A stretch of 64,000 bases of DNA, taken from a phage. The stretch lies in the sequence record PQ478073.1; one strand, written 5' to 3'. The first letter of the stretch is position 1. The number at the start of each line of letters is the position of its first letter. Both the position numbers and the translations under genes were made by a program. Positions 1 to 64,000 of this stretch are shown here, piece by piece. The notes beneath the pieces were generated by a model. That model did no database searches and was not told the origin of the DNA. It saw only the letters and a list, made by a program, of their open reading frames with translations.

Positions 1-750
1 GAAGTTGGTGAATCTTTCCCATCATTTATGCATGAGATGTTCAACACTGGTATTGAAAAAGGTAAGATTGTTGGTGCAGACCTTGAGATGGTTGGTTCAC
101 GTGGCCTATTCTTGAAGAAAAAACGTTATGCAATTCTGAAGTACTGGGAAGATGGGTTCCGTAAAGATATTGATGGTAAACCAGGTGAAATCAAAGCGAT
201 GGGTCTTGAAATTAAACGCTCAGATACGCCAAAATACATCCAGAACTTCCTAGAAGAGACTCTAATCGCATTACTGGTAGGTGAGAGTGAACAACAGCTA
301 AAACAGCGTGTACGTGAGTTTAAGGACGTATTTAAGGATATGCCTGTACATGAAAAAGGTTCACCAAAAACTGTAAAAAACTACACTAATTTAGAGGCTG
401 AATATCAGCTAACTGGTAAGTGTAAAGTTGGTCACGTTCTTGCTGGTATCCAATGGAACCGCCTACGTGAAGTTTATGATGATAAATCTGTACCAGAAGT
501 AACGGATGGAACAAAAGTAATTGTCTGTAACTTAAAAGATAATCCTATGGGAATTAAAGCTGTTGGTTATCCAATTGACTGTGTTGAGTATCTACCAGAA
601 TGGTTCTTGGAACTACCATTTGATACTGAAAAAATGGAAGAGATTGTTCTAACTAAAAAATTAGAGAATATTTTTGGTATTTTGGATATGGATATTGGTA
701 TTCATGAAAAAAGTACTGCGTCAGTAAACAATGGATTCTTCACTTGGTAA
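1..750 (+). CDS. 43: DNA polymerase, family B (T4 gp43-like), C-terminal part; 5' end upstream of window
   Basis: Frame open from base 1; KKKRYA (KKRY motif of B-family polymerases) and T4 gp43-like C-terminal region; stop 748-750. Confidence 0.8.
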   Translation, partial: EVGESFPSFMHEMFNTGIEKGKIVGADLEMVGSRGLFLKKKRYAILKYWEDGFRKDIDGKPGEIKAMGLEIKRSDTPKYIQNFLEETLIALLVGESEQQLKQRVREFKDVFKDMPVHEKGSPKTVKNYTNLEAEYQLTGKCKVGHVLAGIQWNRLREVYDDKSVPEVTDGTKVIVCNLKDNPMGIKAVGYPIDCVEYLPEWFLELPFDTEKMEEIVLTKKLENIFGILDMDIGIHEKSTASVNNGFFTW

Positions 751-761
751 GGAGTAATAAT

Positions 762-911
762 ATGGTTATTGTAAATGAAATTGAACTAAACTATGATGAA
801 GTAAACGATACTTTCACTAATGAGATGTTGAATCTTACTGAAGAAAGTGTAAATGAGGCATGGGAAAAATATGTAGAATGGACTTCATTACAAGGTAAAA
901 ATAATGAGTAA
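762..911 (+). CDS. small acidic hypothetical protein (49 aa), not in ORF track
   Basis: GGAG at 751-754 seven nt upstream of ATG 762; open to TAA 909-911. Confidence 0.3.
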   Translation: MVIVNEIELNYDEVNDTFTNEMLNLTEESVNEAWEKYVEWTSLQGKNNE

Positions 912-1200
912 TATATATAAGCGTATTGGTGAAGTATTAGAAGGTAATGGTATCATTAATTCTGTACTAGCATATGATAATGATGAAGAAGTAGTTCTAA
1001 TTGGTGCGGGTTTTACTCGCACTGGTTCAGTGGAAGTTGACGGAGAGATTGCTGATGTTTACACTCTTGTGAAAAAGCGTAAAGTTGTTTTTGTCGATGA
1101 TGTACATACATTAAAAGACTTGAAAAAATTACGCGATAAAATTGGCATGAGTTCTACAATTGATAAGCCTTATCTTCAACGTTGGAATACAAAATACTGA
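904..1200 (+). CDS. hypothetical protein (98 aa)
   Basis: ORF between polymerase and clamp genes; no recognisable motif. Confidence 0.45.
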   Translation: MSNIYKRIGEVLEGNGIINSVLAYDNDEEVVLIGAGFTRTGSVEVDGEIADVYTLVKKRKVVFVDDVHTLKDLKKLRDKIGMSSTIDKPYLQRWNTKY

Positions 1201-1207
1201 TAAAAAA

Positions 1208-1237
1208 TTGAGACAAGCATCATTTTTGAGATATAAT
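1208..1237 (+). promoter_or_regulatory. sigma70-like promoter TTGAGA-N18-TATAAT
   Basis: TTGAGA 1208-1213, TATAAT 1232-1237, upstream of clamp gene. Confidence 0.5.
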
Positions 1238-1301
1238 GGTGCTTGTAGTAATCTTACATAAAAACATTTTTTGATTAACAAATAAAACGGAGAATTATAT
1301 A

Positions 1302-2033
1302 ATGGATCTACGCAACGTACTACGTGACCTCGTAAACACAACCAGTGGTATTGACTTCTCTTGTATTGCAGTAAGCAGTGAAGACCGTGGTGAAGGACAA
1401 CGTGTATATCTAGAAGCGTACACAGATGACCGAACTCTTGTAATGCGAGCATATACTAAAGAAGATGTTCCTGAAGTTCAGGGTCGTTTTGGCTTAGGTA
1501 ATCTAGGTCTTCTTCAGGGTCTAATGTCTCTAAAAACATACAGTACCGAAGGAACCACAATCACATCAAATGTTAAAGATGGTTCAGTTAAAAGTCTGGC
1601 ATTTAAATCTGAAGATGCAAGCACTACATTTATGGTACAAGCTGAAAAACTTATTCCAGTTCAACCACGTTTTCATGAACAACCATATGACGTACAGGTT
1701 ATTCCTAGTGCAGCAAAAGTTCAGGAACTAAAGAGTTTTTCTGGTGTATTTAAATCTTTTAGTTCTCTTGTAACTCCGTATACTGAAGGCGACACCCTAT
1801 ACTTTCACGTTGGTGAGAAAAACAAAAGTAACCACGTTGGTTCTCTAGCTTTTTCTAAAACTGAAGGTGAATTAGGTCTTGGTTTTGGTTATAATATTGA
1901 TCGCGTACTTCAAGCATTATCTCGCGTATCTAATGCCGAATCAGTATCACTTGGTATTACTAAAACTGGTATGCTAAATGTAACACTAGATACTGGAATT
2001 GCAGTATACAAATTTTACGTAACAGGCTGCTAA
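1302..2033 (+). CDS. 45: sliding clamp (T4 gp45-like)
   Basis: 243 aa; N-terminal NTTSGIDF and GNLGLLQGLMSL region resemble T4 gp45 (recalled from memory); GGAG RBS at 1288-1291. Confidence 0.7.
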   Translation: MDLRNVLRDLVNTTSGIDFSCIAVSSEDRGEGQRVYLEAYTDDRTLVMRAYTKEDVPEVQGRFGLGNLGLLQGLMSLKTYSTEGTTITSNVKDGSVKSLAFKSEDASTTFMVQAEKLIPVQPRFHEQPYDVQVIPSAAKVQELKSFSGVFKSFSSLVTPYTEGDTLYFHVGEKNKSNHVGSLAFSKTEGELGLGFGYNIDRVLQALSRVSNAESVSLGITKTGMLNVTLDTGIAVYKFYVTGC

Positions 2034-2041
2034 TATAAATA
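2034..2041 (+). promoter_or_regulatory. T4-late-like promoter box TATAAATA
   Basis: Exact TATAAATA directly after clamp stop. Confidence 0.4.
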
Positions 2042-2043
2042 AC

Positions 2044-2062
2044 GGGGAACACTATGTTCCCC
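2044..2062. terminator. hairpin GGGGAACA-cta-TGTTCCCC (weak T-tract)
   Basis: 8 bp perfect stem; same arms recur at 44895 and 51646. Confidence 0.4.
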
Positions 2063-2097
2063 AAATTAGTTTGATTTAAAAAGTAAAGGAATACAAA

Positions 2098-2304
2098 ATG
2101 CCATTATATACATATCGTTGTGAAAAAGAAGAATGCAAACATAGCATGGAAAAAATTGTTAAAATTGCAAATCGTGATGAACCTCATGATTGTCCTAAAT
2201 GTAATGGTGAAAAAACTATGAAGTTGGAAGTGTTCACTCCAGGTGATAAGGGTGCTAATCTTTATTTCCGTGGAAAATGGTTTGCAAATACTGGAGGTTA
2301 CTGA
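2098..2304 (+). CDS. zinc-ribbon protein (FmdB-like CxxC...CPxC)
   Basis: YRCEKEEC ... CPKCNG motifs; AAGGA RBS. Confidence 0.55.
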   Translation: MPLYTYRCEKEECKHSMEKIVKIANRDEPHDCPKCNGEKTMKLEVFTPGDKGANLYFRGKWFANTGGY

Positions 2305-2305
2305 T

Positions 2306-2605
2306 ATGAAAATTAAAATGATTAATGATTACGTTCTTGTTCGACAAATTGAAGCACAGAATAAAAGTACTGGTGGTATTATTCTAGGTAATGTTGAACC
2401 ACCATGTATTGGGATGGTAATTTCCGTTGGTCCAGGTAAAATTCTTCCGAACGGACAACTTGCAGAACATAATATTAAAGAAGGTGATATGGTTGTGTTT
2501 GGTCGTTCATCTTTGAACACACCACTGACTGAAGATCTTGGTGGCGGCGAAGATACATATTATGTAATGAAAATCGAAGAGATTTTTGGTAAGAAAAATG
2601 GCTAA
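2306..2605 (+). CDS. groES: co-chaperonin GroES (cpn10) homolog
   Basis: DYVLVRQIEAQNKSTGGIILG ... GMVISVGPG ... IKEGDMVVFG matches GroES pattern; GGAGG RBS 2293-2297; first ATG of longer track ORF is internal. Confidence 0.85.
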   Translation: MKIKMINDYVLVRQIEAQNKSTGGIILGNVEPPCIGMVISVGPGKILPNGQLAEHNIKEGDMVVFGRSSLNTPLTEDLGGGEDTYYVMKIEEIFGKKNG

Positions 2606-3323
2606 AAAGAAATTTATTCCATTTTGGATGGTCCCTGCTCACTGGGGACTTTCTGGAAAGGCAAAAGAGATAGCTAAAGCATACTACTACAATGATGATT
2701 ATGAAGCTGATATGAAAGTTGCTGAATTGACATATCTAACTCCATATGAAGTTGAAGTGGCCCAATTGGATATTAAAAAGAAATATAGCGTAATTGGAGA
2801 TTTGGAATATCTAATTGCTGTACTTGATGTTGAACTAAAATATTCTAAAATTACTCGTGAACAGTATGATGTTAAAGTTCTTGATGCAAAACTAAGTATT
2901 GGAGTTATTACAGAAAAAGAATATGATATGGAAATCATTGAGTTAATGCCAGAAGGTGATGAAAAAAGGCTTAAGGCTATTGAATTTGCATATCGTTACG
3001 ATGAAATCACACAAAGTGAATATTCTAAGGAAATATACACACTTCGTAAAGAACCTTGGATTGATTTGGATGTTGTTCTTGATCCTGAAACTAATGAAGT
3101 TGAGTTTGTATTTGACTATAATGAATATTTCTGGAAAAAGTTGAAAGCTGAAGGTCATCCAGGAAATGATGAAGAAGAAATTATCGATAACTTTGTGAGA
3201 GACTTGGGGCGTAAACTTGCTACGGATGATTTCAGTGATGATTACGACACAAAGCTGGTGAGTGCGAACGAAGGATTAGACAAGCTACCTGGTTTGCCTG
3301 AAGGATTTCGTTCATATAGATAA
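2598..3323 (+). CDS. hypothetical protein (241 aa)
   Basis: First ATG of TTG-initiated track ORF; followed by bidirectional terminator. Confidence 0.55.
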   Translation: MAKKKFIPFWMVPAHWGLSGKAKEIAKAYYYNDDYEADMKVAELTYLTPYEVEVAQLDIKKKYSVIGDLEYLIAVLDVELKYSKITREQYDVKVLDAKLSIGVITEKEYDMEIIELMPEGDEKRLKAIEFAYRYDEITQSEYSKEIYTLRKEPWIDLDVVLDPETNEVEFVFDYNEYFWKKLKAEGHPGNDEEEIIDNFVRDLGRKLATDDFSDDYDTKLVSANEGLDKLPGLPEGFRSYR

Positions 3324-3330
3324 CATATAA

Positions 3331-3362
3331 AAAAAGGAGAGCAAATGCTCTCCTTTTCTTTT
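3331..3362. terminator. bidirectional rho-independent terminator
   Basis: A-tract, GGAGAGC-aaat-GCTCTCC stem, T-tract; between convergent genes. Confidence 0.8.
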
Positions 3363-3370
3363 GAAAAATA

Positions 3371-4060
3371 TTAAACCAATGCTGGGATGTATTGGAAAAG
3401 TTTAACACCGAAATCACCTGCTGCATCAGCAGATTGGGAACGTAGGTAAACTTCGGTAACACCATCTTTAGCAAGTAGTGGAACACCAGTTAGATCATCA
3501 ATTAGTAGACGGCCTTCTTCGGATTCAGTACTTGGTACACCTTGTGGTGATTTAAGATCTTTGTTAAAGACACCAGCACGTTCAACTAGGAAGGTAACAA
3601 CAGAAGCATCAGCAATACTAACTGAACCTGCACTCAATACACCATCAGGTGCGTTGGTGAAACCAGTAACTGGAAATACTTCAAGACCATTACCTGCGAT
3701 GTTAGAGGTAGCGATGATAACCGCACGTTGTTGAACAACATCGACAATACGTTTAACGTTAGTTTGTGCTGCATAAGATGCATTGTAATCAGCTTCTAGT
3801 GTGCCAAGAACAAATGCAGTTCCATCAATACGTTTGATACCTTTATCATTTAGATATGCTAGAATTTCTTCTGGAATATCAGTGTTTAGAAAACGTTGTA
3901 GACCAGCATAAGAAGAAACTGCACCAGTAACTAGAACGTTTACGTTTCCTAGCTTACTGATAGCAATGGATGCTAGGGCGTTAGTGCCACAAAAGTAACC
4001 TAGAATACGTTCAAAGGAATAACCATTGATACGTTCAAAAGAAGTATTAGTATATGACAT
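3371..4060 (-). CDS. putative late/virion protein, tandem paralog 1 (229 aa)
   Basis: Shares QQRAV..ATS and ER.GVFNK blocks with adjacent ORF; AGGAGGA RBS; Ala/Gly/Val/Thr-rich; higher GC than neighbours. Confidence 0.6.
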   Translation of the reverse strand: MSYTNTSFERINGYSFERILGYFCGTNALASIAISKLGNVNVLVTGAVSSYAGLQRFLNTDIPEEILAYLNDKGIKRIDGTAFVLGTLEADYNASYAAQTNVKRIVDVVQQRAVIIATSNIAGNGLEVFPVTGFTNAPDGVLSAGSVSIADASVVTFLVERAGVFNKDLKSPQGVPSTESEEGRLLIDDLTGVPLLAKDGVTEVYLRSQSADAAGDFGVKLFQYIPALV

Positions 4061-4074
4061 AATCTATCCTCCTA

Positions 4075-4674
4075 TTATAGTTGAACAGGAAGAGCAGCAC
4101 GTACTTTAATTGCTACAGCAGTAGATGCACCTGCATCACCAACACCATCAGTACCTTGACTTACGAAAGTTTTGGTACGGAAAACTTTAGCTTGAGCGAT
4201 AGACTTAGCTAGGTCAACAGTTGGATCAACTGGAGCAGGACATGCTGAACCAGGACGAACTTCTTGCTTGTTAAATACGTCTTGACGTTCACAGATGAAA
4301 GTCAATGCAACAGAATTAGCACCACCTGCTACATCAGCACCACTAGTGCCGAACGCAACTACGTTTGGATTAGCATTTTTGAAATCAGCAGGAATAACAA
4401 CTTCTGAATCAAGAGCTAGTAGAGAGGTAGTAACTAGAACTGCACGTTGTTGTAGTAGTTGGGTAACCATGAATAGGTTATATTGAGCATTACTTAGAGC
4501 AGTTTGATACGCTTCAGCTTGAACATCAGAACCGTCAGAAGTAACTTTGGTAGTACCTAGTTCAACATCAGTTGGTAGATCGATTACGATGGTAACGAAA
4601 CCGTTATTACCACCCCACCATTCGCGAGCAACGCTAGACATACCATAGTTACGGTTAAAAGAATTAAGACTCAT
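4075..4674 (-). CDS. putative late/virion protein, tandem paralog 2 (199 aa)
   Basis: Paralog of 3371-4060; AAGGAGA RBS 5 nt upstream of ATG. Confidence 0.6.
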   Translation of the reverse strand: MSLNSFNRNYGMSSVAREWWGGNNGFVTIVIDLPTDVELGTTKVTSDGSDVQAEAYQTALSNAQYNLFMVTQLLQQRAVLVTTSLLALDSEVVIPADFKNANPNVVAFGTSGADVAGGANSVALTFICERQDVFNKQEVRPGSACPAPVDPTVDLAKSIAQAKVFRTKTFVSQGTDGVGDAGASTAVAIKVRAALPVQL

Positions 4675-4817
4675 GAAAATCTCCTTGTCAAATTTTGTGC
4701 AGGTATATCCTGCTTAAAGTTATTTATCAAAAAATATCACTAGCATTTAAATTTACTGAGATATTTAATGAATTTCTATGATATTATTTATCAAATCTGG
4801 GAAAGTGATTCAAGATG

Positions 4818-4826
4818 TGCTATAAT
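4818..4826 (+). promoter_or_regulatory. extended -10 promoter TGcTATAAT
   Basis: Member of recurring TGTGCTATAAT family; about 65 nt upstream of RNase H ATG. Confidence 0.5.
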
Positions 4827-4835
4827 TATCAATGA

Positions 4836-10093
<5,258 letters not shown>

Positions 10094-10123
10094 TTAAAAA
10101 ATATGGGACAGTATAAAAACCTG

Positions 10124-10132
10124 TGCTATAAT
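10124..10132 (+). promoter_or_regulatory. extended -10 promoter TGcTATAAT (gp32 leader)
   Basis: TGTGCTATAAT family; TTGACA at 10081-10086 further upstream. Confidence 0.5.
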
Positions 10133-10219
10133 GTAAAACGTTGAAGGAACAATGAAGTTTCTGAAACATTGAAGCCAATTAACAAATAACAAAGAAACCC
10201 AAAATCAAGGAAGATATAT

Positions 10220-11272
10220 ATGAAATCTCTAGCTGAAATTCGTGCACACCTAAAAGCAGAACAAGAAAAAGCAGAAGCTCAAAAGAATGGTACATTTACT
10301 GGCGAGCGTAAAGCTGATTCGTTCTTAGCTTTCTGGAACGTACCTTATAACGAACCACTAAACCTACGTTTTCTACCAGATGCAGATGAGTCTAACCCAT
10401 TCTTCTGGCGTGAACGTGACATGATTAACCTAACTTTCAATGGTGTAGTCGGTATGCACACTGATAAAGTTACCGTTCAAGTACCTTGTAACGAAATGTG
10501 GGTTCCTAAATCCTGTCCGGTTCTGAAAGAAGTACGTCAATGGTTCCAAAGTGCGAATGAAACAGGGAACGAAGAACTAAAAGCAATGGCTGGTCGTTAC
10601 TGGAAGAAGAAAACCTATCTAATGCAATGTTTTATTGCTCCTGATAGCGTTGCAGTAAAAGACGACATTGCACCAGAAAATCCAATTCGTCGTATTCTGG
10701 CTAACAAAGATATCTTTGATAAAGTTAAATCCATCCTGCTAAACCCAGGCATCAAAGAGTCTCCAACTCACTACGTTCAAGGTCGTGATTTTGGTATTGT
10801 TAAAACTAAGAATGGTGGTGGTTATAATAGCTACGACATGTCTCAATTCTCCATGTCTGAGCGTCCACTAAACGAAGAAGAACTAGCAGCAATTGAAAAA
10901 TATGGCCTATACAATCTAAATGATTTTATGCCAAAACAACCAACTCCAGAAGAGTTGAAAGCAATTGAAGAAATGTTCGAAGCATCAGTAAATGGTGAAG
11001 CATATGATCCAGCACGTTGGGCATTTGCATATCGTCCAGCAGGTGTACCAAAACCTAACTCTGGAACTGTTACTGAATCAAAACCAACTCCTGCTCCAGT
11101 ACAACAAGAGTCAGCACCTGCACCAGTAGCACCTACTGCTCCAGTTACACCAGCCCCACAAGCTGCTCCAGTAACTCCAGTCGCTACCCCAGCAGCAACC
11201 ACTCCTGAAGCACCAAAAGAACAACTATCTGCATCTGCACTAGTTGCTCGTTTGAAACAACAAGGTAAGTAA
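10220..11272 (+). CDS. 32: single-stranded DNA-binding protein (T4 gp32-like) with Pro/Ala/Thr-rich C-terminal tail
   Basis: LRFLPDADESNPFF resembles gp32 core (recalled); Cys cluster; AAGGA RBS; long structured leader. Confidence 0.7.
   Translation: MKSLAEIRAHLKAEQEKAEAQKNGTFTGERKADSFLAFWNVPYNEPLNLRFLPDADESNPFFWRERDMINLTFNGVVGMHTDKVTVQVPCNEMWVPKSCPVLKEVRQWFQSANETGNEELKAMAGRYWKKKTYLMQCFIAPDSVAVKDDIAPENPIRRILANKDIFDKVKSILLNPGIKESPTHYVQGRDFGIVKTKNGGGYNSYDMSQFSMSERPLNEEELAAIEKYGLYNLNDFMPKQPTPEELKAIEEMFEASVNGEAYDPARWAFAYRPAGVPKPNSGTVTESKPTPAPVQQESAPAPVAPTAPVTPAPQAAPVTPVATPAATTPEAPKEQLSASALVARLKQQGK
11090..11220 (+). repeat. imperfect short tandem repeats encoding PAPV/TPAP low-complexity tail of SSB
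   Basis: Reiterated gctccagta / cctgcaccagta units. Confidence 0.6.
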
Positions 11273-11290
11273 TAGTTTTTGAAAAGTTAA

Positions 11291-11320
11291 GGGGCAACGG
11301 AGTTTGCCCCGTTTTATTTC
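11291..11320 (+). terminator. rho-independent terminator
   Basis: GGGGCAA-loop-TTGCCCC then GTTTTATTT. Confidence 0.75.
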
Positions 11321-11341
11321 ATAAAATTCAAGGAGCGAATT

Positions 11342-12460
11342 ATGAAAATGACAAGTGGTTTTGCGAACATTCTTAAAAACAGTACTGGTAGTGTTAAAAA
11401 GAATACTGGTGTTAGTGTTGGTTTTCATGATCCAGATACATGGGTTAGTACTGGTAACTATGCACTAAATTATCGCATCAGTGGCTATTTTGACCGTGGT
11501 ATCCCACTAGGCAAAGTAACGATGTTTGCTGGTGAATCAGGTAGTGGTAAATCTTTTATCGTATCTGGTAATATTGCACGTGAAGCTCAAAAACAAGGCA
11601 TCTTTGTTGTTATGATTGACTCAGAGAACGCATTGGATTCAGATTGGCTTCAAGCACTTGGTGTTGACACTTCTGAAGAAAAACTTTTGAAAGTCAATAT
11701 GGGTATGATTGGTGACGTTGCAAAATTCACCTATGAGTTCATTGAAGGATATCGTAAAGAATACGAAAATACACCTAAAGATGAACGTCAAAAAGTATTG
11801 TTTATTATTGATTCAATTGGTATGCTAAACACTGAAGTAGCCAATGATCAAATGAAAGCGGGTAACCTTAAAGGTGACATGGGTCATAAACCCAAACAGC
11901 TTAAAGCATATATCACAAACTGTGTAAACTCTATTGGTTCATTGAACATTGGTATGGTTTGCGTTAACCACAGTTATGAATCTCAGGACATGTTTAACCC
12001 AGATCCTAAAGTTTCAGGTGGTAGTGGCTTGATTTATGCTTCATCTATGGTTATCGCAATGGGTAAATTAAAACTTAAAGAAGATGAAGACGGAAATAAA
12101 ACTTCCGAAGTAAATGGTATTCGTGCTAAATGTAAAGTCATGAAGACTCGTTACAACAAGCCGTTCGAAGATGTAGAAATTAAAATTCCTTGGGATAAAG
12201 GTATGGACCCACGTAGTGGTCTACTAGATATGTTTGAAAAATACGGTCTAATCACTAAATCAGGTAACCGTCTATTGTATGTTGATATTGTAACTGGCGA
12301 ACAGATTCTAAAATATCGCAAAGAGTGGATGCGTAATGAAGATTCATGTCTTGATTTGGTAATGCATCAATTTAAAAATCATCCTTTGATTGAAGAAGTT
12401 AAAGAAGAAGAAAAAGGTGATGAAACTTTTGGTACTGATGTGGATATTAGTGAGGAATAA
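11342..12460 (+). CDS. uvsX: UvsX recombinase (RecA family)
   Basis: Walker A GESGSGKS; GLLDM block as in T4 UvsX; AAGGAG RBS. Confidence 0.9.
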   Translation: MKMTSGFANILKNSTGSVKKNTGVSVGFHDPDTWVSTGNYALNYRISGYFDRGIPLGKVTMFAGESGSGKSFIVSGNIAREAQKQGIFVVMIDSENALDSDWLQALGVDTSEEKLLKVNMGMIGDVAKFTYEFIEGYRKEYENTPKDERQKVLFIIDSIGMLNTEVANDQMKAGNLKGDMGHKPKQLKAYITNCVNSIGSLNIGMVCVNHSYESQDMFNPDPKVSGGSGLIYASSMVIAMGKLKLKEDEDGNKTSEVNGIRAKCKVMKTRYNKPFEDVEIKIPWDKGMDPRSGLLDMFEKYGLITKSGNRLLYVDIVTGEQILKYRKEWMRNEDSCLDLVMHQFKNHPLIEEVKEEEKGDETFGTDVDISEE

Positions 12461-12921
12461 TGAAACCTTGGCATTGGATTATCAAAGATGATAAATCTAA
12501 AATTATTGAAATGATTGAGTTCTTTAACAAAGAAGTTGAAGAAGCTCGTCGTGAAGTAAAGAAGATTGGCATCATTGAAAAAATTGCTCAAGAGATTCCT
12601 GGCTGGCATGAGATGCGTCTAAGCCAGCTTCAAGAACTTGAAGCAGTATTGGAAATGTTAGAAATTGAAATGCGTCAGGTACAAGCCGAGAAGTTCAAAT
12701 ACTTTCTCGAAGGATACCGCCGTGCACTATCTTCATCTGACTGTAAAAAGTATGTTGAAGGTGATAAAGATGTTTGTGAGTTAGCAGAACTTATAAACGA
12801 GGTATCTTATATAAGAAATACATATTCAAGTATTGTTAAATCCTTAGAGATGAAAGCTTTTCAGTTAAACAATATTGTGAGACTACGTGCCGCTGGTATT
12901 GAGGATGCACGTTTAGAATAA
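12460..12921 (+). CDS. uvsY: UvsY recombination mediator
   Basis: Directly downstream of uvsX with TAATG overlap; DKDVCEL ... KAFQLNNIVRLRAAG resembles T4 UvsY C-terminus (recalled). Confidence 0.65.
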   Translation: MKPWHWIIKDDKSKIIEMIEFFNKEVEEARREVKKIGIIEKIAQEIPGWHEMRLSQLQELEAVLEMLEIEMRQVQAEKFKYFLEGYRRALSSSDCKKYVEGDKDVCELAELINEVSYIRNTYSSIVKSLEMKAFQLNNIVRLRAAGIEDARLE

Positions 12922-12929
12922 TTATCATT

Positions 12930-12955
12930 AAGGACGCATATCGCGTCCTTTTTCT
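12930..12955 (+). terminator. rho-independent terminator
   Basis: AAGGACGC-atatc-GCGTCCTT then TTTTT. Confidence 0.8.
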
Positions 12956-12968
12956 ATGCGAGAATAAA

Positions 12969-13787
12969 ATGACAAAATTAAATGAGTTTTTATCAAATGT
13001 AGCAGTTCTAGATACTGAAACTACTGGGGTTGAGAGTGAAGATGATATTATTGAATTTAGTATCTCGTATCCACATACTTCACATGAAAACATTGATACT
13101 ATTGATAACTATACATTGAGATACAAACCCTTGAAAGATATTCCACCAGAGGCATCTGCTGTGCACTTTATCAGTACTGAGGATGTAGCTAATTGTGTTG
13201 GGTATAAAGATGATTTAGATAACATTGATGCACTTATGGGATGCCGTAAGTATTTTGTTGGTCATAATGTACAATTTGACCGTAGAATGATGGTAGATAA
13301 CGAATATAAATATCGTAACTCAATTTCACAGTACTTACTTGATGAAAATAAATGGATTTGTACCCTTCGTCTTGCTAAGAAAATGTTCGCAGAAGATATT
13401 GAATTTAAAAACTTAACTCTAAGTTATTTGTGGTATAAGTTTGGATGTTATCGTGATGTTCATCGACCTGTTAATGCACACGCAGCAAAAGACGATGTGT
13501 TTATGTGTTATCAGGTTCTAATCAAATTAGTTGAAATTGCAATCGAACGTGGACATATCGAACCTAATGGTGATATTGGTGAGCAAATTGTAACTTTCTG
13601 CAACACACCAATGCGTTATCAATTCATGCCATTTGGTAAACACAAAGGTGTGCCAATGAGTACAGTTCCATTGAATTACATTGAATGGATGATTACTAAT
13701 AGTGACATTTTAGATGCAAGTAACCCTAACTGTGATAAAGATTTAGTATATACATTTGAGTACGAATATAATACTCGAACTAATTAA
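12969..13787 (+). CDS. DEDD-family (DnaQ-like) 3'-5' exonuclease
   Basis: Exo I LDTETTG, Exo II GHNVQFD, Exo III H..D motifs. Confidence 0.7.
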   Translation: MTKLNEFLSNVAVLDTETTGVESEDDIIEFSISYPHTSHENIDTIDNYTLRYKPLKDIPPEASAVHFISTEDVANCVGYKDDLDNIDALMGCRKYFVGHNVQFDRRMMVDNEYKYRNSISQYLLDENKWICTLRLAKKMFAEDIEFKNLTLSYLWYKFGCYRDVHRPVNAHAAKDDVFMCYQVLIKLVEIAIERGHIEPNGDIGEQIVTFCNTPMRYQFMPFGKHKGVPMSTVPLNYIEWMITNSDILDASNPNCDKDLVYTFEYEYNTRTN

Positions 13788-13802
13788 TAAAGGTAATCAT
13801 GG

Positions 13803-15287
13803 ATGAAAACTTGTAAGTTAACCTTATTGGATGAGGTGAATTGTAAATTTGAGGGACTTGATCCCTCAATTAGACAAAAGATGATTCGTGCAACTGAATA
13901 TGTGTTACCATATGCAAAGTTCACACCAGCAGGACGTATTGGACGTTGGGATGGTAAAGTTCAGTTTATGAATTTAGGCGGGACAACTTATTATCATATG
14001 TTAGATAAGTTATTGCCTATTCTTGATGAAGCTAAGATTGACATTGAATTAGTAGATCATAGGGTAGATTATGGATTTAAATTTGACCCCATTGATGAAG
14101 ATATTTTTAGTGATGTTGTATTCGGTGCAGGACACCACATGGAAGGTAAATCCATAAAACTACGTGAACATCAAGTTAATGCGGTTAATGCATGTTTGGC
14201 TAATCCACACGGACTGCTATTGGCAGCGACTGGTGCAGGTAAAACTCTCATTACTGCTGCATTGTCAAAGAAAGTGCAAGAGTATGGACGTTCTGTTATA
14301 ATAGTACCAAGTACTGACTTAGTACAACAAACATATGATGACTACATTATGTGTGGGTTGGATACTGGCATGTTCTATGGTTCACAAAAAGATTTTGGTC
14401 ACCAACATACTATTACGACTTGGCAATCATTTAACTCTCTATGGAAGAAAACCAAGAAAGGTGAAATTGAATTAACTGAACAAGACGTGAATGATTTTAT
14501 CGATGGAGTAGTTTGTGTTATCGTTGATGAGTGTCAAGGTGCAGGCGGTGACGCATTAGTTCAAGTACTTTCTAAAGTTATGAATAACGTACCATTACGT
14601 TGGGGTCTTACTGGAACAATTCCTAAAGATCCGGTAGTTGCCGCGAAAATCAAATGTAATGTTGGTGATGTTATATTTAAAATAACTGCAAAGGAATTAC
14701 AAGATAAACAAATACTAAGTACATGTAATGTGAATTGCATCAAACTAAAAAGTAGTATGAAGTTTGCATCATATGCTGAAGAGTTGAAATACTTAGTAAC
14801 TGACAGAGATAGGATGGCATATGTAGCGTCATTGATATCTGCGTTATCTGAATCAGGAAACACTTTAGTTTTAGTAGATAGACTTGAAGCAGGTGAGTTG
14901 CTATGTGAATTTTTAGGCATTCCCAAATCAGAATTCGTTCGTGGAGAAACTAAAAAGAAAGATCGAGAATCATCTTATGGTGAAATTCGTTGGGCTGATA
15001 ATAAAATACTTATTGCGACATACGGCGTTGCCAGTACTGGTATTAGTATTTCAAGGTTATATAATGTAGTATTGATTGAGCCAGGAAAAAGTTTTGTAAG
15101 AACTATACAGTCAATTGGACGTGGATTACGCCGAGCAGAAGATAAAGACCACGTAGAAATATATGATATTAGTGGTTCTAATAAGTATAGTGCTAAGCAT
15201 TTACGAGAACGTTTAGCTTACTATAAGGAAGCACAATATCCTCATAGTATAATAGATGTTAAAGATTGGGAAAACACAGCGGGATAA
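13803..15287 (+). CDS. uvsW: UvsW-like SF2 DNA helicase
   Basis: Walker A ATGAGKT, DECQ box, helicase C-terminal motifs; position after uvsX/uvsY. Confidence 0.8.
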   Translation: MKTCKLTLLDEVNCKFEGLDPSIRQKMIRATEYVLPYAKFTPAGRIGRWDGKVQFMNLGGTTYYHMLDKLLPILDEAKIDIELVDHRVDYGFKFDPIDEDIFSDVVFGAGHHMEGKSIKLREHQVNAVNACLANPHGLLLAATGAGKTLITAALSKKVQEYGRSVIIVPSTDLVQQTYDDYIMCGLDTGMFYGSQKDFGHQHTITTWQSFNSLWKKTKKGEIELTEQDVNDFIDGVVCVIVDECQGAGGDALVQVLSKVMNNVPLRWGLTGTIPKDPVVAAKIKCNVGDVIFKITAKELQDKQILSTCNVNCIKLKSSMKFASYAEELKYLVTDRDRMAYVASLISALSESGNTLVLVDRLEAGELLCEFLGIPKSEFVRGETKKKDRESSYGEIRWADNKILIATYGVASTGISISRLYNVVLIEPGKSFVRTIQSIGRGLRRAEDKDHVEIYDISGSNKYSAKHLRERLAYYKEAQYPHSIIDVKDWENTAG

Positions 15288-15300
15288 ACCCGCTGTTTGT
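15276..15300 (+). terminator. hairpin ACAGCGGG-ataaa-CCCGCTGT overlapping uvsW stop
   Basis: 8 bp stem; short T-tract; immediately followed by a -10 box. Confidence 0.5.
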
Positions 15301-15308
15301 GATATAAT
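15300..15308 (+). promoter_or_regulatory. extended -10 promoter TGaTATAAT
   Basis: Followed by perfect palindrome GTCATATGAC at 15311-15320. Confidence 0.45.
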
Positions 15309-15342
15309 GTGTCATATGACAACAACAAGGATGTAAAATAAA

Positions 15343-15771
15343 ATGGAATTGAGATCTAGTATTGCTTTTATTTGTGACCAAGAAACTTTAGAAGTTATGG
15401 ATGTATTGTTGAACGATGATGGTATTATGGATGACATGGTATCTTCTCTTGACTATATACCTGAGCTAGAAACGGATGATACTAACGTATGGAGATGTAA
15501 TATTGATAGTGATTCTTGGATTAATATCTATGAATTACAGACACGAATTGATTCTAAAGTAGAATCATTGAAATATGATATCATCTATGCAAGTACTGAC
15601 ACGAAAACTTTTATTGATGTAGTAAGTCTAAGTGGTAATTTTGATTCATATCTGGATACTGATGTAGATAAAATTCAAGAGATGTGTGAAACTTATGGAC
15701 TTGAATTTTATGGCGTAGAAGACCAAGATGATGAAGAATATTATGATGACGAAGAAGATTCGCAGTACTAA
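15343..15771 (+). CDS. acidic hypothetical protein (142 aa)
   Basis: Asp/Glu-rich; no motif. Confidence 0.5.
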   Translation: MELRSSIAFICDQETLEVMDVLLNDDGIMDDMVSSLDYIPELETDDTNVWRCNIDSDSWINIYELQTRIDSKVESLKYDIIYASTDTKTFIDVVSLSGNFDSYLDTDVDKIQEMCETYGLEFYGVEDQDDEEYYDDEEDSQY

Positions 15772-15780
15772 GGAGATGAC

Positions 15781-16278
15781 ATGAACGTATTAACACCTGA
15801 AAATAATTCTTTTGACATGGATTTAGTAACAGAACATATCCCTGAAGAAATGTATTGTGTTTTGGATCTAAGCCCAAATGGTGAATCTGATTTTTATTTT
15901 AGACATATTCTAAACACCGTATCATTTAATAGTATTAGTGCTGATCTTCAAATTGGTGAAAAGATTATTCAAGTGCCTCTAGGATGGCAAATTATGTTAG
16001 GTGATGAAGAAACTGGTATGGTTGAGATGTGTACAATTGAAAACATTCTTAACATGAAAGAACCAAAAGCTTTTGTTTACAATCCTATCCGTTCAATGTA
16101 TCCTAAGTTTGAACCAGTCAAAGTACTACGTGTATTTGCATTAACTACAAAGTGGCAGATACCAATGTTACCTAAAAAGAATTTACTATGCGTCCCACTA
16201 CATAGTGGTGAAAATCCACCATGTGTGTACTTTGCAGATGAAAACGAAAAAATTCAAGATTTGTATCTAGGAGTATAA
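15781..16278 (+). CDS. hypothetical protein (165 aa)
   Basis: AAGGAG RBS. Confidence 0.55.
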   Translation: MNVLTPENNSFDMDLVTEHIPEEMYCVLDLSPNGESDFYFRHILNTVSFNSISADLQIGEKIIQVPLGWQIMLGDEETGMVEMCTIENILNMKEPKAFVYNPIRSMYPKFEPVKVLRVFALTTKWQIPMLPKKNLLCVPLHSGENPPCVYFADENEKIQDLYLGV

Positions 16279-16282
16279 AATA

Positions 16283-17128
16283 GTGTTTGATTTCAGTGAT
16301 ATTAAAAATAAGTCGGTCGATGATGATGAAAAACCAACACAGCATTCTTTTTCTATTGCTGAATTTCTAAAACACATTGACCGTGCTGATTATAAGTACT
16401 ATAATGACATGACCGAAAAAGAACGAAAAGAGTTTACTCCATATACTGTTTTGCGATGGGTAAGCTCTTTAGATGATTCGTTACAAGTAACCTACCCTAG
16501 TAGTAAAGTTGAAAGTGTATTTGGAAAATGGAAATCTGGTGGTAAAGAAGCACTGACTGAACTAGTTACTGAATTAAAGTCTTCAGGGACAAATATTTCA
16601 TCAGTAACTAAGTACTGTCATAGTGATTATGATTGGCGTATTAAATTTGCAGTCCAATCAAAAGATGACGCACAAAAATTAATATCCTCAATGGTCGAAT
16701 TTGGCGTATCAGGTTCCGAAATTGTTTCATTAGTAGATACTGAAGTTGTCAAATACCAACTTATTATGCTAAATGATATGGTTAATGATGGATTTTGGGA
16801 TATGAAAGAACATCCAGAATTAGTATATCAGCTTATGTGTTCAGTCCATGATATGATTGGTGGACAAGAAATGCCACGTAACTGGTTAAACTTTTCTAAG
16901 AATTTCAAAAAGGCAAATAACGAATTATTTGAGTTAATTAAAAGCTCACAACCTGATACTATATCTACTCAAATGAATGAAGATGAGTACAAAATTGTTC
17001 TATTGCAGTATGATAAAAAAACATTTGAGACATTTCTTGACAATAATGGTTTTCAAGATAATGAAAAGAAATCTATGATGAAATTGTTTAAAGAAGAATG
17101 TAAAAAATATGGCAAAGAAATCAAGTAA
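16283..17128 (+). CDS. hypothetical protein (281 aa, probable GTG start)
   Basis: AGGAG 10 nt upstream of GTG 16283; first ATG only at about 16412. Confidence 0.45.
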   Translation: MFDFSDIKNKSVDDDEKPTQHSFSIAEFLKHIDRADYKYYNDMTEKERKEFTPYTVLRWVSSLDDSLQVTYPSSKVESVFGKWKSGGKEALTELVTELKSSGTNISSVTKYCHSDYDWRIKFAVQSKDDAQKLISSMVEFGVSGSEIVSLVDTEVVKYQLIMLNDMVNDGFWDMKEHPELVYQLMCSVHDMIGGQEMPRNWLNFSKNFKKANNELFELIKSSQPDTISTQMNEDEYKIVLLQYDKKTFETFLDNNGFQDNEKKSMMKLFKEECKKYGKEIK

Positions 17129-17819
17129 TAAAGTATATACCTGTAGATTTTGTGATCGTGAATTTAAACGTGAAGAAACTGTAAACACACATAAATGTAT
17201 AAAACGTGACCGATACGAAGACCGCCAAAGCCGCCAGATGATGGAGGCTTTTCGTATATATATGCAATTTATGGAATTGAATAAGTTCCCATTTAAAAAA
17301 GGCGTAGAGCCTTTTATTGCTTTTATAAAGTCAAAGTACTTTAATGATTTTTATAGTTTTGCCGAATACTATTTGAATAATAGAGATATTATTAATGTGG
17401 ACGAGTTTGTAAAGTACTTGATTATCAATAACAAACCAATCACGGAATGGAGTACATATAAAGCAAAAGATGAATGGATATTAAAAACAATTCGTGCCGA
17501 GCACCCAAAAGAAGCAATTGCAAGAAGTGTTATCTCACTGGTTGAATGGGCTGAAAATTTGAATGTACAATGGAATACTTTCTTTGAAAATGTAAGTTCT
17601 GCCCGTGCAATTGCATGGATTGAGAGTGGTAAAATTTCACCTTGGATTATCTGGCTTGCTCCTAAAAAAAGTACTAATAAGTTTTTTAAAAAACTATCAA
17701 ACTCAGAAATTGAATATATACTTAAATACATCGATCCAAGTTATTTTGAAATCAAAACTATAAAATACAAAAAGGATTGTGATGAAATTAAGATTATGCT
17801 ATGTGAGGCAGGATTATGA
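17109..17819 (+). CDS. hypothetical protein with N-terminal C2H2-like zinc finger
   Basis: CRFCDREFKREETVNTHKC. Confidence 0.5.
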   Translation: MAKKSSNKVYTCRFCDREFKREETVNTHKCIKRDRYEDRQSRQMMEAFRIYMQFMELNKFPFKKGVEPFIAFIKSKYFNDFYSFAEYYLNNRDIINVDEFVKYLIINNKPITEWSTYKAKDEWILKTIRAEHPKEAIARSVISLVEWAENLNVQWNTFFENVSSARAIAWIESGKISPWIIWLAPKKSTNKFFKKLSNSEIEYILKYIDPSYFEIKTIKYKKDCDEIKIMLCEAGL

Positions 17820-18145
17820 ATGGAAAAAGTATATATAATAAAATACCAGAAGGGTATGTACCTGTACCTAAAGAACAAAAATCAAAACAAATATCTCTAC
17901 TTAGACAAGGATCTATTACTGAAATAACTTTAGATGGTAAAACATTTCAAGTTCATGATCCTGCTCGTATTGAAAAAATTATTTCTTTGGTAGAAAGACA
18001 CGAAGAACGCTTTTTCAGTTTAAGTCAAGAATTGGCAAAGACAAAACAAAATTGTAGATTATTAGAGAATCAAATATCAACTTTGACTAATACAGTTAAA
18101 CAGTTACAGGAGCAAATAAAAAATGCAGGATTCGACCGATTCTAA
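17816..18145 (+). CDS. hypothetical coiled-coil protein (109 aa)
   Basis: ATGA overlap with upstream gene; GAGGCAGGA RBS. Confidence 0.5.
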   Translation: MNGKSIYNKIPEGYVPVPKEQKSKQISLLRQGSITEITLDGKTFQVHDPARIEKIISLVERHEERFFSLSQELAKTKQNCRLLENQISTLTNTVKQLQEQIKNAGFDRF

Positions 18146-18761
18146 ACATTATAGAAAAGCCCGAACTGATATTGACATTGACTTCAAGGATAGTAAAAGC
18201 GTAATCGCTAAACTTCCATGTGTGCGAAGTACTGAAAAAATTACGGAGGATGGTTTAATCCCCCATAATAGTGGTGTTCATTTTGATAATATACCTATTG
18301 ATCCAATCACTGGATTGGCAAGTATACAATATAAAGAAGCTGAAAGGTTAGGGTATCAAAAAGTTGATATTCTTTCACAGTCAGCTTACATGTATGTTCG
18401 TGATAGAGAGCATTTAAAAGAACTAATGAATCAGGAACCAAATTGGGATCTATTGTTAGAACCCGAAATTGTAGAACATCTATCGCAAATTAAAAAACAT
18501 GTAACTTTATTAAATGTATGGAAGCCTAAATCTATAGACGAACTAGCAATGTTTATTGCAATGATTCGCCCAGGAAAAAGGCAGTGCCAAAGTATGAACA
18601 CATGGGACGAAGTTAAAGCTACCATATGGGATTATAGTACTATAGGCACTGACCAAGCAGGAAATAAATTACGATATTTCAAAAAGCCACATGCTTACGC
18701 ATATAGCTTAATGATTGTTGTACAACTAAATGCTTTAGTTGAACATCTTACTTCTTCTTAA
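18123..18761 (+). CDS. DnaE-like (C-family polymerase palm) protein, C-terminal module of a split mini-DnaE
   Basis: TDIDIDF (DnaE PDFDVDF), HNSGVHF (HAGGVVI), AMIRPG (ALFRPGP), FKKPHAYAYSLM (FNKSHSAAYALV); motifs recalled, not searched. Confidence 0.5.
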   Translation: MQDSTDSKHYRKARTDIDIDFKDSKSVIAKLPCVRSTEKITEDGLIPHNSGVHFDNIPIDPITGLASIQYKEAERLGYQKVDILSQSAYMYVRDREHLKELMNQEPNWDLLLEPEIVEHLSQIKKHVTLLNVWKPKSIDELAMFIAMIRPGKRQCQSMNTWDEVKATIWDYSTIGTDQAGNKLRYFKKPHAYAYSLMIVVQLNALVEHLTSS

Positions 18762-19101
18762 GAGCCACATTACGACGCTTGATGCGTTTCTGTGGCAAAT
18801 TGCTTAAAGAAACTACTGGACCACATACGAAATTCACCGACGGTGTATCGAATCTCTGTGTGTACGGTTCAAATTTCTCCATCTCTTCTTGAAAGAATAG
18901 ACAAACTGGAATGGTTCTATTACTTTGCCACCACCAATCGTGTGCTATACCTAACAATTCGTCTTGCATTGAATCATCCATATCATCGAAACAGTAAAGA
19001 GTTGTATACTGTTTGCTTTTGATTTTGATGATACCAACAAACGTTTTACCATCATACTGGATTACAGTAATGAATGGTGGAATAGTGTTATATTGATTCA
19101 T
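18748..19101 (-). CDS. hypothetical protein (117 aa), Trp-rich
   Basis: Minus ORF with higher GC, convergent with 18123-18761; an imperfect hairpin (18764-18796) lies inside its 3' end, so uncertain. Confidence 0.35.
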   Translation of the reverse strand: MNQYNTIPPFITVIQYDGKTFVGIIKIKSKQYTTLYCFDDMDDSMQDELLGIAHDWWWQSNRTIPVCLFFQEEMEKFEPYTQRFDTPSVNFVCGPVVSLSNLPQKRIKRRNVALKKK

Positions 19102-19121
19102 ATTAGTTCCATAAATATTAG

Positions 19122-19133
19122 TATAAATTTATA
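19122..19133. promoter_or_regulatory. bidirectional late-promoter-like TATAAATT boxes
   Basis: TATAAATTTATA reads TATAAAT on both strands between divergent ORFs. Confidence 0.35.
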
Positions 19134-19158
19134 CCTATTATTTATGGAAGGAAAAACT

Positions 19159-20136
19159 ATGGCTCATCACGGCGTGTTTATGTACCCTTATAATCAGGAA
19201 GTATCATTGGGCAATTTTAATATGCCATATAGCAATGAAAAACTAACTATATATAGAGGGGCAAATAATAATTTATCTTTTACTGTTCACAACGCTGATG
19301 GAAAATATACTTTATTGAAAGATAATGAATATCTTACATTTATGATTTTTGATGCAAGAAATAATACTAAACTATTTGATGTTGTATTAGAAAAACAAGA
19401 ACCCAGTTGGTTATCAGAAAGTGGACAAGCAAGACAAACATTAGGAAATAAAAAGAAAGTATATTATGGATGTATTGTTCCAGCAGGAGTTATTCAAGAT
19501 ACCAGTCCTGGTTCAAAATATAGATGGAGCATTACTAAAGTAACAATGGATGGTTCACTTATAGAACCAACACAATATCTATACACAGGGATGAACTTTG
19601 AGGCATCAGCAGAGCTAATAATTTCAGACCAAGCAGCACCTGTATTTGTCCCCAGTACTGAAATATCAGTTAATAAAAATCCAGCATGGACAACTATAAA
19701 GCGTTTATATCATGAACCAATTGGAAATGGTATGATTGGTGAATATGATATTCTCGCATCAACTCCACTACCAGCACAAATGCAGTTTGGATTAGTAGAT
19801 GGATTAAGTAGTATTGCAATCTATTTTGATAAATTTATTGGTAGAATACAGCTACAAGGGTGCTTGTGTAACAACGTACCTAATGATAATGAAAACTATA
19901 AATGGTTTATTATTAAATTAGATGGAAAGGATTATATTGAAAATGGAATTGATTCAGAAGGTTTTCCAAAAGAACTTGACGGAATACAAGCATTTAATTT
20001 TAAAGGAAATTATATGTGGTTACGTTTGGTGGTTGCTATTCATCCCAAAATTGTTCCAGTACCATATGACTATGCTGCTGTCCGAAAAGTGTATGACCCT
20101 TTCCTAACAGTACCTAAAATTTTGATACGTAGATGA
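19159..20136 (+). CDS. hypothetical protein (325 aa), possibly late/structural
   Basis: GGAAGGA RBS before ATG 19159; track ORF starts at upstream TTG. Confidence 0.5.
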   Translation: MAHHGVFMYPYNQEVSLGNFNMPYSNEKLTIYRGANNNLSFTVHNADGKYTLLKDNEYLTFMIFDARNNTKLFDVVLEKQEPSWLSESGQARQTLGNKKKVYYGCIVPAGVIQDTSPGSKYRWSITKVTMDGSLIEPTQYLYTGMNFEASAELIISDQAAPVFVPSTEISVNKNPAWTTIKRLYHEPIGNGMIGEYDILASTPLPAQMQFGLVDGLSSIAIYFDKFIGRIQLQGCLCNNVPNDNENYKWFIIKLDGKDYIENGIDSEGFPKELDGIQAFNFKGNYMWLRLVVAIHPKIVPVPYDYAAVRKVYDPFLTVPKILIRR

Positions 20137-20153
20137 GACAAAACTAGAAGGTG

Positions 20154-20162
20154 TGCTATAAT
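20154..20162 (+). promoter_or_regulatory. extended -10 promoter TGcTATAAT
   Basis: TGTGCTATAAT family, 30 nt upstream of primase ATG. Confidence 0.5.
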
Positions 20163-20191
20163 CATTTGTAAGAAAAGACAAGGATTAACTT

Positions 20192-21247
20192 ATGAACGCT
20201 GTACAAAACATAATGGCACAAATTATGAATGATCCAGTACCTGCGATTGGTACATGGTCACAACACAACTGTCCAGCTTGTGTGTTCAGAGGACATTCAA
20301 GGCCGGATACAAAGCACCGTGGTAATCATATGTTCAATGCAGATGGTTCCGTTTCATATAACTGCTTTAACTGTAGTTTAAAAACTGGTTGGCAACCAGG
20401 AAAATATATGAGCAAAGATATGGAGTCTTTGCTCATTTCTTTTGGTGCACAAGATAAAGAAATAGAATTAGTTAAGTTTTATATTAAAGAAATGGTTGAC
20501 AGCGGTGATTTTGCTGCACAAGAAACTGTTGCATCAAAATTGTATGACCGAGTAACAGTACGTGATTTGCCATCAAATGCAAAAACATTTTGGGAATGGG
20601 CTTCTTTACCTGAAGATAAAATTCCACAAGAATTTATAAGTGTTTTGCATAATGTCAATGAAAGAAACCCATATCTGTTAGACTTAGAATTATATTGGTC
20701 ACCTAATAAAGAACATAAAATGTATGACAGATTTATTATTCCATATTTCATGAATGGTAAAATTATTGGTTATACTGCACGACATAAATTAAAAGATCCT
20801 GGAAGTACATACAGGTTCATAAATCAAGTAAGTACTAATATACTATATAACTATGATTTATTAAAAGATGAACGAATAAAAACAATTTTAGTATGTGAGG
20901 GTCCGTTAGACGCAGCATTAATGGGTGGTGTATCTGCTAATAACTTTAAATTATCAAACGTACAGATTGATGTATTAAAAGATGCACAGCAAAAAGGTAA
21001 AAAAATAGTTATTGTTCCAGATAGAGATAAAGATGGATTAATAACTATAGACCAAGCACTTGAAAATGGATTCAGTGTTTCCTTCCCAGACTTTGGTGCT
21101 GTAAGAGAAGGTAGTACAATACGTCATATCAAAGACTTTGAAGAAGCTTGTGCACGATTTGGTAGGTTATTTTGTTTACAATTAATACATGATAGTATAG
21201 TAGATGAGCCATTTTATATTAAAGCTCAAACGGATAAATGGATGTAA
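20192..21247 (+). CDS. 61: DNA primase (T4 gp61-like; zinc-binding plus TOPRIM)
   Basis: CPAC...CFNC zinc ribbon; TOPRIM VCEGPLD; AAGGA RBS. Confidence 0.85.
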   Translation: MNAVQNIMAQIMNDPVPAIGTWSQHNCPACVFRGHSRPDTKHRGNHMFNADGSVSYNCFNCSLKTGWQPGKYMSKDMESLLISFGAQDKEIELVKFYIKEMVDSGDFAAQETVASKLYDRVTVRDLPSNAKTFWEWASLPEDKIPQEFISVLHNVNERNPYLLDLELYWSPNKEHKMYDRFIIPYFMNGKIIGYTARHKLKDPGSTYRFINQVSTNILYNYDLLKDERIKTILVCEGPLDAALMGGVSANNFKLSNVQIDVLKDAQQKGKKIVIVPDRDKDGLITIDQALENGFSVSFPDFGAVREGSTIRHIKDFEEACARFGRLFCLQLIHDSIVDEPFYIKAQTDKWM

Positions 21248-21269
21248 TACATATAATGAGGGAACATAG

Positions 21270-22790
21270 ATGATTCAAAGCACAGTGGATGTGAAACAAT
21301 ATGGGATTAATGCACAACAATACTTATTATCTCAGATTTTCAGTAATCCTGATTTATATGTACGTTGTAAAAATATCCTTAAACCAGAATATTTTGATAA
21401 AACATTTCATGAAAGTATTCAATACGTGCATGATTATGCTGCAAAATATAGTTCATCACCTACTTTGAAAGATATTGAAGTTAAAGGTGGTTATCAATAC
21501 GATCAATATGAAGTTCAAGAATTACATAAACAATCAGTACTTGATACCTGTGGTGAATTTTGTCGCCATAAAGCATTAGCTTTAGCCGTTGAAAAAGGAA
21601 TGGAACTTGTCCATCAGAAAAAATATGGTGGAATCGAAGAACTAATCCGAGAAGCAATGTTGGTAACGGTACAGAATGAGTTAGGTTTGGATATTTTTGA
21701 AAACCCTGAAGATACAATCCGCTCACTCAGTACAATGCAAGGATCATTTAAGAGTGGTTGGGAAACTCTTGATTACAAACTTTTCGGTGGATTTGGGCGT
21801 AGAGAGTTAGAGATCTTTGCTGCTGCATCAGGTGGTGGTAAATCAGTAGTACTGCAAAATTTAGCAGTTAACTTTGCGAAAGCTGGAATGAATGGTGCAT
21901 ACATTTCACTTGAACTAGCTGAAGAGTTGGTTGCTGTTCGTATCTATGGTATGATGACTGAATCAAAACTCAGTAACGTAAAAAATGAAGCTGAAAAGAT
22001 TGGATTTGCTGTTAAAGTTGAAGGTAAAAACAGTGGTATGTTGCGTATTAAACGCTTACCTGAATCTGTAACAACCACAGACGATATTGAAAGTTATCTA
22101 CGTGAATTACAAATTAAGATGGAAATCAAACTTGATTATGTATGCGTGGACTATTTGGATCTATTAACTTCTAATCGTCTTGGACCAAATGATAAATCCA
22201 ATACATTTACTAAAGATAAATTTGTATCAGAAGAATTACGTGCTCTTGCATCCAAAATGGATTTGACTGTTTTCACTGCATCTCAGTTTAACCGTAGTGG
22301 TATGGACGAAGATAAGAAAAGTCAAAGTCAGATTGCTGGTGGTATTTCAAAAATTTATACTGCTGATAACGTAATTTATATTGAAGCAAAAAAAGAAACT
22401 GGCGAACTATGGTTTGATTTCCAAAAAACACGTAACAGTAGTGCAGTAGGTTCCCGTTTGCGTATGTCTTATGATATTGATTCATTGAGAGTTCTTGACC
22501 ATGCAACTACAGTACAACAAATGGAAACCGAAGGTAATGGATTCCGTCACAGCGGTGTTTCTAAGATTGGTGGAGGGAACATGGCGTTACCACCCAGCAC
22601 TATGCAAACATTACGTCATTCGCTTTCTGGTGCAGCTAAATCACCATCTGTGCAACCTGACAATACAGTAACACTAAATACTGATAGTGCTCCTAACTCT
22701 ACGACACAAAACGAAATACAGAATCCACAGACACATGCTGGTACTGATCGTGTTCATGCAATGAAGCAATGGTTAAATCAAAGGAAATGA
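21270..22790 (+). CDS. 41: replicative DNA helicase (DnaB family, T4 gp41-like)
   Basis: Walker A SGGGKS, DnaB-like C-terminal domain; disordered C-terminal extension. Confidence 0.9.
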   Translation: MIQSTVDVKQYGINAQQYLLSQIFSNPDLYVRCKNILKPEYFDKTFHESIQYVHDYAAKYSSSPTLKDIEVKGGYQYDQYEVQELHKQSVLDTCGEFCRHKALALAVEKGMELVHQKKYGGIEELIREAMLVTVQNELGLDIFENPEDTIRSLSTMQGSFKSGWETLDYKLFGGFGRRELEIFAAASGGGKSVVLQNLAVNFAKAGMNGAYISLELAEELVAVRIYGMMTESKLSNVKNEAEKIGFAVKVEGKNSGMLRIKRLPESVTTTDDIESYLRELQIKMEIKLDYVCVDYLDLLTSNRLGPNDKSNTFTKDKFVSEELRALASKMDLTVFTASQFNRSGMDEDKKSQSQIAGGISKIYTADNVIYIEAKKETGELWFDFQKTRNSSAVGSRLRMSYDIDSLRVLDHATTVQQMETEGNGFRHSGVSKIGGGNMALPPSTMQTLRHSLSGAAKSPSVQPDNTVTLNTDSAPNSTTQNEIQNPQTHAGTDRVHAMKQWLNQRK

Positions 22791-22793
22791 TAA

Positions 22794-23066
22794 ATGTCTA
22801 GTAAATCCAATAAAAAGAATCTACTTGATAGTATAGTTGACTATACGCCAGAGAAAGATACATTACAGAGTTTTAGTAATCGTGCCGACCACGCAATAAA
22901 CTCTGTGATTCATTTATTGGAGAGCATTGAAGATGAGTTTAACCAAACTGATGCTGAAGATTTAAAAAAACGCTTATTTCTAAGTATAAAAAACCGAGAT
23001 TATAAAAAGTTTCAAAAAGGGTTAGAGAATATAGCACTTGATGAAAAACGTAATAAAGGAAATTAA
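22794..23066 (+). CDS. hypothetical protein (90 aa)
   Basis: AAGGA RBS. Confidence 0.5.
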   Translation: MSSKSNKKNLLDSIVDYTPEKDTLQSFSNRADHAINSVIHLLESIEDEFNQTDAEDLKKRLFLSIKNRDYKKFQKGLENIALDEKRNKGN

Positions 23067-23067
23067 T

Positions 23068-23232
23068 ATGAAGAAAAAGAATATCAAAGAAAATGCATCT
23101 TCTGGAGCTACTTCAGCAGGTGCTATTGCATCAGTCAGTACTGGTTTACATTATCCATTACATCGTAGATTGCCTCCTACTAACTTCTTTGGATACAAAG
23201 TCGTAGAGAAAAAAGATAAGGACAAAGAATGA
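23068..23232 (+). CDS. small hypothetical protein (54 aa)
   Basis: AAAGGA RBS before ATG 23068; track ORF began at TTG 23038. Confidence 0.4.
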   Translation: MKKKNIKENASSGATSAGAIASVSTGLHYPLHRRLPPTNFFGYKVVEKKDKDKE

Positions 23233-23621
23233 AACCATATACATTCTACACAATTCACACTGTAGTAGATATTGGTGATGGTAAAACCCCAACAATCATA
23301 GATTCTAAGTTCACTGGTGCTATGAACTTGTCTAGGTTGTTGGAAGCTATTATGGTATATGACTATCCAATGATGGTAAGCGTTGTTAAAAATGAAGTCG
23401 ATTTATATAAAGATAATAATTCATCTTTTTATAACATGCCAATTTCTTGGGGAAAATGTACCATAAGCACATTCAAATTCGCATTACCAATGGATGTCGA
23501 ACTTCGTTTGAATGGTATACCATTGGTTCTACCAACCGAATTAAATGGAAAACGAATAACAAAATTTATCACATCTGGTGATGATATTAACATTAGCATC
23601 AGCAAACAGACCTTTTCTTAA
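23229..23621 (+). CDS. hypothetical protein (130 aa)
   Basis: ATGA overlap; AAGGA RBS. Confidence 0.5.
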   Translation: MKPYTFYTIHTVVDIGDGKTPTIIDSKFTGAMNLSRLLEAIMVYDYPMMVSVVKNEVDLYKDNNSSFYNMPISWGKCTISTFKFALPMDVELRLNGIPLVLPTELNGKRITKFITSGDDINISISKQTFS

Positions 23622-23677
23622 TTGTGATAAATATCATAAAGCAAGACAGAGGTCTTTTTATTTTATATGGAGAAATT

Positions 23678-24622
23678 ATGGATATAAACCAAACAGCAAC
23701 TGAACTTCAAAAGTTCGCAGATGCACATAATTTGAATGTTGATGTTTCTGTTATTCTTGATAATATGGATGCAGGTGATTTTATCACTTTAAATTCTGCG
23801 ATTGATAATTCTGACAATCGTGAAATATTCCAAATTTTACAAAAATACAAAGCACAGATGAGTGAATGTTATAATTATTTTAGTACTAAAAATGTTAACA
23901 AACATATTAATGAAAGTACTGAACTTCATAGTATTGTTGATTCAATGTCACTAAAGCAATTAGCAGAAGAGTATCATAAAAATTATACATATTCAGATAT
24001 AACAAAACTAACCATACAAGAATTAAAAGCAATTGTATTTGAAGATTTACAAAATCAAGCCACACAAATGCAAGCAAAACAAATTGCTAAAATGAATGTT
24101 TCTCAGGGTCAACAACAAGTCAATCCACAAACTCAAGCTAAAATGAAACAAGCTGAGTTGCAAAGAAATGCTAATAATATGAAAGTTAGTGTTCCTGGTA
24201 CACAAAGCGGGACAGATTCGGTTGAACCTGTAGTTGGTGTTGACCCAGGACAAACACCGGAGCAATCATTAGTTATTACTAAAAGTGGGACTAAGCCAAA
24301 TGAGTTGAACGTTTTTCCTTTGAGTGATGTTAATCCTATTGATAATCAAAATAATCCAATTCGTGAAGAAAAATCTCCACAAGAAATTAACAGTGAACTT
24401 ATGGCTAATTCCAGTTTAGAGCCTGATAGTAATCCTGATACACCATCACCATTGTCACATCACGCACCTGGTATGGGCGAAATGATACATGCAATTTCTG
24501 ATATTGAAAAAGAAGATGATATCTATGGTGATGAAAGTGTTATGGCAAACACATCACAATCTGATAATGATGACATGGTAGACCAAATTATCGATTTCTG
24601 TCATCGTATGCGAGGTCGTTAA
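23678..24622 (+). CDS. hypothetical protein with disordered Gln/Pro/Ser-rich C-terminal half (314 aa)
   Basis: GGAG RBS before ATG 23678; track ORF began at GTG 23624. Confidence 0.5.
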   Translation: MDINQTATELQKFADAHNLNVDVSVILDNMDAGDFITLNSAIDNSDNREIFQILQKYKAQMSECYNYFSTKNVNKHINESTELHSIVDSMSLKQLAEEYHKNYTYSDITKLTIQELKAIVFEDLQNQATQMQAKQIAKMNVSQGQQQVNPQTQAKMKQAELQRNANNMKVSVPGTQSGTDSVEPVVGVDPGQTPEQSLVITKSGTKPNELNVFPLSDVNPIDNQNNPIREEKSPQEINSELMANSSLEPDSNPDTPSPLSHHAPGMGEMIHAISDIEKEDDIYGDESVMANTSQSDNDDMVDQIIDFCHRMRGR

Positions 24623-24840
24623 TGAGAACAGTACTAAATGTGCATGGTCACAATACAATGGTTTCTAATGAAGAATATAAACTATTACAAAAGATAAAAG
24701 CACGCGGTACTGTTCCAGTTGAAAAGGTAAATGAATATTATCAGGAATTAGCTGATAAGATGGTATCACGTGGTGTTCTAAATAAAATAGAAAATGATGA
24801 CGGTACTGAATCTTACCAAACAGTTAGGAGTAGTAAATGA
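24622..24840 (+). CDS. hypothetical protein (72 aa)
   Basis: TAATG overlap; GAGGT RBS. Confidence 0.45.
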   Translation: MRTVLNVHGHNTMVSNEEYKLLQKIKARGTVPVEKVNEYYQELADKMVSRGVLNKIENDDGTESYQTVRSSK

Positions 24841-25514
24841 ATTACGAATATGATCAACAATCAGTTAATCAGATGGCTGATTTGTTAAGTGGATTGAATG
24901 ACATTGAAGCTGGTGAAACACATAACGCATCGGGAGTTCCATATAAAACTGGTGGTGATATCGGTGCTATGGCTTCTATTTTAACTTCATTAAATGAAGC
25001 AGGTATGGATTATGGGGTTGACCCAGAGCAACAACATCCACAAGTTGTTCCATACTATGCACCATACAACGAACATATGCTTGGACATCAATCAGTACAA
25101 CCTGTAGTTCAACGAACTCCAGCTAAACCAAAAACTAATTGGAGTTTAGTGGAAGAAAAAGTACAAGGTACTAAATCTACTAAAGTTTATAGCATTAAGT
25201 GTAATCATAGTTCACAAATTATTATGAATAATATTATGATGTATGAAGCAGCACTTACATTAGTTAATCTTCTCAATGAAGGAAGAATGTTGACAGATGC
25301 AAAAGTACTTGGTATAATCAGTTCGGGTCTTCAATACACGAATGTGATTAGTGAAGCATTGAAAGCAGCCCAGAAACGTCAACGCGTACTTAATGAATCG
25401 AAGTATGATGAAGCAAAAGATTTAGATATAATTATTGCAGAAAAGAAAGCTGAAGCGTATAAATTAAAAGAGCGTGTATTAAACTTTCTAAAAGGCGAAG
25501 GTTATATAAAGTAA
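24837..25514 (+). CDS. hypothetical protein (225 aa)
   Basis: AGGAG RBS; ATGA overlap. Confidence 0.5.
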   Translation: MNYEYDQQSVNQMADLLSGLNDIEAGETHNASGVPYKTGGDIGAMASILTSLNEAGMDYGVDPEQQHPQVVPYYAPYNEHMLGHQSVQPVVQRTPAKPKTNWSLVEEKVQGTKSTKVYSIKCNHSSQIIMNNIMMYEAALTLVNLLNEGRMLTDAKVLGIISSGLQYTNVISEALKAAQKRQRVLNESKYDEAKDLDIIIAEKKAEAYKLKERVLNFLKGEGYIK

Positions 25515-25546
25515 ATAAATGAGTGATATTTTATAAGGAAATACAA

Positions 25547-26179
25547 ATGTCAAAATATAAAAAACTAATGGAAGCAGCTTCTCGTGCAGAAGCTATGAAG
25601 TTTATTCAACTAAATGAATCTAATATTGAAAAAGCAGAAATTGTTCTTTCAGTAAAAGGTGAGATTGTGGATAAACTCCAACGTCAATCTGAGGTTATTA
25701 ACAACATGGGTGTTGACGTACTAGGCCCACTACTTGACCGTATTAAAGCCGAGCAAGGTCTAGATGCTGCACAAAATTTTAGTGATAATGTTCGTCATCT
25801 ACTACAACATGCAGTTACTACCTTAATGGATGTAAAAGACAAAATCAGTACTGAAACACTTAAACTAACTGGTGATATCACTGACGGTCCAGATGTTTCT
25901 GATATTGGAAGTGAAGATGTTGATATTGATATTGCAGCAGATACCCCAACTTTTGATATGGATGCAGACGCAGACTTTGAAGAAGACATTATCTCTGAGC
26001 CAGTACCAACTGAACGTGAAATGAAAGAATCTGTTAAACCAAGTAAAGTTGGTGTAAAAATGGAAAGTATTCGCGGAACTGTGGGTACTAAATACTTTAG
26101 TTCAAAAGAAGAAATGAAAACATGGCTTTCTGAGAATGAAAAGAAAGTTAAACGTGTTCTAGGATACGTTAAAAAATAA
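25547..26179 (+). CDS. acidic hypothetical protein (210 aa)
   Basis: AAGGA RBS before ATG 25547; track ORF began at GTG. Confidence 0.5.
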   Translation: MSKYKKLMEAASRAEAMKFIQLNESNIEKAEIVLSVKGEIVDKLQRQSEVINNMGVDVLGPLLDRIKAEQGLDAAQNFSDNVRHLLQHAVTTLMDVKDKISTETLKLTGDITDGPDVSDIGSEDVDIDIAADTPTFDMDADADFEEDIISEPVPTEREMKESVKPSKVGVKMESIRGTVGTKYFSSKEEMKTWLSENEKKVKRVLGYVKK

Positions 26180-26195
26180 TTAAGGACAATTCTAC

Positions 26196-26531
26196 ATGAG
26201 ATTTCGTGATCTTACTGAAGAGGCTCCTGGTAAAGATATACGCAATATGATTACTACTATTGCGTTGTCTTTAGTGTCCACGGGTCGAGAAGAAGTAAAT
26301 GTTCAATCTTTGATTTCTGAAATTAAAAAGAGAACCAACATCGATGTTCCATACAATGTAATGATGGACATTTTGAATTCCCTTCCTTTTGTACAGGATG
26401 CTAATTCTGATGTTGTAACTTTTGCAGGAAATTCAGCAGAAGGTTCAGAAGAAGTCGAGCAAGATTCTGAAGAGCAAGTTGAAGATTGGGCCACAAAAGC
26501 TGCTGTGACAGCAAATAAACAAAAAAACTGA
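26196..26531 (+). CDS. hypothetical protein (111 aa)
   Basis: AAGGA RBS. Confidence 0.5.
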   Translation: MRFRDLTEEAPGKDIRNMITTIALSLVSTGREEVNVQSLISEIKKRTNIDVPYNVMMDILNSLPFVQDANSDVVTFAGNSAEGSEEVEQDSEEQVEDWATKAAVTANKQKN

Positions 26532-26570
26532 GACAAATTAAAATATAATGCTATAATTAGGAGTACACGG

Positions 26571-27290
26571 ATGTACACACCACCAATTGTTAGCAGATAT
26601 ACATATGTTGGTTACAATAGAATTGAAGGCGGCCCAGAAGGTCGCCTTTATTCAACTCCAACAGGTAATCTGCCGTCAGTAACAACAATTCTAAGTGCGA
26701 CCTCGAATGACGAAGGTTTAAAGAAATGGAGAGAATTTGTTGGTGAAGAAAAGGCTAATGAGATTACATTAGAAGCATGTACAGTTGGTACTTTTATGCA
26801 TGAGAACTTGGAATTTAGATTGGAAGGAAAGCCAGACCATGAAGGCGGTATGCCAATTCGAGTTCTTGCACGTAGAATGGCTGACAAAATTCAGCAAGAA
26901 GCATGGCCTAGAATTAATGAAGTATGGGGACAGGAAGTCCCATTGTACTATGAAGGTTTATGGGCCGGAACAACTGATTTAGTAGGTGTTCATGATGGAA
27001 TCCCAACCATTATGGATTATAAAAATTCCCGTAAAGTTAAGAAGTGGGGACAAATTGAAAATTATCGTATGCAAATTGCAGCATATGCATTAGCCCATAA
27101 TCAAATGTTTGGTACTAATATAGAACGTGGTGTGATTTTCATCTGTGTAAGAAAAGATCCTAACAATCTACAATATCAAGAGTTTGTCATAGAAGGACAA
27201 GACTTCAAAGATGCAGTCAATATGTGGATTGAACGTGTAGAACAATACTATATTTTACGTGGAGAAATTGAATCAAATGGAGCAGCATAA
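26571..27290 (+). CDS. PD-(D/E)xK nuclease (RecB/lambda-exonuclease-like fold)
   Basis: GTTDLVGV ... IMDYKNSRK ... YRMQIAAYALA (D...D.K plus QxxxY). Confidence 0.6.
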   Translation: MYTPPIVSRYTYVGYNRIEGGPEGRLYSTPTGNLPSVTTILSATSNDEGLKKWREFVGEEKANEITLEACTVGTFMHENLEFRLEGKPDHEGGMPIRVLARRMADKIQQEAWPRINEVWGQEVPLYYEGLWAGTTDLVGVHDGIPTIMDYKNSRKVKKWGQIENYRMQIAAYALAHNQMFGTNIERGVIFICVRKDPNNLQYQEFVIEGQDFKDAVNMWIERVEQYYILRGEIESNGAA

Positions 27291-27831
27291 AAAAATGAAA
27301 CAAGATCTATATACAATTCGTGCACTAGTAAGTAAAGGTTATGATTTAGAAGAAGTAATTAAACTTAGTGAAGAAGATATTGATAAACTTGATTTATCAA
27401 ATAAGCTAATTCTAAATATCAAAGATTATAAACAACGTGGTGCTAAACCTGTTGAAGAAATTAAAGAACAAATTGCACAAGATATTAGTGTTGATGAAGT
27501 ATCACGCAATGTACCACCAGAAGTTATCCAAGAGTATGTTGTTGATAGTGAAGAACAAGTTAAAGTTTCTGAAGAAGTTGAAATTATTGCAGAAGAACTT
27601 GCTCCTGAATTGGAAGAAGATGAAGTTGTTATTGAGCGTGTTGTTTCATCTAAAGAAGATTTGGACATTATCAAAGAAGCATTACAGACCAAAGAATTTA
27701 AAAGTGTTTCCAACTATGTTAAACATTTAAAATCTTTAGTACCAGAACAAATTTTATCTTCTGTAGATAGCTCAGTTGTATCTCAACTAATTAATGAGCG
27801 TATTGCGGAAGTTAAAGAAAAAGCTAAATAA
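27277..27831 (+). CDS. acidic hypothetical protein (about 184 aa; start uncertain)
   Basis: Track ORF begins at GTG 27259; in-frame ATGs at 27277 and 27295. Confidence 0.45.
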   Translation: MEQHKKMKQDLYTIRALVSKGYDLEEVIKLSEEDIDKLDLSNKLILNIKDYKQRGAKPVEEIKEQIAQDISVDEVSRNVPPEVIQEYVVDSEEQVKVSEEVEIIAEELAPELEEDEVVIERVVSSKEDLDIIKEALQTKEFKSVSNYVKHLKSLVPEQILSSVDSSVVSQLINERIAEVKEKAK

Positions 27832-27859
27832 TCCTATAATACTATAGGAGATAGTTTTT

Positions 27860-28441
27860 ATGGCACAACAACAAATTGCTTTACAACAAGTAAGAACTGG
27901 TAAACAGAGAGATTTACCTGATGCATTAGAAAAAGGTCAGATAGGATTCAGTACTGATGTGGGTCGTGTTTTTATTGGCCTTCCATCATCATCTGACCCC
28001 GCCAGCTTAGTTGCAGGTAGAACTTGGACTACTGATCCAAATTCAGGTAAAGAAAACGTAGAAATAATTACAGAATTTTCACCGTGGAGAACGGTATCAA
28101 AAATAATTAACAGACCGTTTAAAGTTGATCTTCCACAAAATCAAGAAAGTATAGAAGTTATTCTTGAAAGTGAAAGTAGAGTATTCATCGATTATATTGC
28201 ATATGATGATACCGAAACGGTTTTGGAATCAGGAACTATTCAAATTGTAGCTGCTGGTACAAACACGATGATTGCACAGTCAAATAATACAAATAGAACT
28301 GACGCAATTATTTCTATCTCATTTGAAGATCCTGCATATGATTCAACAACTGGAAATATGCAATTTAACATAGTTAACTCGGATTATTTAAATTCAGGAT
28401 ATCATATAGAATTTGTATATCGTGGGTGGGACAAACCTTAA
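27860..28441 (+). CDS. hypothetical protein (193 aa)
   Basis: AGGAG RBS; followed by terminator. Confidence 0.55.
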   Translation: MAQQQIALQQVRTGKQRDLPDALEKGQIGFSTDVGRVFIGLPSSSDPASLVAGRTWTTDPNSGKENVEIITEFSPWRTVSKIINRPFKVDLPQNQESIEVILESESRVFIDYIAYDDTETVLESGTIQIVAAGTNTMIAQSNNTNRTDAIISISFEDPAYDSTTGNMQFNIVNSDYLNSGYHIEFVYRGWDKP

Positions 28442-28462
28442 AAGGCGTCCCGCCTTTTTCTT
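28441..28462 (+). terminator. rho-independent terminator
   Basis: AAAGGCG-tcc-CGCCTTT then TTTCTT. Confidence 0.65.
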
Positions 28463-28504
28463 CCACTAAAAAAAGAAATTTACATCAAAAAACAAGGATG
28501 ACAC

Positions 28505-30823
28505 ATGATTAACGTAACCAAGCGTAATGGAATGAAAGAGCCGTTATCATTGGATAAGATCCATCAAATTTTATTTTTCGCTGCTGAAGGTTTAAGTGGT
28601 ATTTCAGTTTCTGAAATTGAAATCCGAGCACAGCTTCAGTTTTATGAAGGTATTGAAACCAGTACTATTCATGATATTCTAATAAAAGCAGCAGCAGAAC
28701 TTATTTCTGAAGATACGCCTAACTATCAATACGTTGCTGGAAGATTATTAAACTATAGTATTCGTAAGCAAGTATATGGACAGTATGACCCAATTAAGTA
28801 TACTGCTCATCTTCAAGAAATGGTAGATACTAAAATATATGATCCTGAAATTTTGGAGAAATATACTCTTCAAGAAATAGAAGAGCTTGGGCGTTATATC
28901 AAACATAAGCGTGACGACAAATTTACTTATGTTGCTATGCGTCAGTGGGAAGGAAAGTATCTTTATAAAAACCGAGTCACTAAGAAAATTTATGAAACCC
29001 CACAAATGGCATATATGACTATTGCAGCAATCATCTTTATGGAGTATGATCGTTCTGTACGTATGTCATATGTTAAAAAGTTTTATGACGCAGTAAGTAA
29101 TTTTGACATCAGTCTTCCAACACCTATTATGGCAGGTCTACGTACTAATACACGTCAGTTTAGTTCTTGTGTAGTACTGAACGTTGGTGATAGTTTAGAT
29201 AGCATTGGTTCATCAAATCACGCTATTCTACGTTATATCTCACGCAAAGCTGGACTAGGTATTAATATGGGCCGCATTCGTGCTCTAGACTCTGAGATTC
29301 GTTCAGGTGATGCAGTACATACTGGGTTGATTCCTTTTATCGCAGCAACTGCTAAGACCGTTAAAAGCTGCTCACAGGGTGGTGTGCGTGGTGGTGCAGC
29401 AACTGTTCACTTTCCATTGTGGCATTTGGAATTTGATAACCTAGTTGTACTTAAAAATAACAAAGGTACAGAGTTTAACCGTGTACGTCAACTAGACTAT
29501 TGTTTCCAAGTAAACAAAACTTTATATCAACGTTTGGTTGATGGAAAGAATATTACATTCTTTAGTCCTAATGAAGTCCCTGGGCTATATGAAGCATTTT
29601 GTTCTGACCAAAAAGAATTTGAAAAACTATATAAAAAATACGAAGCTGACCAAAGCATCCGTAAAAAATCCGTTCCTGCTGTGGAAGTATTCAGTACTCT
29701 AATGACTGAACGTGCAGAAACTGGTCGTATCTATATTCAAAATATTGACCATGCAAACACTCACTCAACATTTATTGAATCAATTGCTCCAATCGAACAA
29801 TCCAACTTGTGTCAAGAAATCGCACTACCATCTGTGCCATTTGATGATATTAATACTGGTGAAGGTTTGATTAGCCTATGTACTTTGAGTGCAATTAACT
29901 GGGGTAACTTTGATAAACCAGAAGATATGGAAACTGCGTGTGATCTTTCTGTTCGTGCTCTTGATTCACTATTGGACTATCAAGACTACCCAGTAGTTCA
30001 TGCTGACCGAGCAACAAAAATGTATCGTCCACTAGGTGTTGGTATTATTAACTTTGCATACTTCCTTGCTAAACGTGGTTTACGTTATAATGAAGCAGCA
30101 CTAGAAACAGTTAACGAGTGGGCTGAAGCATGGTCTTACTATCTAATTAAATCTTCTGTACAGCTTGCTAAAGAGAAAGGTAAGTGTGAAGGATTTGATA
30201 ATCTAAAATATGCCAAAGGTATCCTTCCAATCGATACTTATAAATCGGACATTGATGAATTAGTAACTAAAGAACTAAAACAAGATTGGGAATCCTTACG
30301 TGCCGATATCAAAGAATATGGTATTCGTAACGCAACAACAATGGCATTAATGCCAGCAGAAACAAGTGCACAAATCAGTAACAGTACTAACGGTATTGAA
30401 AAGCCACGTTCTCTTGTAACGAAGAAACTATCTAAGGATGGTATTCTTAAACAAGTAGTTCCAGAAATCAATAAGTTGAAAAACAAATATGATTTACTAT
30501 GGGATCAGAAAGATAACATTGGTTATCTACAAATCTGTGGTGTTCTACAAAAATACATTGACCAAAGTATCAGTGTTAATACTAGTTATAACCCAATACA
30601 CTTCCCTGATGGTAAGTTGCCAATGTCAACTCTTCTAACTGAACTTATGTATGCATATAAAGTTGGTTTGAAAAATCTTTATTATCATAATACAAATGAT
30701 GGTTCAGATGAAGTAGACGTTGAAAAAGTACTGAAAGAAGCTGCCAAACCAGAATCTGGACAATTTGTATTACCATCACTTCCTGATTTGGATGAAGGTG
30801 ATTGTGATAGTTGTAAAATCTAA
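28505..30823 (+). CDS. nrdA: ribonucleotide reductase class Ia large subunit NrdA
   Basis: ATP-cone N-terminus (VTKRNG...LDKI); catalytic-site Cys/NxCxE-type blocks; C-terminal CxxC tail. Confidence 0.95.
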   Translation: MINVTKRNGMKEPLSLDKIHQILFFAAEGLSGISVSEIEIRAQLQFYEGIETSTIHDILIKAAAELISEDTPNYQYVAGRLLNYSIRKQVYGQYDPIKYTAHLQEMVDTKIYDPEILEKYTLQEIEELGRYIKHKRDDKFTYVAMRQWEGKYLYKNRVTKKIYETPQMAYMTIAAIIFMEYDRSVRMSYVKKFYDAVSNFDISLPTPIMAGLRTNTRQFSSCVVLNVGDSLDSIGSSNHAILRYISRKAGLGINMGRIRALDSEIRSGDAVHTGLIPFIAATAKTVKSCSQGGVRGGAATVHFPLWHLEFDNLVVLKNNKGTEFNRVRQLDYCFQVNKTLYQRLVDGKNITFFSPNEVPGLYEAFCSDQKEFEKLYKKYEADQSIRKKSVPAVEVFSTLMTERAETGRIYIQNIDHANTHSTFIESIAPIEQSNLCQEIALPSVPFDDINTGEGLISLCTLSAINWGNFDKPEDMETACDLSVRALDSLLDYQDYPVVHADRATKMYRPLGVGIINFAYFLAKRGLRYNEAALETVNEWAEAWSYYLIKSSVQLAKEKGKCEGFDNLKYAKGILPIDTYKSDIDELVTKELKQDWESLRADIKEYGIRNATTMALMPAETSAQISNSTNGIEKPRSLVTKKLSKDGILKQVVPEINKLKNKYDLLWDQKDNIGYLQICGVLQKYIDQSISVNTSYNPIHFPDGKLPMSTLLTELMYAYKVGLKNLYYHNTNDGSDEVDVEKVLKEAAKPESGQFVLPSLPDLDEGDCDSCKI

Positions 30824-30828
30824 TTTAA

Positions 30829-30856
30829 GATCCCGCTTCGGCGGGATTATTATTTC
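30829..30856 (+). terminator. hairpin ATCCCGC-ttcg-GCGGGAT (weak T-tract)
   Basis: 7 bp stem with tetraloop after nrdA. Confidence 0.55.
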
Positions 30857-30877
30857 AAAATATATAAAGGAATATAT

Positions 30878-32002
30878 ATGTCAGTTTTCAAAATTAACGA
30901 GAAGTCTCACCTAGAAAAAAATATGTTTTTTGATGAAAGTGTTGATATCCAACGCTTTGAAAGTAACAAATACTCTACACTTGAAAAACTAACAGAGCAA
31001 CAGAAAAGTTTCTTCTGGACTCCTGGTGAAGTTGACGTATCTAAAGATAAAATTGATTTTGCCAACCTTAATGATTCCGAGAAGCACATTTTTACCTCTA
31101 ACTTGAAACGTCAAATTCTTCTTGATTCCGTACAAGGTCGTGGTCCAAACCTAATGTTACTTCCATATGCATCTCTACCTGAACTAGAGAACTTTATAGA
31201 GACATGGGCATTCTTTGAAGGTGCGATTCATAGTAAATCATACACTCATATTATTCGTAACATTTATCCTAATCCTTCTGAAGTATTTGATACTATGTTG
31301 GACATTCCAGAAATCACTGATTGTGCTGCTGATGTTTCCAAATACTATGATGATCTTGATGTACTAGGTACTCTATACCGTGCATTAGGTGTTGGTACAC
31401 ATACAATCAATGGTGAAACAGTCGAAATTAGTTTATACGAACTAAAGAAAAAACTTTGGTTGTGCCTGAATAGTATTAACATTCTTGAAGGTGTTCGTTT
31501 TTATGCAAGCTTTGCGTGTTCTTGGGCGTTTGCTGAAAACAATCTAATGGAAGGTAATGCTAAGATTATCCGTCTAATCTGTCGTGATGAAAACCTACAC
31601 CTAGCAGCAACCCAAATGATTCTACGTCTTCTCAAAAAAGAAGATCCAGATATGGTAAAAATAGCAGAAGAGTGTTATGATGAAGTACTGGAAATGTTTA
31701 TGTCTGCTATCCGTCAAGAAGAAGCTTGGGCAGACTTCCTCTTTAAAGATGGTTCAATCATTGGACTGAATGCAGAAATTCTAAAACAATATGTTCGTTG
31801 GATTGGTTCTAAGCGTATGACTGCACTAGGAATTAAATGTCCATATACCGTATCTAAGAGTAACCCTCTACCTTGGACTGAGCATTGGGTTAGTGGTGGT
31901 TCAGTACAAGTTGCACCACAAGAAACTGAAATAAGTTCTTACATCATTGGTGGTATTGTGAATGATATCCAAGTAGATACATTCTCACCATTCAAACTAT
32001 AA
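30878..32002 (+). CDS. nrdB: ribonucleotide reductase small subunit NrdB
   Basis: Di-iron ligand helices (EGVRFYASFA...; ENLH); follows nrdA. Confidence 0.9.
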   Translation: MSVFKINEKSHLEKNMFFDESVDIQRFESNKYSTLEKLTEQQKSFFWTPGEVDVSKDKIDFANLNDSEKHIFTSNLKRQILLDSVQGRGPNLMLLPYASLPELENFIETWAFFEGAIHSKSYTHIIRNIYPNPSEVFDTMLDIPEITDCAADVSKYYDDLDVLGTLYRALGVGTHTINGETVEISLYELKKKLWLCLNSINILEGVRFYASFACSWAFAENNLMEGNAKIIRLICRDENLHLAATQMILRLLKKEDPDMVKIAEECYDEVLEMFMSAIRQEEAWADFLFKDGSIIGLNAEILKQYVRWIGSKRMTALGIKCPYTVSKSNPLPWTEHWVSGGSVQVAPQETEISSYIIGGIVNDIQVDTFSPFKL

Positions 32003-32014
32003 ATTCTAACTAAC

Positions 32015-32040
32015 AGGGATTCTATGAATCCCTTTTCTTA
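32015..32040 (+). terminator. rho-independent terminator
   Basis: AGGGATTC-tatg-GAATCCCT then TTTCTT. Confidence 0.75.
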
Positions 32041-32052
32041 TGGGTATAATGT

Positions 32053-35091
<3,039 letters not shown>

Positions 35092-35176
35092 TGTTAATCT
35101 CCAATCTTATTGTTATTTTTATAAAGTATTTACCCAATTTTACGTTTTACATAGTTTATATGGAGAAAGAAGTAAT

Positions 35177-36479
<1,303 letters not shown>

Positions 36480-36506
36480 CTTGAAATGTAAAAATCAGTC
36501 GAGGGA

Positions 36507-37850
36507 ATGATGAGTAAAATTAAGCTTACGGATAAGCAACAAGAAATCTTTGATGATTTTATAGATCGTGTTTACAACTATGCAGGTAAGACCATTTCGG
36601 TTTTGTCTGCCCCAGCAGGAACTGGAAAAACATTCACTACTGCTGAGATTGTAAAAGCACTATGTAAAAACTATAATATTGCAGTAACTTCACCTACACA
36701 TAAAGCCAATGCTGTTATTCGTAATATGCTAATCAATAATGCTGGTCTTACTAAGGAAGATGCACAAGTTAGTACAATACACTCTTTTTTAGGATTAAAA
36801 TTAGTATATGAAAAGAATCGTCAAGTACTGAAGCATGATCCACAAAGTAAAGTTAGTAATACTAACGTTGACATTCTTATTGTTGATGAGTGTAGTATGA
36901 TTTCAGATGAACTATTCCAGCACATACAAGACCAATTGTGGCGTGTCCGTCGAGCAGTTTTATTCATTGGTGATCGTTGTCAATTGCCTCCAGTTGAGTC
37001 AGAAGGAACAATGGGCGAGACTAAATTGTCTCCTACGTTTGATGTACCTGTTCAATATGAGTTAACTGAGGTTTTACGACAAGCATTAGATAATCCGATT
37101 CTGGCAGTTGCAACTGCTATTCGTGAGTGTATTGGAACTAGTAAAAATCCATTTGATATTATGCACCAAACATATGGTTTAAGCACTATTACACCTATTG
37201 ATGATGAAGATTTGTTTTTGAATGTTTATCGTGAATTCATTATGGAAAACAAGGGGTCATCTAAAAAAATATTTGATTTCGTAAATGAAAATAAAATCTT
37301 AGCATATACTAACTATAGAGTTAATTTGGCTAATATCTACATTAGAAGTCAACTATTTGAAGTACCAGATGAATTTACTAAAGGTGAGCCAATTGTTTTT
37401 GAAAGCATAACTGAGAATAGTCCATATGTAGTACAACAAATTATACAATGTCCTGAAGTAAAACGTGAAAGTTTCATGGGAATAGATTGTTGGCAATTCC
37501 GTTTACCTAATGGTAGTTATATTTTAGGTGTAGGACCAGAAACAAGAATTGCAATGGACGAAAAACTTGATAAACTTGTTAAGGATATTGAGAAAAAAGA
37601 AATAAATCCATTGACAAAGAAACCATATATGTGGCAGGATTACTATGTAATTAAGAACAAATTACATATCATCAATTATCCTTATGCAACCACTGTTCAT
37701 AAATCACAAGGAAGTACTTTTGATAACATTTGGTTTGATACTGATTTTATTGAACGTATTGGTACAAATGATACTAAGTGTAGAATTTTATACACTGCCA
37801 TGACACGCCCACGCTATAGTGTTATGTTGAGGCAAAATGCACGATTCTAA
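36507..37850 (+). CDS. dda: SF1 DNA helicase, Dda/RecD-like
   Basis: Walker A APAGTGKT, Walker B LIVDECSM, conserved C-terminal HKSQGST. Confidence 0.8.
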   Translation: MMSKIKLTDKQQEIFDDFIDRVYNYAGKTISVLSAPAGTGKTFTTAEIVKALCKNYNIAVTSPTHKANAVIRNMLINNAGLTKEDAQVSTIHSFLGLKLVYEKNRQVLKHDPQSKVSNTNVDILIVDECSMISDELFQHIQDQLWRVRRAVLFIGDRCQLPPVESEGTMGETKLSPTFDVPVQYELTEVLRQALDNPILAVATAIRECIGTSKNPFDIMHQTYGLSTITPIDDEDLFLNVYREFIMENKGSSKKIFDFVNENKILAYTNYRVNLANIYIRSQLFEVPDEFTKGEPIVFESITENSPYVVQQIIQCPEVKRESFMGIDCWQFRLPNGSYILGVGPETRIAMDEKLDKLVKDIEKKEINPLTKKPYMWQDYYVIKNKLHIINYPYATTVHKSQGSTFDNIWFDTDFIERIGTNDTKCRILYTAMTRPRYSVMLRQNARF

Positions 37851-37933
37851 AAGACTAAATGTTATACGTAAATATTTTTGATTTTTAATAATAAATAATC
37901 AAAAGTGTTTTGTATTATGGAGAAGAATATACA

Positions 37934-38500
37934 ATGAACAATTTACTACAAGTATTTAAAATTGAAGTTGCAGGGACGAACCTAGATAATATCCCATATT
38001 ATATGTATGGTGATTATGATTCATCTTCCCCAACAACCGCACCGACTGACCAGCAAACTATTGATAAGTCAATTGCACTTTTACGTTACCTACAACTTTC
38101 TCGTTTGCTTTCAACTTATTCAGTACCAGTTTATAGCAATGTTGAATTTGCTACACCAGGAACTGCAAAAACGATTCCAACTGGTGCAACAATCACCGTT
38201 GGATATATTAGTTATCAACCTTTTCTTAGTACTTTGAGTGTTGCAGAACAAGCAGCACTAACTACTGAAGATATGAAAACAGCAAAAGCTGCTGAGATTA
38301 TCCAAACACTAATCAATGATTCATTGAAAGGTAATGGCACTAATGCACTAGAAAATGAAGAAATTACTGTACAAAAAACCATACAACGTATCAAGAATGC
38401 TCTTACTACGAGTACTGTTGATTTTATTGAGTATGAGAACGTGTATCTTAATGTTCCTTCTGTTTCTGATGCATCTGTAGTATCTTACGTTAAATTATAA
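37934..38500 (+). CDS. hypothetical protein (188 aa)
   Basis: GGAGAAG RBS before ATG 37934; track ORF began at TTG. Confidence 0.5.
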   Translation: MNNLLQVFKIEVAGTNLDNIPYYMYGDYDSSSPTTAPTDQQTIDKSIALLRYLQLSRLLSTYSVPVYSNVEFATPGTAKTIPTGATITVGYISYQPFLSTLSVAEQAALTTEDMKTAKAAEIIQTLINDSLKGNGTNALENEEITVQKTIQRIKNALTTSTVDFIEYENVYLNVPSVSDASVVSYVKL

Positions 38501-38523
38501 TTTTATAACATGGAGTTCTTGAC

Positions 38524-38718
38524 ATGACTGACAAAACATTTTATGATCGTATTATTGAAGACAAGGGAGTTTTTGATAAGGTAGTTTATGACCTAGAACT
38601 TATGATCAAAGACGCACCGAACCCCCGTGTGCGAACCCAAGCAGAATTTGCAAAAACTTATCTTGTTCAAGTTCAAGCAATCTGTGAAGCAATTAAAAAA
38701 CACAATGATAGTGCTTGA
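38524..38718 (+). CDS. hypothetical protein (64 aa)
   Basis: GGAG RBS. Confidence 0.45.
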   Translation: MTDKTFYDRIIEDKGVFDKVVYDLELMIKDAPNPRVRTQAEFAKTYLVQVQAICEAIKKHNDSA

Positions 38719-38743
38719 CAGAACTAATGTTCTATCCTATAAT
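38715..38743 (+). promoter_or_regulatory. sigma70 consensus promoter TTGACA-N17-TATAAT
   Basis: Spacer contains palindrome AGAAC-taat-GTTCT. Confidence 0.6.
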
Positions 38744-38787
38744 TACTATCGAACAAAACATTAAAATCATATTGGAGCTTTTATTAC

Positions 38788-39850
<1,063 letters not shown>

Positions 39851-39861
39851 AATATAGACTT

Positions 39862-42027
<2,166 letters not shown>

Positions 42028-42028
<1 letters not shown>

Positions 42029-42819
42029 TGCCAAGTAAGAGTAAAAGTCAGGCTAAATTCTTCGCAGCCGCCGCACACAATCCAGTATTTGCAAAGAAAG
42101 CTGGAATTTCACAAAGTGCTGCTAAAGAATGGAATGCCGCTGATGAAAAGGAAGGAAATCTTAAAAAAAGTTCTAAACTTCCTAATAAAGTAAAAGAAGC
42201 AAGTATGCGTAGTTTAGTCGATATTGTACAAGATGCAGAATTAGCTGATACAGACGACAGAACTTGTGATATAATGGATTCATGTGAAGACGACAAAGAT
42301 AAGTTGGATGAAATGCCACAACGTTTCGATAGTTTTCAAGGTCAAGACCGAGACGAGTTTGTCGATAAAACTGCCGAAATGACAGGTAAGCACAACATGG
42401 TTAAGTTCGCAGAACATAAAGACTATGATGTATATATGAACAAAAACGGTACTGGATTTATCGCTTACGATAAGTCTGGTAAACAGCTTGCTATAGTTAG
42501 TGGGCATTTATCCAATGATGCAGTACTTGGTGTTCAAAACGTTTTTGAAATTGCCGCAACTGCTTCTAAAACTGGAACTAAAGGTATAATTTATAATATC
42601 TTTATGGATATGATATCACATGGTATTAAAGTTCTGAGTGATAGTCTGCATACTGATGATGCGATTAAATTCTGGACCCGTTTAATTGGTTCCCATCAAG
42701 TTTATATTGTTGGTGGCGGTGAAGTACTTGCAAAGGCGAGTCCAGATAAGGTTCATAAGTACTGGAGTGATGATGAATCAAGTCCAAGTGCCGAACTTCA
42801 ACTTATGTTAGTAAAATAA
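42028..42819 (+). CDS. hypothetical protein, N-terminal DUF3008-like segment
   Basis: SKSKSQAKFFAAAAHNPVFAKKAGISQSAAKEW; TAATG overlap. Confidence 0.5.
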
Positions 42820-42823
42820 TAAT

Positions 42824-42857
42824 ATATCGGGACAAATCGTTCCGATATTTTTTTTTG
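42824..42857 (+). terminator. rho-independent terminator
   Basis: ATATCGG-loop-CCGATAT then T9. Confidence 0.75.
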
Positions 42858-42884
42858 AGACAAACAAAACATTGGTGATACAAT
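42855..42884 (+). promoter_or_regulatory. promoter TTGAGA-N18-TGaTACAAT
   Basis: Upstream of topoisomerase large-subunit gene. Confidence 0.5.
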
Positions 42885-42918
42885 GTTTTATGACAAAGAG
42901 ACATGATAAGGAATTCAA

Positions 42919-44883
42919 ATGGCTAAGAAAGAAAGTGCTGTTCTACAGGAACATGATGTTCAACGACTAAATGATTATCAACATGCTCGTTTGCGTACCG
43001 AGATGTATCTTGGTTCTCGTTCAGTGCATGAAAGTCAAGTACTGATTTTTGGCGAATCAGGTTATGAGGTTAAGAACGTAGAATGGGTTCCTGCAATTCT
43101 TACTGCTACACGTGAAATTATTGATAACAGCTTAGATGAATTTAAAAAAGCTGGAACCAAAGAACCTGTTTTGAAAGTTGATTTCAATGAAGAAGAACTA
43201 TCATTTGAAATTAGTGACAATGGACGTGGTATTCCAATTGATTATGTTCCAGAGTATCAGAAAAACTTGTGTACTATGGTAATGACTGAAACAAAAACAG
43301 GCCGTAACTTTGACGATTCAAAACGTGATGAAACGATTGGTCAGAATGGTTTAGGTGGTTCTGTTGCAATGATTGTCAGTTCTAAGGCAGAGTTAGAAAT
43401 TCATCGCCAAGGTCGTCCGTATAAAACACAAAGTAGTAATGATGGTTATGATGGGTTTTATAAGTTCAATCAGAAGTTTGAGGAAGGAACTATTATGTTC
43501 CCTGAGCTTCATGTACACGAACCTACTATTAGAAAGGTACAAACCGATAAAACTGGAACAACAATTCGTTTTACTTTGAGTAAAGAAGTTTTTCCAAACA
43601 GAAAACTACCAACCGAATTACTTTATAGTATTCTTAAAGAAATGGCAGCAGCTAACCCAACTTATAAAATCTTTCTGAACGGGAAACGTATTGCTATTAA
43701 AGGAAACACTGAAAAAGCACTCTTCAATGCATCTAAATTAATGCAGTTGAATGTTAAAGATGATTCATTCAATTTTAACAGTACTTTTTATATTGTTCCT
43801 AATGCAGTAGCTGGCATGAACACAAATTTCCATATGCATGGGTTGGTTAACAATGCTCCTGCATTTGATGGTGGTACACATCTTGATACATTCAAGAAAT
43901 TCTTCTCACTCGGTGTAGGAACTGCACTAGAGAAAGAATCTAAGAAACGTAGGATGAAACCTAATCGTTCTGATATTGAAGAAGGTTTGTTGATTTATAA
44001 TGTCACAACTATGAAAGCACCTTCATTCAACTCACAGATTAAATCTAAACTAACTAATGAAAACGTAATCCGTCCAATTCAACAAGCTATGAATACCGAA
44101 TGGTTTGATGAATTAGTTAAGAAGAACAAAGAATGGGTTGATGAAATCTTCGAACGTTGTGCTGCCCGTACAAATAAGAAAGATGCAGAAGAAGATCGTC
44201 GCCTAGCAAAGAAACTTCTAAAAGGTAAAGTTGCAAAACTATTGGATAGTACTGGAACAGACCGTTCACAGTGTATTCTATTGATTGCAGAAGGTGACTC
44301 TGCAATTTCCAACATGGCTAGTGCTCGTATACCAAGTATTCATGGTATTCTACCATTGCGTGGGAAAATTATGAACGTCAGTGGTACTGAGAAAACCAAA
44401 GAATTAATGGATTCAATGGCTTTACATGATATAATGGCTAGTATCAACTTAGTTCCAGGTGTCAAAGCAGAACGTTCTGAACTAAACTATGGTAAGCTTT
44501 ACATCTGTGCTGATGAAGATGAAGATGGGAAGAACATTGGTGCTCTAGTGTGTAACTTCTTATTTAAATTCTGGCCTGAATTGTTTCAAGACCCAGAAAA
44601 TCCATTTGTGTATGTATTCAAAACACCATTTATCATTCTTGAGAAAGGTAAAGAATCAAAATACTACTATGGTCATAATGTGCATGAATATAACCCAGAT
44701 GATTGGAAAGGCTGGAAAGCAACGCGTGCAAAAGGTTTAGGAACTTTAGAAAAAGCAAACTTCCGTGATGCATTCACTAATAGTGTTGCAGTAGCGATCA
44801 CCGATGATGGCCGTCTTGGTGAAACTCTTGATTTGATTTTCAACAAGAAACGTGCAGATGATCGTAAGAACTGGATGGAATAA
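42919..44883 (+). CDS. 39: DNA topoisomerase II large subunit (GyrB-like ATPase plus TOPRIM; T4 gp39/gp60 equivalent, unsplit)
   Basis: GHKL ATPase region, TOPRIM (LLIAEGDSA ... CADEDEDG). Confidence 0.9.
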   Translation: MAKKESAVLQEHDVQRLNDYQHARLRTEMYLGSRSVHESQVLIFGESGYEVKNVEWVPAILTATREIIDNSLDEFKKAGTKEPVLKVDFNEEELSFEISDNGRGIPIDYVPEYQKNLCTMVMTETKTGRNFDDSKRDETIGQNGLGGSVAMIVSSKAELEIHRQGRPYKTQSSNDGYDGFYKFNQKFEEGTIMFPELHVHEPTIRKVQTDKTGTTIRFTLSKEVFPNRKLPTELLYSILKEMAAANPTYKIFLNGKRIAIKGNTEKALFNASKLMQLNVKDDSFNFNSTFYIVPNAVAGMNTNFHMHGLVNNAPAFDGGTHLDTFKKFFSLGVGTALEKESKKRRMKPNRSDIEEGLLIYNVTTMKAPSFNSQIKSKLTNENVIRPIQQAMNTEWFDELVKKNKEWVDEIFERCAARTNKKDAEEDRRLAKKLLKGKVAKLLDSTGTDRSQCILLIAEGDSAISNMASARIPSIHGILPLRGKIMNVSGTEKTKELMDSMALHDIMASINLVPGVKAERSELNYGKLYICADEDEDGKNIGALVCNFLFKFWPELFQDPENPFVYVFKTPFIILEKGKESKYYYGHNVHEYNPDDWKGWKATRAKGLGTLEKANFRDAFTNSVAVAITDDGRLGETLDLIFNKKRADDRKNWME

Positions 44884-44894
44884 TATAGACTAAT

Positions 44895-44918
44895 GGGGAA
44901 CATGGTGTTCCCCTTTTA
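44895..44918 (+). terminator. rho-independent terminator
   Basis: GGGGAACA-tgg-TGTTCCCC then TTTTACC. Confidence 0.75.
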
Positions 44919-44933
44919 CCAAGAGACAATGGA

Positions 44934-46346
44934 ATGGCTAAAAGTAAAAAAACAGAAAATCATAATATCGATAACCAAACACTAACTCTACTAGATTATA
45001 ACAGTTCTGATTATGTGAATACAACATCACTAGAATATTCGATGTATACACTAGACCGTGCTATTCCTGGAATTGATGGTCTAAAGAGTTCACAACGTAA
45101 AGCAATCTTCACATTATCTAAAATTAGTGGGGAAATTAAAACAGTATCATGTGCTGGAAAAATGATTAGTGATGGTATCTATCTTCATGGGGACACGTCA
45201 GCATCAGGAACACTTCAAAATCTAGCATCTCCAGTAGCTAACAACTATCCTCTTATTGGAAAACGTGGTGGTTTTGGTACACAAGTAAACAGTACACCAG
45301 CATCTGCTCGTTACACTTATGTTAAAAAGAATAAGAGTACTGAGATGCTTGTTTTGCGTGATGCTGATATTATACCAATGAAAGAGAACTATGACGGGAC
45401 AACATATGAACCTGTTCATTTCTTGCCTATTATTCCATTATCATTGTTTGGTAATGATAGTATGTCAGTTGGTTATAAGAGTACAATTCTACCACATAAA
45501 ATTGAAGATATTATTGATAATTGTATTCGTGCTATTGATAAAAAACCACTAAAAGAAATGACCCCATATTATGTTTCATGTGGTGCAAGTGATGTTGTGA
45601 CTAAGCTTGATGAAAATAAGTATGAATTCTATGGTAAAGCTGAGGTTATTGATGCAAGCACTGTTAAAGTAACAGGCTTACCACCTAATTACAGTATTGA
45701 GAAATTCATCGAAAAACTAATCAAAATGAGTGATGATGGTGAGATTCGTGATTATGACAATGATAGTACTGATGTAATTGATATTACCATTAAACTTCCA
45801 CGTGGAACGTCAGCTAAATGGACAGAGATGGATGTTATTGAGTATTTTGGCATTAACAAAAAAATGACTCAACATTTAACTGTTCTAGGTGAAAATGGCA
45901 AAGTGAAAGTTTACGATACTACGATGGATTTGATTAAAGACTTCGTTGATTTCCGTTTCAAATATTACATCAAGCGTTATGAAAAGAAACTTGATGATTG
46001 TGCTGCTGAAGTTCGTTATAAAATTCTAATTAAAGAATGTTTCGATAATGATATGATTGCTAAGGTAAAAGGATTTGCAAACCGTGCTGAAATGGTTGAA
46101 TTCGTTAAATCGTTAAATACCGAAATTGAAGCAACGGAAGAGAATATTCAAAGCATTGTAAACTTCCCTTCATATCGCTGGACGCAAGATAATTATCAAT
46201 CAGTACTACAAGATATTCAAGATAATCTTGATTTGATGGATAAGTACAATGAACTGTTATCTAATCATGACTTAATTTGGGACATTTATAAATCTGAACT
46301 AAAAGAACTAAGAAAGATTGACTTTACTCCTAAATCAGACAATTGA
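44934..46346 (+). CDS. 52: DNA topoisomerase II medium subunit (GyrA-like; T4 gp52 equivalent)
   Basis: LDRAIPGIDGLKSSQRK and active-site region typical of type IIA topo A subunit. Confidence 0.85.
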   Translation: MAKSKKTENHNIDNQTLTLLDYNSSDYVNTTSLEYSMYTLDRAIPGIDGLKSSQRKAIFTLSKISGEIKTVSCAGKMISDGIYLHGDTSASGTLQNLASPVANNYPLIGKRGGFGTQVNSTPASARYTYVKKNKSTEMLVLRDADIIPMKENYDGTTYEPVHFLPIIPLSLFGNDSMSVGYKSTILPHKIEDIIDNCIRAIDKKPLKEMTPYYVSCGASDVVTKLDENKYEFYGKAEVIDASTVKVTGLPPNYSIEKFIEKLIKMSDDGEIRDYDNDSTDVIDITIKLPRGTSAKWTEMDVIEYFGINKKMTQHLTVLGENGKVKVYDTTMDLIKDFVDFRFKYYIKRYEKKLDDCAAEVRYKILIKECFDNDMIAKVKGFANRAEMVEFVKSLNTEIEATEENIQSIVNFPSYRWTQDNYQSVLQDIQDNLDLMDKYNELLSNHDLIWDIYKSELKELRKIDFTPKSDN

Positions 46347-46356
46347 TATATTTAAT

Positions 46357-46388
46357 GGAAGACCTTATGGGTCTTCCTTGTCCTTTAT
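46357..46388 (+). terminator. rho-independent terminator
   Basis: GGAAGACC-ttatg-GGTCTTCC then T-rich. Confidence 0.7.
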
Positions 46389-46395
46389 ATAAATA
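46388..46395 (+). promoter_or_regulatory. T4-late-like promoter box TATAAATA
   Basis: Exact TATAAATA about 40 nt upstream of ATG 46434. Confidence 0.45.
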
Positions 46396-46433
46396 ATCTA
46401 TAGATAATGGCAGCTTGGCTATGGAGAATTATA

Positions 46434-48827
46434 ATGACAACTTTTACCCCACGATGGGATATAAAAGCCGATGCTCGATATATACAAGAAGGACAAGACA
46501 TTCTTGTGCGTTTGAGTATCAATAAAGAAAGCACAACGGATGATAGCTATGTATTAAATGAAGATGAATACTTAGAAATGATTCTTAACATACAATGCTT
46601 GGATAGTTCAGGTGCTGTATTTGATCCAGAACCACATTATACTTTTTATGTTGGTAATGACGAAAATACTTTTGTTCCTATTTCAGATGGTACAACTGGT
46701 AATAAATTAGTAAATGGTAAGCATAAGTGTAAAATCAGCAAAAATGAATTTAACTTATCTGCAAGTACTAATAGTGAAGATGTTTATTTTATAAAAATTC
46801 ATTGTAAAAATGATGGAACCTATAATAATACAGAAATTATAAATTTTTATTTACAAGCAGTAAATGTTATGTATTTTGGAAATATTTCACCAAGTGGTGT
46901 TCTAGGATTAACTGATACATCAATAACATATGATAGTCAAGAAGTTTGGGTTACACCCGGAGTTGAGATTGGTGATGACAAAAAGCTTTATTGTATTGGT
47001 GATGTTGAGTATGGCTCCAACAGTACATTGTTCGTTCAAGGATTTGGAAGAAGACGACCTTTCATTTTGGGTACTGACATGACTACTGATATTACACCTC
47101 GTGTCTTTTTTCCAGCATATCGTTTGATTGACATGGATATTTCTGAAGTTCCAGATAAACATATTACGAATGATTTCGCAGTATTCAAGCCAGCACAATC
47201 AACATGGCCTATTTCTGGTATAAACAAAGAAGTAAAAGTTAATATTCAAAATAGAAATGGTAATTTAATTGACACTGGAATGGTGTTCAACCCAAATGGG
47301 CAATTATTGCAAACATTTTTATATGACTCAGATGCTTGTGATGCATATTTTAAAGTTGAGATTGTTGATATATTAAGTACATACACCGAAGAAAGTGAAA
47401 GGTTTGCTATCAATCAACGATATAAAGCATATCAAATGTGGGTTTGTCCTGAAGACATAGATACTATATATTCTATTTCAGAAAAACCACTACCCAATCA
47501 TTTATATCAATTAAAAGATAATGTTGTGTATCCATACGTAATTAGTGGTGAATACGATAATGGAACAATTAAGCCCGTTTATGATAGTAGTGATTGGATT
47601 GATTTAGGATATTATGACTCTACTCTTGGTGATAATATCATTGGTATGCAAAAAATGTTCAGGGTTTTGATAAACGCAGAAGAAGGTAATAATATAAACT
47701 TTATTACTGATAGTGATTTAGGAACCATACATGTTGGTGAATATTTTGGAGACAGTATATATCCTAAAATTGAAACTGATAGCTCTAATCAAGTTTCGTA
47801 TGTTTTAGATGGTGGTGATGACATTAGAAAGTATGGGATAGATTTGACACCAGATGGATATCTTGTAGGAACTGCATATGCCAAAAGTATTGATTTTAGT
47901 GAAAATGATGATATTAAATTATCGTTTTATGTTAAAGCATTTAGTACTGAAGGTGGTGAAGCAAGAAAAATATTTAACCTTAAGATTGTAAGAGGATTCG
48001 GACAGAATTATTTGAGTGCACATGTATTACCTTCGGTTGCATTTGAGAGAGAATGGTTTAAATGTATAAGTACTTCATCATTCACTAATCAACTATTTTT
48101 CCGACAATCTGACAATAGGTATGGTCTTCAGAAAATACCGAAGATGTTATTGAAAGAAAACTTCCTAAGTCAAACGTATCCATATACGAACCTTTCTGAT
48201 ATCAAGAAAGTATTGAGAAATAGTATAATTAACCCAAATGGAACTACTATTCCAAATGGAAAATTTAAAATGGTAATGGGTAATTATAAAATAATATCAG
48301 CACTTGACAATCAAGGTAACTTACAATATGATCTATTATATAGAGAGGTTTTACCTGAAGGTTCTTTAGTATCTGTATCCAAAAATCCACGTCAATATAC
48401 TCAGATCGACAACGGTCAGCTTGGTGAATTATTTGGTTTACGACAAAATATTTTTCAGGCTATTGGTGAAGACACAACCAACTTAGTAAAAGACCCAACC
48501 GATTTACAAAATCGTGGTCTATACGTTGATGCGATACCAAGTATCAGTGATGAAATGCTTGATACGGTTCCAAGATTTATGAATCACCCATACATTGAAG
48601 ATGGTATACAGAAAAAATTCATGCCTATCATTCCAGTTGCATATTGTCAACCAGGGAAAGGTGAAGCATTTTTCAACACTTTACTTCAGAACAATGAACA
48701 TGGTACAATGGTAGGTGTAGAGTTCGAAATCACATCGGTTGAATTCGGATACTTTTCGCATGAATCAGTGAATTATGTTTCAGATACATTTTTGATTACA
48801 TTGCAAAACAATAACATAGGAGGTTAA
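46434..48827 (+). CDS. large hypothetical protein (797 aa), likely late/structural
   Basis: GGAG RBS before ATG 46434; late-type promoter box; Asn/Gly/Thr/Tyr-rich. Confidence 0.55.
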   Translation: MTTFTPRWDIKADARYIQEGQDILVRLSINKESTTDDSYVLNEDEYLEMILNIQCLDSSGAVFDPEPHYTFYVGNDENTFVPISDGTTGNKLVNGKHKCKISKNEFNLSASTNSEDVYFIKIHCKNDGTYNNTEIINFYLQAVNVMYFGNISPSGVLGLTDTSITYDSQEVWVTPGVEIGDDKKLYCIGDVEYGSNSTLFVQGFGRRRPFILGTDMTTDITPRVFFPAYRLIDMDISEVPDKHITNDFAVFKPAQSTWPISGINKEVKVNIQNRNGNLIDTGMVFNPNGQLLQTFLYDSDACDAYFKVEIVDILSTYTEESERFAINQRYKAYQMWVCPEDIDTIYSISEKPLPNHLYQLKDNVVYPYVISGEYDNGTIKPVYDSSDWIDLGYYDSTLGDNIIGMQKMFRVLINAEEGNNINFITDSDLGTIHVGEYFGDSIYPKIETDSSNQVSYVLDGGDDIRKYGIDLTPDGYLVGTAYAKSIDFSENDDIKLSFYVKAFSTEGGEARKIFNLKIVRGFGQNYLSAHVLPSVAFEREWFKCISTSSFTNQLFFRQSDNRYGLQKIPKMLLKENFLSQTYPYTNLSDIKKVLRNSIINPNGTTIPNGKFKMVMGNYKIISALDNQGNLQYDLLYREVLPEGSLVSVSKNPRQYTQIDNGQLGELFGLRQNIFQAIGEDTTNLVKDPTDLQNRGLYVDAIPSISDEMLDTVPRFMNHPYIEDGIQKKFMPIIPVAYCQPGKGEAFFNTLLQNNEHGTMVGVEFEITSVEFGYFSHESVNYVSDTFLITLQNNNIGG

Positions 48828-48828
48828 T

Positions 48829-49140
48829 ATGTTTAATCCGTTTTTTGACCCGTCTGGAATGACGGAAAAAGAACTACAGTTAAAAATTAATGAACAGTCA
48901 ATGCGTTTAACTTCTGCTCGTGCTGCTGGCCTAAGCGACATGATTATTGGTAATATGCAAACTGTCTTAAATCAATGTTATGCTGAACTAGAACTTCGCC
49001 AAGGACAAAAAGAAAAAACTGTTTATGACGAAGAAGACCCATGTATCTTCGATATGGATTCATATCTAACTGACAACGAAGAGGCCCAGAAGAAGAAAAA
49101 TGAAAGTACAAGGAAACAGATTTATAAGTCCCAATGGTGA
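48829..49140 (+). CDS. hypothetical protein (103 aa)
   Basis: AGGAGG RBS. Confidence 0.5.
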   Translation: MFNPFFDPSGMTEKELQLKINEQSMRLTSARAAGLSDMIIGNMQTVLNQCYAELELRQGQKEKTVYDEEDPCIFDMDSYLTDNEEAQKKKNESTRKQIYKSQW

Positions 49141-49618
49141 TGTGAAATGTAATCTTAACGCAGTTGTTTATGCAATCAATTGCGGTGCAGATATCCAGTA
49201 CTTACAATTGCAGGAAATTGATGAACCTGAAAGGTTGAAATTCAATGATAACTGTAAAAAATTTGGCTTAGAACAACGTATGCTGGATTATACAATTGAG
49301 CATGATAAAAATCATGAACTGTGGCGATATGATCCAGTATACGACAATATAAATCTGCGTGACTTTTTCTTACAAAAATGCACATCCGATGAAGCACGAA
49401 AACGTGTTGAGTATGAACTTGATTTATATGAATATTATAATATGACAAAGCTACTAAGATGTATGATATGGCTTGTTGATTATATGGAAGAAAATGAGAT
49501 CTTTTGGGGTCTAGGTCGTGGAAGCTCTGTTGCATCATACTGTTTGTTTTTGATTGGACTACATATGGTAGATTCATTGAAGTACGAACTTGATGTTAAC
49601 GAATTTTTGAAATGGTAG
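49100..49618 (+). CDS. DnaE-like protein, N-terminal module of a split mini-DnaE (no PHP domain)
   Basis: IFWGLGRGSSVASYCLFLIGLHMVDSLKYELDVNEFL aligns to DnaE [34 protein letters not shown]; ORF ends just before where the catalytic DxD would follow. Confidence 0.5.
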   Translation: MKVQGNRFISPNGDVKCNLNAVVYAINCGADIQYLQLQEIDEPERLKFNDNCKKFGLEQRMLDYTIEHDKNHELWRYDPVYDNINLRDFFLQKCTSDEARKRVEYELDLYEYYNMTKLLRCMIWLVDYMEENEIFWGLGRGSSVASYCLFLIGLHMVDSLKYELDVNEFLKW

Positions 49619-49627
49619 AAAAACATG

Positions 49628-49636
49628 TGATATAAT
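49628..49636 (+). promoter_or_regulatory. extended -10 promoter TGaTATAAT, left arm of 10-bp inverted repeat
   Basis: TGTGATATAA at 49627-49636 and TTATATCACA at 49650-49659. Confidence 0.45.
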
Positions 49637-49681
49637 GTTTATTGTAGGCTTATATCACACATACAATAAAAGGATTTTGAT

Positions 49682-50026
49682 ATGTCTAAACATACAACTT
49701 ATCGTGGTACAACAATTGACATGGATATGCTCAAGTACCAAAATCAACATCAGGTAGCATTAGGTAATGCTAATTTAAACGCACGTGGTGATAAAATCGG
49801 TTCAGGTGGAACAATTATTAAAACTCGTGAAGAGTTGATTCAAGAAAAAGAACGAGAAATGCAAATTCCTGATTATATCCCTGAACATCAACTTCATAGT
49901 ACTGAACATGGTACGGATGAAGTATGGGATGATGAGAGTTTTGAAGTTAAGCCCGAAGAACAAGAAGCTGAGGTTTCTGAAGAGAAGAAAGCACCACGTC
50001 GAGCTAGAACCAAAGATCAGGAGTAA
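49682..50026 (+). CDS. hypothetical protein (114 aa)
   Basis: AAGGA RBS. Confidence 0.5.
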   Translation: MSKHTTYRGTTIDMDMLKYQNQHQVALGNANLNARGDKIGSGGTIIKTREELIQEKEREMQIPDYIPEHQLHSTEHGTDEVWDDESFEVKPEEQEAEVSEEKKAPRRARTKDQE

Positions 50027-50034
50027 TATATTAA

Positions 50035-50361
50035 ATGACTAATAAAGTAATGACTGCATGTAAAGGTAAAGTACTGGTAACTGAACTGGAACATGGTGAA
50101 CGCAAAACAGCAGGTGGTATCGTTTTAACAAACGATGACGGTAAAATTAGAGGTATTCGTTCTCGCTGGGCAAAAGTTTATTCTGTAGGCGAAGACATTA
50201 CTGATATTAAAGAAGGTCAATGGATTTTAATTGATCATGGTCGATGGTCAAGAACTATTGAAGTTGATGGTATTGAATTAAACTTGGTTGATTATCCAGC
50301 CGCAGTTAGTTTAGTTTCAGATGAAGATCCACGAACTAAAATGCTAACCTTTGGTCGTTAA
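50035..50361 (+). CDS. GroES-like (cpn10 fold) protein, second divergent copy; possible gp31 analogue
   Basis: KVLVTELEHGERKTAGGIVLT and VGEDITDIKEGQWILIDHG follow GroES pattern. Confidence 0.5.
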   Translation: MTNKVMTACKGKVLVTELEHGERKTAGGIVLTNDDGKIRGIRSRWAKVYSVGEDITDIKEGQWILIDHGRWSRTIEVDGIELNLVDYPAAVSLVSDEDPRTKMLTFGR

Positions 50362-50417
50362 TAAAATATAATTAAAGCTCGGATGAATATCTGGGCTTTT
50401 TATTTGGACAGATTTTG

Positions 50418-50687
50418 ATGATAACTGATGATGGAAAATTTAGTTTCAAGGATGTAACATTAGTATCTAAAAACGGAAGATTCATGTTTGAAGATAGAAA
50501 AAATACCAAATATGTATATGAAGTTTCACATGATATGTTTAAAGTTTTATTAGTTGCATCAGCCCAAGCTGAAAGTACTGGGATTAAAAATAAGGCAAAT
50601 TCTTTTAATTTTTTATTAAATCAATTGGAAATGACAGAAGAACTTTTCACGGCTTTATTATATAATTCAGCCGATTGGATTCTATAA
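50418..50687 (+). CDS. hypothetical protein (89 aa)
   Basis: No RBS; first ATG of TTG-initiated ORF. Confidence 0.35.
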   Translation: MITDDGKFSFKDVTLVSKNGRFMFEDRKNTKYVYEVSHDMFKVLLVASAQAESTGIKNKANSFNFLLNQLEMTEELFTALLYNSADWIL

Positions 50688-50710
50688 CACGTACACATAA
50701 GGAAATACAA

Positions 50711-51664
50711 ATGACCACACTATGGACTGAAAAATATCGCCCACAATCAATGGAAGATTATGTATCAAAAAACGATGCACTACGCCAGAAAATGGAAGAA
50801 TGGATTAAGACTGGTGACATTCCACATATTGGGTTTTTTGGCCCAGCAGGAACTGGTAAAACATCTGCGATCAAAGTACTAATTAATGGACTAGTTCAAA
50901 ATGGACACCTTGATCCAAGTGATGTGACCACGCTTAACATGTCCGATGAAGGCATTGATGCTGTTCGTGACAAAATCGATGCCGCAGCAAAGCTATCATG
51001 TTTTGGTAGATATCGTATTTTTGTTCTTGAAGAAATGGAGCAGATGAACCACAAAGCACAAGGTAGTTTGAAACGTGTAATGGAAGACTATCATGAAAAT
51101 GCTCGCTTTATTTTAACAAGTAACGAACCACATAAAATTCAAAAACCTATCATTTCTCGTGTTCAAGTTATTACAATCGAAAAGCATGATATGGAACAAT
51201 TCATGACTCGAATTTATAATATTCTTCTAGCAGAAGGTGTTGATTTGAGTAGTGATGATAGTGTTGAACAAGTTCAAAAGTACATCAATGCTTCCTATCC
51301 TGATTTCCGTAAAACACTAAACGTATTGCAAAGTTCAGTTGTTGATGGTAAGCTAGTAAAACTTGAAGATAGTATTGAAAATTCAGCAGGGTATCGTACT
51401 GCAATTGTTGAAGCATTAAAGGCAGGCAACATTCGCCAAATGCGTGAACAAATTGTACAAAATATCCCTGATGATGAGATGGATGCATTTTTCTCTTACT
51501 TGTACAGAAATGCTGAAATGTTCAGTACTGATGAAATCACACTGATGAAGATTAAAGTTAAAATTCGTGATGCAGTTGTTAAGCAAGCAACCGTATCAGA
51601 TCGTGAAATGAATCTTAGTGCTTTACTGTGTGAAATTGACCTAATTTGTTCGGGGAACATGTAA
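50711..51664 (+). CDS. 44: clamp loader large subunit (T4 gp44-like, RFC-type AAA+)
   Basis: EKYRP box, Walker A GPAGTGKTS, PDFRKT block; AAGGA RBS before ATG 50711. Confidence 0.85.
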   Translation: MTTLWTEKYRPQSMEDYVSKNDALRQKMEEWIKTGDIPHIGFFGPAGTGKTSAIKVLINGLVQNGHLDPSDVTTLNMSDEGIDAVRDKIDAAAKLSCFGRYRIFVLEEMEQMNHKAQGSLKRVMEDYHENARFILTSNEPHKIQKPIISRVQVITIEKHDMEQFMTRIYNILLAEGVDLSSDDSVEQVQKYINASYPDFRKTLNVLQSSVVDGKLVKLEDSIENSAGYRTAIVEALKAGNIRQMREQIVQNIPDDEMDAFFSYLYRNAEMFSTDEITLMKIKVKIRDAVVKQATVSDREMNLSALLCEIDLICSGNM

Positions 51665-52290
51665 TGAAGCCACGTTGTATAGTTTTTGATTGTGATGAAG
51701 TTCTATTGGACCATATGGGTATGCTTTCTGAGTTTGTAAAACAAACTTATAATATCACACCATCAACACCATACCCATTAGAATATGATTTATCAGACTG
51801 GTTGGGTGTTCCTCAACCTGAAGTTAAAAAGATTCTTGAACAGTTCAACCAACAATCATATTTGTTTGGGTTGTTAAAGCCAGTCGAACCAAATACAGTT
51901 GATATTGTACAAGAGCTACGTGATCGTTTTCATAAAGAAAAATTCGTAGTACTCACAAAATGTGGTAAAAAAGGCTATGGTGAAGTTTTACGAAATGTAA
52001 ATCTAATGCGTGAATTTGGTGAAAACTGCTTTGATGAGATTATTATCATAGAAATGAATGAATCAAAGAAAGAAGCATTAGAGGATTTACAAACACGATA
52101 TGATGTAAAACTAATGATTGATGATTATATCAATAATATTGAAACTGCTATGGGTCTTGGTATTCCATCAGTTATGATGGGATGTTCTCATAATACTATG
52201 TATAAGAATCATAGTGGTTTTGAATATATCGAAAACTGGACAGAACTTAGACTGAAAATTTATTCAGTACTAGGTAAATATTACAAATAA
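51664..52290 (+). CDS. HAD-superfamily hydrolase (possible nucleotidase)
   Basis: HAD motif I FDCDEVLLD; TAATG overlap with gp44 gene. Confidence 0.6.
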   Translation: MKPRCIVFDCDEVLLDHMGMLSEFVKQTYNITPSTPYPLEYDLSDWLGVPQPEVKKILEQFNQQSYLFGLLKPVEPNTVDIVQELRDRFHKEKFVVLTKCGKKGYGEVLRNVNLMREFGENCFDEIIIIEMNESKKEALEDLQTRYDVKLMIDDYINNIETAMGLGIPSVMMGCSHNTMYKNHSGFEYIENWTELRLKIYSVLGKYYK

Positions 52291-52302
52291 AACTTTTAAA
52301 TT

Positions 52303-52330
52303 GGGGTTTGATTCAAACCCCTTTTGTTGT
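52303..52330 (+). terminator. rho-independent terminator
   Basis: GGGGTTT-gattc-AAACCCC then TTTTGTTGT. Confidence 0.8.
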
Positions 52331-52386
52331 ATTTTAAAAGTAGTAAATAGTATTATATGTGCTAGTTTTTAAGGATAATATAAAAT

Positions 52387-52950
52387 ATGGACGATTTAGA
52401 TTATACAGATAATGCTATTCAGCAGTTGTATGATAACAGTGGTATGTTAGATATACTTCTTGCTGTAGAGAAATATTTCGATGATAATGATTTATATGCG
52501 TATAAAGGAATTATTGAGGGTGAGTTGGTAGAGGGGCCAATTGTAAGTAAGTATTGGTGTACTGTTACATTTAAATACTATCGTGAAAATTTTCCCGATC
52601 CTACCGCATTCTCTATTTTAGAGAAACATGGAACTAAAGTATATGTTAAAGCTGATTATGAAATAACTCCTATTAAAGAACCAAATCGTCAAGCTGACAT
52701 GAAAAGTGTAGCGACACAATCTGGCTCTGTACGTATACCAAAAAATGAAAGAATCCCAGTACTATTGGTTAGAGTGCAGATTCCACGAAACTTGATTAAT
52801 CCAGAAAGTTTTGATGAATATAAACTAATGGCAGCAGAATTCAATAGTAATCCAATGAATTCTCCTGAGAATATTGAAGAACCTGTAACTGGTGATGATG
52901 TGGATTTAGATGTAGAAGTAACGGATGAGACACAAGAAGGTGGAATGTAA
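52387..52950 (+). CDS. hypothetical protein (187 aa)
   Basis: AAGGA RBS. Confidence 0.5.
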   Translation: MDDLDYTDNAIQQLYDNSGMLDILLAVEKYFDDNDLYAYKGIIEGELVEGPIVSKYWCTVTFKYYRENFPDPTAFSILEKHGTKVYVKADYEITPIKEPNRQADMKSVATQSGSVRIPKNERIPVLLVRVQIPRNLINPESFDEYKLMAAEFNSNPMNSPENIEEPVTGDDVDLDVEVTDETQEGGM

Positions 52951-53630
52951 TGAAAAAGAAATTAAATGAACAAGGCTTACGTCCGCAAGTTCTCAAAGAT
53001 TTGATTCATCCTATCATTAGTGTTGATGAATATACTCCTAAAATTGAAGATAGTAATATTGTTATTATGTTTCAGGTACTTAACAATTTTGATGCAGCAT
53101 ATGATTTATCTTCTTTTATTGAAAAATCACCTATTGATGTAGCTGATACAGAAGCAGCAGAAACACCAAATTTAGATGGTCGATATCAAGTTTATGTTGA
53201 AATGGAACGAAATGCTGAATTCCCTGAAAAACTTTTACGTTTAATTAAAACTATTGAAAATATTTGTCCAGACCCAGGTTGGAAAATACAACTATATGGT
53301 GTTAATGACCCAATCGATGTTGATTTTGAAGAAATACAGCAGAGAATTGATTTGGGTATTCCTAGTTCAATTAGTGAGTTCCTTGATTATGCTGGTGTTT
53401 CAGTAATCAAAGAAGGAAACATGTTGACATTAAAAACAGCATATGGTAAATTACATTACAGTACTGGAAGCGGTTTTGTTTCAGAAACATATGTGAAAAA
53501 GTTATTAAAGAATGATACACAATTAGACACTTCGCGTCTTAGTTCCATACTAGGGGAAAGCTATACAGTACTACGAAGTGGTGATCAATATGTAATTGGA
53601 AGAAACGGGAAATATTTGGTGTTGCGATGA
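52950..53630 (+). CDS. hypothetical protein (226 aa)
   Basis: TAATG overlap; AGGTGGA RBS. Confidence 0.5.
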   Translation: MKKKLNEQGLRPQVLKDLIHPIISVDEYTPKIEDSNIVIMFQVLNNFDAAYDLSSFIEKSPIDVADTEAAETPNLDGRYQVYVEMERNAEFPEKLLRLIKTIENICPDPGWKIQLYGVNDPIDVDFEEIQQRIDLGIPSSISEFLDYAGVSVIKEGNMLTLKTAYGKLHYSTGSGFVSETYVKKLLKNDTQLDTSRLSSILGESYTVLRSGDQYVIGRNGKYLVLR

Positions 53631-54445
53631 GAATTTTAAATATGCTTAAATCTCTTCACGAAACAACCAAATTACATCAGGATGAAAAGTATCGTCGCAG
53701 CCTTACTAAAGATTTAGCATGTCGTATGTATATGCGTAGATTTGAAATTTCAAGAATTGGTAAAGGCTGGGATGATGTAAATCGTGAAGACATTGATCCA
53801 GATGCAATTTTTAAAGCATACATGGCTAGAAAAGTTTTCATAAATGAAAAAACTTTTTATATTGATAGTGATAGAGAATTAGAAAATAAATTTACAAAAG
53901 GTTTATGGAAGATATGGTGTGTTGAAGTATTCGGTGAAGTATTACCTGAGCCACCTGTTCCAGAAACTTATAAAGATTTAAAAAGTATTTTTGATAATGA
54001 ACATATACATTCAAATTTCTCATTATATGATACTGTGTCAGAAGCTGTATTTTATGGTGAGTTACATGGTCATAACAAATACTTTGATAGTATGGTTAGT
54101 TTTGATTTGTTTTGTCACTTGCCTGGTGTATCAAGTTGGACATGTGACCAACACAGAGCAAGTAAGATTGATAAGCGAAAATTCTCGGCCCAAAGATTTA
54201 TGCAAGTTGCTATGAGTATGTATAAACTTGATTATCTTGGTTGTCCAGAACCATATAAACATTTTTGGAAAGAAAGAGCACAAAAATGTTTAAACTATTG
54301 TATAATCCGTTTAATGGACACATACATTCTTAAGTTTAGAAATGCAACTGTATACGACATGCCTGAACCACCAAAGAATGAAAAATATCCACCTGTCAAG
54401 ACATTTGTATGGTACAAGGATAAAAGTAACAAAAGGATGCACTAA
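53627..54445 (+). CDS. hypothetical protein (272 aa)
   Basis: ATGA overlap. Confidence 0.5.
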   Translation: MRILNMLKSLHETTKLHQDEKYRRSLTKDLACRMYMRRFEISRIGKGWDDVNREDIDPDAIFKAYMARKVFINEKTFYIDSDRELENKFTKGLWKIWCVEVFGEVLPEPPVPETYKDLKSIFDNEHIHSNFSLYDTVSEAVFYGELHGHNKYFDSMVSFDLFCHLPGVSSWTCDQHRASKIDKRKFSAQRFMQVAMSMYKLDYLGCPEPYKHFWKERAQKCLNYCIIRLMDTYILKFRNATVYDMPEPPKNEKYPPVKTFVWYKDKSNKRMH

Positions 54446-54464
54446 GGTGCGTCCTTTTTTCTTT
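54433..54464 (+). terminator. rho-independent terminator
   Basis: AAGGATGCAC-taag-GTGCGTCCTT then T6. Confidence 0.8.
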
Positions 54465-54471
54465 TCAGGTG

Positions 54472-54500
54472 TTGACATGTGTAGTCGAAGTATGTACAAT
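54472..54500 (+). promoter_or_regulatory. sigma70 promoter TTGACA-N17-TACAAT
   Basis: Near-consensus hexamers, 40 nt upstream of ATG 54542. Confidence 0.65.
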
Positions 54501-54541
54501 ATCACCATAGCGTAAATTTTAATTGATTATGAGGTTTTATA

Positions 54542-55669
54542 ATGAAAGGTAAATATTTTTTCATTGAAAATGGCAAAGAAGTTGAGATTCAAGAATTTAA
54601 CTATAATTATGTACTGAACTCTTTATTGAAACAATATGACCGTTCATCAAACAAAAAATACATTTATAATGTAATTGTTCGCCGCACCTATGACTCATTG
54701 GGTAATCCGTTATTTGATGTAAAAACTCTGTCATTAGATGAAATCTATTTTGATAATAAACGTCTGAAAGTTCTTGATTTAATGAAGGATAAAATTCATT
54801 TTAGTAATATTAGAATTGATCCTAACATGCCAGTACCGCCATTAGAGCGTGAATATCGTGAATGGAAAGAAGGTCGTGCCAAACCACGTTTAGACTTGGT
54901 ACAAACATCACCAGATGTACCTGCACCTATTGTTCTTAAGAAAAAACCTATCAACCCAGACGATAGCAGAATTGATGACATTGAAAGATGGGTTGAATTC
55001 CCTAGTACTATTGAAAAGAATTCAGTAAAAGTACTAGACTGGTTTGTAAACTTACCAGTTTGTGCACAAGAAATTGGAACTAAGATTCAACAAATTTCAG
55101 AACGTCAATTGGATCTTAACTCAGCATTACAACAGCATAGTGATTATATTAGAATGCTTATGAATAACCTTACTGTTGCGTTGGAAACGTTGTTCCCATT
55201 GAAGCCGACCTTTACACAGAAATTGTTTGGTAAAACTGATATCAAAGTGCAACCATCAGATTTGCCAAAAGTGATGAAAGCACTAAATGAAGCAGTTAAG
55301 TATGACACTAATAAGTTTAGTGGTCTTAGTACGATGTTTTCAGAACTTAGAAACGAAGTTAATGAAATCAAAAATGAACTTGAATATGGTAAGTTGGGTT
55401 GTGAATACGCACTACGTTGTGTGGATGATGCGTTTGAATATGAATTAACATTAGAACGTATTATGAAAATGGGAATCACCACCTCCATGACTGAAACGAG
55501 CATTATTGCAACAAGTAAGCAATATCAAGTTGATATGAATCGTATGGTAGATATTCAAACTATTACTATTCCTTTGATTATCAATCGTTTACAATCACAG
55601 ACAGGTAAAGCTGTAGATGAGAGTACTGTAGAAATTATTCGTAATCTGGCATATGGTAACAAAGAGTAA
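54542..55669 (+). CDS. hypothetical protein (375 aa)
   Basis: GAGG RBS. Confidence 0.55.
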   Translation: MKGKYFFIENGKEVEIQEFNYNYVLNSLLKQYDRSSNKKYIYNVIVRRTYDSLGNPLFDVKTLSLDEIYFDNKRLKVLDLMKDKIHFSNIRIDPNMPVPPLEREYREWKEGRAKPRLDLVQTSPDVPAPIVLKKKPINPDDSRIDDIERWVEFPSTIEKNSVKVLDWFVNLPVCAQEIGTKIQQISERQLDLNSALQQHSDYIRMLMNNLTVALETLFPLKPTFTQKLFGKTDIKVQPSDLPKVMKALNEAVKYDTNKFSGLSTMFSELRNEVNEIKNELEYGKLGCEYALRCVDDAFEYELTLERIMKMGITTSMTETSIIATSKQYQVDMNRMVDIQTITIPLIINRLQSQTGKAVDESTVEIIRNLAYGNKE

Positions 55670-55679
55670 AAAAAAATAC

Positions 55680-55708
55680 TTGACTATCATACGTGCTGCC
55701 CGTATAAT
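55680..55708 (+). promoter_or_regulatory. sigma70 promoter TTGACT-N17-TATAAT with flanking inverted repeat GTGCTGC/GCAGCAC
   Basis: IR arms at 55693-55699 and 55723-55729 bracket the -10. Confidence 0.65.
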
Positions 55709-55756
55709 GTTTATCACAGAGCAGCACATCATATTAAATTAAACGAGGAATACTAA

Positions 55757-56893
55757 ATGTCCGAGAAAGAAATCAATCCTAAAAAAGCATCCACCGCAGC
55801 TAAATCAGCAAAACGTACTACTAAAACTGCGTCTAAAGGTCATACAATTGATGCAAGTGATATTTTTAACCAAACTACAAAATCACTACCAGTACTGAAA
55901 GATGTTAAGGGAAATACTATGTCTCTAACAGTTCAAAACATCAATACTGTTGGTACAACTGCTGGTGCTGCTGTTGGGCGTTTGGCTGATGAAATTATGT
56001 CTAAAGTTAATGTAACGGATGACAATACCGAGTTTGGTAAATCAATCACCACAATTCTTACGTTGACTCGTGCAGTTGATATTGACAGTCTTCAAGAAGA
56101 TAAATCAATTGTTGGACGTATTAAGAAATTCTTTGTTAATGCTCAACAGAAAGTAGGTGATCAGTACAAAAACAGTAAAGAGCAAATTGACGAAATTATG
56201 AAAACTCTTCAAACTGGTATTAATCGCCAGCACGGAGAATGTGAATGGCTTGATAAAGCATATAATGAAAACAAAGAATATTTGTTTGAATTACGTGATA
56301 CATTAGTTGGTTTAGAAGAAGTAACTAAAACACAAGATGCATTATTATTAGAAATGCAAGCAGACAAAAATGTAGACTCTTTTGCTATTCAAGAGCAAAA
56401 GATGATTTGTGAAGCACTTTCTAAACAAGAAGATAAGATTCGTCGTCTTATCATGATGTGCGAGCTAAGTGGTCCACGTTTGATGAGTATGAAAAAAGTA
56501 AACTTGAACACTGTTTCTAAGTTTGAAGATTTAAAATCTGTTGTTATTCCAGCATGGAAGTCTCAATTGGCTGAACAGTTAATTTCCGAGCGTCAACGTA
56601 AGGATAATGAACTAGGCAATCTAATTGATAATGAGACAAACCGTCTTTTGGAAACTAACTCTAAAATGGTTGCAGCAAATATGTTGGACGCAGCAAAGGC
56701 AAACAACCGTGGTATTGTGGATATTAAAACCTTGCGTAATGTACATAAAACGATGATTGACAGTATTGAAGCAGTTATTGAAGAAGAGAAAAAAGGTAAA
56801 TTGGAACGTGAACGTGCTAAACAGGAAATTGCACAACTTTCCTATGAACTGGAAGACACTCTTCGTGAAATTGCCGAAAAAGCTAACAAGTAA
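55757..56893 (+). CDS. hypothetical coiled-coil protein (378 aa)
   Basis: GAGGA RBS. Confidence 0.55.
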   Translation: MSEKEINPKKASTAAKSAKRTTKTASKGHTIDASDIFNQTTKSLPVLKDVKGNTMSLTVQNINTVGTTAGAAVGRLADEIMSKVNVTDDNTEFGKSITTILTLTRAVDIDSLQEDKSIVGRIKKFFVNAQQKVGDQYKNSKEQIDEIMKTLQTGINRQHGECEWLDKAYNENKEYLFELRDTLVGLEEVTKTQDALLLEMQADKNVDSFAIQEQKMICEALSKQEDKIRRLIMMCELSGPRLMSMKKVNLNTVSKFEDLKSVVIPAWKSQLAEQLISERQRKDNELGNLIDNETNRLLETNSKMVAANMLDAAKANNRGIVDIKTLRNVHKTMIDSIEAVIEEEKKGKLERERAKQEIAQLSYELEDTLREIAEKANK

Positions 56894-56896
56894 TAG

Positions 56897-56925
56897 TTGA
56901 CATATGAGTGCGTTTTTAATATAAT
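56897..56925 (+). promoter_or_regulatory. sigma70 consensus promoter TTGACA-N17-TATAAT embedded in terminator hairpin
   Basis: -10 lies in the loop of the 56907-56943 stem. Confidence 0.65.
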
Positions 56926-56948
56926 CTTATTGAAAACGCACTCTTTTT
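56907..56948 (+). terminator. rho-independent terminator (11-bp stem, 15-nt loop)
   Basis: GAGTGCGTTTT-loop-AAAACGCACTC then T5. Confidence 0.65.
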
Positions 56949-56972
56949 AATGTACAGATAAGGAACTAACTT

Positions 56973-57662
56973 ATGAAACGTCGTCATATTAGTGTTGATA
57001 TTGAAGCTCTTGGAACACCTGAACTTTCCGGTTATGATATTATTATCCCAAATTACGCAGCAGTAGTAGTTCCAAGTAAACCTGAAAATGACATTCGTCA
57101 GTTCTTATATATTAAATTACCATACCAGGATCAAGTTGCAACTGGTTTAAAATCAGACGCAGGTGCAATGGATTTTTGGATGAATACATGTCAGAAAGAA
57201 TACCCTAATGCATATGCTGAAGTTGCCAGTACTATGAAACTCAAAGCACCTGAACTGTATGGACCGAATGGTCAATCACGACGTTTTTTTGCATACAGTA
57301 GTATTGTTGATTTCTGGAAAGAATTACGTTACAATGATTATGGTGAAGAAGTTCCTCATTCAGTCTGGGGCAACGGATGTAACTTCGATTGTAGTATTTT
57401 ACAAGCAAACCATTTAAAACTAATGAACGCTGGTGAGTTGTGGAAGTATGATGCACCTGAAAATGCACGCACATTGAAACGTTTATTGAATGAAGAAGCT
57501 CGTATTGAAATGGATGAAATCGTTTCGGTACAGTTGGATAAATTTATCAGATATGCAAATACGTGTGGGATTAATGGGTTGGAATTACATCACCCACTGT
57601 TTGATGCAGCACGTGAAGCAATCCAGATTTCATTCTGTCTAAACAAGCTTAAAATGGATTAA
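56973..57662 (+). CDS. dexA: exonuclease A (T4 DexA-like, DEDDh)
   Basis: ISVDIEALGT, GNGCNFDCSIL (T4 CRGMSFDFPIL), HHPLFDAAREA. Confidence 0.7.
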   Translation: MKRRHISVDIEALGTPELSGYDIIIPNYAAVVVPSKPENDIRQFLYIKLPYQDQVATGLKSDAGAMDFWMNTCQKEYPNAYAEVASTMKLKAPELYGPNGQSRRFFAYSSIVDFWKELRYNDYGEEVPHSVWGNGCNFDCSILQANHLKLMNAGELWKYDAPENARTLKRLLNEEARIEMDEIVSVQLDKFIRYANTCGINGLELHHPLFDAAREAIQISFCLNKLKMD

Positions 57663-57665
57663 TAC

Positions 57666-58760
57666 ATGAATTTCATTATTCTGTTAATACCTGCTCTTAT
57701 CGTTGTATTCGTTATGAAATACATGTACGATAAGCATATCAGTACTAAAGAACTATTGATTCATATTGGTTGTTGTCTGGTTGGTGCGGCTCTTGTTCTT
57801 GGTATTTCATACGCAATCAACTATAGCCAGCTTTATGATGTTGAGATTCTGAATGGTCAAGTAACTTCAAAATACAGCCACAAAGAATATTGCACACAAT
57901 CTAGTTCATGTAAGCACTATACATGGCATGAGAAGTGCCATACGCGATATGATAGTAAAGGTAAATCACATCGTGAGTGTGAATCATATAAGGTTTTTGA
58001 TTACTCATATGAAGTTGATTGGTATGTGAAAAGTACAGTAGGTGAGTTTGAGATTGAACGTGTGAACCGTCAAGGTACAATGACACCACCACGTTGGCAG
58101 CAAGTTATTATTGGTGACTATGCCGCAGCAGAGAGTTCATATATCAACTATCTATTTGCTGATAAGAACTCATTGTTTAGTCCTGAAGAACTACACAAAA
58201 TGTATGATGAAAAGTATCTTAGTACTATTCCAGAATACCCAAGTGTAGTTGATTATTACAAAACACATCACGTAATTAACACTACAAATTACAACGTTGA
58301 TGGTTACGATGAATACCTTCGTAATGAGCTAAAAACGATGGGTGCACGAAAGCAGGTAAACATCCAAGTACTAGTTTATGATTACAAAGATGTGGATTTT
58401 GTTGATGCTACCCTTGCATCGTGGCGTGGTGGTAAGAAGAATGATGTTATTATGTTCTTTGGTATTGACAATGATGGTAATGTTGTAAAATTTTACAGTA
58501 CATCATTTGCACAAGGAATGAAGAATGAAGAGTTACATGCAAAGATGCGTATTGATGCATTAAATGAAAAATTAACTCTTGACTTACTAGTTAAAGAAGT
58601 ACATAATATTGACAAACATTTTGAGAGACTCTCTAATAAAGAGTTTGAGTACTTGTCAGTAAAAATGGAACCTAGAAAAGATGTTCTTATCGGTGCTTCC
58701 ATTGTGTTGTTGATTCTGTCTATTTTCATTGGCCTTTATATGAGGGATAACGATTTATGA
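57666..58760 (+). CDS. membrane protein with N- and C-terminal TM helices and Cys/His-rich ectodomain
   Basis: Hydrophobic N-terminus and C-terminal ASIVLLILSIFIGLY. Confidence 0.55.
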   Translation: MNFIILLIPALIVVFVMKYMYDKHISTKELLIHIGCCLVGAALVLGISYAINYSQLYDVEILNGQVTSKYSHKEYCTQSSSCKHYTWHEKCHTRYDSKGKSHRECESYKVFDYSYEVDWYVKSTVGEFEIERVNRQGTMTPPRWQQVIIGDYAAAESSYINYLFADKNSLFSPEELHKMYDEKYLSTIPEYPSVVDYYKTHHVINTTNYNVDGYDEYLRNELKTMGARKQVNIQVLVYDYKDVDFVDATLASWRGGKKNDVIMFFGIDNDGNVVKFYSTSFAQGMKNEELHAKMRIDALNEKLTLDLLVKEVHNIDKHFERLSNKEFEYLSVKMEPRKDVLIGASIVLLILSIFIGLYMRDNDL

Positions 58761-59311
58761 ATGGTAAACTCCTTGCGTTAATTGGTATTTTGGTAGTTAT
58801 CGTACTAATGGTGTTTGGTTCTATTAGTATGTATGTTGGTGCACATGATCGTGCAGTTGAGTTTGAAGGAAACATTAAAAAGTACTATGATGCATCAGAA
58901 AGTCAACTTAGCAATTATACTCTTACTATTCAAGATAAGGTTCAAGTAGCCGATAAGTATAAAGATGCGTTGAAAGAAACGATTGAATCATACTTTAAAG
59001 GGCGTGAAGGTGTTGACCAGAAGTTTGTAATGTCACAGATTCAACAACAGGTTCCAAATCTTGATCCTAAAATTTATCAGGAATTGATGGTGACAATTGA
59101 AACAGGACGTACAAAGTTCAACAATCTTCAGAAAATGAAAATTGACCAGTGTACTGATTATGCTAAGTTCCGCAAAGGCTTCTGGAATTCCAAAATTCTT
59201 GATTCGAATACGTTTCCAAGTGAAAATATTGAACACCTTTGTACAGTAGTATCTGATACGCGTACCAAGAAAGCAATGGATACTGGTATTCAAGAATCAA
59301 TTAAACTATAA
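58757..59311 (+). CDS. LemA-like membrane protein (tentative)
   Basis: N-terminal TM then YVGAHDRAVEFE and C-terminal AKFRKGFWNS...TFPSENI resembling LemA blocks (recalled). Confidence 0.45.
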   Translation: MNGKLLALIGILVVIVLMVFGSISMYVGAHDRAVEFEGNIKKYYDASESQLSNYTLTIQDKVQVADKYKDALKETIESYFKGREGVDQKFVMSQIQQQVPNLDPKIYQELMVTIETGRTKFNNLQKMKIDQCTDYAKFRKGFWNSKILDSNTFPSENIEHLCTVVSDTRTKKAMDTGIQESIKL

Positions 59312-59320
59312 TTAAATGTT

Positions 59321-59346
59321 GGGAGTACTTTGTACTCCCCTTTTCT
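59321..59346 (+). terminator. rho-independent terminator
   Basis: GGGAGTA-ctttg-TACTCCC then CTTTTCT. Confidence 0.75.
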
Positions 59347-59946
59347 ATGGGGTGTACTGTGTTTTTAAAAAATACTTATGAATTAATTAAAATGCTTCAA
59401 AATATGAATTCCAGCGGCTTGTTTCCCTATTACTCTGAGGATGAAACTCATCGTTTAGTCCTTAAATTGGATGAAACTGGACGTATTATATCACTAAGAA
59501 CAACAGTCCCCAGTGTAGAACCAGTAATTACCAAATCAACTCAAAATTCAGGAACTGCTGTTAAAACACCACAAACATACAACTCTAATTACCAACAACC
59601 ACAAATGTACACGATTAGCACTCCACCTATTAAACGAGTTGCTTGTATTGTGAATATAAAAGTATCTAAGGACTATCGCGACTTAATATCAGTTGAATGG
59701 TCAGAACTAACATCATCATTAGCAACAAATGGATTTGTAGTAACAAATACAGGTCTAGCACAAAATGTGAAAGAAGGACAACAGATCATGAGTGCATTGT
59801 ATCTTAGTAATGGTTGTGTTATCATCAATGGTAAGTTGTATAGCGATGCCGACCCCACTGCATTCACTGAAGATTTGATTGGTGATAAAGAATACAGCAT
59901 TCTTGAAATTATGAATTTGAAAAAGGTATATGAAAACCATGACTAG
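59347..59946 (+). CDS. hypothetical protein (199 aa; start uncertain)
   Basis: ATG abuts terminator, no RBS; internal ATGs at 59392/59401. Confidence 0.4.
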   Translation: MGCTVFLKNTYELIKMLQNMNSSGLFPYYSEDETHRLVLKLDETGRIISLRTTVPSVEPVITKSTQNSGTAVKTPQTYNSNYQQPQMYTISTPPIKRVACIVNIKVSKDYRDLISVEWSELTSSLATNGFVVTNTGLAQNVKEGQQIMSALYLSNGCVIINGKLYSDADPTAFTEDLIGDKEYSILEIMNLKKVYENHD

Positions 59947-60511
59947 ATTTCATCAAGATGATTTGCCATTTATCCAAGAACTAGAAGAACTGGTGATAAG
60001 TATTATGGATGAAATTAGTACTTGGGATATAACAGTTTTTCGAAATGTATATGATAAAGTGGTGAATTTTAAAAATGTTAATATTGAAGTAAAACATAAT
60101 AATTTTTACTTAACAAAACAATTCATTCTAACTCGACCAGGATCAAAGCCAGTTAAACGTAATTTATCATTCGGACACCTGATTGGTGCAGAAAATGTAC
60201 ATGATGAATGGGTTGATTCAATCTATTCGTATACAAAAGAACTTATTCCTGATATTGAGAAAAAATATTATCTTAGTATCACATTAGATGAAAACGGTAA
60301 TCTTAATGCATATTCAATAAATTCTTCTTCAAATGTTCCATTACATTCAGTGACGATTGGTGATAAAAAAATGCTAATAAATTCTGAAACATGGTATAAT
60401 AGAGAAAATTTCGCAGCAGAATCATTTCAGTACTCAGTATCTGAACCAAAGTCACCTTTTGATTTAGTGTTTGTTAATAATATTATTTTACGTTTTGGTG
60501 TAGGAGTGTAA
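59930..60511 (+). CDS. hypothetical protein (193 aa)
   Basis: ORF only. Confidence 0.45.
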   Translation: MKTMTRFHQDDLPFIQELEELVISIMDEISTWDITVFRNVYDKVVNFKNVNIEVKHNNFYLTKQFILTRPGSKPVKRNLSFGHLIGAENVHDEWVDSIYSYTKELIPDIEKKYYLSITLDENGNLNAYSINSSSNVPLHSVTIGDKKMLINSETWYNRENFAAESFQYSVSEPKSPFDLVFVNNIILRFGVGV

Positions 60512-60514
60512 TTT

Positions 60515-60868
60515 ATGCTAATTTATTTAAGTGTTATTGTAATTTCATTACTGGTATCATTCGCTGTTCTTAAAATTGTTGCTATTTGTAGAAGTAAGAT
60601 TGATAGTTCTGAAACTAGTTCAGTACTTGACTTGATTATGGACCATCCTAAAATCTGTGGTATTATTGTATTATTCGTTGTACTGATTAATACATATATT
60701 GTCAGGGAACATTTATATAATATGTATGATTGTAGTGTTAGATCTATATCACAAGGTGTTGAAACAGACTATAGTTGGTACTATGAGAAATGTCGATTTA
60801 AAAACCAGCATGGTATTTGGGTTGATTTTGATAAACTACGTGGAACACCTTCAGGAGAAGAAGAATAA
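60515..60868 (+). CDS. small membrane protein (117 aa)
   Basis: Two hydrophobic helices; AGGAG RBS. Confidence 0.5.
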   Translation: MLIYLSVIVISLLVSFAVLKIVAICRSKIDSSETSSVLDLIMDHPKICGIIVLFVVLINTYIVREHLYNMYDCSVRSISQGVETDYSWYYEKCRFKNQHGIWVDFDKLRGTPSGEEE

Positions 60869-60870
60869 TT

Positions 60871-61362
60871 ATGTTTGAATTCCCAGAAGAGTCATTTAAC
60901 TTCATTGACCCTACTGATGATGGATACCGACATATTAACATTTATAGTAAAGCCAGAACGAAGTTAGGTAGAGATCTATCTAACTTTTCTTCGCATAGCT
61001 TCACACTTGAACCATATGGTTGGTTCCCTTCAGTTGAAACATTTTACTTTTGGTTTTTAACTGGGCAAAAACATGATGACCTTAGAAAAGTATCTGGTGC
61101 AGCAGCAAAAGCAGCCGCTAACAAATATATGCATGATCGAATTGAAATGACGGATGATTGTATTTCTATTATTCAAGATGCTATTTGTGCTAAGATAATT
61201 CAAAATCCAGAGTTAGCCGAAAGATTAAGAAAAAGCAAGTTGCCTTTTTACCATTACTATGTATATGGTGGTAAAGTTGTAGATGTATCCGACGAACATG
61301 ATTGGTTTGTTAAAACATTCGAATATATAAGAACGGTGTTAAAGGAAAACTATAATGGGTAA
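60871..61362 (+). CDS. hypothetical protein (163 aa)
   Basis: GGAG RBS. Confidence 0.5.
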   Translation: MFEFPEESFNFIDPTDDGYRHINIYSKARTKLGRDLSNFSSHSFTLEPYGWFPSVETFYFWFLTGQKHDDLRKVSGAAAKAAANKYMHDRIEMTDDCISIIQDAICAKIIQNPELAERLRKSKLPFYHYYVYGGKVVDVSDEHDWFVKTFEYIRTVLKENYNG

Positions 61363-61633
61363 ATGTTGGGTATGCTTCAAGGTGTTTGATGAAGAATATG
61401 AAATAATATTAGATGTATTGCCACAGCAGTACATGGTGTGTAATGAAAAATACAAATTGGACACCTACCCGACCCCCAAGTACATGGGAATATGTCCTTT
61501 GTGTGATGCAAATGGCGTGTCCAATAGTGAGATTTCATTCACTAACCAAGCCACAACTAACTGTGTATCTGGGTATATAAGAGAGAATCGAGAATATTTT
61601 ATTAGGAGATTATATGAACGACAAAATCTTTGA
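61355..61633 (+). CDS. Cys-rich small protein (92 aa), probable zinc binding
   Basis: CWVC ... CPLC; AAGGA RBS. Confidence 0.45.
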   Translation: MGKCWVCFKVFDEEYEIILDVLPQQYMVCNEKYKLDTYPTPKYMGICPLCDANGVSNSEISFTNQATTNCVSGYIRENREYFIRRLYERQNL

Positions 61634-61844
61634 TACATATGACATCGATACTTTACTAACACCATCTGATAACAGTACTGTTAAAATGGACATGTACTGG
61701 ATTGTCGTTGATAAAAAAGTATTTAGACATAAAATTACTAAAGTTTGGCAATGTAATAAAAACAAATCTATTGTTGAAGGATTGGCACAATGCATTCCTA
61801 ATGCAGAGGTTTTATTTTTACCATATGCATATACAAAGGAATAA
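61614..61844 (+). CDS. hypothetical protein (76 aa)
   Basis: AGGAG RBS 8 nt upstream. Confidence 0.4.
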   Translation: MNDKIFDTYDIDTLLTPSDNSTVKMDMYWIVVDKKVFRHKITKVWQCNKNKSIVEGLAQCIPNAEVLFLPYAYTKE

Positions 61845-61845
61845 A

Positions 61846-62007
61846 ATGAAAAAAACTTGGAAAATATTCACAATACCTGCTATAATGTTGTTATTGGCAC
61901 TTTTCACACCGCAGAGTCATGTATTGTCTCTTAACATTGTGGAAATAATTCTTCTTGTAATTCACTGTGTCGTGTGTTATAATTATGTAAAAGGTGATAA
62001 AGAATGA
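61846..62007 (+). CDS. small membrane protein (53 aa)
   Basis: AAGGA RBS before ATG 61846; track ORF began at TTG 61702. Confidence 0.35.
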   Translation: MKKTWKIFTIPAIMLLLALFTPQSHVLSLNIVEIILLVIHCVVCYNYVKGDKE

Positions 62008-62426
62008 AGTTCTTTAAAATTCGAATTGGTGTAAGTTCTGGTTTATCTCATTGGGTATTTTATGATTTACCTGATAGTTATACTATTGATGATGTAATTG
62101 ATTTATATACCGAAGATCAACAATGGGTGTTAGATACCGAAACACATAGAATTGATTGTCAAGAGATTAGTGAAGAAGATTACAAACACGGAAAGCAAGC
62201 CATGAAGTATTTTGAAACAAATATCAAAATGCTGACTGAAAACGTATTTCCAGTAAAAGAATGGGCAATTTTACTTGCTAATCCTAAAAAACCTGTTAGA
62301 ATTGGTTATCCAAATTTTCATATGGTGTATCGTATGAATGATAAGCGAGAGCTTAACTATCAATACGATTACGATTCATCTAAGTTTGGAGTTCTTAAAC
62401 AATTTTTAAAGGCTTATCCAGTATGA
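62004..62426 (+). CDS. hypothetical protein (140 aa)
   Basis: ATGA overlap. Confidence 0.5.
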   Translation: MKFFKIRIGVSSGLSHWVFYDLPDSYTIDDVIDLYTEDQQWVLDTETHRIDCQEISEEDYKHGKQAMKYFETNIKMLTENVFPVKEWAILLANPKKPVRIGYPNFHMVYRMNDKRELNYQYDYDSSKFGVLKQFLKAYPV

Positions 62427-62758
62427 GTGAAGATAGTAAAGAGTATATTTTACGTTGTTCTTGTGGCGATAAAATGGAGCATTGCGTTCACATTGCACAA
62501 TTTGACTTGACAGAGGAATATGGAGATGATAAACTTGGTCAATGTCTGATAAGTATGCGTTTAAATCCTTTTTTAAAATGGTATAACCGTGTATGGGTTG
62601 CAGTAAAGTATGTTTTTGGTGCAAACGACTATCAATATGTAGAAGCAACAATTGATGTTGACATTCTAAAAGAAGTTGTGTTACAATTAGAAGATACTAG
62701 AACTGATGAGGTTAAAAAAGAACAAAGAGAAAAACGTACTGATGTGAAGGTTTTATGA
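62423..62758 (+). CDS. hypothetical Cys/His-containing protein (111 aa)
   Basis: ATGA overlap. Confidence 0.5.
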   Translation: MSEDSKEYILRCSCGDKMEHCVHIAQFDLTEEYGDDKLGQCLISMRLNPFLKWYNRVWVAVKYVFGANDYQYVEATIDVDILKEVVLQLEDTRTDEVKKEQREKRTDVKVL

Positions 62759-62949
62759 GTACTGAACTTTATGAAAAAAAGTACTGTACAAATTGCTCAA
62801 CTGAGTATACAATACAAGGTATGTTGATTTGTACAATATGTCAGTCAAAGAAATCAGCAACTTTCATCGTTGATGATAGATTTGGTGATTTGAAACAGTT
62901 TAAAGCAAACCGCAATCTTCGTATTTTTAGCAATCTAAATAAGGAATAA
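62755..62949 (+). CDS. zinc-ribbon protein (64 aa)
   Basis: CTNC ... CTIC; ATGA overlap. Confidence 0.45.
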   Translation: MSTELYEKKYCTNCSTEYTIQGMLICTICQSKKSATFIVDDRFGDLKQFKANRNLRIFSNLNKE

Positions 62950-62952
62950 TAT

Positions 62953-63381
62953 ATGAATATCGAACAAACTATCCGTGAACATTCTTTCTTCGCTCCAGAA
63001 ACTGGTCGTGTTATTGAGAGCGTCAAAATTGAAGAACTAATGGTCAATGTTAAATACAAAGAACCAAATGATGAGATTAGCAGTACTTTTTGTGCTCTAC
63101 GTGCACCATTCCGTAATGAAAAAGCTAAGAAACCAGCATATGTTCTTGCCATTGCACTGGGTTGTGTTGTAAAACTTGCAGTTGATGAAAATCTTCTGAA
63201 TATTAAAGTTGCACCAAGCAATGACGATGAAAACATTGATTTGAACTTTGATGGTTCTCTTGATGAAGATGTATTTTTCCAACAGTCACTTGTTTACGAC
63301 TTCCGTACAGTGACACATTCTCACATCAAGTTCATTAATGAAATGGTTGGGATTGTTGCTGAATACGAAGAATCTCTCTAA
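62953..63381 (+). CDS. hypothetical protein (142 aa)
   Basis: AAGGA RBS. Confidence 0.5.
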   Translation: MNIEQTIREHSFFAPETGRVIESVKIEELMVNVKYKEPNDEISSTFCALRAPFRNEKAKKPAYVLAIALGCVVKLAVDENLLNIKVAPSNDDENIDLNFDGSLDEDVFFQQSLVYDFRTVTHSHIKFINEMVGIVAEYEESL

Positions 63382-63390
63382 GTAAATACA

Positions 63391-63416
63391 AAAGCCTCCA
63401 TAATGGAGGCTTTTAT
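63391..63416 (+). terminator. rho-independent terminator
   Basis: AAAGCCTCCA-taa-TGGAGGCTTT then TTATC. Confidence 0.7.
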
Positions 63417-63434
63417 CACATAAGGAAATGAAAT

Positions 63435-63986
63435 ATGATAGACCAAATTAAAATCCTTACAAAGCAAATCACTGATTTTCTTTCTGATAAAGATGGATTT
63501 AATACAGAAGTAAAAATGCACGGTGTTAGTGTTGATGTAATTGCACCAAATGGTAATGTAACAAGTTACGACATGTATGAATTACTTCTTTATACTCTAG
63601 CAGTACGTAAACTAGGTAGTGATATTGAACTCAATATCAATACTGATGAAAGTGGGAATAAAATTTTTGCAATCAACACCAGTGCTAAATTCGATATCAG
63701 TACTGAAATTAAAAAAATAAATGAAAGTTTTATTGGCTTTAAGCATGAATCAATTCAAAGTGTTTTTATTGGAAAGCAAACTTCTAATAGTGAATGCCCA
63801 TATTGTGTAATGACTTTATATAAAGATGGAAACTGGATGCGTCAAGATTTAGTATTTGCTGAACTTCTGTATGCATTTACACATGAACTTAAAATCGAAT
63901 TGGACGATAGTGTTTATTGCTTTAAGAAAATTCGAAATATAACTAAAGATATACAAACCCAACTTAAAGAATTAAATGATAAATAA
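63435..63986 (+). CDS. hypothetical protein (183 aa)
   Basis: AAGGA RBS; ends 14 nt before window end. Confidence 0.5.
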   Translation: MIDQIKILTKQITDFLSDKDGFNTEVKMHGVSVDVIAPNGNVTSYDMYELLLYTLAVRKLGSDIELNINTDESGNKIFAINTSAKFDISTEIKKINESFIGFKHESIQSVFIGKQTSNSECPYCVMTLYKDGNWMRQDLVFAELLYAFTHELKIELDDSVYCFKKIRNITKDIQTQLKELNDK

Positions 63987-64000
63987 ATATACCAGAAATG

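Follow-up and report, generated by a model that had tools for sequence, protein, structure and literature searches.

Two GroES-like co-chaperonins of different architecture, one roofed and one roofless, in a Rak2-like jumbo coliphage

Analysis of a 64,000-nt stretch of phage DNA (sequence record PQ478073.1, in the following referred to as the window) revealed two co-chaperonin genes of different architecture, namely ORF A (2306-2605, + strand, stop codon included; 99 aa), which retains the roof hairpin of cellular GroES, and ORF B (50035-50361, + strand, stop codon included; 108 aa), which holds KVLVTELEHGERKTAGGIVLT, lacks the roof hairpin and features a lengthened mobile-loop segment in the manner of T4 gp31. 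The reading that we favor, and to which we assign an about even chance of being correct, is that B could act as a gp31-type lid and likely partner of the capsid protein, while A could represent a late GroES-type lid, with both proteins forming heptamers on the GroEL of the host. If this division of labor is true, Rak2-like jumbo phages would provide a natural example of one host GroEL that is re-programmed by two viral lids, in which the influence of lid geometry (roof, loop length) on the range of clients could be tested directly, an issue that the work on T4 gp31 did not settle.

Both reading frames are preceded by a Shine-Dalgarno sequence (GGAGG 5' of the start at 2306 and GGAG 5' of the start at 50035). 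A sequence-only reading had described 2306-2605 as a clear GroES homolog, and profile comparisons supported this assignment: ORF A matched Pfam Cpn10 (PF00166; gathering cutoff 21.1 bits) across residues 2-96 with 61.8 bits (E 6.5e-17) as well as phrog_3188 'co-chaperonin GroES' (8e-28), and hhalign aligned the A family to E. coli GroES with a probability of 98.5% (E 2.4e-15, score 82). For 50035-50361, which had been proposed as a second and more divergent cpn10-like protein, the Pfam Cpn10 match was marginal and partial (24.8 bits against the cutoff of 21.1, E 2.2e-5, residues 8-66 only) and was accompanied by a match to phrog_931 'head morphogenesis' (1.5e-20, profile positions 1-81 of 109). 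Judged by these scores, chance is excluded for the Cpn10 matches of both ORFs. The two proteins share 33% identity over 63 residues, and searches with the family HMM of A or B against the 542 six-frame ORFs of the window recovered only A and B, each being the second-best match of the other's HMM (E ~0.01), while no third cpn10 gene was found in the window with three family HMMs. ORFs A and B are both single-domain, and the window encodes no tandem (Cpn20-like) cpn10 polypeptide. Monomer models of both proteins displayed the Cpn10 beta-barrel; thus, the cpn10 fold on which the earlier claim for 50035-50361 had been made to depend was found in its structure model. Foldseek returned bacterial GroES structures as top matches of the A model, and the best structural and profile matches of both ORFs were all co-chaperonins.

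To compare the architectures, two segments were measured in family alignments: the strand-loop-strand segment, comprising the first strand, the mobile loop and the second strand, and the roof segment. The roof spans 18 residues in GroES and likewise in the A family (25/25), 9 residues in the B family (87/89) and 11 residues in the gp31 family (25/25), while the strand-loop-strand segment amounts to 36 residues in GroES, 34 in the A family, 40-41 in the B family and 42 in the gp31 family. This comparison of loop and roof length with GroES and gp31, which had been suggested as a check, places A with GroES (34 and 18 residues) and B with gp31 (40-41 and 9 residues). The roof beta-hairpin is present in ORF A and absent from ORF B; compared with GroES, the mobile-loop segment has lost 2 residues in the former and gained 4-5 in the latter. 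With the roof hairpin gone and the mobile-loop segment extended, ORF B combines both hallmarks of gp31, for which a loop of 22 residues versus 16 in GroES, the loss of the roof loops and a cage enlarged by ~8% have been described (PMC6318259). Roofless viral co-chaperonins have also been reported from viromes by Marine et al.

Within the loop, the glycine and hydrophobic tripeptide are kept as GGIIL in A and GGIVL in B and are conserved in both families. In ORF A, the motif is followed by a family-invariant Glu-Pro-Pro-Cys (EPPC) for which the family alignment shows no counterpart in E. coli GroES, whereas the loop motif of ORF B, AGGIVLT, has exactly the sequence with which E. coli GroES binds GroEL. 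The extended loop of ORF B contains five invariant or nearly invariant positions (D34, G36, G40, R44 and W45) and was modelled with a pLDDT of ~80 rather than as a disordered segment.

Profile comparisons gave a consistent placement for A and a less clear-cut one for B. The T4 gp31 sequence used, which is identical to PDB 1G31, matched phrog_931 with 3.7e-50, so that ORF B shares its PHROG with gp31, although this match of B is not fully independent, as Rak2-like members may already be part of phrog_931; ORF A reached only 0.033 against the same profile. In hhalign, the A family scored 28.9 against the gp31 family (probability 52%) and, on the basis of these alignments, sits firmly with cellular GroES, to which ORF A is 39% identical (E. 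coli GroES, 67 columns). The B family yielded a score of 42.5 with the gp31 family (probability 91.9%, E 7e-7), 38.4 with the A family (probability 88.4%) and 26.5 with E. coli GroES (probability 33.8%). By these values ORF B appears roughly equidistant and leans to gp31 over A only marginally (42.5 vs 38.4), and the alignment with gp31 is confined to residues 3-63, leaving the C-terminal half of B without a match to gp31. A phmmer search of the PDB with ORF B did not reach the gp31 structure 1G31 and returned chloroplast Cpn11 as best match (E 0.066); the link between B and gp31 therefore rests on profiles and fold. Of the earlier proposal that the pair comprises one canonical and one capsid-specialised variant, or copies with different client specificities, the split in architecture is thus borne out by roof, loop and profiles, while the capsid specialisation and the client specificities would have to be read from that architecture.

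The closest reference systems are T4 gp31 and RB49 CocO (listed with PDB 2CGT) and bacterial GroES (PDB 1AON). ORF B resembles gp31 in the short roof segment, the long loop segment and the assignment to phrog_931. However, the identity between the two amounts to only ~16-26%, the profile alignment is limited to the N-terminal 60 residues, and ORF B has no equivalent of the C-terminal tail that is conserved in gp31 (KFVTCHYK..C.YK). In addition, the extra loop residues are located N-terminal of the GGIVL position in gp31 and C-terminal of GGIVL in ORF B. ORF A is similar to bacterial GroES and Cpn10 with respect to its full-length Cpn10 match, roof hairpin and GGI(I/V)L loop, but differs in being phage-encoded, in its shorter loop segment with the invariant Glu-Pro-Pro-Cys and in its position in an apparent late operon, where it overlaps a virion protein gene. 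The same gene pair occurs in a related genus, as tblastn detected orthologs of both genes in phage CBB (CBB_131 and CBB_268), ~50 kb apart as in the window.

The sequence surrounding the two genes shows 99.9-100% identity to that of the Asteriusvirus phages JP4, PBECO4, 121Q, slurp01, phAPEC6 and ELP-22, all of which are Rak2-like jumbo coliphages of ~350 kb. GenBank records name A 'co-chaperonin GroES' and B 'head morphogenesis protein', and in some records both are termed GroES or chaperonin. Two GroES-like ORFs were also reported in the Rak2-like phage CBB by Buttimer et al. 2017 (PMC5259590), who noted the pair and suggested GroES mimicry, whereas a roofed/roofless split, promoters or fusions were not discussed. 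Given the public annotation of both genes and their mention in print for CBB, the gene pair was already known, and what the present analysis adds is a clearer classification of A and B together with the lead on tandem fusions described below. The text of the phAPEC6 virion-proteome paper mentions neither 'GroES' nor any phage chaperone; in the part of the CBB structural table that is accessible, no entry stands between CBB_260 and CBB_270, so that the GroES-like CBB_268 is unlisted there; and in the PA5oct paper, consulted for expression data on the B homolog, chaperonins are not mentioned.

The two genes differ in distribution. By tblastn, ORF B matched 89 phage records covering all Rak2-like genera, PA5oct-like Pseudomonas phages, Atu_ph07, SCTP-2 and others. 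ORF A matched 83 records, mainly enterobacterial Rak2-like phages and two Xanthomonas phage records, along with unrelated GroES genes and bacterial contaminants, and no Pseudomonas phage was found among them. All 34 Escherichia records were matched by both A and B. On this tblastn evidence, B is the copy that is conserved clade-wide and A is a sub-clade addition. A search of 1.84 billion representatives with the B-family profile retrieved 533 clusters at E ≤ 1e-3 and 265 at E ≤ 1e-10, and judged from these matches the B family is sizeable and separate from the bulk of GroES. With regard to the origin of the pair, a recent duplication was rejected, as A scores 82 against cellular GroES and 38 against B. 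A recent capture of ORF A from a host was likewise rejected, as the identity to enterobacterial GroES is only ~39% (Salmonella GroES, 65 residues, tblastn).

ORF A is embedded in a compact gene unit. The T4-type late-promoter motif TATAAATA is located at 2034-2041 (+), 56 nt upstream of a Zn-ribbon ORF of 68 aa (2098-2304, +; Pfam Zn_ribbon_8, E 1.2e-10; phrog_13665) that heads the unit, ends 1 nt before ORF A and is probably co-transcribed with it. Downstream, a virion structural protein gene (2598-3323, +; phrog_13349 'virion structural protein', 6e-120) starts within the last 8 nt of ORF A (2598-2605), an overlap that suggests translational coupling. In CBB, BF, GAP32 and Yersinia and Erwinia phages, tblastn matches of A often span both the GroES-type and the structural-protein gene, as would be expected if the two genes were neighbors there too. 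A strong hairpin of 14 pairs with T-rich flanks (3329-3360) closes the unit containing A.

Across the whole window, the motif TATAAATA shows no enrichment (4 sites versus 10.5 expected). However, in the adjacent head module (L004), all five sites (1117, 5767, 7654, 13612 and 14821) precede late or structural genes by 30-47 nt, and the genes behind TATAAATA sites include those for capsid, baseplate hub and endonuclease VII. Of the four sites in the window, two are placed in this way as well, one before the A unit and one before the virion structural gene at 46434, which results in seven of nine sites 30-56 nt upstream of a same-strand gene start for both regions combined. As a rough estimate, ~4% of strand-specific positions have a start codon no more than 60 nt downstream, and by this estimate the observed placement is far beyond chance. 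The motif was thus retained as a late-promoter motif on account of its position relative to gene starts and not of its abundance, and its placement fits the late sigma factor annotated in ELP-22. For CBB, a gp55-like sigma factor and an ATAAATA late motif have been described (PMC5259590).

Directly upstream of this late motif and just 3' of the DNA polymerase gene, we also observed an ORF of 243 aa (1302-2033, +; phrog_12062, function unknown) that is preceded by two good sigma-70-like promoters. It gave no Pfam match, and a sequence search of the PDB as a check for a sliding clamp returned zero matches. As the CBB paper states that a gp45 clamp homolog was not found in the Rak2-like group (PMC5259590), this ORF may be considered a candidate for a divergent sliding clamp.

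ORF B is situated in a replication-type neighborhood. It lies between a free-standing ORF of 172 aa in which only part of a DNA Pol III alpha NTPase domain is present (49100-49618, +; PF07733, E 1.9e-9) and a clamp loader gene, a placement that is conserved in distant relatives. An ORF of ~157-175 aa with the same Pol III alpha fragment precedes the B-type gene in the uncultured relatives L025-L029, the copy in L025 being 36% identical, and this shared position indicates that the fragment is a maintained small gene and not a decayed polymerase. Directly upstream of B, a 114-aa ORF of unknown function (49682-50026, +; phrog_14844, 6e-64) has a homolog in L025 that occupies the equivalent place (38% identity, E 1e-11). 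A candidate sigma-70-like promoter with a TG-extended -10 element (TTGAAA-18-TATAAT, 49607-49636, +; 11/12 positions match) lies intergenically ahead of the B unit and resembles the divergent RpoD-like class of CBB (TGAAACG as -35; PMC5259590), although sigma-70-like matches occur in the window at background level, so that this promoter is only plausible; the CBB 'middle' -35 motif TGAAAYG and the combination TGAAA-N-TATAAT were not enriched in the window. An intrinsic terminator-like hairpin (50374-50399, +; -12.6 kcal/mol, z-score -2.8) follows 13 nt after the stop codon of B. The second well-placed TATAAATA site of the window (46388-46395, +) lies 38 nt upstream of the virion structural gene at 46434, and the window scan found no terminator-like site between 46388 and 50374, which makes late read-through into ORF B possible.

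A tblastn search with E. coli GroEL matched 252 phage records, and the organism tally contained no Escherichia group, though 34 records would rank in the top ten. Asteriusvirus phages hence apparently depend on the GroEL of the host, and a phage-encoded GroEL is, on the basis of this tally, probably absent. For a phage without a GroEL of its own, host GroEL would be the most likely partner to be capped by A and B. With respect to the client, the major capsid protein of ELP-22 (391 aa) matched Pfam Gp23 with E 1.3e-89, its gene being located ~9 kb upstream of A and outside the window. T4 gp23, the client of gp31, has a mass of ~56 kDa, and the simple argument of cage size is weakened by the 391 aa (42 kDa) of the presumed client of ORF B, for which an enlarged cage may not be needed. 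The mass of 42 kDa was reported for the capsid protein of phAPEC6 in its virion-proteome paper, and the CBB paper gives 35% identity between the CBB capsid protein and T4 gp23 (PMC5259590). According to the T4 literature, lid specificity is not explained by size alone (PMC3012670).

Taken together, the division of labor that we favor would proceed as follows. ORFs A and B would each cap host GroEL as a single-domain cpn10. ORF B, roofless and with its long loop, would be made from the fixed replication-module locus, apparently with its own sigma-70-like promoter and terminator, and would help to fold the gp23-family capsid protein as gp31 does in T4. ORF A would be transcribed late from the TATAAATA promoter together with the virion structural protein and would supply general or late-client lid capacity. 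That both proteins form heptamers and bind GroEL is inferred, as are the times at which they are expressed and the way in which clients are shared between them.

An alternative that we regard as rather unlikely is that A and B co-assemble into hetero-heptameric GroEL caps, similar to chloroplast Cpn10/Cpn20, with the mixture as the working form. In chloroplasts, more than one cpn10 type serves a chaperonin, and hetero-oligomers of seven GroES-like domains have been documented (PMC5780408); the window differs in that both genes are single-domain and far apart. The main argument in favor of mixed lids stems from uncultured relatives, in which multi-domain proteins rank among the top matches of the B-family profile. 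Assignment of their domains with Pfam, the family HMMs and E. coli GroES revealed several arrangements. A roofed GroES-type domain is joined to a B-type domain in P0212 (209 aa, one contig), and in the reverse order in P0235 (221 aa, one contig; L024, 2.8 kb). P0324/P0350 (200 aa) combines a roofless GroES-type with a B-type domain and was found in at least two JGI samples as well as in Logan and ENA, while a B-like and a B-type domain are combined in P0200 (208 aa, 2 JGI samples), a divergent cpn10 and a B-type domain in P0201/P0349 (214 aa, 2 contigs) and three B-type repeats in P0199/P0351 (362 aa, 2 contigs). Several of these architectures were thus recovered from two or more samples, and the P0212 and P0235 fusions are uninterrupted ORFs on their contigs. 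The tandem cpn10 loci, whose products resemble chloroplast Cpn20, are L025:922-1840, L024:1867-2532, L026:5001-5603, L027:5001-5627 and L029:2496-3140.

Four of the fusions (P0212, P0350, P0200 and P0349) reside at an orthologous locus with the order Pol III alpha fragment, small ORF and cpn10 gene, followed further downstream by a clamp-loader-type AAA+ gene for P0350, P0200 and P0349, where the contig is long enough. This arrangement matches 49100-51664 of the window, and the L025 flanking genes share 36-38% identity with their counterparts there. On the 2.8-kb contig of P0235, the Pol III alpha, small-ORF and clamp-loader markers were not found. In L025, a separate gene for a roofed Cpn10 of 99 aa overlaps the start of the fusion gene, which would allow a lid of 3 x 2 + 1 = 7 domains. 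By a Rosetta-stone type of argument, the three fusions that join both kinds of domain (P0212, P0235 and P0324/P0350) hint that a GroES-type and a B-type domain can work within the same lid, and they suggest, contrary to the favored division of labor, that the two may cooperate instead of each having its own clients. The more general notion, that the clade needs two kinds of cpn10 per GroEL lid, encoded separately in Asteriusvirus and repeatedly fused in uncultured relatives, appears doubtful to us; if true, mixed lids would be phage analogs of chloroplast Cpn10/Cpn20 that are tuned for very large virions.

Several observations argue against mixed lids as the working form. In the window, A and B are 47.7 kb apart and their promoter types are apparently different. 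Each of the two roofed-plus-B fusions (P0212 and P0235) was recovered from one contig only, and a search of IMG/VR gave no relatives of P0212. With P0235, IMG/VR yielded 18 loci, all of which contain only single-domain B-type genes and show no GroES-type ORF within 3 kb. Moreover, PA5oct-like phages carry B, while A was not detected in them by tblastn, so that ORF B can evidently work alone.

A second alternative, which we consider improbable to a similar degree, assumes that A and B are interchangeable GroEL caps that raise or extend the supply of lids during a long infection after host shut-off. It would be in line with the finding that all essential folding in E. coli can proceed with gp31 or RB49 CocO in place of GroES (PMC3012670), with the GroEL-binding loop motif that is kept in both proteins, with their differing promoter contexts, which suggest differing timing, and with a capsid protein of only 42 kDa. 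However, in T4 the replacement is not reciprocal, as GroES cannot substitute for gp31 in the folding of gp23 (PMC3012670), and in Rak2-like phages the roof is present throughout the A family (25/25) and absent from 87 of 89 members of the B family, down to ~47-58% identity. That both architectures are kept distinct across the whole Rak2-like group points to non-equivalent roles of A and B.

Finally, it seems very improbable that one of the two proteins is not a GroEL partner at all, with B serving in the replication module or A being a decoy or assembly factor of the virion protein encoded by the overlapping gene. The glycine and hydrophobic tripeptide are correctly placed in both loops, the best matches in structure and profile searches are co-chaperonins throughout, and B-type domains occur fused to bona fide GroES-type domains. 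What could be taken in favor of such a role is the conserved position of B between the Pol III alpha fragment and the clamp loader, its unusually well-conserved extended loop (pLDDT ~80), the invariant EPPC of the A loop, which was not observed in E. coli GroES, and the presence of the GroES fold in dehydrogenases.

As a minor observation on the uncultured relatives, clamp-loader-like AAA+ genes close to the cpn10 locus (L027:5697-7943 and L029:5133-6497) displayed faint intein-splicing matches, and the AAA+ gene in L027 appears to be split around a TnsA-like ORF.

Follow-up and report, generated by a model that had tools for sequence, protein, structure and literature searches.

A pair of paralogous virion proteins in Rak2-like jumbo phages and the conserved expression signals of their genes, including a covarying leader stem-loop

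Two neighbouring minus-strand genes in the window, by which the whole 64-kb stretch of phage DNA under analysis is meant, encode paralogous virion proteins and are embedded in a compact set of expression signals that is shared with related phages. That the pair belongs to the virion is correct but already known, and not new; the additions made here are a revised set of coordinates, a conserved cassette of expression signals in which a 5' hairpin covaries, evidence that speaks against a published tail-tube label, and a capsid-cement hypothesis. As an explanation of the whole region, we lean modestly towards a compact two-gene late operon, the products of which are placed in an outer layer of the capsid. 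From the promoter-like boxes to the terminator, the features are as follows:

4777-4795, minus strand: distal late-promoter-like box, with TTTGATAAATAA at 4784-4795 and the 15-mer ATAAATAATATCATA at 4777-4791
4720-4731, minus strand: proximal late-promoter-like box, TTTGATAAATAA, the ATAAATA core of which starts 53 nt before the ATG
4699-4713, minus strand: stem-loop GCAGG-AUAUA-CCUGC, beginning 7 nt after the proximal box
4680-4686, minus strand: Shine-Dalgarno sequence of gene 1, AAGGAGA, with GGAGA invariant in 14 aligned leaders
4075-4674, minus strand: gene 1, the short paralog, 199 aa, 20.9 kDa (20.92), pI 4.8
4067-4073, minus strand: Shine-Dalgarno sequence of gene 2, AGGAGGA, within the 14-nt spacer that follows the gene 1 stop codon
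3371-4060, minus strand: gene 2, the long paralog, 229 aa, 24.3 kDa (24.30), pI 4.6
3329-3360, both directions: intrinsic terminator, a 14-pair stem with flanking A and T runs

The window comes from an Asteriusvirus, a jumbo myovirus of the PBECO4/121Q/phAPEC6 type, and positions 3200-5000 share 99-100% identity with about 20 Asteriusvirus genomes (PBECO4, phAPEC6, slurp01, G17, Sharanji and others), which are jumbo myovirus genomes of roughly 350 kb from the 'Rak2-like' group. Gene 1 corresponds to phAPEC6 gp210, PBECO4 gp504, 121Q 618, RaK2 gp107w and CBB_271, gene 2 to phAPEC6 gp211, PBECO4 gp505, RaK2 gp106w and CBB_270, and the counterparts of the pair in GAP32 are GAP32_265/GAP32_264. 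The sequences are identical within Asteriusvirus, and orthologs outside it share 50-70% identity. Both the tandem order and the flanking genes are conserved in relatives, where the pair sits between RNase H and GroES and is transcribed opposite to its plus-strand neighbours (polymerase, GroES, RNase H, terminase and SSB). Since all Rak2-like loci examined, about 20 from several genera, keep the same gene order, the duplication is old and both copies are needed; a Vibrio phage carries three copies of the family, and no further copies were found in the 64-kb window or in 170 kb of additional Asteriusvirus DNA. An ancient duplication with a fixed order suggests that the paralogs probably cooperate, perhaps as a hetero-oligomer.

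A preliminary description of this DNA had proposed the two adjacent reading frames of 199 and 229 amino acids on the minus strand, and both were recovered at exactly the coordinates claimed, with 14 nt between the stop codon of gene 1 and gene 2. Their paralogy, which had been proposed from two shared sequence blocks, is borne out by a BLASTP alignment of 89 aa that includes both blocks (35% identity, E=8e-9), and the proteins align end to end, with 14 invariant columns across 21 family members, the product of gene 2 having the shared core and an insertion of ~30 residues (two helices) relative to that of gene 1. Both ORFs match the full profile of phrog_9326 (E = 1.3e-86 and 4.5e-86), and this PHROG, from Rak2-like jumbo phages, carries the label 'virion structural protein'. 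The family is small (43 clusters in a profile search of 1.84 billion proteins); ten distant relatives from that search were scanned, all ten of which fell into PHROG 9326, and no link to an annotated family was found among them. Neither protein had a real match in Pfam or NCBIfam. Neither of these two databases thus reproduces the label 'hemagglutinin repeat-containing' of public records, which is unsupported, as is the name 'recombination protein' that such records also give to the pair.

A role as virion proteins had likewise been proposed, and published virion mass spectrometry has identified the identical phAPEC6 gp210 and gp211, with sequence coverages of 69.8 and 69.9%, next to 74.9% for the major capsid protein and 68.0% for the sheath (PMC7247149). 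The computed masses of 20.92 and 24.30 kDa equal the values given for gp210 and gp211. For the orthologs in CBB, coverages of 56.4 and 91.3% were reported, the latter being the highest of 55 virion proteins (PMC5259590), and RaK2 gp106w and gp107w were found in virions as uncleaved proteins that migrate at their predicted full-length mass, the authors, who treat them together with the sheath and a tail-fibre protein, describing them as abundant and 'distantly related' to each other (PMC3622015). The abundance that had been anticipated for the pair is therefore supported by the high coverage in phAPEC6 and CBB, coverage being a poor measure of copy number, and by the word 'abundant' of the RaK2 authors. 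The pair studied here is thus the same thing as phAPEC6 gp210/gp211 and the other Rak2-like orthologs, for which the literature either suggests a tail-tube function or leaves the role open.

High expression had been read from an elevated GC content and a distinct codon usage. Both genes are indeed richer in GC, at 41.8 and 39.6% (mean 33.8%), ranking second and third among 80 ORFs, but GC content fails as a sign of expression, as the excess lies at codon positions 1 and 2 and GC3, at 19.1 and 18.3%, is not raised but falls below the mean of 22.9%. The additional GC at the first two positions reflects amino-acid composition, in which the described enrichment was confirmed for alanine (10.5-12.6%), glycine (7.5-9.2%) and valine (10.5-12.6%), compared to 5.1, 5.3 and 6.7% in other ORFs. 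The expression signal is codon choice, not GC: with Nc values of 30.1 and 30.5, the two lowest of the 80 window ORFs, the pair shows the strongest codon bias in the window, CTA making up 68-73% of leucine codons, CGT, GGT, ACT/ACC and ATC being preferred, and TTA, AGA and ATA being absent. The genes for capsid protein, scaffold, sheath and SSB have this signature in common, while those for portal, terminase, gp543 and two of the tube-like proteins do not show it. A codon bias like that of the capsid gene assigns the pair to the expression class of the capsid protein and not to that of the tail. Adaptation to the tRNAs of the phage was considered as the source of the bias and rejected, as the seven tRNAs read ACA, AGA, TCA, GGA, AGT, AAY and AUG, and among these codons it is avoidance, not preference, that the pair shows for those ending in A; no tRNA-Leu that might account for the CTA preference is present among the seven.

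Upstream of gene 1, two copies of TTGATAAATAA had been described at 4722-4732 and 4783-4793; both copies are present, but their coordinates are 4720-4730 and 4784-4794. The motif has no other copies in the 64 kb (0.27 expected), and two or more copies were seen in 5 of 100 shuffles. Together, the tandem boxes form a 12-nt direct repeat with a spacing of 64 nt, and the likeness to the T4 late box that had been pointed out was found again, with GATAAATA occurring twice and matching TATAAATA at 7/8 positions. The 15-mer ATAAATAATATCATA of the distal box occurs only here and upstream of the major capsid gene in the 234 kb examined, and equivalent distal boxes lie at -122 in RaK2 and at -127/-128 in CBB/GAP32. 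ATAAATA is invariant in 14 aligned leaders from different genera, and its core is found 39-57 nt upstream of late gene starts, the position of the proximal box (-53) being comparable to those at the capsid (-52), scaffold (-54), sheath (-57) and tube (-42) genes. Within the window, KATAAATA is depleted (10 occurrences against 17.4 expected). Sigma-70-like matches around the pair are no commoner than in shuffles, and the one such site on the strand of the pair in the spacer (4867-4838) is a weak 9/12 match that lies upstream of both boxes.

A candidate sigma factor is encoded outside the window, where PBECO4 gp530 is a gp55-like late sigma with matches to phrog_12791 (3.4e-154) and to phrog_234, labelled 'late sigma transcription factor' (8.4e-18). 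The description of CBB (PMC5259590) had already put ATAAATA forward as the late promoter motif for the Rak2-like group. The boxes thus resemble T4-type late promoters (TATAAATA, gp55-dependent) in their ATAAATA core, in having no -35 element and in the presence of a gp55-like sigma, but differ from them in having G instead of T as the first base and in standing as two tandem boxes 64 nt apart; furthermore, T4-type late promoters use the co-activator gp33 and the sliding clamp gp45, of which the CBB authors found no homologs (PMC5259590). Next to the polymerase gene, the ORF at 1302-2033 has the size of a sliding clamp, but its PHROG has no known function, and a PDB sequence search gave no match that would identify it as one. 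A literature search for RNA-seq or transcript data on Rak2-like phages returned none. Late timing of the pair is suggested by the position of the boxes, the late sigma and the motif proposed earlier for this phage group.

Between the proximal box and the ribosome-binding site, a perfect palindrome, GCAGGTATATCCTGC, had been reported at 4704-4718. An inverted repeat is present, but it is located at 4699-4713 and is not a perfect 15-nt palindrome, consisting instead of 5-bp arms (GCAGG/CCTGC) that enclose a 5-nt loop. No equally GC-rich hairpin appeared in 2000 shuffles of the spacer (0/2000), and the 58-nt leader folds with -12.8 kcal/mol (z = -2.9). Leaders of ~20 loci from several genera keep the same succession of box, 6-7 nt spacer, stem-loop, A-rich tract and GGAGA, and in the alignment of leaders 95.9% of cells are paired and changes on both sides are seen in 5/6 pairs, a degree of pairing that was reached by 0/500 shuffles and compares with at most 38.7% paired in slid controls. 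RNAalifold recovered the same stem. Both sides of the stem have changed with pairing retained in RaK2 (GUAAG/CUUAC) as well as in two leaders of Vibrio phage origin, the covariation thus being that of few independent lineages, and the loop varies in both length and sequence among the aligned leaders.

The same repeat at 4699-4713 could be read as a site for a regulator that binds double-stranded DNA, or as a product of chance, with no RNA hairpin being formed. Its place between a promoter-like box and a ribosome-binding site is one that operators often take, and GCAGG/CCTGC is unchanged in most relatives, as a DNA site would be; however, in RaK2 and the two Vibrio phage leaders the arms co-vary so that pairing is maintained, and the spacer between the arms is variable, which an RNA stem tolerates and a dimeric DNA-binding protein does not. 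Paired changes combined with a variable loop therefore fit an RNA stem and not a DNA operator, and chance is made unlikely by the outcome of the spacer shuffles and of the alignment test, so that these readings together are considered very unlikely.

In T4, the spacing of late promoters places the start of transcription a few bases after the box. If this spacing applies here, the fixed gap of 6-7 nt would make the RNA hairpin a 5'-terminal element of the late mRNA. Stem-loops at the 5' terminus, of the type known from ompA, stabilise bacterial mRNAs, and the hairpin described here is likewise short and stable, is predicted to lie 1-2 nt from the 5' end and has kept its pairing while the loop is free to change. 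It differs from the ompA type in that the 5' end is a predicted one and in that hairpins are not general among the late leaders of this phage, segments after its late boxes folding with a mean of -3.1 kcal/mol versus -2.4 kcal/mol for random segments. Another function for a leader structure is known from the soc/e model of T4, in which the Shine-Dalgarno sequence is hidden in long transcripts and freed in late ones (PMC3014915). This type of control was considered for the pair and rejected, as the 124-nt leader that would start from the distal box folds locally like the 58-nt leader, and no upstream segments that pair with the Shine-Dalgarno site were found in the folded 124-nt leader.

Both ribosome-binding sites are strong, as had been stated, AAGGAGA preceding the ATG at 4674 by 5 nt and AGGAGGA the one at 4060 by 6 nt. 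At the other end of the region, the terminator stem is followed by TTTTTTT and is the only such site in 3200-5000; it is common to the convergent plus-strand gene at 2586-3323, and a terminator is annotated at this site in the record of phage G17. In the two-gene late operon that is proposed here, host RNA polymerase with the gp55-like late sigma would most likely initiate at the two tandem ATAAATA boxes, and a T4-like spacing would set the proximal start at ~4714-4715, 1-2 nt ahead of the stem. The resulting 5'-terminal hairpin would guard the message against decay that depends on the 5' end, two strong Shine-Dalgarno sites and capsid-like codons would yield both paralogs in very large and about equal amounts, and the bidirectional terminator, which can be recognised in the DNA itself, would close the transcript.

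An Ig-like or tube fold had been envisaged for the proteins, but structure prediction found neither. Confident AlphaFold2 models of the gene 1 product (pLDDT 81.3, pTM 0.79) and the gene 2 product (pLDDT 80.7, pTM 0.79) both show an alpha/beta sandwich with a long helix, to which the long paralog adds two extra helices, and not the beta-sandwich with flanking helix of a tube protein. No solved relative of either fold was found, a search of the viral structure library BFVD gave only family members and weak matches to uncharacterised jumbo-phage proteins, and comparison with solved decoration proteins (Hoc, Soc, gpD, Dec and others) revealed neither homology nor a shared fold. In both paralogs, an N-terminal arm of ~23 residues is invariant in sequence yet modelled with low confidence, as is expected for a segment that becomes ordered only in an assembly.

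Cryo-EM of phAPEC6 and 121Q has shown a hexagonal network on the outside of the capsid, formed by an elongated protein that matches the capsid protein in copy number and, in the words of the authors, 'cannot be assigned', as well as a hexamer-centre protein. It falls just short of an even chance that the pair builds the outer layer of this T=28 capsid, where the candidate places would be that of the elongated cement protein, with as many copies as the capsid protein, or that of the hexamer-centre protein. This placement is the best guess in light of the high abundance, the lack of processing, the capsid-class codons, the capsid-type promoter and the interaction-prone arm. The capsid protein itself is gp23-like, but is ~70 residues shorter than T4 gp23 in one internal stretch, and this stretch may be the gp23 insertion domain. 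No solved chain was found to be closer to the capsid protein than T4-type gp23 (about 1e-40), and phiKp24 has a different capsid protein. In its full form the hypothesis is a tentative one, for which we see a possible but somewhat less than even case: the two paralogs may jointly be the hexagonal cement lattice, perhaps the hexamer-centre protein, of Rak2-like T=28 capsids, with an alpha/beta fold unlike that of any solved decoration protein, and would take the place of the ~70 residues of T4 gp23 that this capsid protein lacks.

The genes for the decoration proteins of T4 lie outside its main head gene cluster and are expressed from late promoters, soc giving rise to a late transcript. Like decoration or cement proteins in general (T4 Soc and Hoc, lambda gpD, phage L Dec, T5 pb10), the paralogs are small, abundant and unprocessed; they differ in being two paralogs instead of one protein, in showing no similarity in sequence or fold and in that their place on the capsid is a predicted one. 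A fold that is unlike any known decoration protein counts against a placement on the capsid. The phAPEC6 authors considered that the ridge may be an extra domain of the capsid protein. Other small phAPEC6 proteins with high coverage, namely gp347 (75%), gp306c (66%) and gp253 (66%) (PMC7247149), could supply the outer layer instead.

Abundant virion proteins may also reside inside the head, and phAPEC6 and 121Q both contain an inner body of 91 x 18 nm, seen in bubblegrams, to which the pair could belong; both proteins are acidic, and the inner-body proteins of phiKZ are abundant. In T4 and phiKZ, however, the prohead protease cuts internal head proteins, whereas the RaK2 orthologs have their full predicted mass, the conserved N-terminal arm bears no sign of a removable targeting peptide, and there is no similarity to the reported inner-body proteins of phiKZ. 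We regard an internal location as improbable.

On the tail, the distinct proposal was made in 2013 by the RaK2 authors that one of the pair might be the tail tube subunit, at a time when no tube gene had been found and the size of 21-24 kDa, the abundance and a predicted beta content were in agreement with this role (PMC3622015). The full-length state of the RaK2 proteins is also tube-like, and the resemblance to a T4 gp19-type tube protein extends to size, abundance and, in RaK2, the lack of cleavage. Yet fold and sequence differ, in that the models are not tube-like and no tube PHROG or Pfam family is matched, and the pair is far from the tail module and thus not beside the sheath gene. In PBECO4, it is gp019-021 that lie beside the sheath gp022 and match tube PHROGs (phrog_4542, 5e-86; phrog_45, 5e-4). 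The codon bias of the pair equals that of the capsid gene and exceeds that of the tube candidates, the best of which is intermediate (Nc 38.5). The existence of better candidates next to the sheath gene weakens the 2013 proposal, and taking all of these points together a tube subunit among the pair is highly improbable.

A further alternative is that the pair are accessories of the tail, neck or fibres, such as the elongated decorations of the collar and distal tail, or anchors of the 'hairy' fibres. The tails of phAPEC6 do carry decoration proteins along with three fibre rings; nonetheless, about 12 decorations per ring at two levels are a poor fit with capsid-class codons and top-ranked coverage, RaK2 and GAP32, where tail hairs have not been reported, conserve the pair just as well, and the models are globular alpha/beta structures, not fibrous ones. 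An accessory role of this kind is therefore viewed as unlikely, and the outer capsid layer is retained as the preferred placement.

The biology of the pair is mostly settled, as these are known virion proteins, verified by mass spectrometry, of a known phage group. The analysis bears on the question of which proteins make up the outer layer in the largest isometric capsids of coliphages, and on dropping the published tail-tube guess from annotation. Should the capsid-cement hypothesis be true, the paralogs would represent a new fold among decoration proteins and, carried on a T=28 particle, would be a natural scaffold for display. The promoter together with the hairpin, the ribosome-binding site and the terminator makes up a compact conserved cassette, predicted to give high late output, which may lend itself to reuse in phage engineering.

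A weak stem is predicted around the translation start of the first of the two tandem virion protein paralogs:

4664-4683, minus strand, weak predicted stem in which the Shine-Dalgarno sequence GGAGAUU pairs with the first codons (AUGAGUCUU)

Each paired part of this stem is already conserved for another cause, namely translation and coding, respectively. In Vibrio phage 2.275.O the family comprises three tandem members rather than the usual two (locus L007, 1135-3206), the first of which is preceded by a separate ATAAATA box and by a hairpin whose stem differs in sequence. The public records are inconsistent for this region, as the products of the paralog pair are variously named 'hemagglutinin repeat-containing', 'recombination protein', 'hypothetical' and 'virion structural protein', and the annotated start of the RNase H gene (4842-5879, plus strand) varies among the PBECO4, G17 and phAPEC6 records.

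The paralogs also belong to a set of genes that are rich in the leucine codon CTA:

3371-4674, minus strand, the paralog pair
10220-11272, the SSB gene
L008 3252-4427, the capsid gene (outside the window)
L009 20149-22812, the sheath gene (outside the window)

In the genes with the highest expression, CTA accounts for 54-80% of leucine codons, versus 21% elsewhere. It is the rarest leucine codon in E. coli, and no tRNA-Leu is present in the phage. Codons that match the phage's own tRNAs are shunned by the CTA-rich genes. One annotated tRNA of the Asteriusvirus Sharanji also stands out:

L031 3374-3463, minus strand, 90-nt tRNA annotated as Met(cat)

As read from its sequence, the variable arm of this tRNA is long, the discriminator base is A and the CCA end is encoded. 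This is a type II body, which is unusual in tRNAs for Met or Ile.

Another ORF is located directly 3' of the DNA polymerase gene:

1302-2033, plus strand, 243-aa ORF

It ranks fourth from the highest in GC content among 80 ORFs and falls into a PHROG without an assigned function; its counterpart gp215c was reported from phAPEC6 virions (PMC7247149). By size it would fit a sliding clamp, a protein that was not found by the CBB authors in the related phage CBB; a sequence search of the ORF against the PDB returned zero matches.

Late boxes are also found elsewhere in the window:

2034-2062, plus strand, late box TATAAATA followed directly by the hairpin GGGGAACA-CUA-UGUUCCCC
8705-8712, plus strand, late box GATAAATA, 37 nt upstream of the gene at 8742-10028

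The hairpin at the first box is strong (-13.3 kcal/mol) and is annotated as a terminator in the G17 record; since TATAAATA directly abuts it, late box and terminator overlap, upstream of the zinc-ribbon, GroES and gp506 genes. The second box precedes the gene for a 428-aa virion protein (phrog_13484) and is probably another late promoter within the packaging and replication block. Across the whole window, KATAAATA is depleted, with 10 sites observed versus 17.4 expected and at least as many sites as in the window in 98 of 100 shuffles, a scarcity that is compatible with selection against stray late promoters.

Follow-up and report, generated by a model that had tools for sequence, protein, structure and literature searches.

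We found that TGTGCTATAAT, an extended −10 sequence repeated along a stretch of jumbo-phage DNA, forms the downstream part of a predicted bipartite promoter preceding DNA-replication genes. The predicted class that it defines heads operons for DNA replication, recombination, and nucleotide metabolism, as well as the gene for a gp55-like late sigma factor. From the comparative evidence laid out below, we lean towards a middle promoter class that would be read by the host core RNA polymerase carrying a phage-encoded RpoD-like sigma factor. An earlier reading of the letters alone, made without database searches (hereafter, the sequence-only reading), had proposed a phage-specific class with an extended −10 before replication genes and mostly without a good −35. 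The class itself held up; the lack of an upstream element did not, as the sites carry a box of their own, TGRGACAA. That interpretation was also incomplete in leaving unconsidered the phage's own sigma70-family factor, whose gene lies outside the analyzed stretch.

The repeated −10 sequence belongs to a two-part motif

The analyzed DNA (sequence record PQ478073.1, 64,000 nucleotides; hereafter, the window) belongs, by sequence identity, to Asteriusvirus, the PBECO4/121Q/JP4-like members of the Rak2-like group, which are jumbo myoviruses of about 350 kb infecting E. coli. Over the 8 kb at the site of the finding, identity is 100% with Escherichia phage JP4 and 99.8% with PBECO4 and the phages closest to it. 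The window corresponds approximately to PBECO4 225.5–289.5 kb, in reverse complement, and contains a cluster of replication and recombination genes. We took genome-wide counts from the complete PBECO4 genome. No Rfam family was found anywhere in the window, and the G17 GenBank record annotates terminators but not promoters.

The repeats noticed at the outset were readily recovered. Copies of TGTGCTATAAT start at 4816, 10122, 20152, and 32244, all on the + strand, where 0.11 would be expected by chance, and none of 100 shuffles reached four copies. The variants were likewise present: TGTGATATAAT at 15298 and 49626, TGATATAAT at 10049, and ATGCTATAAT at 26548. These boxes had been described as mostly lacking a good −35. 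Inspection of the upstream sequence revealed the opposite, with G[GA][GA]A[CTA]A located exactly 16 nt 5′ of TATAAT at all exact and intergenic variant sites except 49626. The spacing between the −10 and the following ORF start also varied more widely than the 20–90 nt first reported, from 13 to 163 nt. Four further members of the class had been overlooked, with TATAAT or TACAAT starting at 1232, 36164, 42879, and 61881. The predicted class promoters of the window, with their matrix scores, are as follows.

1209..1237, + strand: class promoter TGAGACAA-N11-TGAGATATAAT, 64 nt 5′ of ORF 1302-2033, whose counterpart is annotated as a sliding clamp in phage fEgEco12; 24.8 bits; orthologous site in CBB, Porf_265
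4798..4826, + strand: class promoter TGGGAAAG-N10-TGTGCTATAAT, before an RNase H-like 5′-3′ exonuclease gene; 17.1 bits; orthologous sites in CBB, K64-1, 7t3, fEgEco12, Hallingskeid, Yen9-04, and XbC2
10029..10057, + strand: distal promoter of the tandem pair 5′ of the SSB (gp32-like) gene, CGGGACAA...AGTGATATAAT; 25.7 bits
10104..10132, + strand: proximal member of the same pair, TGGGACAG...TGTGCTATAAT, with the start codon at 10220 lying 87 nt downstream; 27.0 bits; the pair is kept in CBB, 7t3, fEgEco12, Hallingskeid, Yen9-04, XbC2, and the Vibrio phage
15280..15308, + strand: class promoter CGGGATAA...TGTGATATAAT, 34 nt 5′ of ORF 15343-15771; 22.8 bits; orthologues in CBB (Porf_282), K64-1, 7t3, and fEgEco12
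20134..20162, + strand: class promoter TGAGACAA...TGTGCTATAAT, 29 nt 5′ of the DNA primase gene (20192-21247); 13.9 bits; orthologues in CBB (Porf_290), K64-1, 7t3, and XbC2
26529..26557, + strand: class promoter TGAGACAA...AATGCTATAAT, 13 nt 5′ of an exonuclease/Cas4-like gene (26571-27290); 26.6 bits; orthologues in CBB (Porf_300), 7t3, and XbC2
32226..32254, + strand: class promoter TGGAACAA...TGTGCTATAAT, 3′ of the ribonucleotide reductase genes; 27.7 bits, the top match
36141..36169, + strand: candidate internal promoter CAGGACAA...GGTGATATAAT, within a small RNase H gene and with a Dda-like helicase gene 337 nt downstream; 24.5 bits; less certain because it is intragenic
42856..42884, + strand: class promoter TGAGACAA...GGTGATACAAT, 34 nt 5′ of the topoisomerase II large-subunit gene (42919-44883); 22.4 bits
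61858..61886, + strand: weaker class member TGGAAAAT...CCTGCTATAAT, 117 nt 5′ of ORF 62004-62426; 16.9 bits; uncertain because it overlaps a small ORF

Two of these sites have additional local features. The box at 15280..15308 falls within a terminator-like hairpin, GCGGGATAAACCCGC, and at 32226..32254 the annotated ATG of the next ORF lies within the −10 hexamer.

The copy of TGTGATATAAT at 49626 was considered as a class member and rejected. The site at 49607..49636 (+) combines it with a TTGAAA −35 at a spacing of N18 and fits the class poorly (9.4 bits); it is a predicted sigma70-like promoter that has the extended −10 in common with the class. One-mismatch copies at 42265 (intragenic) and 61973 have no upstream box and poor matrix scores.

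Aligning 26 sites of the genome yielded the consensus T−35 G−34 R−33 G−32 A−31 C−30 A−29 A−28, N11, G−16 T−15 G−14 (A/C)−13 TATAAT G−6, with an A/T-rich tract at −43 to −40. Each position from −34 to −29 carries 1.2–1.75 bits, and G−14 carries 2.3 bits. TATAAT is essentially invariant, G−14 is present in 26/26 sites, and T−15 in 24/26. The association of the two halves was evident in the window as a whole: GRRAYA-N16-TAYAAT had nine matches, all on the + strand, compared with 0.42 expected. There were 19 copies of TGnTATAAT on the coding strand, nine of them intergenic, and seven of these nine have the box. The two without it are the copies at 49626 and 61973 (TGn starting at 49628 and 61975), and the intragenic copies are box-free except for 61878 and a near-match at 36161.

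For a hold-out test, a matrix was built solely from the 16 sites lying outside the window and then applied to the window. It recovered the 11 class sites as its best-scoring matches, and above 12 bits it identified 13 positions on the + strand and none on the − strand, with 0.74 expected. The search over the whole genome that had been suggested as a check also bore the motif out: the all-site matrix gave 38 matches above 14 bits in PBECO4, confined to one strand, compared with 1.9 in random genomes. A generic sigma70 promoter scan of 9.5–21 kb was uninformative (57 sites versus 54 expected). Only the specific motif, and not the generic sigma70 pattern, is significant. In this generic scan the class sites score 10/12, with GACA at 16-nt spacing.

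The class is separate from the canonical promoters

The sequence-only reading had described a second class of promoters with full −35 and −10 elements, and all four of its examples are present.

38715..38743, + strand: canonical TTGACA-N17-TATAAT promoter, before an IF3-like gene
54472..54500, + strand: canonical TTGACA-N17-TACAAT promoter
55680..55708, + strand: canonical TTGACT-N17-TATAAT promoter
56897..56925, + strand: canonical TTGACA-N17-TATAAT promoter

Examining the complete PBECO4 genome revealed that the two types are distributed differently. TTGAC[AT]-N16-18-TA[TA]AAT occurs 42 times, 40 of them on the coding strand, and 27 of these canonical promoters lie at 125–225 kb, a region of short, mostly hypothetical genes. 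The 25 strict matches to the box class lie at 0–100 and 225–325 kb, with none at 100–150 kb. Outside the window, the class precedes the DNA polymerase operon, a thymidylate synthase/DprA operon, Nudix/glutaredoxin genes, and an ATP-dependent protease gene. One site (L009:4615-4642 in PBECO4) lies directly 5′ of the gp55-like gene for a "sigma factor for late transcription". The predicted late-promoter motif, TATAAATA, precedes structural genes. The box class is thus separate from the canonical TTGACA/TATAAT promoters.

The two elements are nevertheless closely related in form. Since many promoters of the early region are TTGACA-N16-TATAAT, a frequent arrangement there, TTGACA and GRGACA share the register −34 to −29, and the box differs from the phage's TTGACA mainly at the first two hexamer bases. 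TGTGnTATAAT also occurs behind TTGAC boxes elsewhere in the genome, and we therefore regard the TGRGACAA box as the discriminating half and the extended −10 as the shared half.

This distribution also bears on the timing suggested earlier. The link to replication genes held, whereas the term "early" became doubtful: the class is absent from the small-gene region at 100–150 kb and stands before replication, recombination, nucleotide-metabolism, and late-sigma genes, a middle or delayed-early pattern. Judged by gene content, the class would be better termed middle or delayed-early than early.

Conservation in related phages and an earlier prediction

We compared the class sites with the genomes of CBB, XbC2, Yen9-04, K64-1, 7t3, Hallingskeid, and fEgEco12. 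All seven have the class at orthologous positions, with diverged spacers, so that conservation at orthologous gene starts extends over at least six phage genera. The direct comparison covered six orthologous gene starts in the replication region. The gp55-like gene is preceded by a class site in CBB as well (Porf_244).

A class of this kind had already been predicted in Pectobacterium phage CBB, as "Promoter 1" or a "divergent RpoD-like promoter" found by MEME (Buttimer et al. 2017, PMC5259590, Table S6). It lies mostly before DNA-synthesis genes and the gp55-like gene, was seen in Cronobacter phage GAP32 too, and CBB encodes an RpoD-like sigma in its presumed early region (PMC5259590). The sequences in that table, e.g., TGGAACGACCTAAAAAAATGTGCTATAAT, have exactly the architecture of the window class: a 7-nt box, 16 nt, and TATAAT preceded by (A/G)TGn. 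The gene starts are also the same (the clamp-like, RNase H, primase, exonuclease, and gp55-like genes and the tandem pair of the SSB gene), and the genome studied here has, like CBB, both an RpoD-like sigma in the early region and a gp55-like sigma. By sequence, then, the class matches the Promoter 1 predicted for CBB and GAP32, and its kind is already known as a prediction.

The two differ in detail. The box is TGAAACG/TGGAATG in CBB and TG(G/A)GACA(A) here, and position −13 is mostly G in CBB and A/C here. The frame T-G-R-x-A-C of Promoter 1 is found here too, with G at −32 where CBB has A. As the position and frame are the same and this base differs, we consider the Asteriusvirus class a lineage variant of Promoter 1. 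The CBB paper draws no link between the box and residues of the sigma factor.

The literature searched contained no analysis of promoters in the Asteriusvirus lineage, nor any report of transcription start sites, RNA-seq, or in vitro transcription for phages of this group. The RaK2 genome paper discusses neither promoters nor sigma; the Sharanji, fEgEco12, and phAPEC6 papers mention sigma but not promoters; and the PA5oct paper reports TTGAC/TATAATA promoters only. The promoters in the N1M2 paper are phiKZ-like and irrelevant to the class.

Vibrio phage 2.275.O was also compared. It keeps AATGTTATAAT at the orthologous positions, with no clear box, and its sigma is much more sigma70-like, with the WW pair kept and without the insertion described below. 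This phage neither helps nor contradicts an explanation through the phage sigma.

A phage sigma factor co-varies with the promoter bases

The RpoD-like sigma of PBECO4, gp356, has 321 aa and is encoded at 195.6–196.6 kb, outside the window. It matches the Pfam profiles Sigma70_r2, r3, and r4 and the NCBIfam model RpoD_Cterm (5.9e-25); it is closest to RpoD/RpoS C-terminal models, yet falls below their family cut-offs. Every relative examined has a counterpart, with identities of 60% in fEgEco12, 43% in K64-1, and 35% in CBB; the protein evolves fast. The sigma gene lies behind a predicted host-type early promoter, TTGACA-N17-TATAAT at L006:48124-48152, 1.5 kb 5′ of the gene and in the same gene string. 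The phAPEC6 virion proteome paper does not mention the sigma among virion proteins.

We aligned gp356 with residues 375-613 of E. coli sigma70, whose sequence was verified against PDB chains. In sigma70, the C:G pair at −31 is recognized by R584, position −33 (the third of the hexamer) by E585 and R588, −12 by Q437 and T440, and −14 by H455 and E458 (Hook-Barnard and Hinton, PMC2613000). Relative to sigma70, an insertion of 8 residues extends the turn of the helix-turn-helix in region 4.2 of the phage sigmas, which also replace E585, R586, R588, Q589, W433, W434, Q437, T440, H455, and E458. The equivalent of R584 is R, or K/H in some lineages, and the promoter C is likewise kept. In gp356, the −12 readers are substituted as Q437M and T440Y, the −14 readers as H455Y and E458V, and W433/W434 are lost. 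These losses count against gp356 as the reader, since T−12 and G−14 are invariant in the class; recognition by gp356, if any, could not proceed through the sigma70 contacts.

The differences among the phage sigmas follow those among the promoters. Phages whose region-4.2 helix reads [R/H][S/T][S/T][I/L]HR (PBECO4, fEgEco12, 7t3, and Hallingskeid) have the box TG(G/A)GA(C/T)A; those with KATLSR (CBB, XbC2, and Yen9-04) have TG(A/G)AA(C/T)G; and K64-1, with RGTLHY, has (C)TGAA(C/T)(G/A). The base at −32 is G in 33/37 sites paired with the first helix type and A in 25/25 sites paired with KATLSR or RGTLHY. A similar relation holds in the other element: G at −13 is found at 12/19 sites in the clade with region 3.0 E454/H455-equivalents and at 0/43 sites elsewhere, where these residues are R/K-Y or R-H (Fisher p = 2e-8, a value that ignores shared ancestry). 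The G-type box occurs in two separate clades of the sigma tree, so the box changed at least twice where the helix changed too. About two independent events in evolution underlie the co-variation seen among the eight phages. Scanning IMG/VR for further sigma lineages returned 12 loci, mostly of known isolates and with the same three helix types. These loci added no new independent lineages to the co-variation test, as they are flanked by early regions in which nearly all promoters are of the TTGAC type.

The DNA-reading regions of host sigma70 are assumed to be near-identical in these enterobacteria. Because the promoter changes in both elements track the phage sigma, and host sigma70 is presumably near invariant, the co-variation argues for the phage sigma as the reader of the class. 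Another co-evolving DNA-binding protein would yield an identical pattern of co-variation.

A proposed cascade and its alternatives

We infer from these patterns that transcription would initiate at the class sites, in a middle phase, and under the phage sigma. In the proposed cascade, host sigma70 holoenzyme would first act in the early region of small genes, at its canonical TTGACA/TATAAT promoters, including the one 5′ of the gp356 operon. Host core polymerase with gp356 would then use the TGRGACAA/GTGMTATAAT promoters as the middle class, and one of these promoters would express the gp55-like sigma, which would in turn serve the TATAAATA late promoters. Parsimony speaks for this scheme, as three motif classes stand against three sigmas, one from the host and two from the phage.

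It may well be, although we advance this more tentatively, that the RpoD-like sigmas of Rak2-like jumbo phages and the class promoters make up pairs of sigma and promoter that co-evolve in nature. Despite the 8-residue insertion and the replacement of most sigma70 DNA-contact residues, such a sigma would still read a sigma70-like −10, and a difference of two or three bases would let it tell TGRGACA (or TGAAAC or TGAAC, depending on lineage) from the TTGACA of the host. Through such pairs, the phage would have a private channel for its middle genes on the host core polymerase, and the sigma of "group 2" jumbo phages, an orphan so far, would be matched with its promoters.

Host sigma70 holoenzyme might instead read the sites alone, as strong extended −10 promoters that are early or constitutive, with the box serving as a tolerated 4-of-6 variant of TTGACA or as a tuner of strength and the phage sigma serving something else. 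We consider this unlikely, though several features are in its favor. TATAAT is perfect, TG at −15/−14 is nearly invariant, and the sites reach 10/12 in the generic scan with this TG, so the host holoenzyme would probably make use of them as well, and may well do so alone or early on. Little contribution from a −35 is required at extended −10 promoters (PMC2613000), and gp356 is without the sigma70 residues that read −12 and −14. GACA is in register with the canonical promoters, and the A/T-rich tract lies upstream at −43 to −40; the neighboring bases T−35, G−34, R−33, and G−32, however, are not those of sigma70 promoters, are conserved as strongly as the −10, and persist at orthologous sites of different genera despite diverging spacers. 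Because the same genome uses plain TTGACA elsewhere, with another distribution, the difference between the box and TTGACA appears to be maintained rather than neutral. Host sigma70 alone also fits poorly with −32 and −13 changing with the phage sigma and not with the host, given the near-identity assumed for host sigma70, and it would leave a conserved phage sigma without a promoter motif.

Middle promoters of phage T4 combine a sigma70-type −10, often with TGn, and a phage-specific box near −30, and they stand before replication genes. The class resembles them in architecture, which raises the alternative of T4-type sigma appropriation: sigma70 would read TGnTATAAT and a separate phage activator would read TGRGACAA, whether or not an anti-sigma also remodels region 4. 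AsiA occurs in some group 2 jumbo phages, and CBB encodes an HTH protein two genes 5′ of its sigma. Nevertheless, we judge appropriation to be improbable. The class box is not the MotA box (TGCTT), the PBECO4 annotation contains no AsiA or MotA, and a tblastn search of the whole PBECO4 genome with T4 AsiA and MotA, a weak test, gave nothing significant (best E of 0.8). In Pfam searches of the genes flanking the sigma gene (eight upstream and two downstream), nothing was significant and neither an HTH nor an anti-sigma family turned up; PHROGs likewise assigned no such function to the eight genes 5′ of it. An activator of the box would also not explain the co-variation of −13 with region 3.0 of the phage sigma. 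That the motif is not a promoter at all, but recurs by chance or has another role, such as a site for recombination, packaging, or a nuclease, is highly improbable: the motif statistics exclude chance, and the strict sense-strand orientation directly 5′ of ORFs, the two-hexamer geometry with fixed 16-nt spacing and perfect −10, and the conservation across six or more genera at the starts of orthologous genes all argue against it.

According to a 2026 review, the RpoD-like sigmas of jumbo phages "likely" use phage-specific promoters. Jumbo phages without their own RNA polymerase encode such a conserved sigma, and the window provides about a dozen well-defined candidate targets, so that what this sigma reads becomes directly testable. 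Reading by the phage sigma predicts that G versus A at −32 pairs with H versus S at the R588-equivalent residue and that G at −13 pairs with the E454/H455-equivalents. If these predictions hold, they would explain the timing of replication-gene expression in these phages and yield orthogonal sigma/promoter pairs, functional in E. coli, that differ little. Should the sites be used by host sigma70 alone, they would be an ordinary set of strong extended −10 promoters.

Relation to known phage systems

As in the middle promoters of T4, a phage element replaces the −35 before replication genes (gene 32, gene 45, and rnh-type functions), and the class would form the middle step of an early-middle-late cascade that ends in a gp55-type late sigma and TATAAATA promoters. 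Unlike T4, the box is TGRGACAA rather than the MotA box (a/t)3TGCTT(t/c)A, it lies at −35 to −28 in the −35 register rather than centered at −30, and the phage encodes a complete sigma70-family factor, of which T4 has none.

The predicted role of gp356 resembles that of gp28 of Bacillus phage SPO1, a phage sigma70-family protein made from host-type early promoters that redirects the host core, after which a further phage sigma drives the late genes. Middle promoters of SPO1 differ from the host consensus at both hexamers (AGGAGA/TTTnTTT). Here, in contrast, the −10 is that of the host, and the differences are confined to two or three bases of the −35 and to positions −16 and −13.

A −10 of the TGnTATAAT type is found as well in Thermus phage P23-45, at the extended −10 middle/late promoters of its gp39/gp76 switch, and in sigma70 extended −10 promoters in general. 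The class has the TG at −15/−14 and the good −10 that mark extended −10 promoters, and unlike both of these groups it has a conserved element at the −35 position.

Leader of the SSB gene and start codon at the 32249 promoter

The gene encoding the gp32-like single-stranded DNA-binding protein (SSB) is preceded by two class promoters in tandem, 75 nt apart (window 10029-10222), and this pair is kept in the relatives examined. The predicted transcript from the distal promoter carries a stable hairpin at its 5' end (window 10064-10086). Its 159-nt leader folds more strongly than shuffled versions (z = -3.6), and the 3' end of this leader is A-rich and unstructured. By analogy, the SSB leader here appears reminiscent of T4 gene 32 autoregulation.

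At the class promoter at 32249, the ATG at window 32253 falls within the TATAAT itself. The ORF beginning there is 264 nt long, the same length as PBECO4 gp469. A second, in-frame ATG lies 30 nt further 3' and is preceded by GGAGAAGAAG (window 32249-32285); this is the more plausible start codon.

Overlapping terminators and promoters

Immediately 3' of the helicase gene, we observed a terminator-like hairpin, GCGGGATAAACCCGC (window 15279-15296). The TGRGACAA box of the class promoter at 15303 sits within this hairpin. Signals for termination and re-initiation overlap at this point, and fEgEco12 has a comparable layout, CGGGATAATCCCG. A separate cassette, GGGTTGACTTCGGTCAGCCCTTTTTGCTATAAT, combines terminator and promoter: its hairpin has a UUCG loop, the -35 TTGAC lies within the stem, and the T-run continues into TGnTATAAT. 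It occurs in four copies in PBECO4 and is kept in 7t3-like and Yen9-04 phages.

Promoter-related motifs (L005, L006 and L009, PBECO4 stretches outside the window; L031 and L033, loci of relatives)
L006 24090-24119, 25880-25909, 26804-26833, 37093-37122; L031 about 11329; L033 about 11522: GGGTTGACTTCGGTCAGCCCTTTTTGCTATAAT cassette
L005 34221-42471; L006 3050, 28277, 38867, 43181 (record about 134-142, 153, 178, 189, 193 kb): early-region subclass
Window 2034, 13305, 46388, + strand: TATAAATA late motif
Window 34842, - strand: TATAAATA late motif
L009 4646-4653: TATAAATA late motif
L006 19107-19117 (PBECO4 about 169.1 kb), - strand: TGTGTTATAAT

Other promoter classes and the phage sigma factor

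Early-region promoters of PBECO4, outside the window, make up a tight subclass of their own, TTGACA-N9-AGTACTG-TATAAT, with a 16-nt spacer and more than 10 copies. The AGTACTG immediately 5' of the -10 is almost invariant, which is unusual for plain sigma70 promoters.

We also aligned gp356, the RpoD-like sigma of PBECO4 and candidate reader of the class promoters, with its orthologues. Every enterobacterial Rak2-like sigma has lost W433/W434 (E. coli sigma70 numbering) and carries an insertion, consensus D-x-K-G-K-x-V, in the region-4.2 helix-turn-helix, between its two helices; the sigma of a related Vibrio phage retains WW and lacks the insertion.

The T4-type late promoter motif, TATAAATA, was found in the window and at L009. 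One copy lies about 45 nt upstream of the virion protein gene at window 46434, and one is placed back-to-back with the class promoter that precedes the gene for the gp55-like sigma. Another, at 2034, lies downstream of ORF 1302-2033, which has a class promoter upstream; this ORF is "hypothetical" in PBECO4, and its fEgEco12 orthologue is annotated as a sliding clamp protein. Finally, a pair of RCC1-repeat genes on the + strand flanks a TGTGTTATAAT that lacks the box and is oriented antisense to both; this is either a chance match or an antisense promoter.

Follow-up and report, generated by a model that had tools for sequence, protein, structure and literature searches.

A predicted disordered Pro/Ala/Thr/Val-rich linker and a conserved basic C-terminal tip in a gp32-type phage SSB

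The SSB gene studied here encodes a 350 amino acid protein in a jumbo phage (sequence record PQ478073.1) and occupies positions 10220..11272 on the + strand of the 64,000 nt stretch of DNA that was analyzed, termed here the window. The open reading frame is complete and includes the stop codon. The best explanation of the protein, at a probability of roughly 0.65, is a chain composed of an N-terminal helix, an OB core, a disordered spacer and a conserved tip that would act as the contact element. What is observed is how the domains are laid out, where disorder is predicted, which parts are conserved, that the indels keep the frame, and that the tip motif recurs across the family and is duplicated in some members. 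To judge from the sequence and the structural model, contacts are probably made through the tip rather than the linker.

The identification as an SSB in the initial annotation is borne out by three methods that agree, and the gene is a gp32-type SSB. Pfam PF08804 matches with an E-value of 5e-7 (30.4 bits, cut-off 26.8) but spans aa positions 49–248 only. PHROG 1192 matches residues 1–348 (E = 2e-101), and Foldseek gives a probability of 1.0 for the core against the T4 and RB69 gp32 cores (2a1k, 1gpc, 8gme), with TM values of 0.59–0.71 on the target. Neither Pfam nor NCBIfam has a curated model for the tail or the tip, and the NCBIfam search of the SSB gave no matches. The gene shows 100% nt identity to that of phages PBECO4, G17 and Sharanji and 99.8% to that of 121Q. 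It is preceded by AAGGAAG, which resembles a ribosome binding site (10207–10213, + strand). A search with the core alone (aa 1–279) returned 660 clusters at 50% identity; the sister family of T4 gp32 is large and includes the jumbo phages RaK2, PBECO4 and PA5oct.

UvsX-like (11342–12460) and UvsY-like (12460–12921) genes lie immediately downstream, and they provide the context for a putative role of the SSB in cooperative ssDNA binding and in the recruitment of replication or recombination proteins. At 11291..11310 (+ strand), between the SSB gene and that of UvsX, a pattern scan shows a terminator-like hairpin, GGGGCAACGGAGTTTGCCCC, with a T-run after it.

The N-terminal helix is predicted by AlphaFold at aa positions 4–22, SLAEIRAHLKAEQEKAEAQ (10229..10285, + strand), with a pLDDT of about 75. 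It is the putative counterpart of the N-terminal cooperativity (B) domain of T4 gp32: the family motif for this helix has its best match on T4 gp32 at residues 5–17, KSTAELAAQMAKL (P = 0.046 against shuffles). Positions M1, R8 and A9 are near-invariant in 90 homologues and the family consensus is M-A/K-S/T-L-A-E-I-R. The LAST motif (Lys-Arg-Lys-Ser-Thr, as defined in PMC12893549) is absent from the SSB N-terminus, which reads MKSLAEIR and has no basic triad; here the protein differs from T4 gp32, where the K-R-K is present.

The helix is followed by a short G/N-rich connector and the gp32-type OB core at aa positions 23–279 (10286..11056, + strand), with the conserved motif YDPARWAFAYRPAGVPKP at its end. 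The AlphaFold model, built with 90 homologues, reaches pLDDT values above 90 between about aa 40 and aa 278. Within Asteriusvirus the core is 94%–100% identical and its dN/dS is 0.01–0.08. The fold is that of the T4 gp32 core, although the identity between them is only 16%–17%. The zinc ligands of T4 gp32 are His64, Cys77, Cys87 and Cys90. The only cysteines that are invariant in the 90 homologues are C90 and C99; only two of the four T4 ligands align with conserved residues, and the zinc-site sequence C87-P-V-C90 of T4 is aligned with C99-P-V-L102 of the SSB, i.e. C-P-V-C reads C-P-V-L.

The linker encompasses aa positions 280–332 (11057..11215, + strand). Pro, Ala, Thr and Val make up 41 of its 53 residues (14, 12, 9 and 6, respectively), or 77%, compared with 25% elsewhere in the SSB (binomial P = 2e-15). 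Scanned for stretches of 30 aa with a P/A/T/V content of 75% or more and five or more Pro, the open reading frames of the window gave no other. The Pro/Ala/Thr/Val-rich stretch that had been described initially is real and lies within this linker at aa positions 289–332, PTPAPVQQESAPAPVAPTAPVTPAPQAAPVTPVATPAATTPEAP (nt 11084–11215, + strand), at most 6 nt from where it had been placed. It does not, however, represent the last 50 residues of the protein; it is 44 aa long and 18 more residues follow, KEQLSASALVARLKQQGK. The observation that the acidic C-terminal domain is lacking holds: the linker carries a net charge of −2 and the final 18 residues one of +3, compared with −13 for residues 255–301 of T4 gp32 (47 aa), and acidic residues make up a fraction of 0.07 in the close family and 0.32 in T4.

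The linker has a GC content of 52.8%, compared with 33.9% for the window, and this places it in the top 0.05% of 159-nt windows. The third-position GC is only 11%, thus the GC richness resides at codon positions 1 and 2, i.e. at the amino acid level. AlphaFold (90 homologues) shows coil with no secondary structure over aa 280–336 and a pLDDT of 37–52 for the linker, which agrees with the earlier suggestion of a flexible linker, for which disorder prediction had been proposed as a check. A PDB sequence search with the SSB tail returned only Ala/Pro-rich linkers at E-values of 0.8 or worse, a compositional similarity that is uninformative; the sole match, chain 7q5s_A (E = 0.78, compositional), is an Ala/Pro-rich linker followed by a helix. 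The linker is a real but fairly ordinary floppy spacer.

The linker sequence is poorly conserved. Within Asteriusvirus its identity is 49%–92%, with 49%–58% where the core is 94%–95% identical, and the identity to RaK2 is 26%. The dN/dS ratio in this genus is 0.19–0.58; a compositional constraint alone, with no role for length, could suffice to keep it below 1. Linker length in the close family is 25–102 aa and varies with the placement of the boundary (35–102 aa in 118 close homologues), and in nearly all analyzable homologues it is at least 20–25 aa. The composition in the 118 close homologues is 22% A, 15% P, 14% T, 12% V and 11% Q, aromatic and Arg residues being nearly absent, and this composition is kept in a clade that spans 45%–100% core identity. 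Linker composition varies widely in the set from the core-only search, where the median P/A/T/V fraction is 0.40, compared with 0.65 in the close family. In more distant homologues that share the core and the tip, the linker is acidic, Ser/Thr-rich or Lys/Glu-rich. An acidic-x-P-F motif is found inside the linker of some distant homologues and is absent from the SSB studied here.

Length variation, which the initial annotation had anticipated and proposed to check among isolates, is confirmed. Across Asteriusvirus the gene is 1026–1068 nt long (341–355 aa). Four independent indels were found between near-identical isolates compared at an identity of at least 94%: positions 11136–11162 (27 nt) are missing in SP27, 11123–11140 (18 nt) in E9.1 and aa 293–301 (27 nt) in P0005 (97% protein identity), and ph0011 has 6 additional nt near 11065. 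All four are in frame and all four are inside the linker. The linker can serve as a natural length-polymorphic marker to type Asteriusvirus isolates.

Each of the three deletions is bracketed by direct repeats of 5–12 nt. The short direct repeats that flank the deletions are located at 11090..11172 (+ strand), i.e. copies of CTGCTCCAGT at 11091, 11136 and 11163, and CCTGCTCCAGTA at 11090 with CCTGCACCAGTA at 11117, a spacing of 27 nt. The linker would grow and shrink by slippage or recombination between such repeats. The region had also been described as encoded by imperfect short tandem repeats, and this is only weakly supported. TRF reports a single array at 11121–11181 (period 27, 2.3 copies, 73% matches), and the autocorrelation at lag 27 alone stands out against codon shuffles (P = 0.006, uncorrected for 20 lags). 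In the same test neither the repeated k-mers nor the longest exact repeat reaches significance (P = 0.05–0.16), and no homopolymer or perfect microsatellite was found in the linker. The repetitiveness therefore appears mostly compositional, and after the codon-shuffle tests the region is no longer described as a repeat array.

The 18 amino acids that had been overlooked, KEQLSASALVARLKQQGK, form a basic C-terminal tip at aa positions 333–350 (11216..11269, + strand). AlphaFold predicts a helix at aa positions 338–348 (nt 11231–11263) with a moderate pLDDT of 52–68. All 18 residues are identical in six Asteriusvirus relatives and 17 of 18 in JNE01, i.e. 94%–100% in seven relatives, and the dN/dS is 0–0.09 within Asteriusvirus. 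A tip-like motif, with the consensus S-x-x-D/A-L-L/V-A-R/K-L-K/R, forms the C-terminal end of 219 of 243 family members (about 90%), and the core-only search gave the motif at the end of 107 of 134 analyzable tails among the matches listed. About 16% of the family has a second tip-like motif about 50 aa before the end; these belong to several lineages, including RaK2. The net charge of the tip is +3, with most family tips at +1 to +4. The helix is weakly amphipathic (hydrophobic moment 0.24) and has no aromatic residues.

Since the linker is poorly conserved and the tip is both conserved and present at most C-termini of the family, the tip is, on sequence grounds, a better contact-site candidate than the linker. 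The idea that the Pro/Ala/Thr/Val stretch is an alternative interaction module is thus unlikely. A literature search on jumbo-phage SSB tails found nothing specific on a tail of this type, and in the PA5oct proteomics paper the SSB is absent from the main text.

The tip resembles the N-terminal helix of the same protein. For a motif derived from the N-terminal helices alone, the C-terminal tip is the best non-self match in 62 of the 90 homologues, compared with 0–17 of 90 when the motif is derived from core helices, and in the reverse search the tip motif finds the N-terminal helix in 73 of 90 homologues (3–35 of 90 for the controls). When the N-helix motif is searched in all 97 open reading frames of the window the tip is the best non-self match. 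On T4 gp32 the best match of the tip motif is again the N-terminal helix, residues 5–17 (P = 0.012). An hhalign comparison of the two aligns them in the expected register (P = 7e-4), with a probability of only 27% over 10 columns, and when the tip motif is searched window-wide the SSB's own N-terminal helix is not among the top ten. For these two reasons only a resemblance is claimed and not a common origin.

The arrangement may be pictured as follows. The linker would act as a disordered tether, about 53 residues long, with hardly any charge and probably a rather extended shape. It would keep the tip at a distance from the DNA-bound core, with selection acting on its composition and reading frame and not on its sequence. 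The tip would bind a protein surface, the preferred target being the SSB core, at or near the site which receives the N-terminal helix of a neighboring molecule. Replication or recombination partners, e.g. the adjacent UvsX and UvsY, are alternative targets that are compatible with the SSB core as a target.

A more specific version, which is offered tentatively and is rather doubtful, is that the tip, on its tether, mimics the N-terminal cooperativity helix and docks on the same site of the SSB core, in cis or in trans. The N-terminal helix of T4 gp32 docks on the neighboring gp32 near helix 141–152 (PMC11551737), and the corresponding docking site here would probably be near helix 163–173, which is aligned with it. 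In cis, the tip would compete with the N-terminal helix of a neighbor and keep the free protein "off"; in trans, it would join SSB molecules on ssDNA by a second, long-range link. How far the tip can reach would then depend on linker length, which would thereby adjust the cooperativity of the SSB filament and its turnover. T4-type gp32 ends in the related sequence L-D-D-L-L-x-x-L, thus the same principle might apply to gp32 generally. If the tip truly mimics the N-terminal helix, this would point to a general self-regulation mechanism for gp32-type filaments.

Other explanations attribute a different role to the linker. Proline-rich segments can serve as ligands of some binding domains, the Pro/Ala/Thr/Val stretch sits where the T4 C-terminal domain does, and members of the close family keep its composition; on these grounds the stretch itself could be the interaction module, standing in for the acidic domain of T4 gp32. 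This is improbable when one considers that the linker is only 26%–58% identical where the core is 84%–95% identical, with dN/dS values reaching 0.58 and lengths of 35–102 aa, that distant homologues carry other linker types between the same core and tip, and that the tip is the element that is conserved. The opposite view, that the linker is neutral, slippage-prone low-complexity DNA of which neither length nor composition is selected, would account for the rapid evolution, the frequent indels and the weak, irregular DNA repeats. It is not likely either: it does not explain why nearly all analyzable homologues have a linker of at least 20–25 aa, why the P/A/T/V/Q composition is kept at 45%–100% core identity, why codon positions 1 and 2 stay GC-rich against a background of 34% GC, or why dN/dS is below 1 within Asteriusvirus. 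That the repeat region is a contingency locus, where the SSB gene is switched on and off or altered by frameshift, might be proposed from the length differences between near-identical isolates, but is hardly credible. The indels of 6, 18, 27 and 27 nt are all multiples of 3, homopolymers and perfect microsatellites are lacking, and the strong purifying selection on the downstream tip requires the frame. A phase-variation locus is rejected, every indel being in frame.

The tip might also be a basic helix that targets a membrane or binds nucleic acid, in the manner of the C-terminal helices of MinD and FtsA, with the linker as a leash. Membrane-targeting sequences typically display a flexible linker and then a short basic helix, and the charge of the tip and of most family tips would fit. 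The hydrophobic moment is low, however, and aromatics are absent; the D-L/I-L-x-x-L/I core is common to the C-termini of T4-type gp32, where it is acidic and unsuited to a membrane or to DNA, and the tip resembles an N-terminal helix that docks on protein. A membrane-targeting helix is thus disfavored, and the whole explanation is very improbable. The reading as a spacer with a contact tip is preferred here.

gp32 is the textbook example of a cooperative SSB, and current models of its regulation and partner recruitment give a central place to the acidic C-terminal domain. The sister family described here keeps the core and the N-terminal helix, but a neutral spacer replaces the acidic domain and a conserved basic helix is found at the end; the "spacer" and "contact" functions appear to be separated more cleanly than in T4. 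The C-terminal region is disordered in both proteins, and both genes have recombination or replication neighbors, i.e. UvsX and UvsY here and the helicase loader gp59 in T4 relatives. The D-L-L-x-x-L core of the SSB tip is shared with T4-type C-termini (T4 DLDDLLNDL, CC31 DLDELLNGL, JS10 LDDLLAGL, Acj61 LDDLLDEI); however, the SSB tip is basic and extends 4–8 residues beyond the last Leu, and the acidic Ser/Asp tail of T4 is absent. The C-terminal helix of T4 gp32 that docks on the Dda helicase, residues 248–270 (PMC11551737), has no counterpart in the SSB on inspection by eye.

By analogy, the SSB is best read as a gp32 core with a spacer-plus-tip design like that of E. coli SSB. According to two sources, E. 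coli SSB has a disordered low-complexity linker of 56 residues, which influences cooperativity, and a conserved tip of 9 residues, through which partners are recruited (PMC7145534; bioRxiv 10.1101/2022.01.17.476650). The logic and the dimensions are similar, 56 plus 9 residues compared with 53 plus about 14–18 here. The differences are that E. coli SSB is a homotetramer, unlike the gp32-type fold whose T4 prototype is monomeric, and that its tip is the acidic DDDIPF and not a basic, predicted helical sequence. The E. coli linker is Gly/Gln/Pro-rich, and its composition is also unlike that of the linker here.

In the adenovirus DNA-binding protein a short C-terminal arm hooks the neighboring SSB and forms cooperative chains on ssDNA. 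This is the behavior that would be expected of the tip if it mimics the N-terminal helix; however, the fold is unrelated and the arm has no 50-residue disordered spacer. The 2-oxo-acid dehydrogenase E2 chains contain Ala/Pro-rich inter-domain linkers that are flexible but extended tethers. The similarity in Ala, Pro, Thr and Val composition and in the possible tether role is an analogy; the sequences are not homologous, and they belong to different proteins and processes. The tail of T7 gp2.5 makes partner contacts and is short and acidic, with an aromatic last residue. According to PMC10359462 this tail regulates DNA binding, and in that respect gp2.5 is likewise a phage SSB with a functional C-terminal tail. 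The SSB tail here, however, is long and neutral, with a predicted basic helix at its end.

A 119 aa open reading frame with a GTG start lies antisense to the SSB gene (10843..11202, − strand). It had been considered spurious from the outset, and sequence comparison confirms this. The reading frame is interrupted in TH47, JNE01 and RaK2, and there is no Pfam match at E-values up to 1. Its translation is Gly/Ala/Thr/Val-rich, a mirror image of the linker codons, and, as calculated from the coordinates, the two frames have their third codon positions in common. The linker also gives rise to a false antisense gene call.

The open reading frame at 10220–11272 (+), preceded by the ribosome-binding site AAGGAAG (10207–10213), encodes a 350 amino acid gp32-type SSB, a protein that binds single-stranded DNA. 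The sequence matches Pfam PF08804 at aa positions 49–248 (E = 5e-7, which exceeds the curated cut-off) and PHROG 1192, "single strand DNA binding protein", at positions 1–348 (E = 2e-101). An AlphaFold model with 90 homologues as input has a mean pLDDT of 82.8 and matches the RB69 and T4 gp32 cores with probability 1.0 (Foldseek). The nt sequence displays 100% identity to three Escherichia phages (PBECO4, G17, Sharanji) and 99.8% to 121Q, all of which are Asteriusvirus, RaK2-like jumbo phages. Many records already annotate the protein as an SSB.

A linker at aa positions 280–332 (nt 11057–11215) joins the conserved YRPAGVPKP end of the core to the last 18 residues. It has 14 P, 12 A, 9 T and 6 V among 53 residues, i.e. 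a P/A/T/V share of 77% vs 25% elsewhere in the SSB (binomial P = 2e-15), and no comparable stretch was found in other open reading frames of the 64-kb window. The peptide quoted in the initial annotation is exactly aa 289–332 (nt 11084–11215). It was described as the last 50 residues; however the stretch ends at position 332 and is followed by KEQLSASALVARLKQQGK (aa 333–350), termed here the tip. The lack of an acidic C-terminal domain is borne out, as the net charge of the linker is −2 compared with −13 for T4 gp32 residues 255–301 (T4 sequence checked against PDB 8gme_A). The GC content of the linker is 52.8% vs 33.9% for the window, which ranks it within the top 0.05% of 159-nt windows. GC at third codon positions is only 11%, therefore the GC richness is imposed by the amino acids, against the mutational bias of the genome.

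The linker had also been said to consist of tandem repeats, but this signal is weak by TRF and codon-shuffle tests. TRF gives a single array with a 27-nt period, 2.3 copies and 73% matches. Relative to codon-shuffled linkers, neither repeated k-mers nor the longest exact repeat reaches significance, and the only signal above the shuffles is lag-27 autocorrelation (P = 0.006, uncorrected for 20 lags). The antisense open reading frame at 10843–11202 (−) is in the ORF list and is spurious, as proposed: the frame stays open in A4 as in the near-identical isolates but is broken in the relatives TH47, JNE01 and RaK2, and a Pfam search gave no match. Its third codon positions fall on those of the sense frame, and it is a shadow of that frame.

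The predicted length variation was confirmed. The SSB gene ranges from 1026 to 1068 nt in Asteriusvirus records, and four independent indels are found between isolates of at least 94% nucleotide identity, with P0005 (a database protein sharing 97% identity with the window SSB) included. All four are multiples of three and within the linker: −18 nt in E9.1 (11123–11140), −27 nt in SP27 (11136–11162), −27 nt in P0005 (aa 293–301) and +6 nt in ph0011 (near 11065). The SP27 deletion is the exact interval separating the CTGCTCCAGT copies at 11136 and 11163; that of P0005 is flanked by CCTGCTCCAGTA (11090) and CCTGCACCAGTA (11117), and that of E9.1 by CCAGTA and CCAGTT. Most simply, the indels would arise when short direct repeats slip or recombine.

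In seven Asteriusvirus isolates, identity is 94–100% in the core, 49–92% in the linker and 94–100% in the last 18 aa; the corresponding values for RaK2 are 84%, 26% and 61%. Within the genus, dN/dS is 0.01–0.08 for the core, 0.19–0.58 for the linker and 0–0.09 for the tip. The AlphaFold model displays a helix at aa 4–22 (pLDDT about 75), a core above 90, a coil at 280–336 (37–52) and a helix at 338–348 (52–68).

In a search of 5.8 billion proteins, 118 close homologues have the conserved core end, linker and terminal motif in the same layout. Their linkers are 35–102 aa long, with A, P, T, V and Q making up 73% of residues and aromatics and Arg nearly absent; the motif is S-x-x-D/A-L-L/V-A-R/K-L-K/R. 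A core-only query (aa 1–279), chosen against circularity, gave 660 matches at E ≤0.001 among 1.84 billion cluster representatives. A tip-like motif is at the C-terminus of 107 of 134 analysable representatives among the matches listed. Linkers here are acidic, Ser/Thr-rich or Lys/Glu-rich (median P/A/T/V 0.40 vs 0.65 in the close family), and the Pro/Ala/Thr/Val-rich composition is a feature of the RaK2-like clade. By position-specific score, 219 of 243 full-length family members carry the terminal motif. About 16% of members, in several lineages, have a second tip-like motif that precedes the C-terminus by roughly 30–67 aa, in most cases by about 50. Carriers include RaK2 (L008) and the database proteins P0021, P0023, P0025, P0103, P0130, P0142, P0182, P0229, P0231 and P0238, e.g. 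RaK2 AASDLLNRLKTNS ... SAADLIARLKQQQK and P0182 TADLLAKLKKTE ... TADLLAKLKARQQG. Since the motif is kept despite widely differing linkers, and with second copies, the tip is the ancient, conserved, modular element.

The tip is also similar to the N-terminus of the SSB, SLAEIRAHLKAE compared with SASALVARLKQQ. A scoring matrix built only on N-terminal helices has its best non-self match in the last 24 residues of 62 of 90 homologues, vs 0–17 of 90 for five core-helix matrices; the reverse test with a tip matrix gives 73 of 90 vs 3–35 for controls. Across the window's 97 ATG-initiated open reading frames the SSB tip is the best non-self match of the N-helix matrix, but in the reverse scan the N-helix is not that of the tip matrix. 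Profile-profile alignment gives the expected register (P = 7e-4) with only 27% probability. On T4 gp32 the best match of the tip matrix is residues 5–17, KSTAELAAQMAKL, the cooperativity helix (P = 0.012). This T4 segment is a helix docked on the neighbouring gp32 beside helix 141–152 (PMC11551737), which aligns with helix 163–173 of the window SSB.

Of nine diverse T4-type gp32 proteins retrieved, seven (Straboviridae and a Vibrio phage) have an L-D-D-L-L-x-x-L-type ending, as in T4: DLDDLLNDL, DLDELLNGL, VDDILNDLI, LDDLLAGL, LDDLLDEI, LDKLLDM and LDALLADL. These share a D-L/I-L-x-x-L/I core with the tip, in an acidic setting, and follow variable acidic tails (L009–L014; T4 gp32, PDB 8gme_A). 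Cyanophage, Campylobacter and Ackermannviridae C-termini diverge (MSYFARLAEED, DDDWLNNL, IEDFEAFLKQN). The motifs compared, with the N-helix or the T4-type ending, are very short and represent resemblances; homology is not claimed. T4 gp32 residues 281–301 were omitted from the initial peptide screen of the Dda study (PMC11551737).

The best-supported reading of the C-terminus is a tether plus contact helix. The Pro/Ala/Thr/Val-rich segment would be a tether that is disordered, neutral and probably extended, with selection acting on its composition and on frame maintenance, and the terminal helix would be the contact element. That the stretch is itself an interaction module is argued against by its poor sequence conservation. 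Neutral junk is likewise disfavored by the near-universal occurrence of the linker, its clade-wide composition, its GC pattern and its dN/dS below 1. A phase-variable locus is at odds with every indel being in frame. The tip as a membrane-targeting or DNA-binding helix is argued against by its low hydrophobic moment and by the acidic T4-type versions of the motif.

The tether and contact helix layout is comparable to that of E. coli SSB, where a 56-residue linker, which influences cooperativity, precedes a 9-residue partner-recruiting tip (PMC7145534, bioRxiv 10.1101/2022.01.17.476650). Unlike E. coli SSB, the window SSB has a gp32 core and a tip that is basic and helical, not acidic. It also differs from T4 gp32, where a partner-binding helix (248–270) directly follows the core and precedes an acidic Ser/Asp tail (PMC11551737). 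The DNA-mimicking acidic flap idea for T4 would not apply in the same form because the linker is uncharged and the tip basic. The favoured putative target of the tip is the SSB core itself, because the motif is conserved even between phages with a core identity of only about 35% and is N-helix-like; the data agree equally well with recruitment of UvsX, UvsY or replisome proteins. Disorder is a well-known feature of SSB tails, and a Pro/Ala/Thr/Val-rich tail by itself is ordinary. No description of this tail, the conserved tip or the N-helix likeness was found in the searchable, incomplete literature. Modest interest lies in a large gp32 sister family with a spacer-plus-tip architecture and in possible N-helix mimicry.

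Many more distant gp32-type SSBs have an acidic-x-P-F/W motif within disordered linkers, e.g. DDDIPFDT, DEDDVPFES, QDDEPPFETS and DDGVPFDLDD (P0109, P0110, P0120, P0127, P0130, P0136, P0139, P0190, P0265, L013, the gp32 of KP15, and L016, from Campylobacter phage F365). The window SSB lacks this motif, which resembles DDDIPF, the tip of E. coli SSB, and might act as a host-partner mimic. C90 and C99 are the only invariant cysteines (90 homologues; aa 86–103, window 10475–10528, VPCNEMWVPKSCPVLKEV). The T4 zinc-ligand motif C87-P-V-C90 corresponds to C99-P-V-L102, thus this family may have lost or rebuilt the zinc site of gp32.

The SSB gene is followed by a terminator-like hairpin (11291–11310), a UvsX-like gene (11342–12460) and a UvsY-like gene (12460–12921). 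The UvsX stop and UvsY start codons overlap at base 12460, which suggests translational coupling. The UvsX-like recombinase carries a strongly acidic tail (last 22 aa, 12392–12457), EEVKEEEKGDETFGTDVDISEE, opposite in charge to the basic SSB tip. Directly upstream of this recombination cluster is a 428 aa "virion structural protein" (8742–10028, +; PHROG 13484, E = 9e-262) in which no Pfam domain was found; the gene order is kept in RaK2, E9.1 and A4. Upstream of the SSB are two similar promoter-like GGGACA-N16-TATAAT elements, each with a TG extension (10030–10057 and 10105–10132, +); they are spaced by 75 nt and may represent a phage-specific promoter motif.

"Structural protein" is the label of this SSB in GenBank records 121Q, UB, Ecwhy_1, 7t3 and PA5oct. 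Mass spectrometry of purified phAPEC6 virions detected an SSB identical to this one together with the RecA/UvsX-like protein (gp203 and gp204, 4 and 2 peptides; PMC7247149), reflecting either packaging or carry-over of abundant proteins. In the CMSTMSU record MH494197.1 the gene is spread over three "hypothetical protein" CDS (three tblastn pieces, including matches H34 and H70), which suggests frameshifts, by sequencing error or in a disrupted gene. Seven database homologues (P0006, P0012, P0016, P0019, P0020, P0050 and P0058) have 5–25 additional residues ahead of the conserved M-K/A-S/T-L-A-E-I-R, most likely due to mis-called start codons.

Follow-up and report, generated by a model that had tools for sequence, protein, structure and literature searches.

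Two short open reading frames of an E. coli jumbo phage, here called ORF-N and ORF-C, encode consecutive, non-overlapping pieces of the catalytic core of a C-family (DnaE/PolC) DNA polymerase, as supported by profile, profile-profile and structure searches. They are likely to be the two halves of one minimal DnaE-like polymerase core, which would associate non-covalently and serve as an accessory polymerase beside the family-B DNA polymerase (PolB) of the phage. This reading is grounded in the homology, the predicted fold, the conservation of the catalytic residues, the co-occurrence of the two genes and the existence of fused forms. The window, i.e. the whole stretch of 64,000 nucleotides that was analyzed (sequence record PQ478073.1), carries ORF-C (18123..18761, plus strand, 212 aa), which comprises the C-terminal half of the palm and a reduced fingers region, and ORF-N (49100..49618, plus strand, 172 aa), which is the N-terminal half of the minimal palm. 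Both were found with the coordinates and lengths given in the original prediction.

The feature is already known in silico. A split minimal Pol III alpha beside PolB was described for the group 2.2 jumbo phages by Iyer, Anantharaman, Krishnan, Burroughs and Aravind in 2021 (Viruses 13:63, PMC7824862), who suggested that it cooperates with PolB in the synthesis of one strand or in repair, and the earlier statement that no equivalent had been described was therefore mistaken. The CBB genome paper of 2017 (PMC5259590) had noted a 172-aa 'truncated' Pol III alpha together with a DnaQ-like epsilon, and in many GenBank records the two genes had already been annotated as DNA polymerase or Pol III alpha. 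A literature search for experimental follow-up on the family retrieved nothing beyond the in silico description of 2021, and these genes are not discussed in the PA5oct omics paper or in a 2026 survey of bacterial polymerases. To the concept published in 2021, the present analysis adds structural confirmation, residue mapping, synteny, the variation in gene order and spacing, fused single-chain forms, a replicase-linked GC-rich form and a 141-kb non-jumbo carrier.

Source of the window and its replication genes

The window comes from an Asteriusvirus jumbo phage of the PBECO4/121Q group. The 3.2 kb around ORF-C (positions 17000-20200) were 100% identical to Escherichia phage BAU.Micro_ELP-22, at least 99.7% identical to PBECO4, G17, phAPEC6 and Sharanji, and 98.7% identical to 121Q, all of which are Asteriusvirus jumbo phages of ~350 kb. 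According to the annotated record, the window corresponds to a region of replication, recombination and morphogenesis genes, and those for SSB, UvsX, UvsY, primase, DnaB and the clamp loader are present within it. The full family-B polymerase attributed to the phage was likewise identified: the 3' end of its gene occupies positions 1..750 (plus strand) and belongs to a 1001-aa annotated CDS in OR699282.2 with Pfam matches to DNA_pol_B_exo1 (E 3.8e-23) and DNA_pol_B (E 1.1e-21), of which only the last 750 nt lie inside the window and most lies upstream of it. PolB is presumed to be the main replicase that the mini enzyme accompanies.

Homology and predicted structure of the two ORFs

ORF-N matched the Pfam model PF07733 (DNA_pol3_alpha) at model positions 16-95 with an E-value of 1.9e-9, and it was assigned to phrog_11127 ('DNA polymerase') in PHROG; both ORF-N and ORF-C are full-length members of families so labelled. 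When a 22-sequence alignment of ORF-N was compared with E. coli DnaE using hhalign, the C-terminal 73 aa (residues 100-172) aligned with DnaE 322-395 (E 1.6e-5), in agreement with the proposal that the end of ORF-N corresponds to the DnaE segment preceding PDFDVDF. The match to DnaE spans residues ~96-172 of ORF-N, and residues 1-95, which had no Pfam match, constitute a family-specific extension. The nucleotide-binding GS motif of ORF-N (G-x-GRGSS) corresponds to GRGS 361-364 of E. coli DnaE, and its residues G137, G139, R140, G141, S142 and S143 were invariant in the 22 ORF-N homologues. At the C-terminus, ...NEFLKW of ORF-N aligned with ...FERFLN(393) of DnaE in the MAFFT alignment, and all ORF-N homologues stop directly after EFLK. 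Among the weaker tblastn matches of ORF-N were full-length DnaE genes of Bacillus and Streptomyces phages (E ~1e-4).

In ORF-C, all motifs quoted in the original prediction were present and each aligned with the DnaE motif that had been named for it. TDIDIDF (aa 15-21) corresponds to PDFDVDF of DnaE (400-406), with D16-I-D18-I-D20-F facing D401-F-D403-V-D405-F; HNSGVHF (48-54), the HxxGV strand with H48 to G51, corresponds to HAGGVVI (511-517); KVDIL (80-84) corresponds to KFDFL, with K80-V-D82 facing K-F-D555; AMIRPG (146-151) corresponds to ALFRPG (636-641), with I148-R149-P150-G151 facing FRPG 638; and FKKPHAYAYSLM (185-196) corresponds to FNKSHSAAYALV (756-767), where the FKKxH finger motif (F185-K-K187-P-H190) faces FNKSH 756 of DnaE. 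The catalytic aspartates D16, D18 and D82 are equivalent to D401, D403 and D555 of E. coli DnaE and were invariant in 19 diverse homologues. As for the fingers, RPG (148-151) and FKKPH (185-190) have been retained and are conserved, the LRRAMGKK segment has apparently been deleted, and in place of the YQEQ of the DnaE fingers there is at best W-D/E-E-V. A hairpin turn takes the place of the thumb (DnaE ~433-510), and the C-terminus of ORF-C corresponds to DnaE residue ~780.

Taken alone, the sequence support for ORF-C is weak. The Pfam Pol III finger model gave an E-value of 0.045, which is below the cut-off, and hhalign with a 19-sequence ORF-C alignment placed residues 72-152 on DnaE 545-642 with an E-value of 0.029 and a probability of 1.7%; the assignment is consequently based on the collinearity of the motifs, the predicted fold and the fused homologues. 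In searches of PDB, the best matches of the ORF-N family profile were all DnaE, with weak E-values of 0.06-0.4, DnaE came first for the ORF-C family profile, again with a weak E-value (0.94), and single-sequence phmmer returned only noise for either protein. Across homologues down to 32-45% identity there was nevertheless no variation in the GS motif, in the three aspartates or in the finger K/H (FNKSH), and this invariance and the PF07733 score of ORF-N (37.9 bits against a gathering cut-off of 23.9) place the motifs beyond chance.

AlphaFold2 models of the separate ORFs, the structural check that had been proposed for them, were built from the family alignments and reached a pLDDT of 83 for ORF-N and 91 for ORF-C. 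The top nine Foldseek matches of the ORF-N model were all DnaE/PolC; the top ten PDB matches of the ORF-C model were all Pol III alpha (probability 0.66-1.0), the next matches falling to 0.04 or less. With solely DnaE/PolC at the top of the fold searches, both models superpose on the DnaE/PolC fold.

Tiling of the two ORFs on DnaE

In a MAFFT alignment with the translation of E. coli dnaE, ORF-N and ORF-C tile DnaE ~322-780 with no overlap and with no gap at the junction (DnaE 322-406), the homology of ORF-C starting about five DnaE residues beyond the end of ORF-N. The family HMMs of the two ORFs were also collinear on one full-length phage DnaE of 1166 aa, on which N matched 324-398 and C matched 510-638 and 736-763. 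The chain is interrupted within the Pol-beta-like nucleotidyltransferase fold, at a point after the GS motif that binds the nucleotide and before the first metal-binding (DxD) strand. The PHP domain, the thumb, most of the fingers, the HhH/clamp-binding region and the OB fold are absent from both ORFs: neither had a Pfam match to the PHP domain, the homology of ORF-N beginning at about DnaE 322, most of DnaE 643-755 is missing, LRRAMGKK included, and nothing matches DnaE beyond ~780. Profile, profile-profile and structure searches thus agree on the shortened C-family palm without PHP, fingers extension and OB fold that had been predicted.

The genes of split-intein DnaE in cyanobacteria are encoded far apart, a known precedent for halves that are spliced post-translationally. 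Such splicing of ORF-N and ORF-C by a split intein is refuted by the sequence, as there are no spare residues at the junction: ORF-N, ending in EFLKW, stops 1-2 residues past its stretch of DnaE homology and only 15 residues precede the DxD in ORF-C, the halves tile DnaE 322-406 and match fused homologues without an insert, and neither ORF gave an intein/Hint match in Pfam. With no room for an intein and no extra sequence in the fused homologues, the original view of two separate polypeptides is borne out.

Distribution, selection and gene order

A total of 96 phage-database records contained ORF-C and 93 contained ORF-N (E <= 1e-10), and the record counts per genus were equal for the two ORFs except for one partial Klebsiella record; the search for co-occurrence that had been suggested thus found them together across phage genera. 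At the cluster level, 785 relatives of ORF-C and 176 of ORF-N were obtained from a word-indexed database, the ORF-C profile search yielded 515 representatives at 50% clustering, and at least 585 IMG/VR loci were found for each gene. The carriers of homologues infect Gamma-, Beta- and Alphaproteobacteria. In 160 related IMG/VR loci, the stop-to-stop ORF lengths were 154-310 aa for N and 189-223 aa for C.

Both ORFs are under strong purifying selection, with dN of 0.12-0.20 and saturated dS, which gives a dN/dS of at most ~0.1 for ORF-N and ORF-C alike. These values bear on the alternative that the ORFs are decaying, non-functional remnants of a full-length phage dnaE that was split by rearrangement. 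Both are very short compared with the 1160-aa DnaE, both lie amid many genes of unknown function, and the N piece was termed 'truncated' in the CBB genome paper (PMC5259590), but the split point, the lengths and the catalytic residues are constant across hundreds of homologues (the 515 representatives and the IMG/VR loci of each gene), and the AlphaFold models are confident. A remnant status is accordingly very improbable, decaying fragments being excluded by the conservation and the selection.

In this genome ORF-C lies 30.3 kb upstream of ORF-N, and C is likewise the upstream gene in Asteriusvirus, RaK2/K64-1, GAP32 and PA5oct, at distances of 31-44 kb. The opposite arrangement, with N upstream, occurs with a spacing of 4 kb in Ralstonia phage RsoM2USA, 14 kb in Stenotrophomonas phage RAS14, 11 kb in Alishewanella phage Slickus01 (a split pair in a non-jumbo genome of 141 kb) and ~163 kb in one IMG/VR contig. 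The reversed order stressed in the original prediction therefore holds for this genome but not as a general trait; because other relatives have N upstream of C, it is lineage-specific and probably devoid of mechanistic meaning. Adjacent or fused N-C pairs were not found around ORF-C or ORF-N in the 160 IMG/VR loci with 10-kb flanks.

Natural single-chain forms

Fused N-C forms, which are rare, were found by an exhaustive search of the representatives. Three of them (P0302, P0390 and P0391; 375-376 aa), from four independent AT-rich contigs of different samples, contain a complete N and a complete C in one ORF. In the fused homologues the halves are joined in DnaE order with no extra sequence between them, and the PF07733 match runs uninterrupted across the N-C junction in P0302. 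Downstream of these three genes are an antisense gene and a structural-protein gene matching those after ORF-C in the window. The fusion is probably secondary, because the closest relatives of the three are split forms with ~65% identity in the C half. A further fused form, P0381 (336 aa), was found on a contig of 59% GC; it is without the first ~95 residues of ORF-N, and the beginning of its reading frame overlaps with the stop codon of a PF03090 'Replicase' gene (552 aa) of plasmid type. A search for plasmid counterparts of this replicase-linked form gave full-length dnaE genes only. The fused forms and the 141-kb carrier indicate that the module is confined neither to jumbo genomes nor to the split state.

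It could be supposed from the distance between the genes, which are 4 to ~160 kb apart in separate conserved blocks and never adjacent in 160 metagenomic loci, that ORF-N and ORF-C act independently, e.g. as adaptors for other replisome proteins, without forming one enzyme. We consider this improbable, since it is a single fold that has been broken, each half being without either the nucleotide-binding loop or the metal ligands, since the phyletic co-occurrence is near perfect, and since independent natural fusions have the halves in DnaE order.

Conserved gene neighborhoods

In 75 divergent metagenomic loci, ORF-C was part of a block with the order SSB, UvsX, UvsY, UvsW-like helicase, two unknowns, ORF-C, an antisense unknown, primase and DnaB, which is kept at ~40% identity. 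In the window, the annotated primase (20192-21247, plus strand) and DnaB-like helicase (21270-22790, plus strand) are located ~2-3.6 kb downstream of ORF-C, and their homologues kept this offset and strand in 62/75 and 59/75 divergent loci, respectively. The antisense gene (18748..19101, minus strand; 117 aa, phrog_11637) is convergent with ORF-C, the 3' ends of the two genes sharing 14 nt. Homologues of this gene lie on the opposite strand directly after ORF-C in all but one of the 75 divergent IMG/VR loci (74/75) and also after the fused single-chain genes; it had no Pfam match, and its product is a candidate partner or regulator of the mini enzyme. The conserved block of ORF-N consists of an unknown gene, a GroES-like gene and the clamp loader. 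The last of these, an RFC/gp44-like clamp-loader ATPase (50711..51664, plus strand; Pfam DNA_pol3_delta2, AAA and Gp44_lid), is encoded ~1-2 kb downstream of ORF-N, and a homologue was found downstream of ORF-N in 51 of 75 divergent loci.

The DnaQ-like exonuclease encoded at 12969-13787 was considered as an obligate epsilon-like partner and rejected as a general one, since none of the 75 divergent loci had a homologue within 10 kb of ORF-C. E. coli epsilon docks on the PHP domain, which the phage pair does not have. A scan for promoters and terminators around ORF-C revealed no enrichment compared with shuffled sequences.

Proposed mechanism and function

From the sequences and the models we infer heterodimerization, catalytic activity and a specific role for the two proteins. 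The helices and the GRGSS loop of ORF-N would hold the triphosphate of the incoming nucleotide, and the beta-strands of ORF-C with the three metal-binding aspartates, together with its cut-down fingers, would form the nucleotide/template pocket. As the break lies inside the Pol-beta-like fold, neither protein alone would possess an active site and association would be required, presumably as a non-covalent pairing by fold complementation with no protein splicing. The assembled enzyme of ~380 aa would catalyze Mg-dependent nucleotidyl transfer. Since the thumb and the clamp-binding parts are missing, it would be a low-processivity (distributive) accessory polymerase working alongside the 1001-aa PolB, with primer extension, recombination-dependent replication, gap filling or repair as its likely roles. 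Bacillus DnaE extends primers and then hands off to PolC, and a primer-extension role of the phage enzyme by likeness to it is speculative.

LRRAMGKK contacts the incoming dNTP in DnaE and PolC. Without this segment, and without the thumb and the HhH/clamp-binding domain that grip the primer-template in DnaE, templated DNA synthesis is not assured. The main rival to the accessory polymerase is thus that both proteins form one nucleotidyltransferase that does not copy a template, whether it adds untemplated ends to DNA or RNA, makes a nucleotide signal, or is a nucleotide-binding structural or regulatory component (a scaffold) of the replisome. It is kept alive by the loss of the domains for gripping the primer-template (thumb, LRRAMGKK-bearing distal fingers and HhH/clamp-binding region); moreover, the Pol-beta-like fold serves, as is generally known, in many non-templated transferases, and the phage already has a complete PolB with an exonuclease domain. 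We nevertheless regard a non-templating function as rather unlikely, because the C-family-specific RPGK, FKKxHAxxY and HxxGV strand are invariant, which goes beyond the generic NTase core, because the genes lie in replication/recombination blocks beside those of the primase, helicase and clamp loader, and because a replicase gene shares an operon with one of the fused forms. In addition, ASFV Pol X, a Pol-beta-fold enzyme of palm and fingers only, is a real DNA polymerase (PMC11646218).

ORF-N and ORF-C may even reconstitute the smallest active C-family DNA polymerase known (~340-380 aa, palm plus reduced fingers), the same module also occurring naturally as one chain, which in a GC-rich element shares an operon with a plasmid-type replicase and may be the element's own polymerase; this wider proposal is tentative, the balance tipping slightly against it. 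If the complex is active, it would define the minimal catalytic unit of a bacterial-type replicative polymerase, with a bearing on the origins of the C family, it would be a nucleotidyltransferase whose active site is formed by two halves of a single fold encoded by separate genes, and it would add a second, accessory polymerase to the T4-like replisome of phages that form a very widespread group (hundreds of metagenomic lineages). Should it prove to be the smallest active C-family polymerase, it would offer a tractable model for the core of the ancestral bacterial replicase, and the natural fused forms are convenient single-chain constructs for biochemistry.

Comparison with known systems

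The split minimal Pol III alpha of Iyer et al. is the same thing as the pair described here, a catalytic module specific to phages in which the NTP-binding N-terminal part and the Mg2+/template-binding C-terminal part are separate proteins from distant genes, with PolB alongside. The phage of the window belongs to their group 2.2, has the T4-like replication core (gp32-type SSB, RFC-like clamp loader, DnaB and primase), and shows no difference in kind from their system. The bacterial DnaE/PolC enzymes (2HNH, 2HPI, 3E0D and 3F2B) have 1000-1450 aa compared with ~380 aa here, and unlike them the phage pair is without the PHP domain, the thumb, the distal fingers (LRRAMGKK), the HhH/beta-clamp-binding region, the OB fold and the tau-binding region and has its chain broken inside the palm. 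In the split DnaE of cyanobacteria the catalytic subunit likewise comes from two distant genes, but its halves carry intein fragments and are spliced to a full-length chain, whereas here no intein is present and two polypeptides are made.

ASFV Pol X (X-family, 174 aa) consists of palm and fingers only and acts in repair beside a family-B replicase (PMC11646218). It is likewise a viral, minimized Pol-beta fold and provides a functional analogy for a thumb-less mini enzyme, although it belongs to family X rather than C, is a single chain and has been characterized experimentally. The full-length DnaE-like polymerases of SPbeta-like Bacillus phages, Streptomyces phages and group 3.2 jumbo phages are C-family enzymes that are also phage-encoded; they resemble the host enzymes, being single chains of ~1100 aa that include a PHP domain, and act as main replicases, in contrast to the miniature, putatively accessory enzyme beside PolB in the present phage.

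Genes surrounding ORF-C

The 3' end of ORF-C, the gene encoding the C-terminal half of the minimal DnaE-like polymerase palm, overlaps by 14 nt a convergent gene of 117 aa assigned to phrog_11637 (window 18748-19101, - strand), the product of which had no match in a Pfam search. An antisense phrog_11637-type gene at ORF-C was conserved in 74 of the 75 divergent IMG/VR loci, which were surveyed for synteny with 10-kb flanks, and the same arrangement is present in the 141-kb phage Slickus01. Genes for the fused, single-chain mini polymerase are likewise trailed by such an antisense gene. The 117-aa product is thus a candidate for partnering or regulating the mini polymerase (ORF-N and ORF-C together).

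Two conserved genes, phrog_11279 (window 15781-16278) and phrog_11058 (window 17109-17819), lie between the UvsW-like helicase gene and ORF-C, and their synteny was retained in 59-69 of the 75 divergent loci. The phrog_11058 protein carries a zinc-finger-like C-x2-C...H-x-C motif at its N-terminal start (CRFCDREFKREETVNTHKC). Both proteins are candidate replisome accessory factors.

Between the UvsY and UvsW-like helicase genes, window 12969-13787 encodes a DnaQ/RNase_T-type 3'-5' exonuclease, which matches PF00929 (E 6.7e-15), carries the annotation 'DNA polymerase exonuclease subunit' and has a short QSregVF_b match at its C-terminal end. It was ruled out as a partner that the mini polymerase always has, because a homologue within 10 kb of ORF-C was found in none of the divergent loci (0/75).

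Distribution of split and fused forms

Homologues of ORF-N and ORF-C were identified in Alishewanella phage Slickus01 (8527-9042 and 19884-20492, respectively), in the order N then C with 11 kb between them. This genome, at 141.6 kb, is well under the jumbo size threshold and yet encodes both halves, which shows that the split form of the mini polymerase is not confined to jumbo phages.

Four metagenomic contigs of 25-27% GC from independent samples (L168, L170, L171 and L172) encode naturally fused N-C proteins of 375-376 aa, the genes for which occupy an ORF-C-type locus, in two cases with a DNA_methylase gene (PF00145) immediately upstream. Judged by sequence, fusion in these AT-rich contigs looks secondary, since the nearest relatives of the fused proteins are split forms.

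A further single-chain form was found in a JGI 3300080032 contig of 59% GC (L169, 1516-4181), which encodes a 336-aa mini-DnaE that has no equivalent of the N-terminal ~95 aa by which ORF-N is extended. Its start overlaps the stop codon of the preceding gene, whose 552-aa product contains a PF03090 'Replicase' domain and an HTH. The neighbours of the mini-DnaE gene (PG_binding, DUF4238 and methyltransferase) are unlike those of the phage loci, and no counterpart of this replicase-linked fused form was detected in the PLSDB plasmids.

Gene following the clamp loader

The last base of the clamp-loader stop codon is also the first of a 5'-deoxynucleotidase gene (NT5C/HAD, E 9e-9; window 51664-52290), a 1-nt overlap at window 51664, and a 5'-deoxynucleotidase occupied this position in only 4 of the 75 divergent loci. 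Compared with OR699282.2, the closest database record, the window is 5 bases longer somewhere between 18761 and 49100 (coordinate offset 0 to +5), which is a small indel.

Follow-up and report, generated by a model that had tools for sequence, protein, structure and literature searches.

How one short segment of DNA could end the transcript of one gene and also begin that of the next is the question raised by a 79-nt intergenic space in a jumbo phage, in which a consensus promoter and a terminator-like hairpin are found superimposed. The segment lies in a stretch of 64,000 nucleotides from sequence record PQ478073.1 (hereafter the window). The region around the site matches 22 database records of Asteriusvirus jumbo coliphages at 99.0–99.6% identity, including PBECO4, 121Q, vB_EcoM_G17, phAPEC6, Sharanji and others, with genome sizes of 348–373 kb, and by this resemblance the window is assigned to an Asteriusvirus jumbo coliphage of the PBECO4/121Q type. 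It carries a replication and nucleotide-metabolism module, and nearly all of its genes lie on the + strand. Among the open reading frames listed, the one upstream of the site is a TelA-like (toxic anion resistance) gene (55757–56893, +; Pfam PF05816 TelA, E = 2e-37; PHROG 5890, tellurite resistance), whose stop codon TAA (56891–56893, +) is followed at once by an in-frame TAG (56894–56896). The downstream open reading frame encodes a 3′–5′ exonuclease/exoribonuclease with an Rv2179c-like domain (56973–57662, +; Pfam PF16473; PHROG 255, exonuclease), and a Shine–Dalgarno (SD) sequence AAGGA (56960–56964, +), conserved in alignments, stands 8 nt ahead of its ATG. An earlier reading of the letters and open reading frames alone (the sequence-only reading) had called this gene 'dexA-like', a label that proves approximate: Pfam points to the Rv2179c-like 3′–5′ exoribonuclease domain and PHROGs simply to 'exonuclease'.

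The promoter, TTGACA-N17-TATAAT, matches the σ70 consensus at 12/12 positions. Its −35 hexamer TTGACA occupies 56897–56902 (+) and its −10 hexamer TATAAT occupies 56920–56925 (+), and from 56906 onwards the 17-nt spacer between them (56903–56919, +) also forms the greater part of the hairpin's 5′ arm. The hairpin begins 12 nt past the stop codon of the TelA-like gene, on the same strand, and is built on 11-bp arms, GAGTGCGTTTT (56906–56916) and AAAACGCACTC (56933–56943), followed immediately by TTTTT (56944–56948, +). In the minimum-energy fold of 56906–56943 the helix grows to 16 pairs, one of them G·U, around a 6-nt loop, TAATCT (56922–56927, +), and overlaps the spacer, the −10 and the +1 region. 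The full 5′ arm is then GAGTGCGTTTTTAATA (56906–56921, +), with the lower 10–11 bp as its conserved core according to the folds, the variants and the pair counts. The full 3′ arm is TATTGAAAACGCACTC (56928–56943, +), which spans the discriminator, the predicted transcription start and the first transcribed bases. The base of the stem is GC-rich (GAGUGCG/CGCACUC) and abuts the T5 tract, which would supply the U-tract of the predicted terminator. Standard σ70 geometry places the transcription start 6–8 nt past the −10 (56931–56933, +), and the predicted spacing from the start to the SD and ATG corresponds to a 41-nt leader. When checked in the sequence, the coordinates that the sequence-only reading had assigned to the promoter, the arms and the T5 tract all proved correct. 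The same reading had described an 11-bp stem with a 15-nt loop that contains the −10. The 11-bp arms stand, the interval between them is 16 nt (56917–56932) and not 15 nt, and the helix extends to 16 pairs, so that the −10 lies partly in the top of the 5′ arm and partly in the loop, with 56920–56921 closing the stem top and 56922–56925 unpaired. In the GenBank record of G17, the segment corresponding to 56906–56943 is annotated as a terminator on the basis of ARNold, and that record does not mention the promoter. An Rfam search of 54300–57300 gave no match at the site. Immediately upstream of the −35, at 56875–56894, A+T is 14/20 with an A5 run, compared with a window average of 66%, and this stretch is also coding.

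We consider it probable that the element is a bifunctional signal, in which the same 52 bp serve as intrinsic terminator of the TelA-like gene and as consensus σ70 promoter of the exonuclease gene. From canonical geometry we infer each step of its working, including the point of termination, the start point and the extent of the transcript. A polymerase that started further upstream, probably at the promoter of the TelA-like gene (TTGACT-N17-TATAAT; 55680–55708, +; conserved in relatives), would transcribe both arms; that promoter probably supplies the transcripts that would end at the hairpin. The RNA carrying both arms would fold into the 16-pair hairpin abutting U5, with release predicted at about 56946–56951. 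The σ70 holoenzyme, or a holoenzyme with a phage RpoD-like sigma such as has been noted for the Asteriusvirus group (PMC11895373), would bind the same DNA and start about 7 nt past the −10, near 56932. Because an RNA started at this point, inside the 3′ arm, would lack the 5′ arm, it could not fold the hairpin and would read through the U-tract; RNA from 56932 onwards gives a fold of −4.0 kcal/mol (z = +0.76) and is predicted to be unstructured. Such transcripts would enter the exonuclease gene, which would be the first gene of the unit served by the predicted nested promoter, and probably the next two genes (57666–58760 and 58757–59311, +, from the open reading frame list), up to a hairpin at 59321. 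No strong promoter or terminator was found between the exonuclease gene and these two genes (the region 57666–59311), and the three are probably co-transcribed. The hairpin, GGGAGTAC-TTT-GTACTCCC followed by a T-rich tail (59321–59339, +), is annotated as a terminator in G17 and UE-S1 and probably closes the unit begun at the nested promoter. On the DNA, the arms would sit in the promoter spacer and the initially transcribed region, with the −10 at the hairpin top. The spacer and the initially transcribed region of a promoter tolerate almost any sequence, and the nested design would be possible because the arms occupy just these sequence-tolerant segments.

The geometry also bears on the proposal, made in the sequence-only reading, that the arrangement insulates the downstream gene. 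The exonuclease gene would indeed be shielded from read-through, but the promoter would be unshielded from occlusion: the release point lies downstream of the promoter, so that incoming polymerases would cross both the −35 and the −10 before terminating. The termination and initiation functions may thus interfere with each other. In the literature searched, we found motif predictions for CBB and GAP32 and no 5′- or 3′-end data for any Asteriusvirus.

The hairpin and the consensus promoter are both well beyond chance. Over 43 nt the hairpin has a folding energy of −22.1 kcal/mol, compared with −3.5 ± 2.0 kcal/mol for dinucleotide shuffles (z = −9.2; 0/200), and when the hexamers were held fixed and the other bases were shuffled, a −10-overlapping hairpin of equal stability again appeared in 0/200. 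Three promoters with 12/12 matches occur in the window, all on the + strand; the expectation is 0.20 on both strands, and 0/300 shuffles reach three.

The same intergenic region was taken from 13 Asteriusvirus genomes (74–99% identity) and from two Alcyoneusvirus genomes, RaK2 and K64-1. TTGACA and TATAAT are invariant in 13/13 Asteriusvirus genomes amid spacer positions that vary, and the hexamers thus appear to be under purifying selection relative to their surroundings. The hexamers stand 17–18 nt apart except in CMSTMSU (15 nt), whose record is marked UNVERIFIED and contains numerous frameshifts. Each of the 13 genomes has a −10-overlapping hairpin, with energies from −17 to −23 kcal/mol, and in every Asteriusvirus variant the stem is followed by four or more T in a row. 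In Turkey5/JNE01, two adjacent compensatory double changes, A-U to G-C and G-C to A-U, convert GAGUGCG/CGCACUC to AGGUGCG/CGCACCU. UE-S1 and ph0011 each have one G·U intermediate in place of a Watson–Crick pair, and the Turkey3/BF17 group has U·G changed to C-G plus a one-base bulge. Phage A4 carries an unrelated stem, ATGTGCCCATT-GTAT-AATGGGCACAT, around the same invariant −10, followed by the T-rich tail ATTTTATT. The 5′ arm lies upstream of the predicted start in every variant, A4 included. As MAFFT alignments shift the 3′ arm by one column between lineages, the lower stem was hand-registered for the pair counts; in this register 93% of cells pair, and two pairs show double changes, both from one lineage. 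The covariation score was reached by 54/500 column shuffles, which is not significant, and formal covariation on the homologous lower stem is weak. The strongest comparative arguments for the element are the replacement of the whole stem in A4 with the architecture kept, together with the 12 invariant hexamer positions among variable neighbours.

At the syntenic spot in RaK2 and K64-1 there is a plain terminator with the stem AAAAAGGTTCCA-CTTC-TGGAACCTTTTT (also written AAAAAGGTTCCA-CTTC-TGGAACCTTTTTTT), and a consensus promoter is absent there; since these two genomes lack it, the nested promoter is specific to Asteriusvirus. The TelA–exonuclease gene order is kept in all 13 Asteriusvirus genomes, in RaK2 and in K64-1. 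When loci were searched with the exonuclease protein, the only matches were 121Q, RaK2 and two distant IMG/VR contigs that carry exonuclease relatives, and neither contig has the element.

These comparisons bear first on whether the hairpin terminates at all. It might instead be a 3′-end protective or processing structure for the TelA-like mRNA, or a weak attenuator, with the promoter real and most upstream polymerases reading through. Intrinsic terminator loops typically span 3–8 nt, and in UE-S1, ph0011, Turkey3 and Turkey5 the conserved lower arms are separated by 14–18 nt, with a weak stem top and small internal helices; loops of this size are atypical of strong terminators. Sister hairpins at 55693 and 49626, described below, have no T-tract and are nevertheless above chance or conserved. 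In addition, RaK2 has only a terminator ahead of its exonuclease gene, so that this gene would be expressed by read-through and termination at this position would be leaky. We nevertheless regard this explanation as unlikely. The T-run directly past the stem is kept in all Asteriusvirus variants, even where A4 has replaced the stem, a GC-rich stem base set against a U-tract is the canonical geometry of an intrinsic terminator, and ARNold calls a terminator here.

The sister hairpins come from an examination of other promoters in the window, where the sequence-only reading had reported similar inverted repeats bracketing four further −10 boxes. A per-site shuffle test was applied to 16 intergenic and six intragenic promoter-like sites, and the orthologous regions were aligned. 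The claim held in part. The repeat at 55693–55729 is above chance (9/200) and conserved, with one covarying stem pair (GTGCTGC/GCAGCAC changed to GTGTTGC/GCAACAC in A4 and Turkey3) and an invariant loop. That at 49627–49659 also exceeds chance (4/200); here the extended −10 itself serves as the 5′ arm, and the pairing is degraded in the divergent relatives Turkey5 and A4. At 32231–32263 the repeat is no better than chance (133/200), and the site at 10032–10068 is ambiguous: the 8-bp repeat is present, but a downstream copy at 10085–10092 is the better partner for its 3′ arm, and the two form a covarying hairpin at 10060–10092. A T-tract follows the repeat at none of the four sites, and thus none is a terminator of the usual kind. 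A further site that the sequence-only reading had not listed, 1213–1246, is significant (1/200), and none of the six intragenic promoter-like sites has a significant hairpin. With a T-tract absent at the −10-overlapping hairpins at 55693, 1213 and 49626, termination cannot be the general reason for repeats that overlap a −10, and these three hairpins leave some room for a role at the DNA level or in RNA stability.

A DNA-level role at the TelA–exonuclease junction would take the form of a cruciform, with supercoil-driven extrusion hiding or pre-melting the −10 and so tuning the promoter, and with the T-tract incidental. With 16 bp around an AT-rich centre of 6 nt, the repeat is prone to cruciform formation, several promoters combine a −10-overlapping repeat with the absence of a T-tract (seven −10-overlapping repeats observed in the genome-wide scan below versus 1.4 expected), and a synthetic Escherichia coli promoter has been described that cruciform extrusion represses (Horwitz & Loeb, 1988, as cited in PMC6060812). 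The strand preference of the structure speaks for RNA instead. The + strand fold reaches −22.1 kcal/mol and the − strand fold −16.0 kcal/mol; among seven stem variants, the + strand fold is at least as stable in six; four G·U pairs occur in the + strand folds across the variants and none in the − strand folds; and the T-run is conserved on the 3′ side of the stem only. A structure formed by the sense-strand RNA is favoured on these grounds. A cruciform needs both strands paired, centres of 14–18 nt in the relatives would strongly disfavour extrusion, and the T-run is conserved, so that we judge a cruciform to be improbable as the explanation of the repeat.

The opposite simplification, that the site is a terminator only, with unused or unimportant hexamers and an exonuclease gene expressed by read-through, takes encouragement from RaK2 and K64-1, which manage with a terminator alone at this position, and from the finding that promoter-like matches of at least 9/12 occur at chance frequency in this AT-rich genome. 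Perfect matches behave differently. In the window, 12/12 matches are expected to be about 15 times rarer than observed, and all of those observed lie on the coding strand. The same holds in a genome-wide scan of OR844650.1, the complete 352-kb genome of a phage 99% identical to the window, which has 97 coding-strand promoters with at least 11/12 matches and, among perfect ones, 30 on the coding strand versus 0 on the other. As the hexamers are also invariant in 13 genomes, survive the complete replacement of the stem in A4 and stand at an appropriate distance from the SD and ATG (41 nt), we hold it very unlikely that the site is a terminator only.

The scan of OR844650.1 also shows how common the bifunctional arrangement is. 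A contiguous stem of at least 7 bp overlaps the −10 at 7/97 promoters (1.4 expected), and a stem with a T-rich tail does so at 2/97 (0.17 expected): one is the site described here, and the other is weaker, lies about 14 kb downstream and has an unrelated stem. A terminator just upstream of the promoter is found at 6/97 (1.5 expected). The nested arrangement is therefore real but exceptional in this phage and not a house style. Metagenome and IMG/VR contigs were scanned with TAATAGTTGACA-N16-18-TATAAT, which gave at least 120 matches per collection, nearly all in unrelated phage-like contigs; the pattern is too general to find orthologues, and the matches were kept as a background set. Of the consensus promoters in this set that directly follow TAATAG, 9/216 are nested with a T-tailed hairpin, compared with 0.3 in shuffles; the nine cases amount to about seven distinct ones, and one is 121Q itself. 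The occurrence of the nested arrangement in unrelated low-GC phage-like contigs suggests a recurrent solution to compaction.

The promoter–early stem-loops (PeSLs) of T4-like phages suggest a further reading, in which the element is a true PeSL, a repeated cassette that mainly provides homology for the recombinational shuffling of flanking genes. The architecture fits the PeSL classes whose stem-loop overlaps the −10, and both flanking genes are of accessory type. The sequence is unique in the window, however, where a self-BLAST found no second copy of the element; only 2/97 strong promoters are nested with a T-tail, and their stems differ; and the TelA–exonuclease order is stable in the 13 Asteriusvirus genomes, RaK2 and K64-1. 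The reading as a repeated cassette, which we consider highly improbable, was rejected after the self-BLAST and the whole-genome scan. That the palindrome is an operator overlapping the promoter and bound by a dimeric phage or host DNA-binding regulator is scarcely credible, and this reading was rejected. Overlap with the −10 is common among repressor operators, and the repeat has its centre of symmetry in the −10 region, but the arm bases are not conserved (the stem of A4 is unrelated, and the arms of Turkey5 are changed with compensation), the arms at other promoters differ in sequence and the window holds no second copy.

Within the preferred reading as a bifunctional terminator and promoter, a closer coupling of the two activities can be imagined, in which the nesting would itself have a function beyond saving space, although we regard it as doubtful. 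A polymerase releasing its RNA at 56946–56951 would still be within the footprint of the nested promoter, and the same polymerase might pass from the TelA transcript to a new exonuclease transcript. Such a hand-over is made plausible by single-molecule evidence for post-termination sliding and reinitiation, according to which E. coli RNA polymerase can stay on the DNA after intrinsic termination and reinitiate nearby (PMC6978380; PMC6978322; PMC10372574). In a related DNA-level variant, transient extrusion of the hairpin could expose the non-template bases of the −10 in single-stranded form and speed promoter opening. If true, hand-over would tie the expression of one unit to that of the other and give the RNA a new 5′ end.

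Should both activities be confirmed, the site would be a clean natural case of 52 bp used at once as terminator and as consensus promoter, and would extend the idea of the composite promoter–terminator from T4-like phages to Asteriusvirus jumbo phages. It would also offer synthetic biology a compact part that combines an insulating terminator with a strong promoter, and, with termination and initiation at zero distance, would allow interference between the two, or polymerase hand-over, to be studied in a natural substrate. No new kind of mechanism is revealed.

Among known systems, the cruciform-regulated promoter of Horwitz & Loeb (1988), as cited in PMC6060812, resembles the element in having an inverted repeat in a σ70 promoter and in setting DNA structure against promoter function. 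As described there, that promoter is engineered and acts purely through DNA, whereas an RNA hairpin is indicated here by the G·U pairs on the sense strand, by the T-tract and by the large loops of relatives. The Alcyoneusvirus terminator of RaK2 and K64-1 shares the position between the TelA-like and exonuclease genes and consists likewise of a hairpin and T-run, followed by AATAT and an SD; it differs in its 4-nt loop and in lacking a consensus promoter. Cassettes in which a terminator is followed in tandem by a promoter have the same net logic as the nested element, one transcript being ended and the next started in one intergenic space, and the window contains several of them (terminator 42824–42848 with promoter 42855; 54431–54458 with 54472; and 50374–50399 with 50405). 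In the tandem cassettes, release would occur upstream of the promoter, which is thereby protected, whereas in the nested element it would occur about 15 nt downstream of the start; the intergenic space is 96–99 nt in the former and 79 nt in the latter.

The closest likeness is to the PeSLs (Arbiol et al., 2010, PMC2839356; Comeau et al., 2014, PMC4122927), composite motifs in which T4-like phages combine a strong σ70 promoter with a stem-loop. In phi1 and RB49 the stem-loop mostly lies between the promoter boxes or overlaps the −10 (PMC2839356). In a lacZ assay, one PeSL stem-loop matched rrnB T1 in termination (PMC2839356; PMC4122927), and PeSL promoters fired in lacZ reporters (PMC2839356) and, on cloning, proved so strong that down-mutations were selected (PMC2839356; PMC4122927). 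The element described here shares with them a near-consensus σ70 promoter in the short space between a stop codon and an SD/ATG, and a stable stem-loop within or overlapping the promoter that is proposed, and in one PeSL shown, to end upstream transcription, with the promoter driving the following gene. It differs in several respects. The PeSLs form a repeated family with about 100 bp conserved and characteristic stems (Gn-loop-Cn in RB49 and phi1), whereas this element is unique in sequence and, at 2/97 strong promoters in the genome, practically a single case. PeSLs cluster in hyperplastic regions and are linked to indels and the formation of mini-circles, whereas this element occupies a syntenically stable position and shows no association with indels or replacements between close relatives, the flanking genes and gene order being unchanged among the Asteriusvirus genomes examined, RaK2 and K64-1. 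The hosts of PeSLs are T4-like phages, and that of this element is an Asteriusvirus jumbo phage. Because it is not a repeated, sequence-conserved cassette and is not tied to gene shuffling, we place the element outside the PeSL family proper and, judging by its architecture, regard it as a PeSL-like composite promoter–terminator, a known kind of element not previously noted in this phage group.

A second promoter nested in a hairpin is found approximately 14 kb downstream of the 56897-56948 element, beyond the window, in the related Asteriusvirus genomes UE-S1 (L002:35499-35541) and Turkey3 (L004:34509). Here TTGACA-N17-TATAAT is combined with a stem, GGAGTAT/ATACTCC, that spans the -10 box and is followed by the tail TATATTAA; at 7 bp, this stem is weaker than that of the 56897-56948 element. 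At the latter element, two records flagged UNVERIFIED depart from the pattern: CMSTMSU (L009), in which the spacer is 15 nt long and the flanking genes are fragmented, and Ecwhy_1 (L260), which carries a G.A mismatch in the stem. Sequencing error, not biology, probably accounts for both departures.

In scans of metagenome and IMG/VR contigs (L018-L257), a TAATAG double stop followed at once by a perfect consensus promoter proved to be very common in low-GC phage-like contigs. Among the matches listed, about 4% of these TAATAG-adjoining promoters possess a nested hairpin with a T-tail and about 6% have a terminator in tandem upstream; both shares clearly exceed those in shuffles.

Perfect TTGACA-N16-18-TATAAT promoters are confined to one strand of OR844650.1, the complete 352-kb genome of a phage 99% identical to the window: 30 lie on the coding strand versus 0 on the other, with the genome oriented as the window + strand (L263-L270). 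Many of the 30 are grouped in two regions, which are probably early-gene regions. Within the window, a candidate internal promoter that matches the consensus perfectly (12/12) and carries a TG extension is located at 25290-25318, in ORF 24837-25514. No hairpin overlaps it, and 156 of 200 shuffles give a -10-overlapping hairpin at least as stable.

Hairpins are also associated with other sites in the window. The -10 box of the TelA-gene promoter (55693-55727) is bracketed by a hairpin that covaries at one stem pair (C-G to U-A in A4 and Turkey3) around an invariant loop, TATAATGTTTATCAC; it has no T-tract, and the - strand fold is the stabler (-17.7 versus -13.1 kcal/mol). Sub-threshold Rfam matches to the sRNA family STnc320 at 54423-54475 (28.6 bits versus a gathering score of 50) overlie the terminator hairpin at 54431-54458, and this similarity most likely reflects generic terminator likeness. 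Upstream of the gene at 10220-11272, annotated in relatives as an ssDNA-binding protein, a hairpin (GTTTGTCGAGG...CCTTGACAAAC; 10058-10092) lies between two tandem class-B promoters. It covaries in Turkey5 (GTCGGAGG/CCTCCGAC), where the region also has an insertion bearing an extra promoter copy, and an A/T-rich run comes after the hairpin, which could be a leader attenuator.

The phage has a second, phage-specific promoter-like class, in which GAGACAA(A/G)C occupies the -35 position and is combined with an extended -10 (TGnTATAAT). Copies on the + strand at 1208, 10030, 10105, 20133, 26528, 32225, 36142 and 42855 are placed ahead of replication genes and kept in relatives, and in several the -35-like ACAAnC pairs with GnTTGT directly past the -10. 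The phage's own RpoD-like sigma may take part in recognising this class, which is similar to a motif predicted for CBB and GAP32 and described as 'divergent RpoD-like'.

A perfect promoter at 38715-38743 carries a mini-hairpin, AGAAC-N4-GTTCT, in its spacer. The arms are kept in close relatives while the 4-nt loop varies (TAAT, CAAC, AAAA, ATTA), and the mini-hairpin is missing from A4 and Turkey5. Promoter-early stem-loops (PeSLs), the composite promoter-terminator motifs of T4-like phages, include a class with the stem-loop between the two boxes, and this arrangement fits that class.
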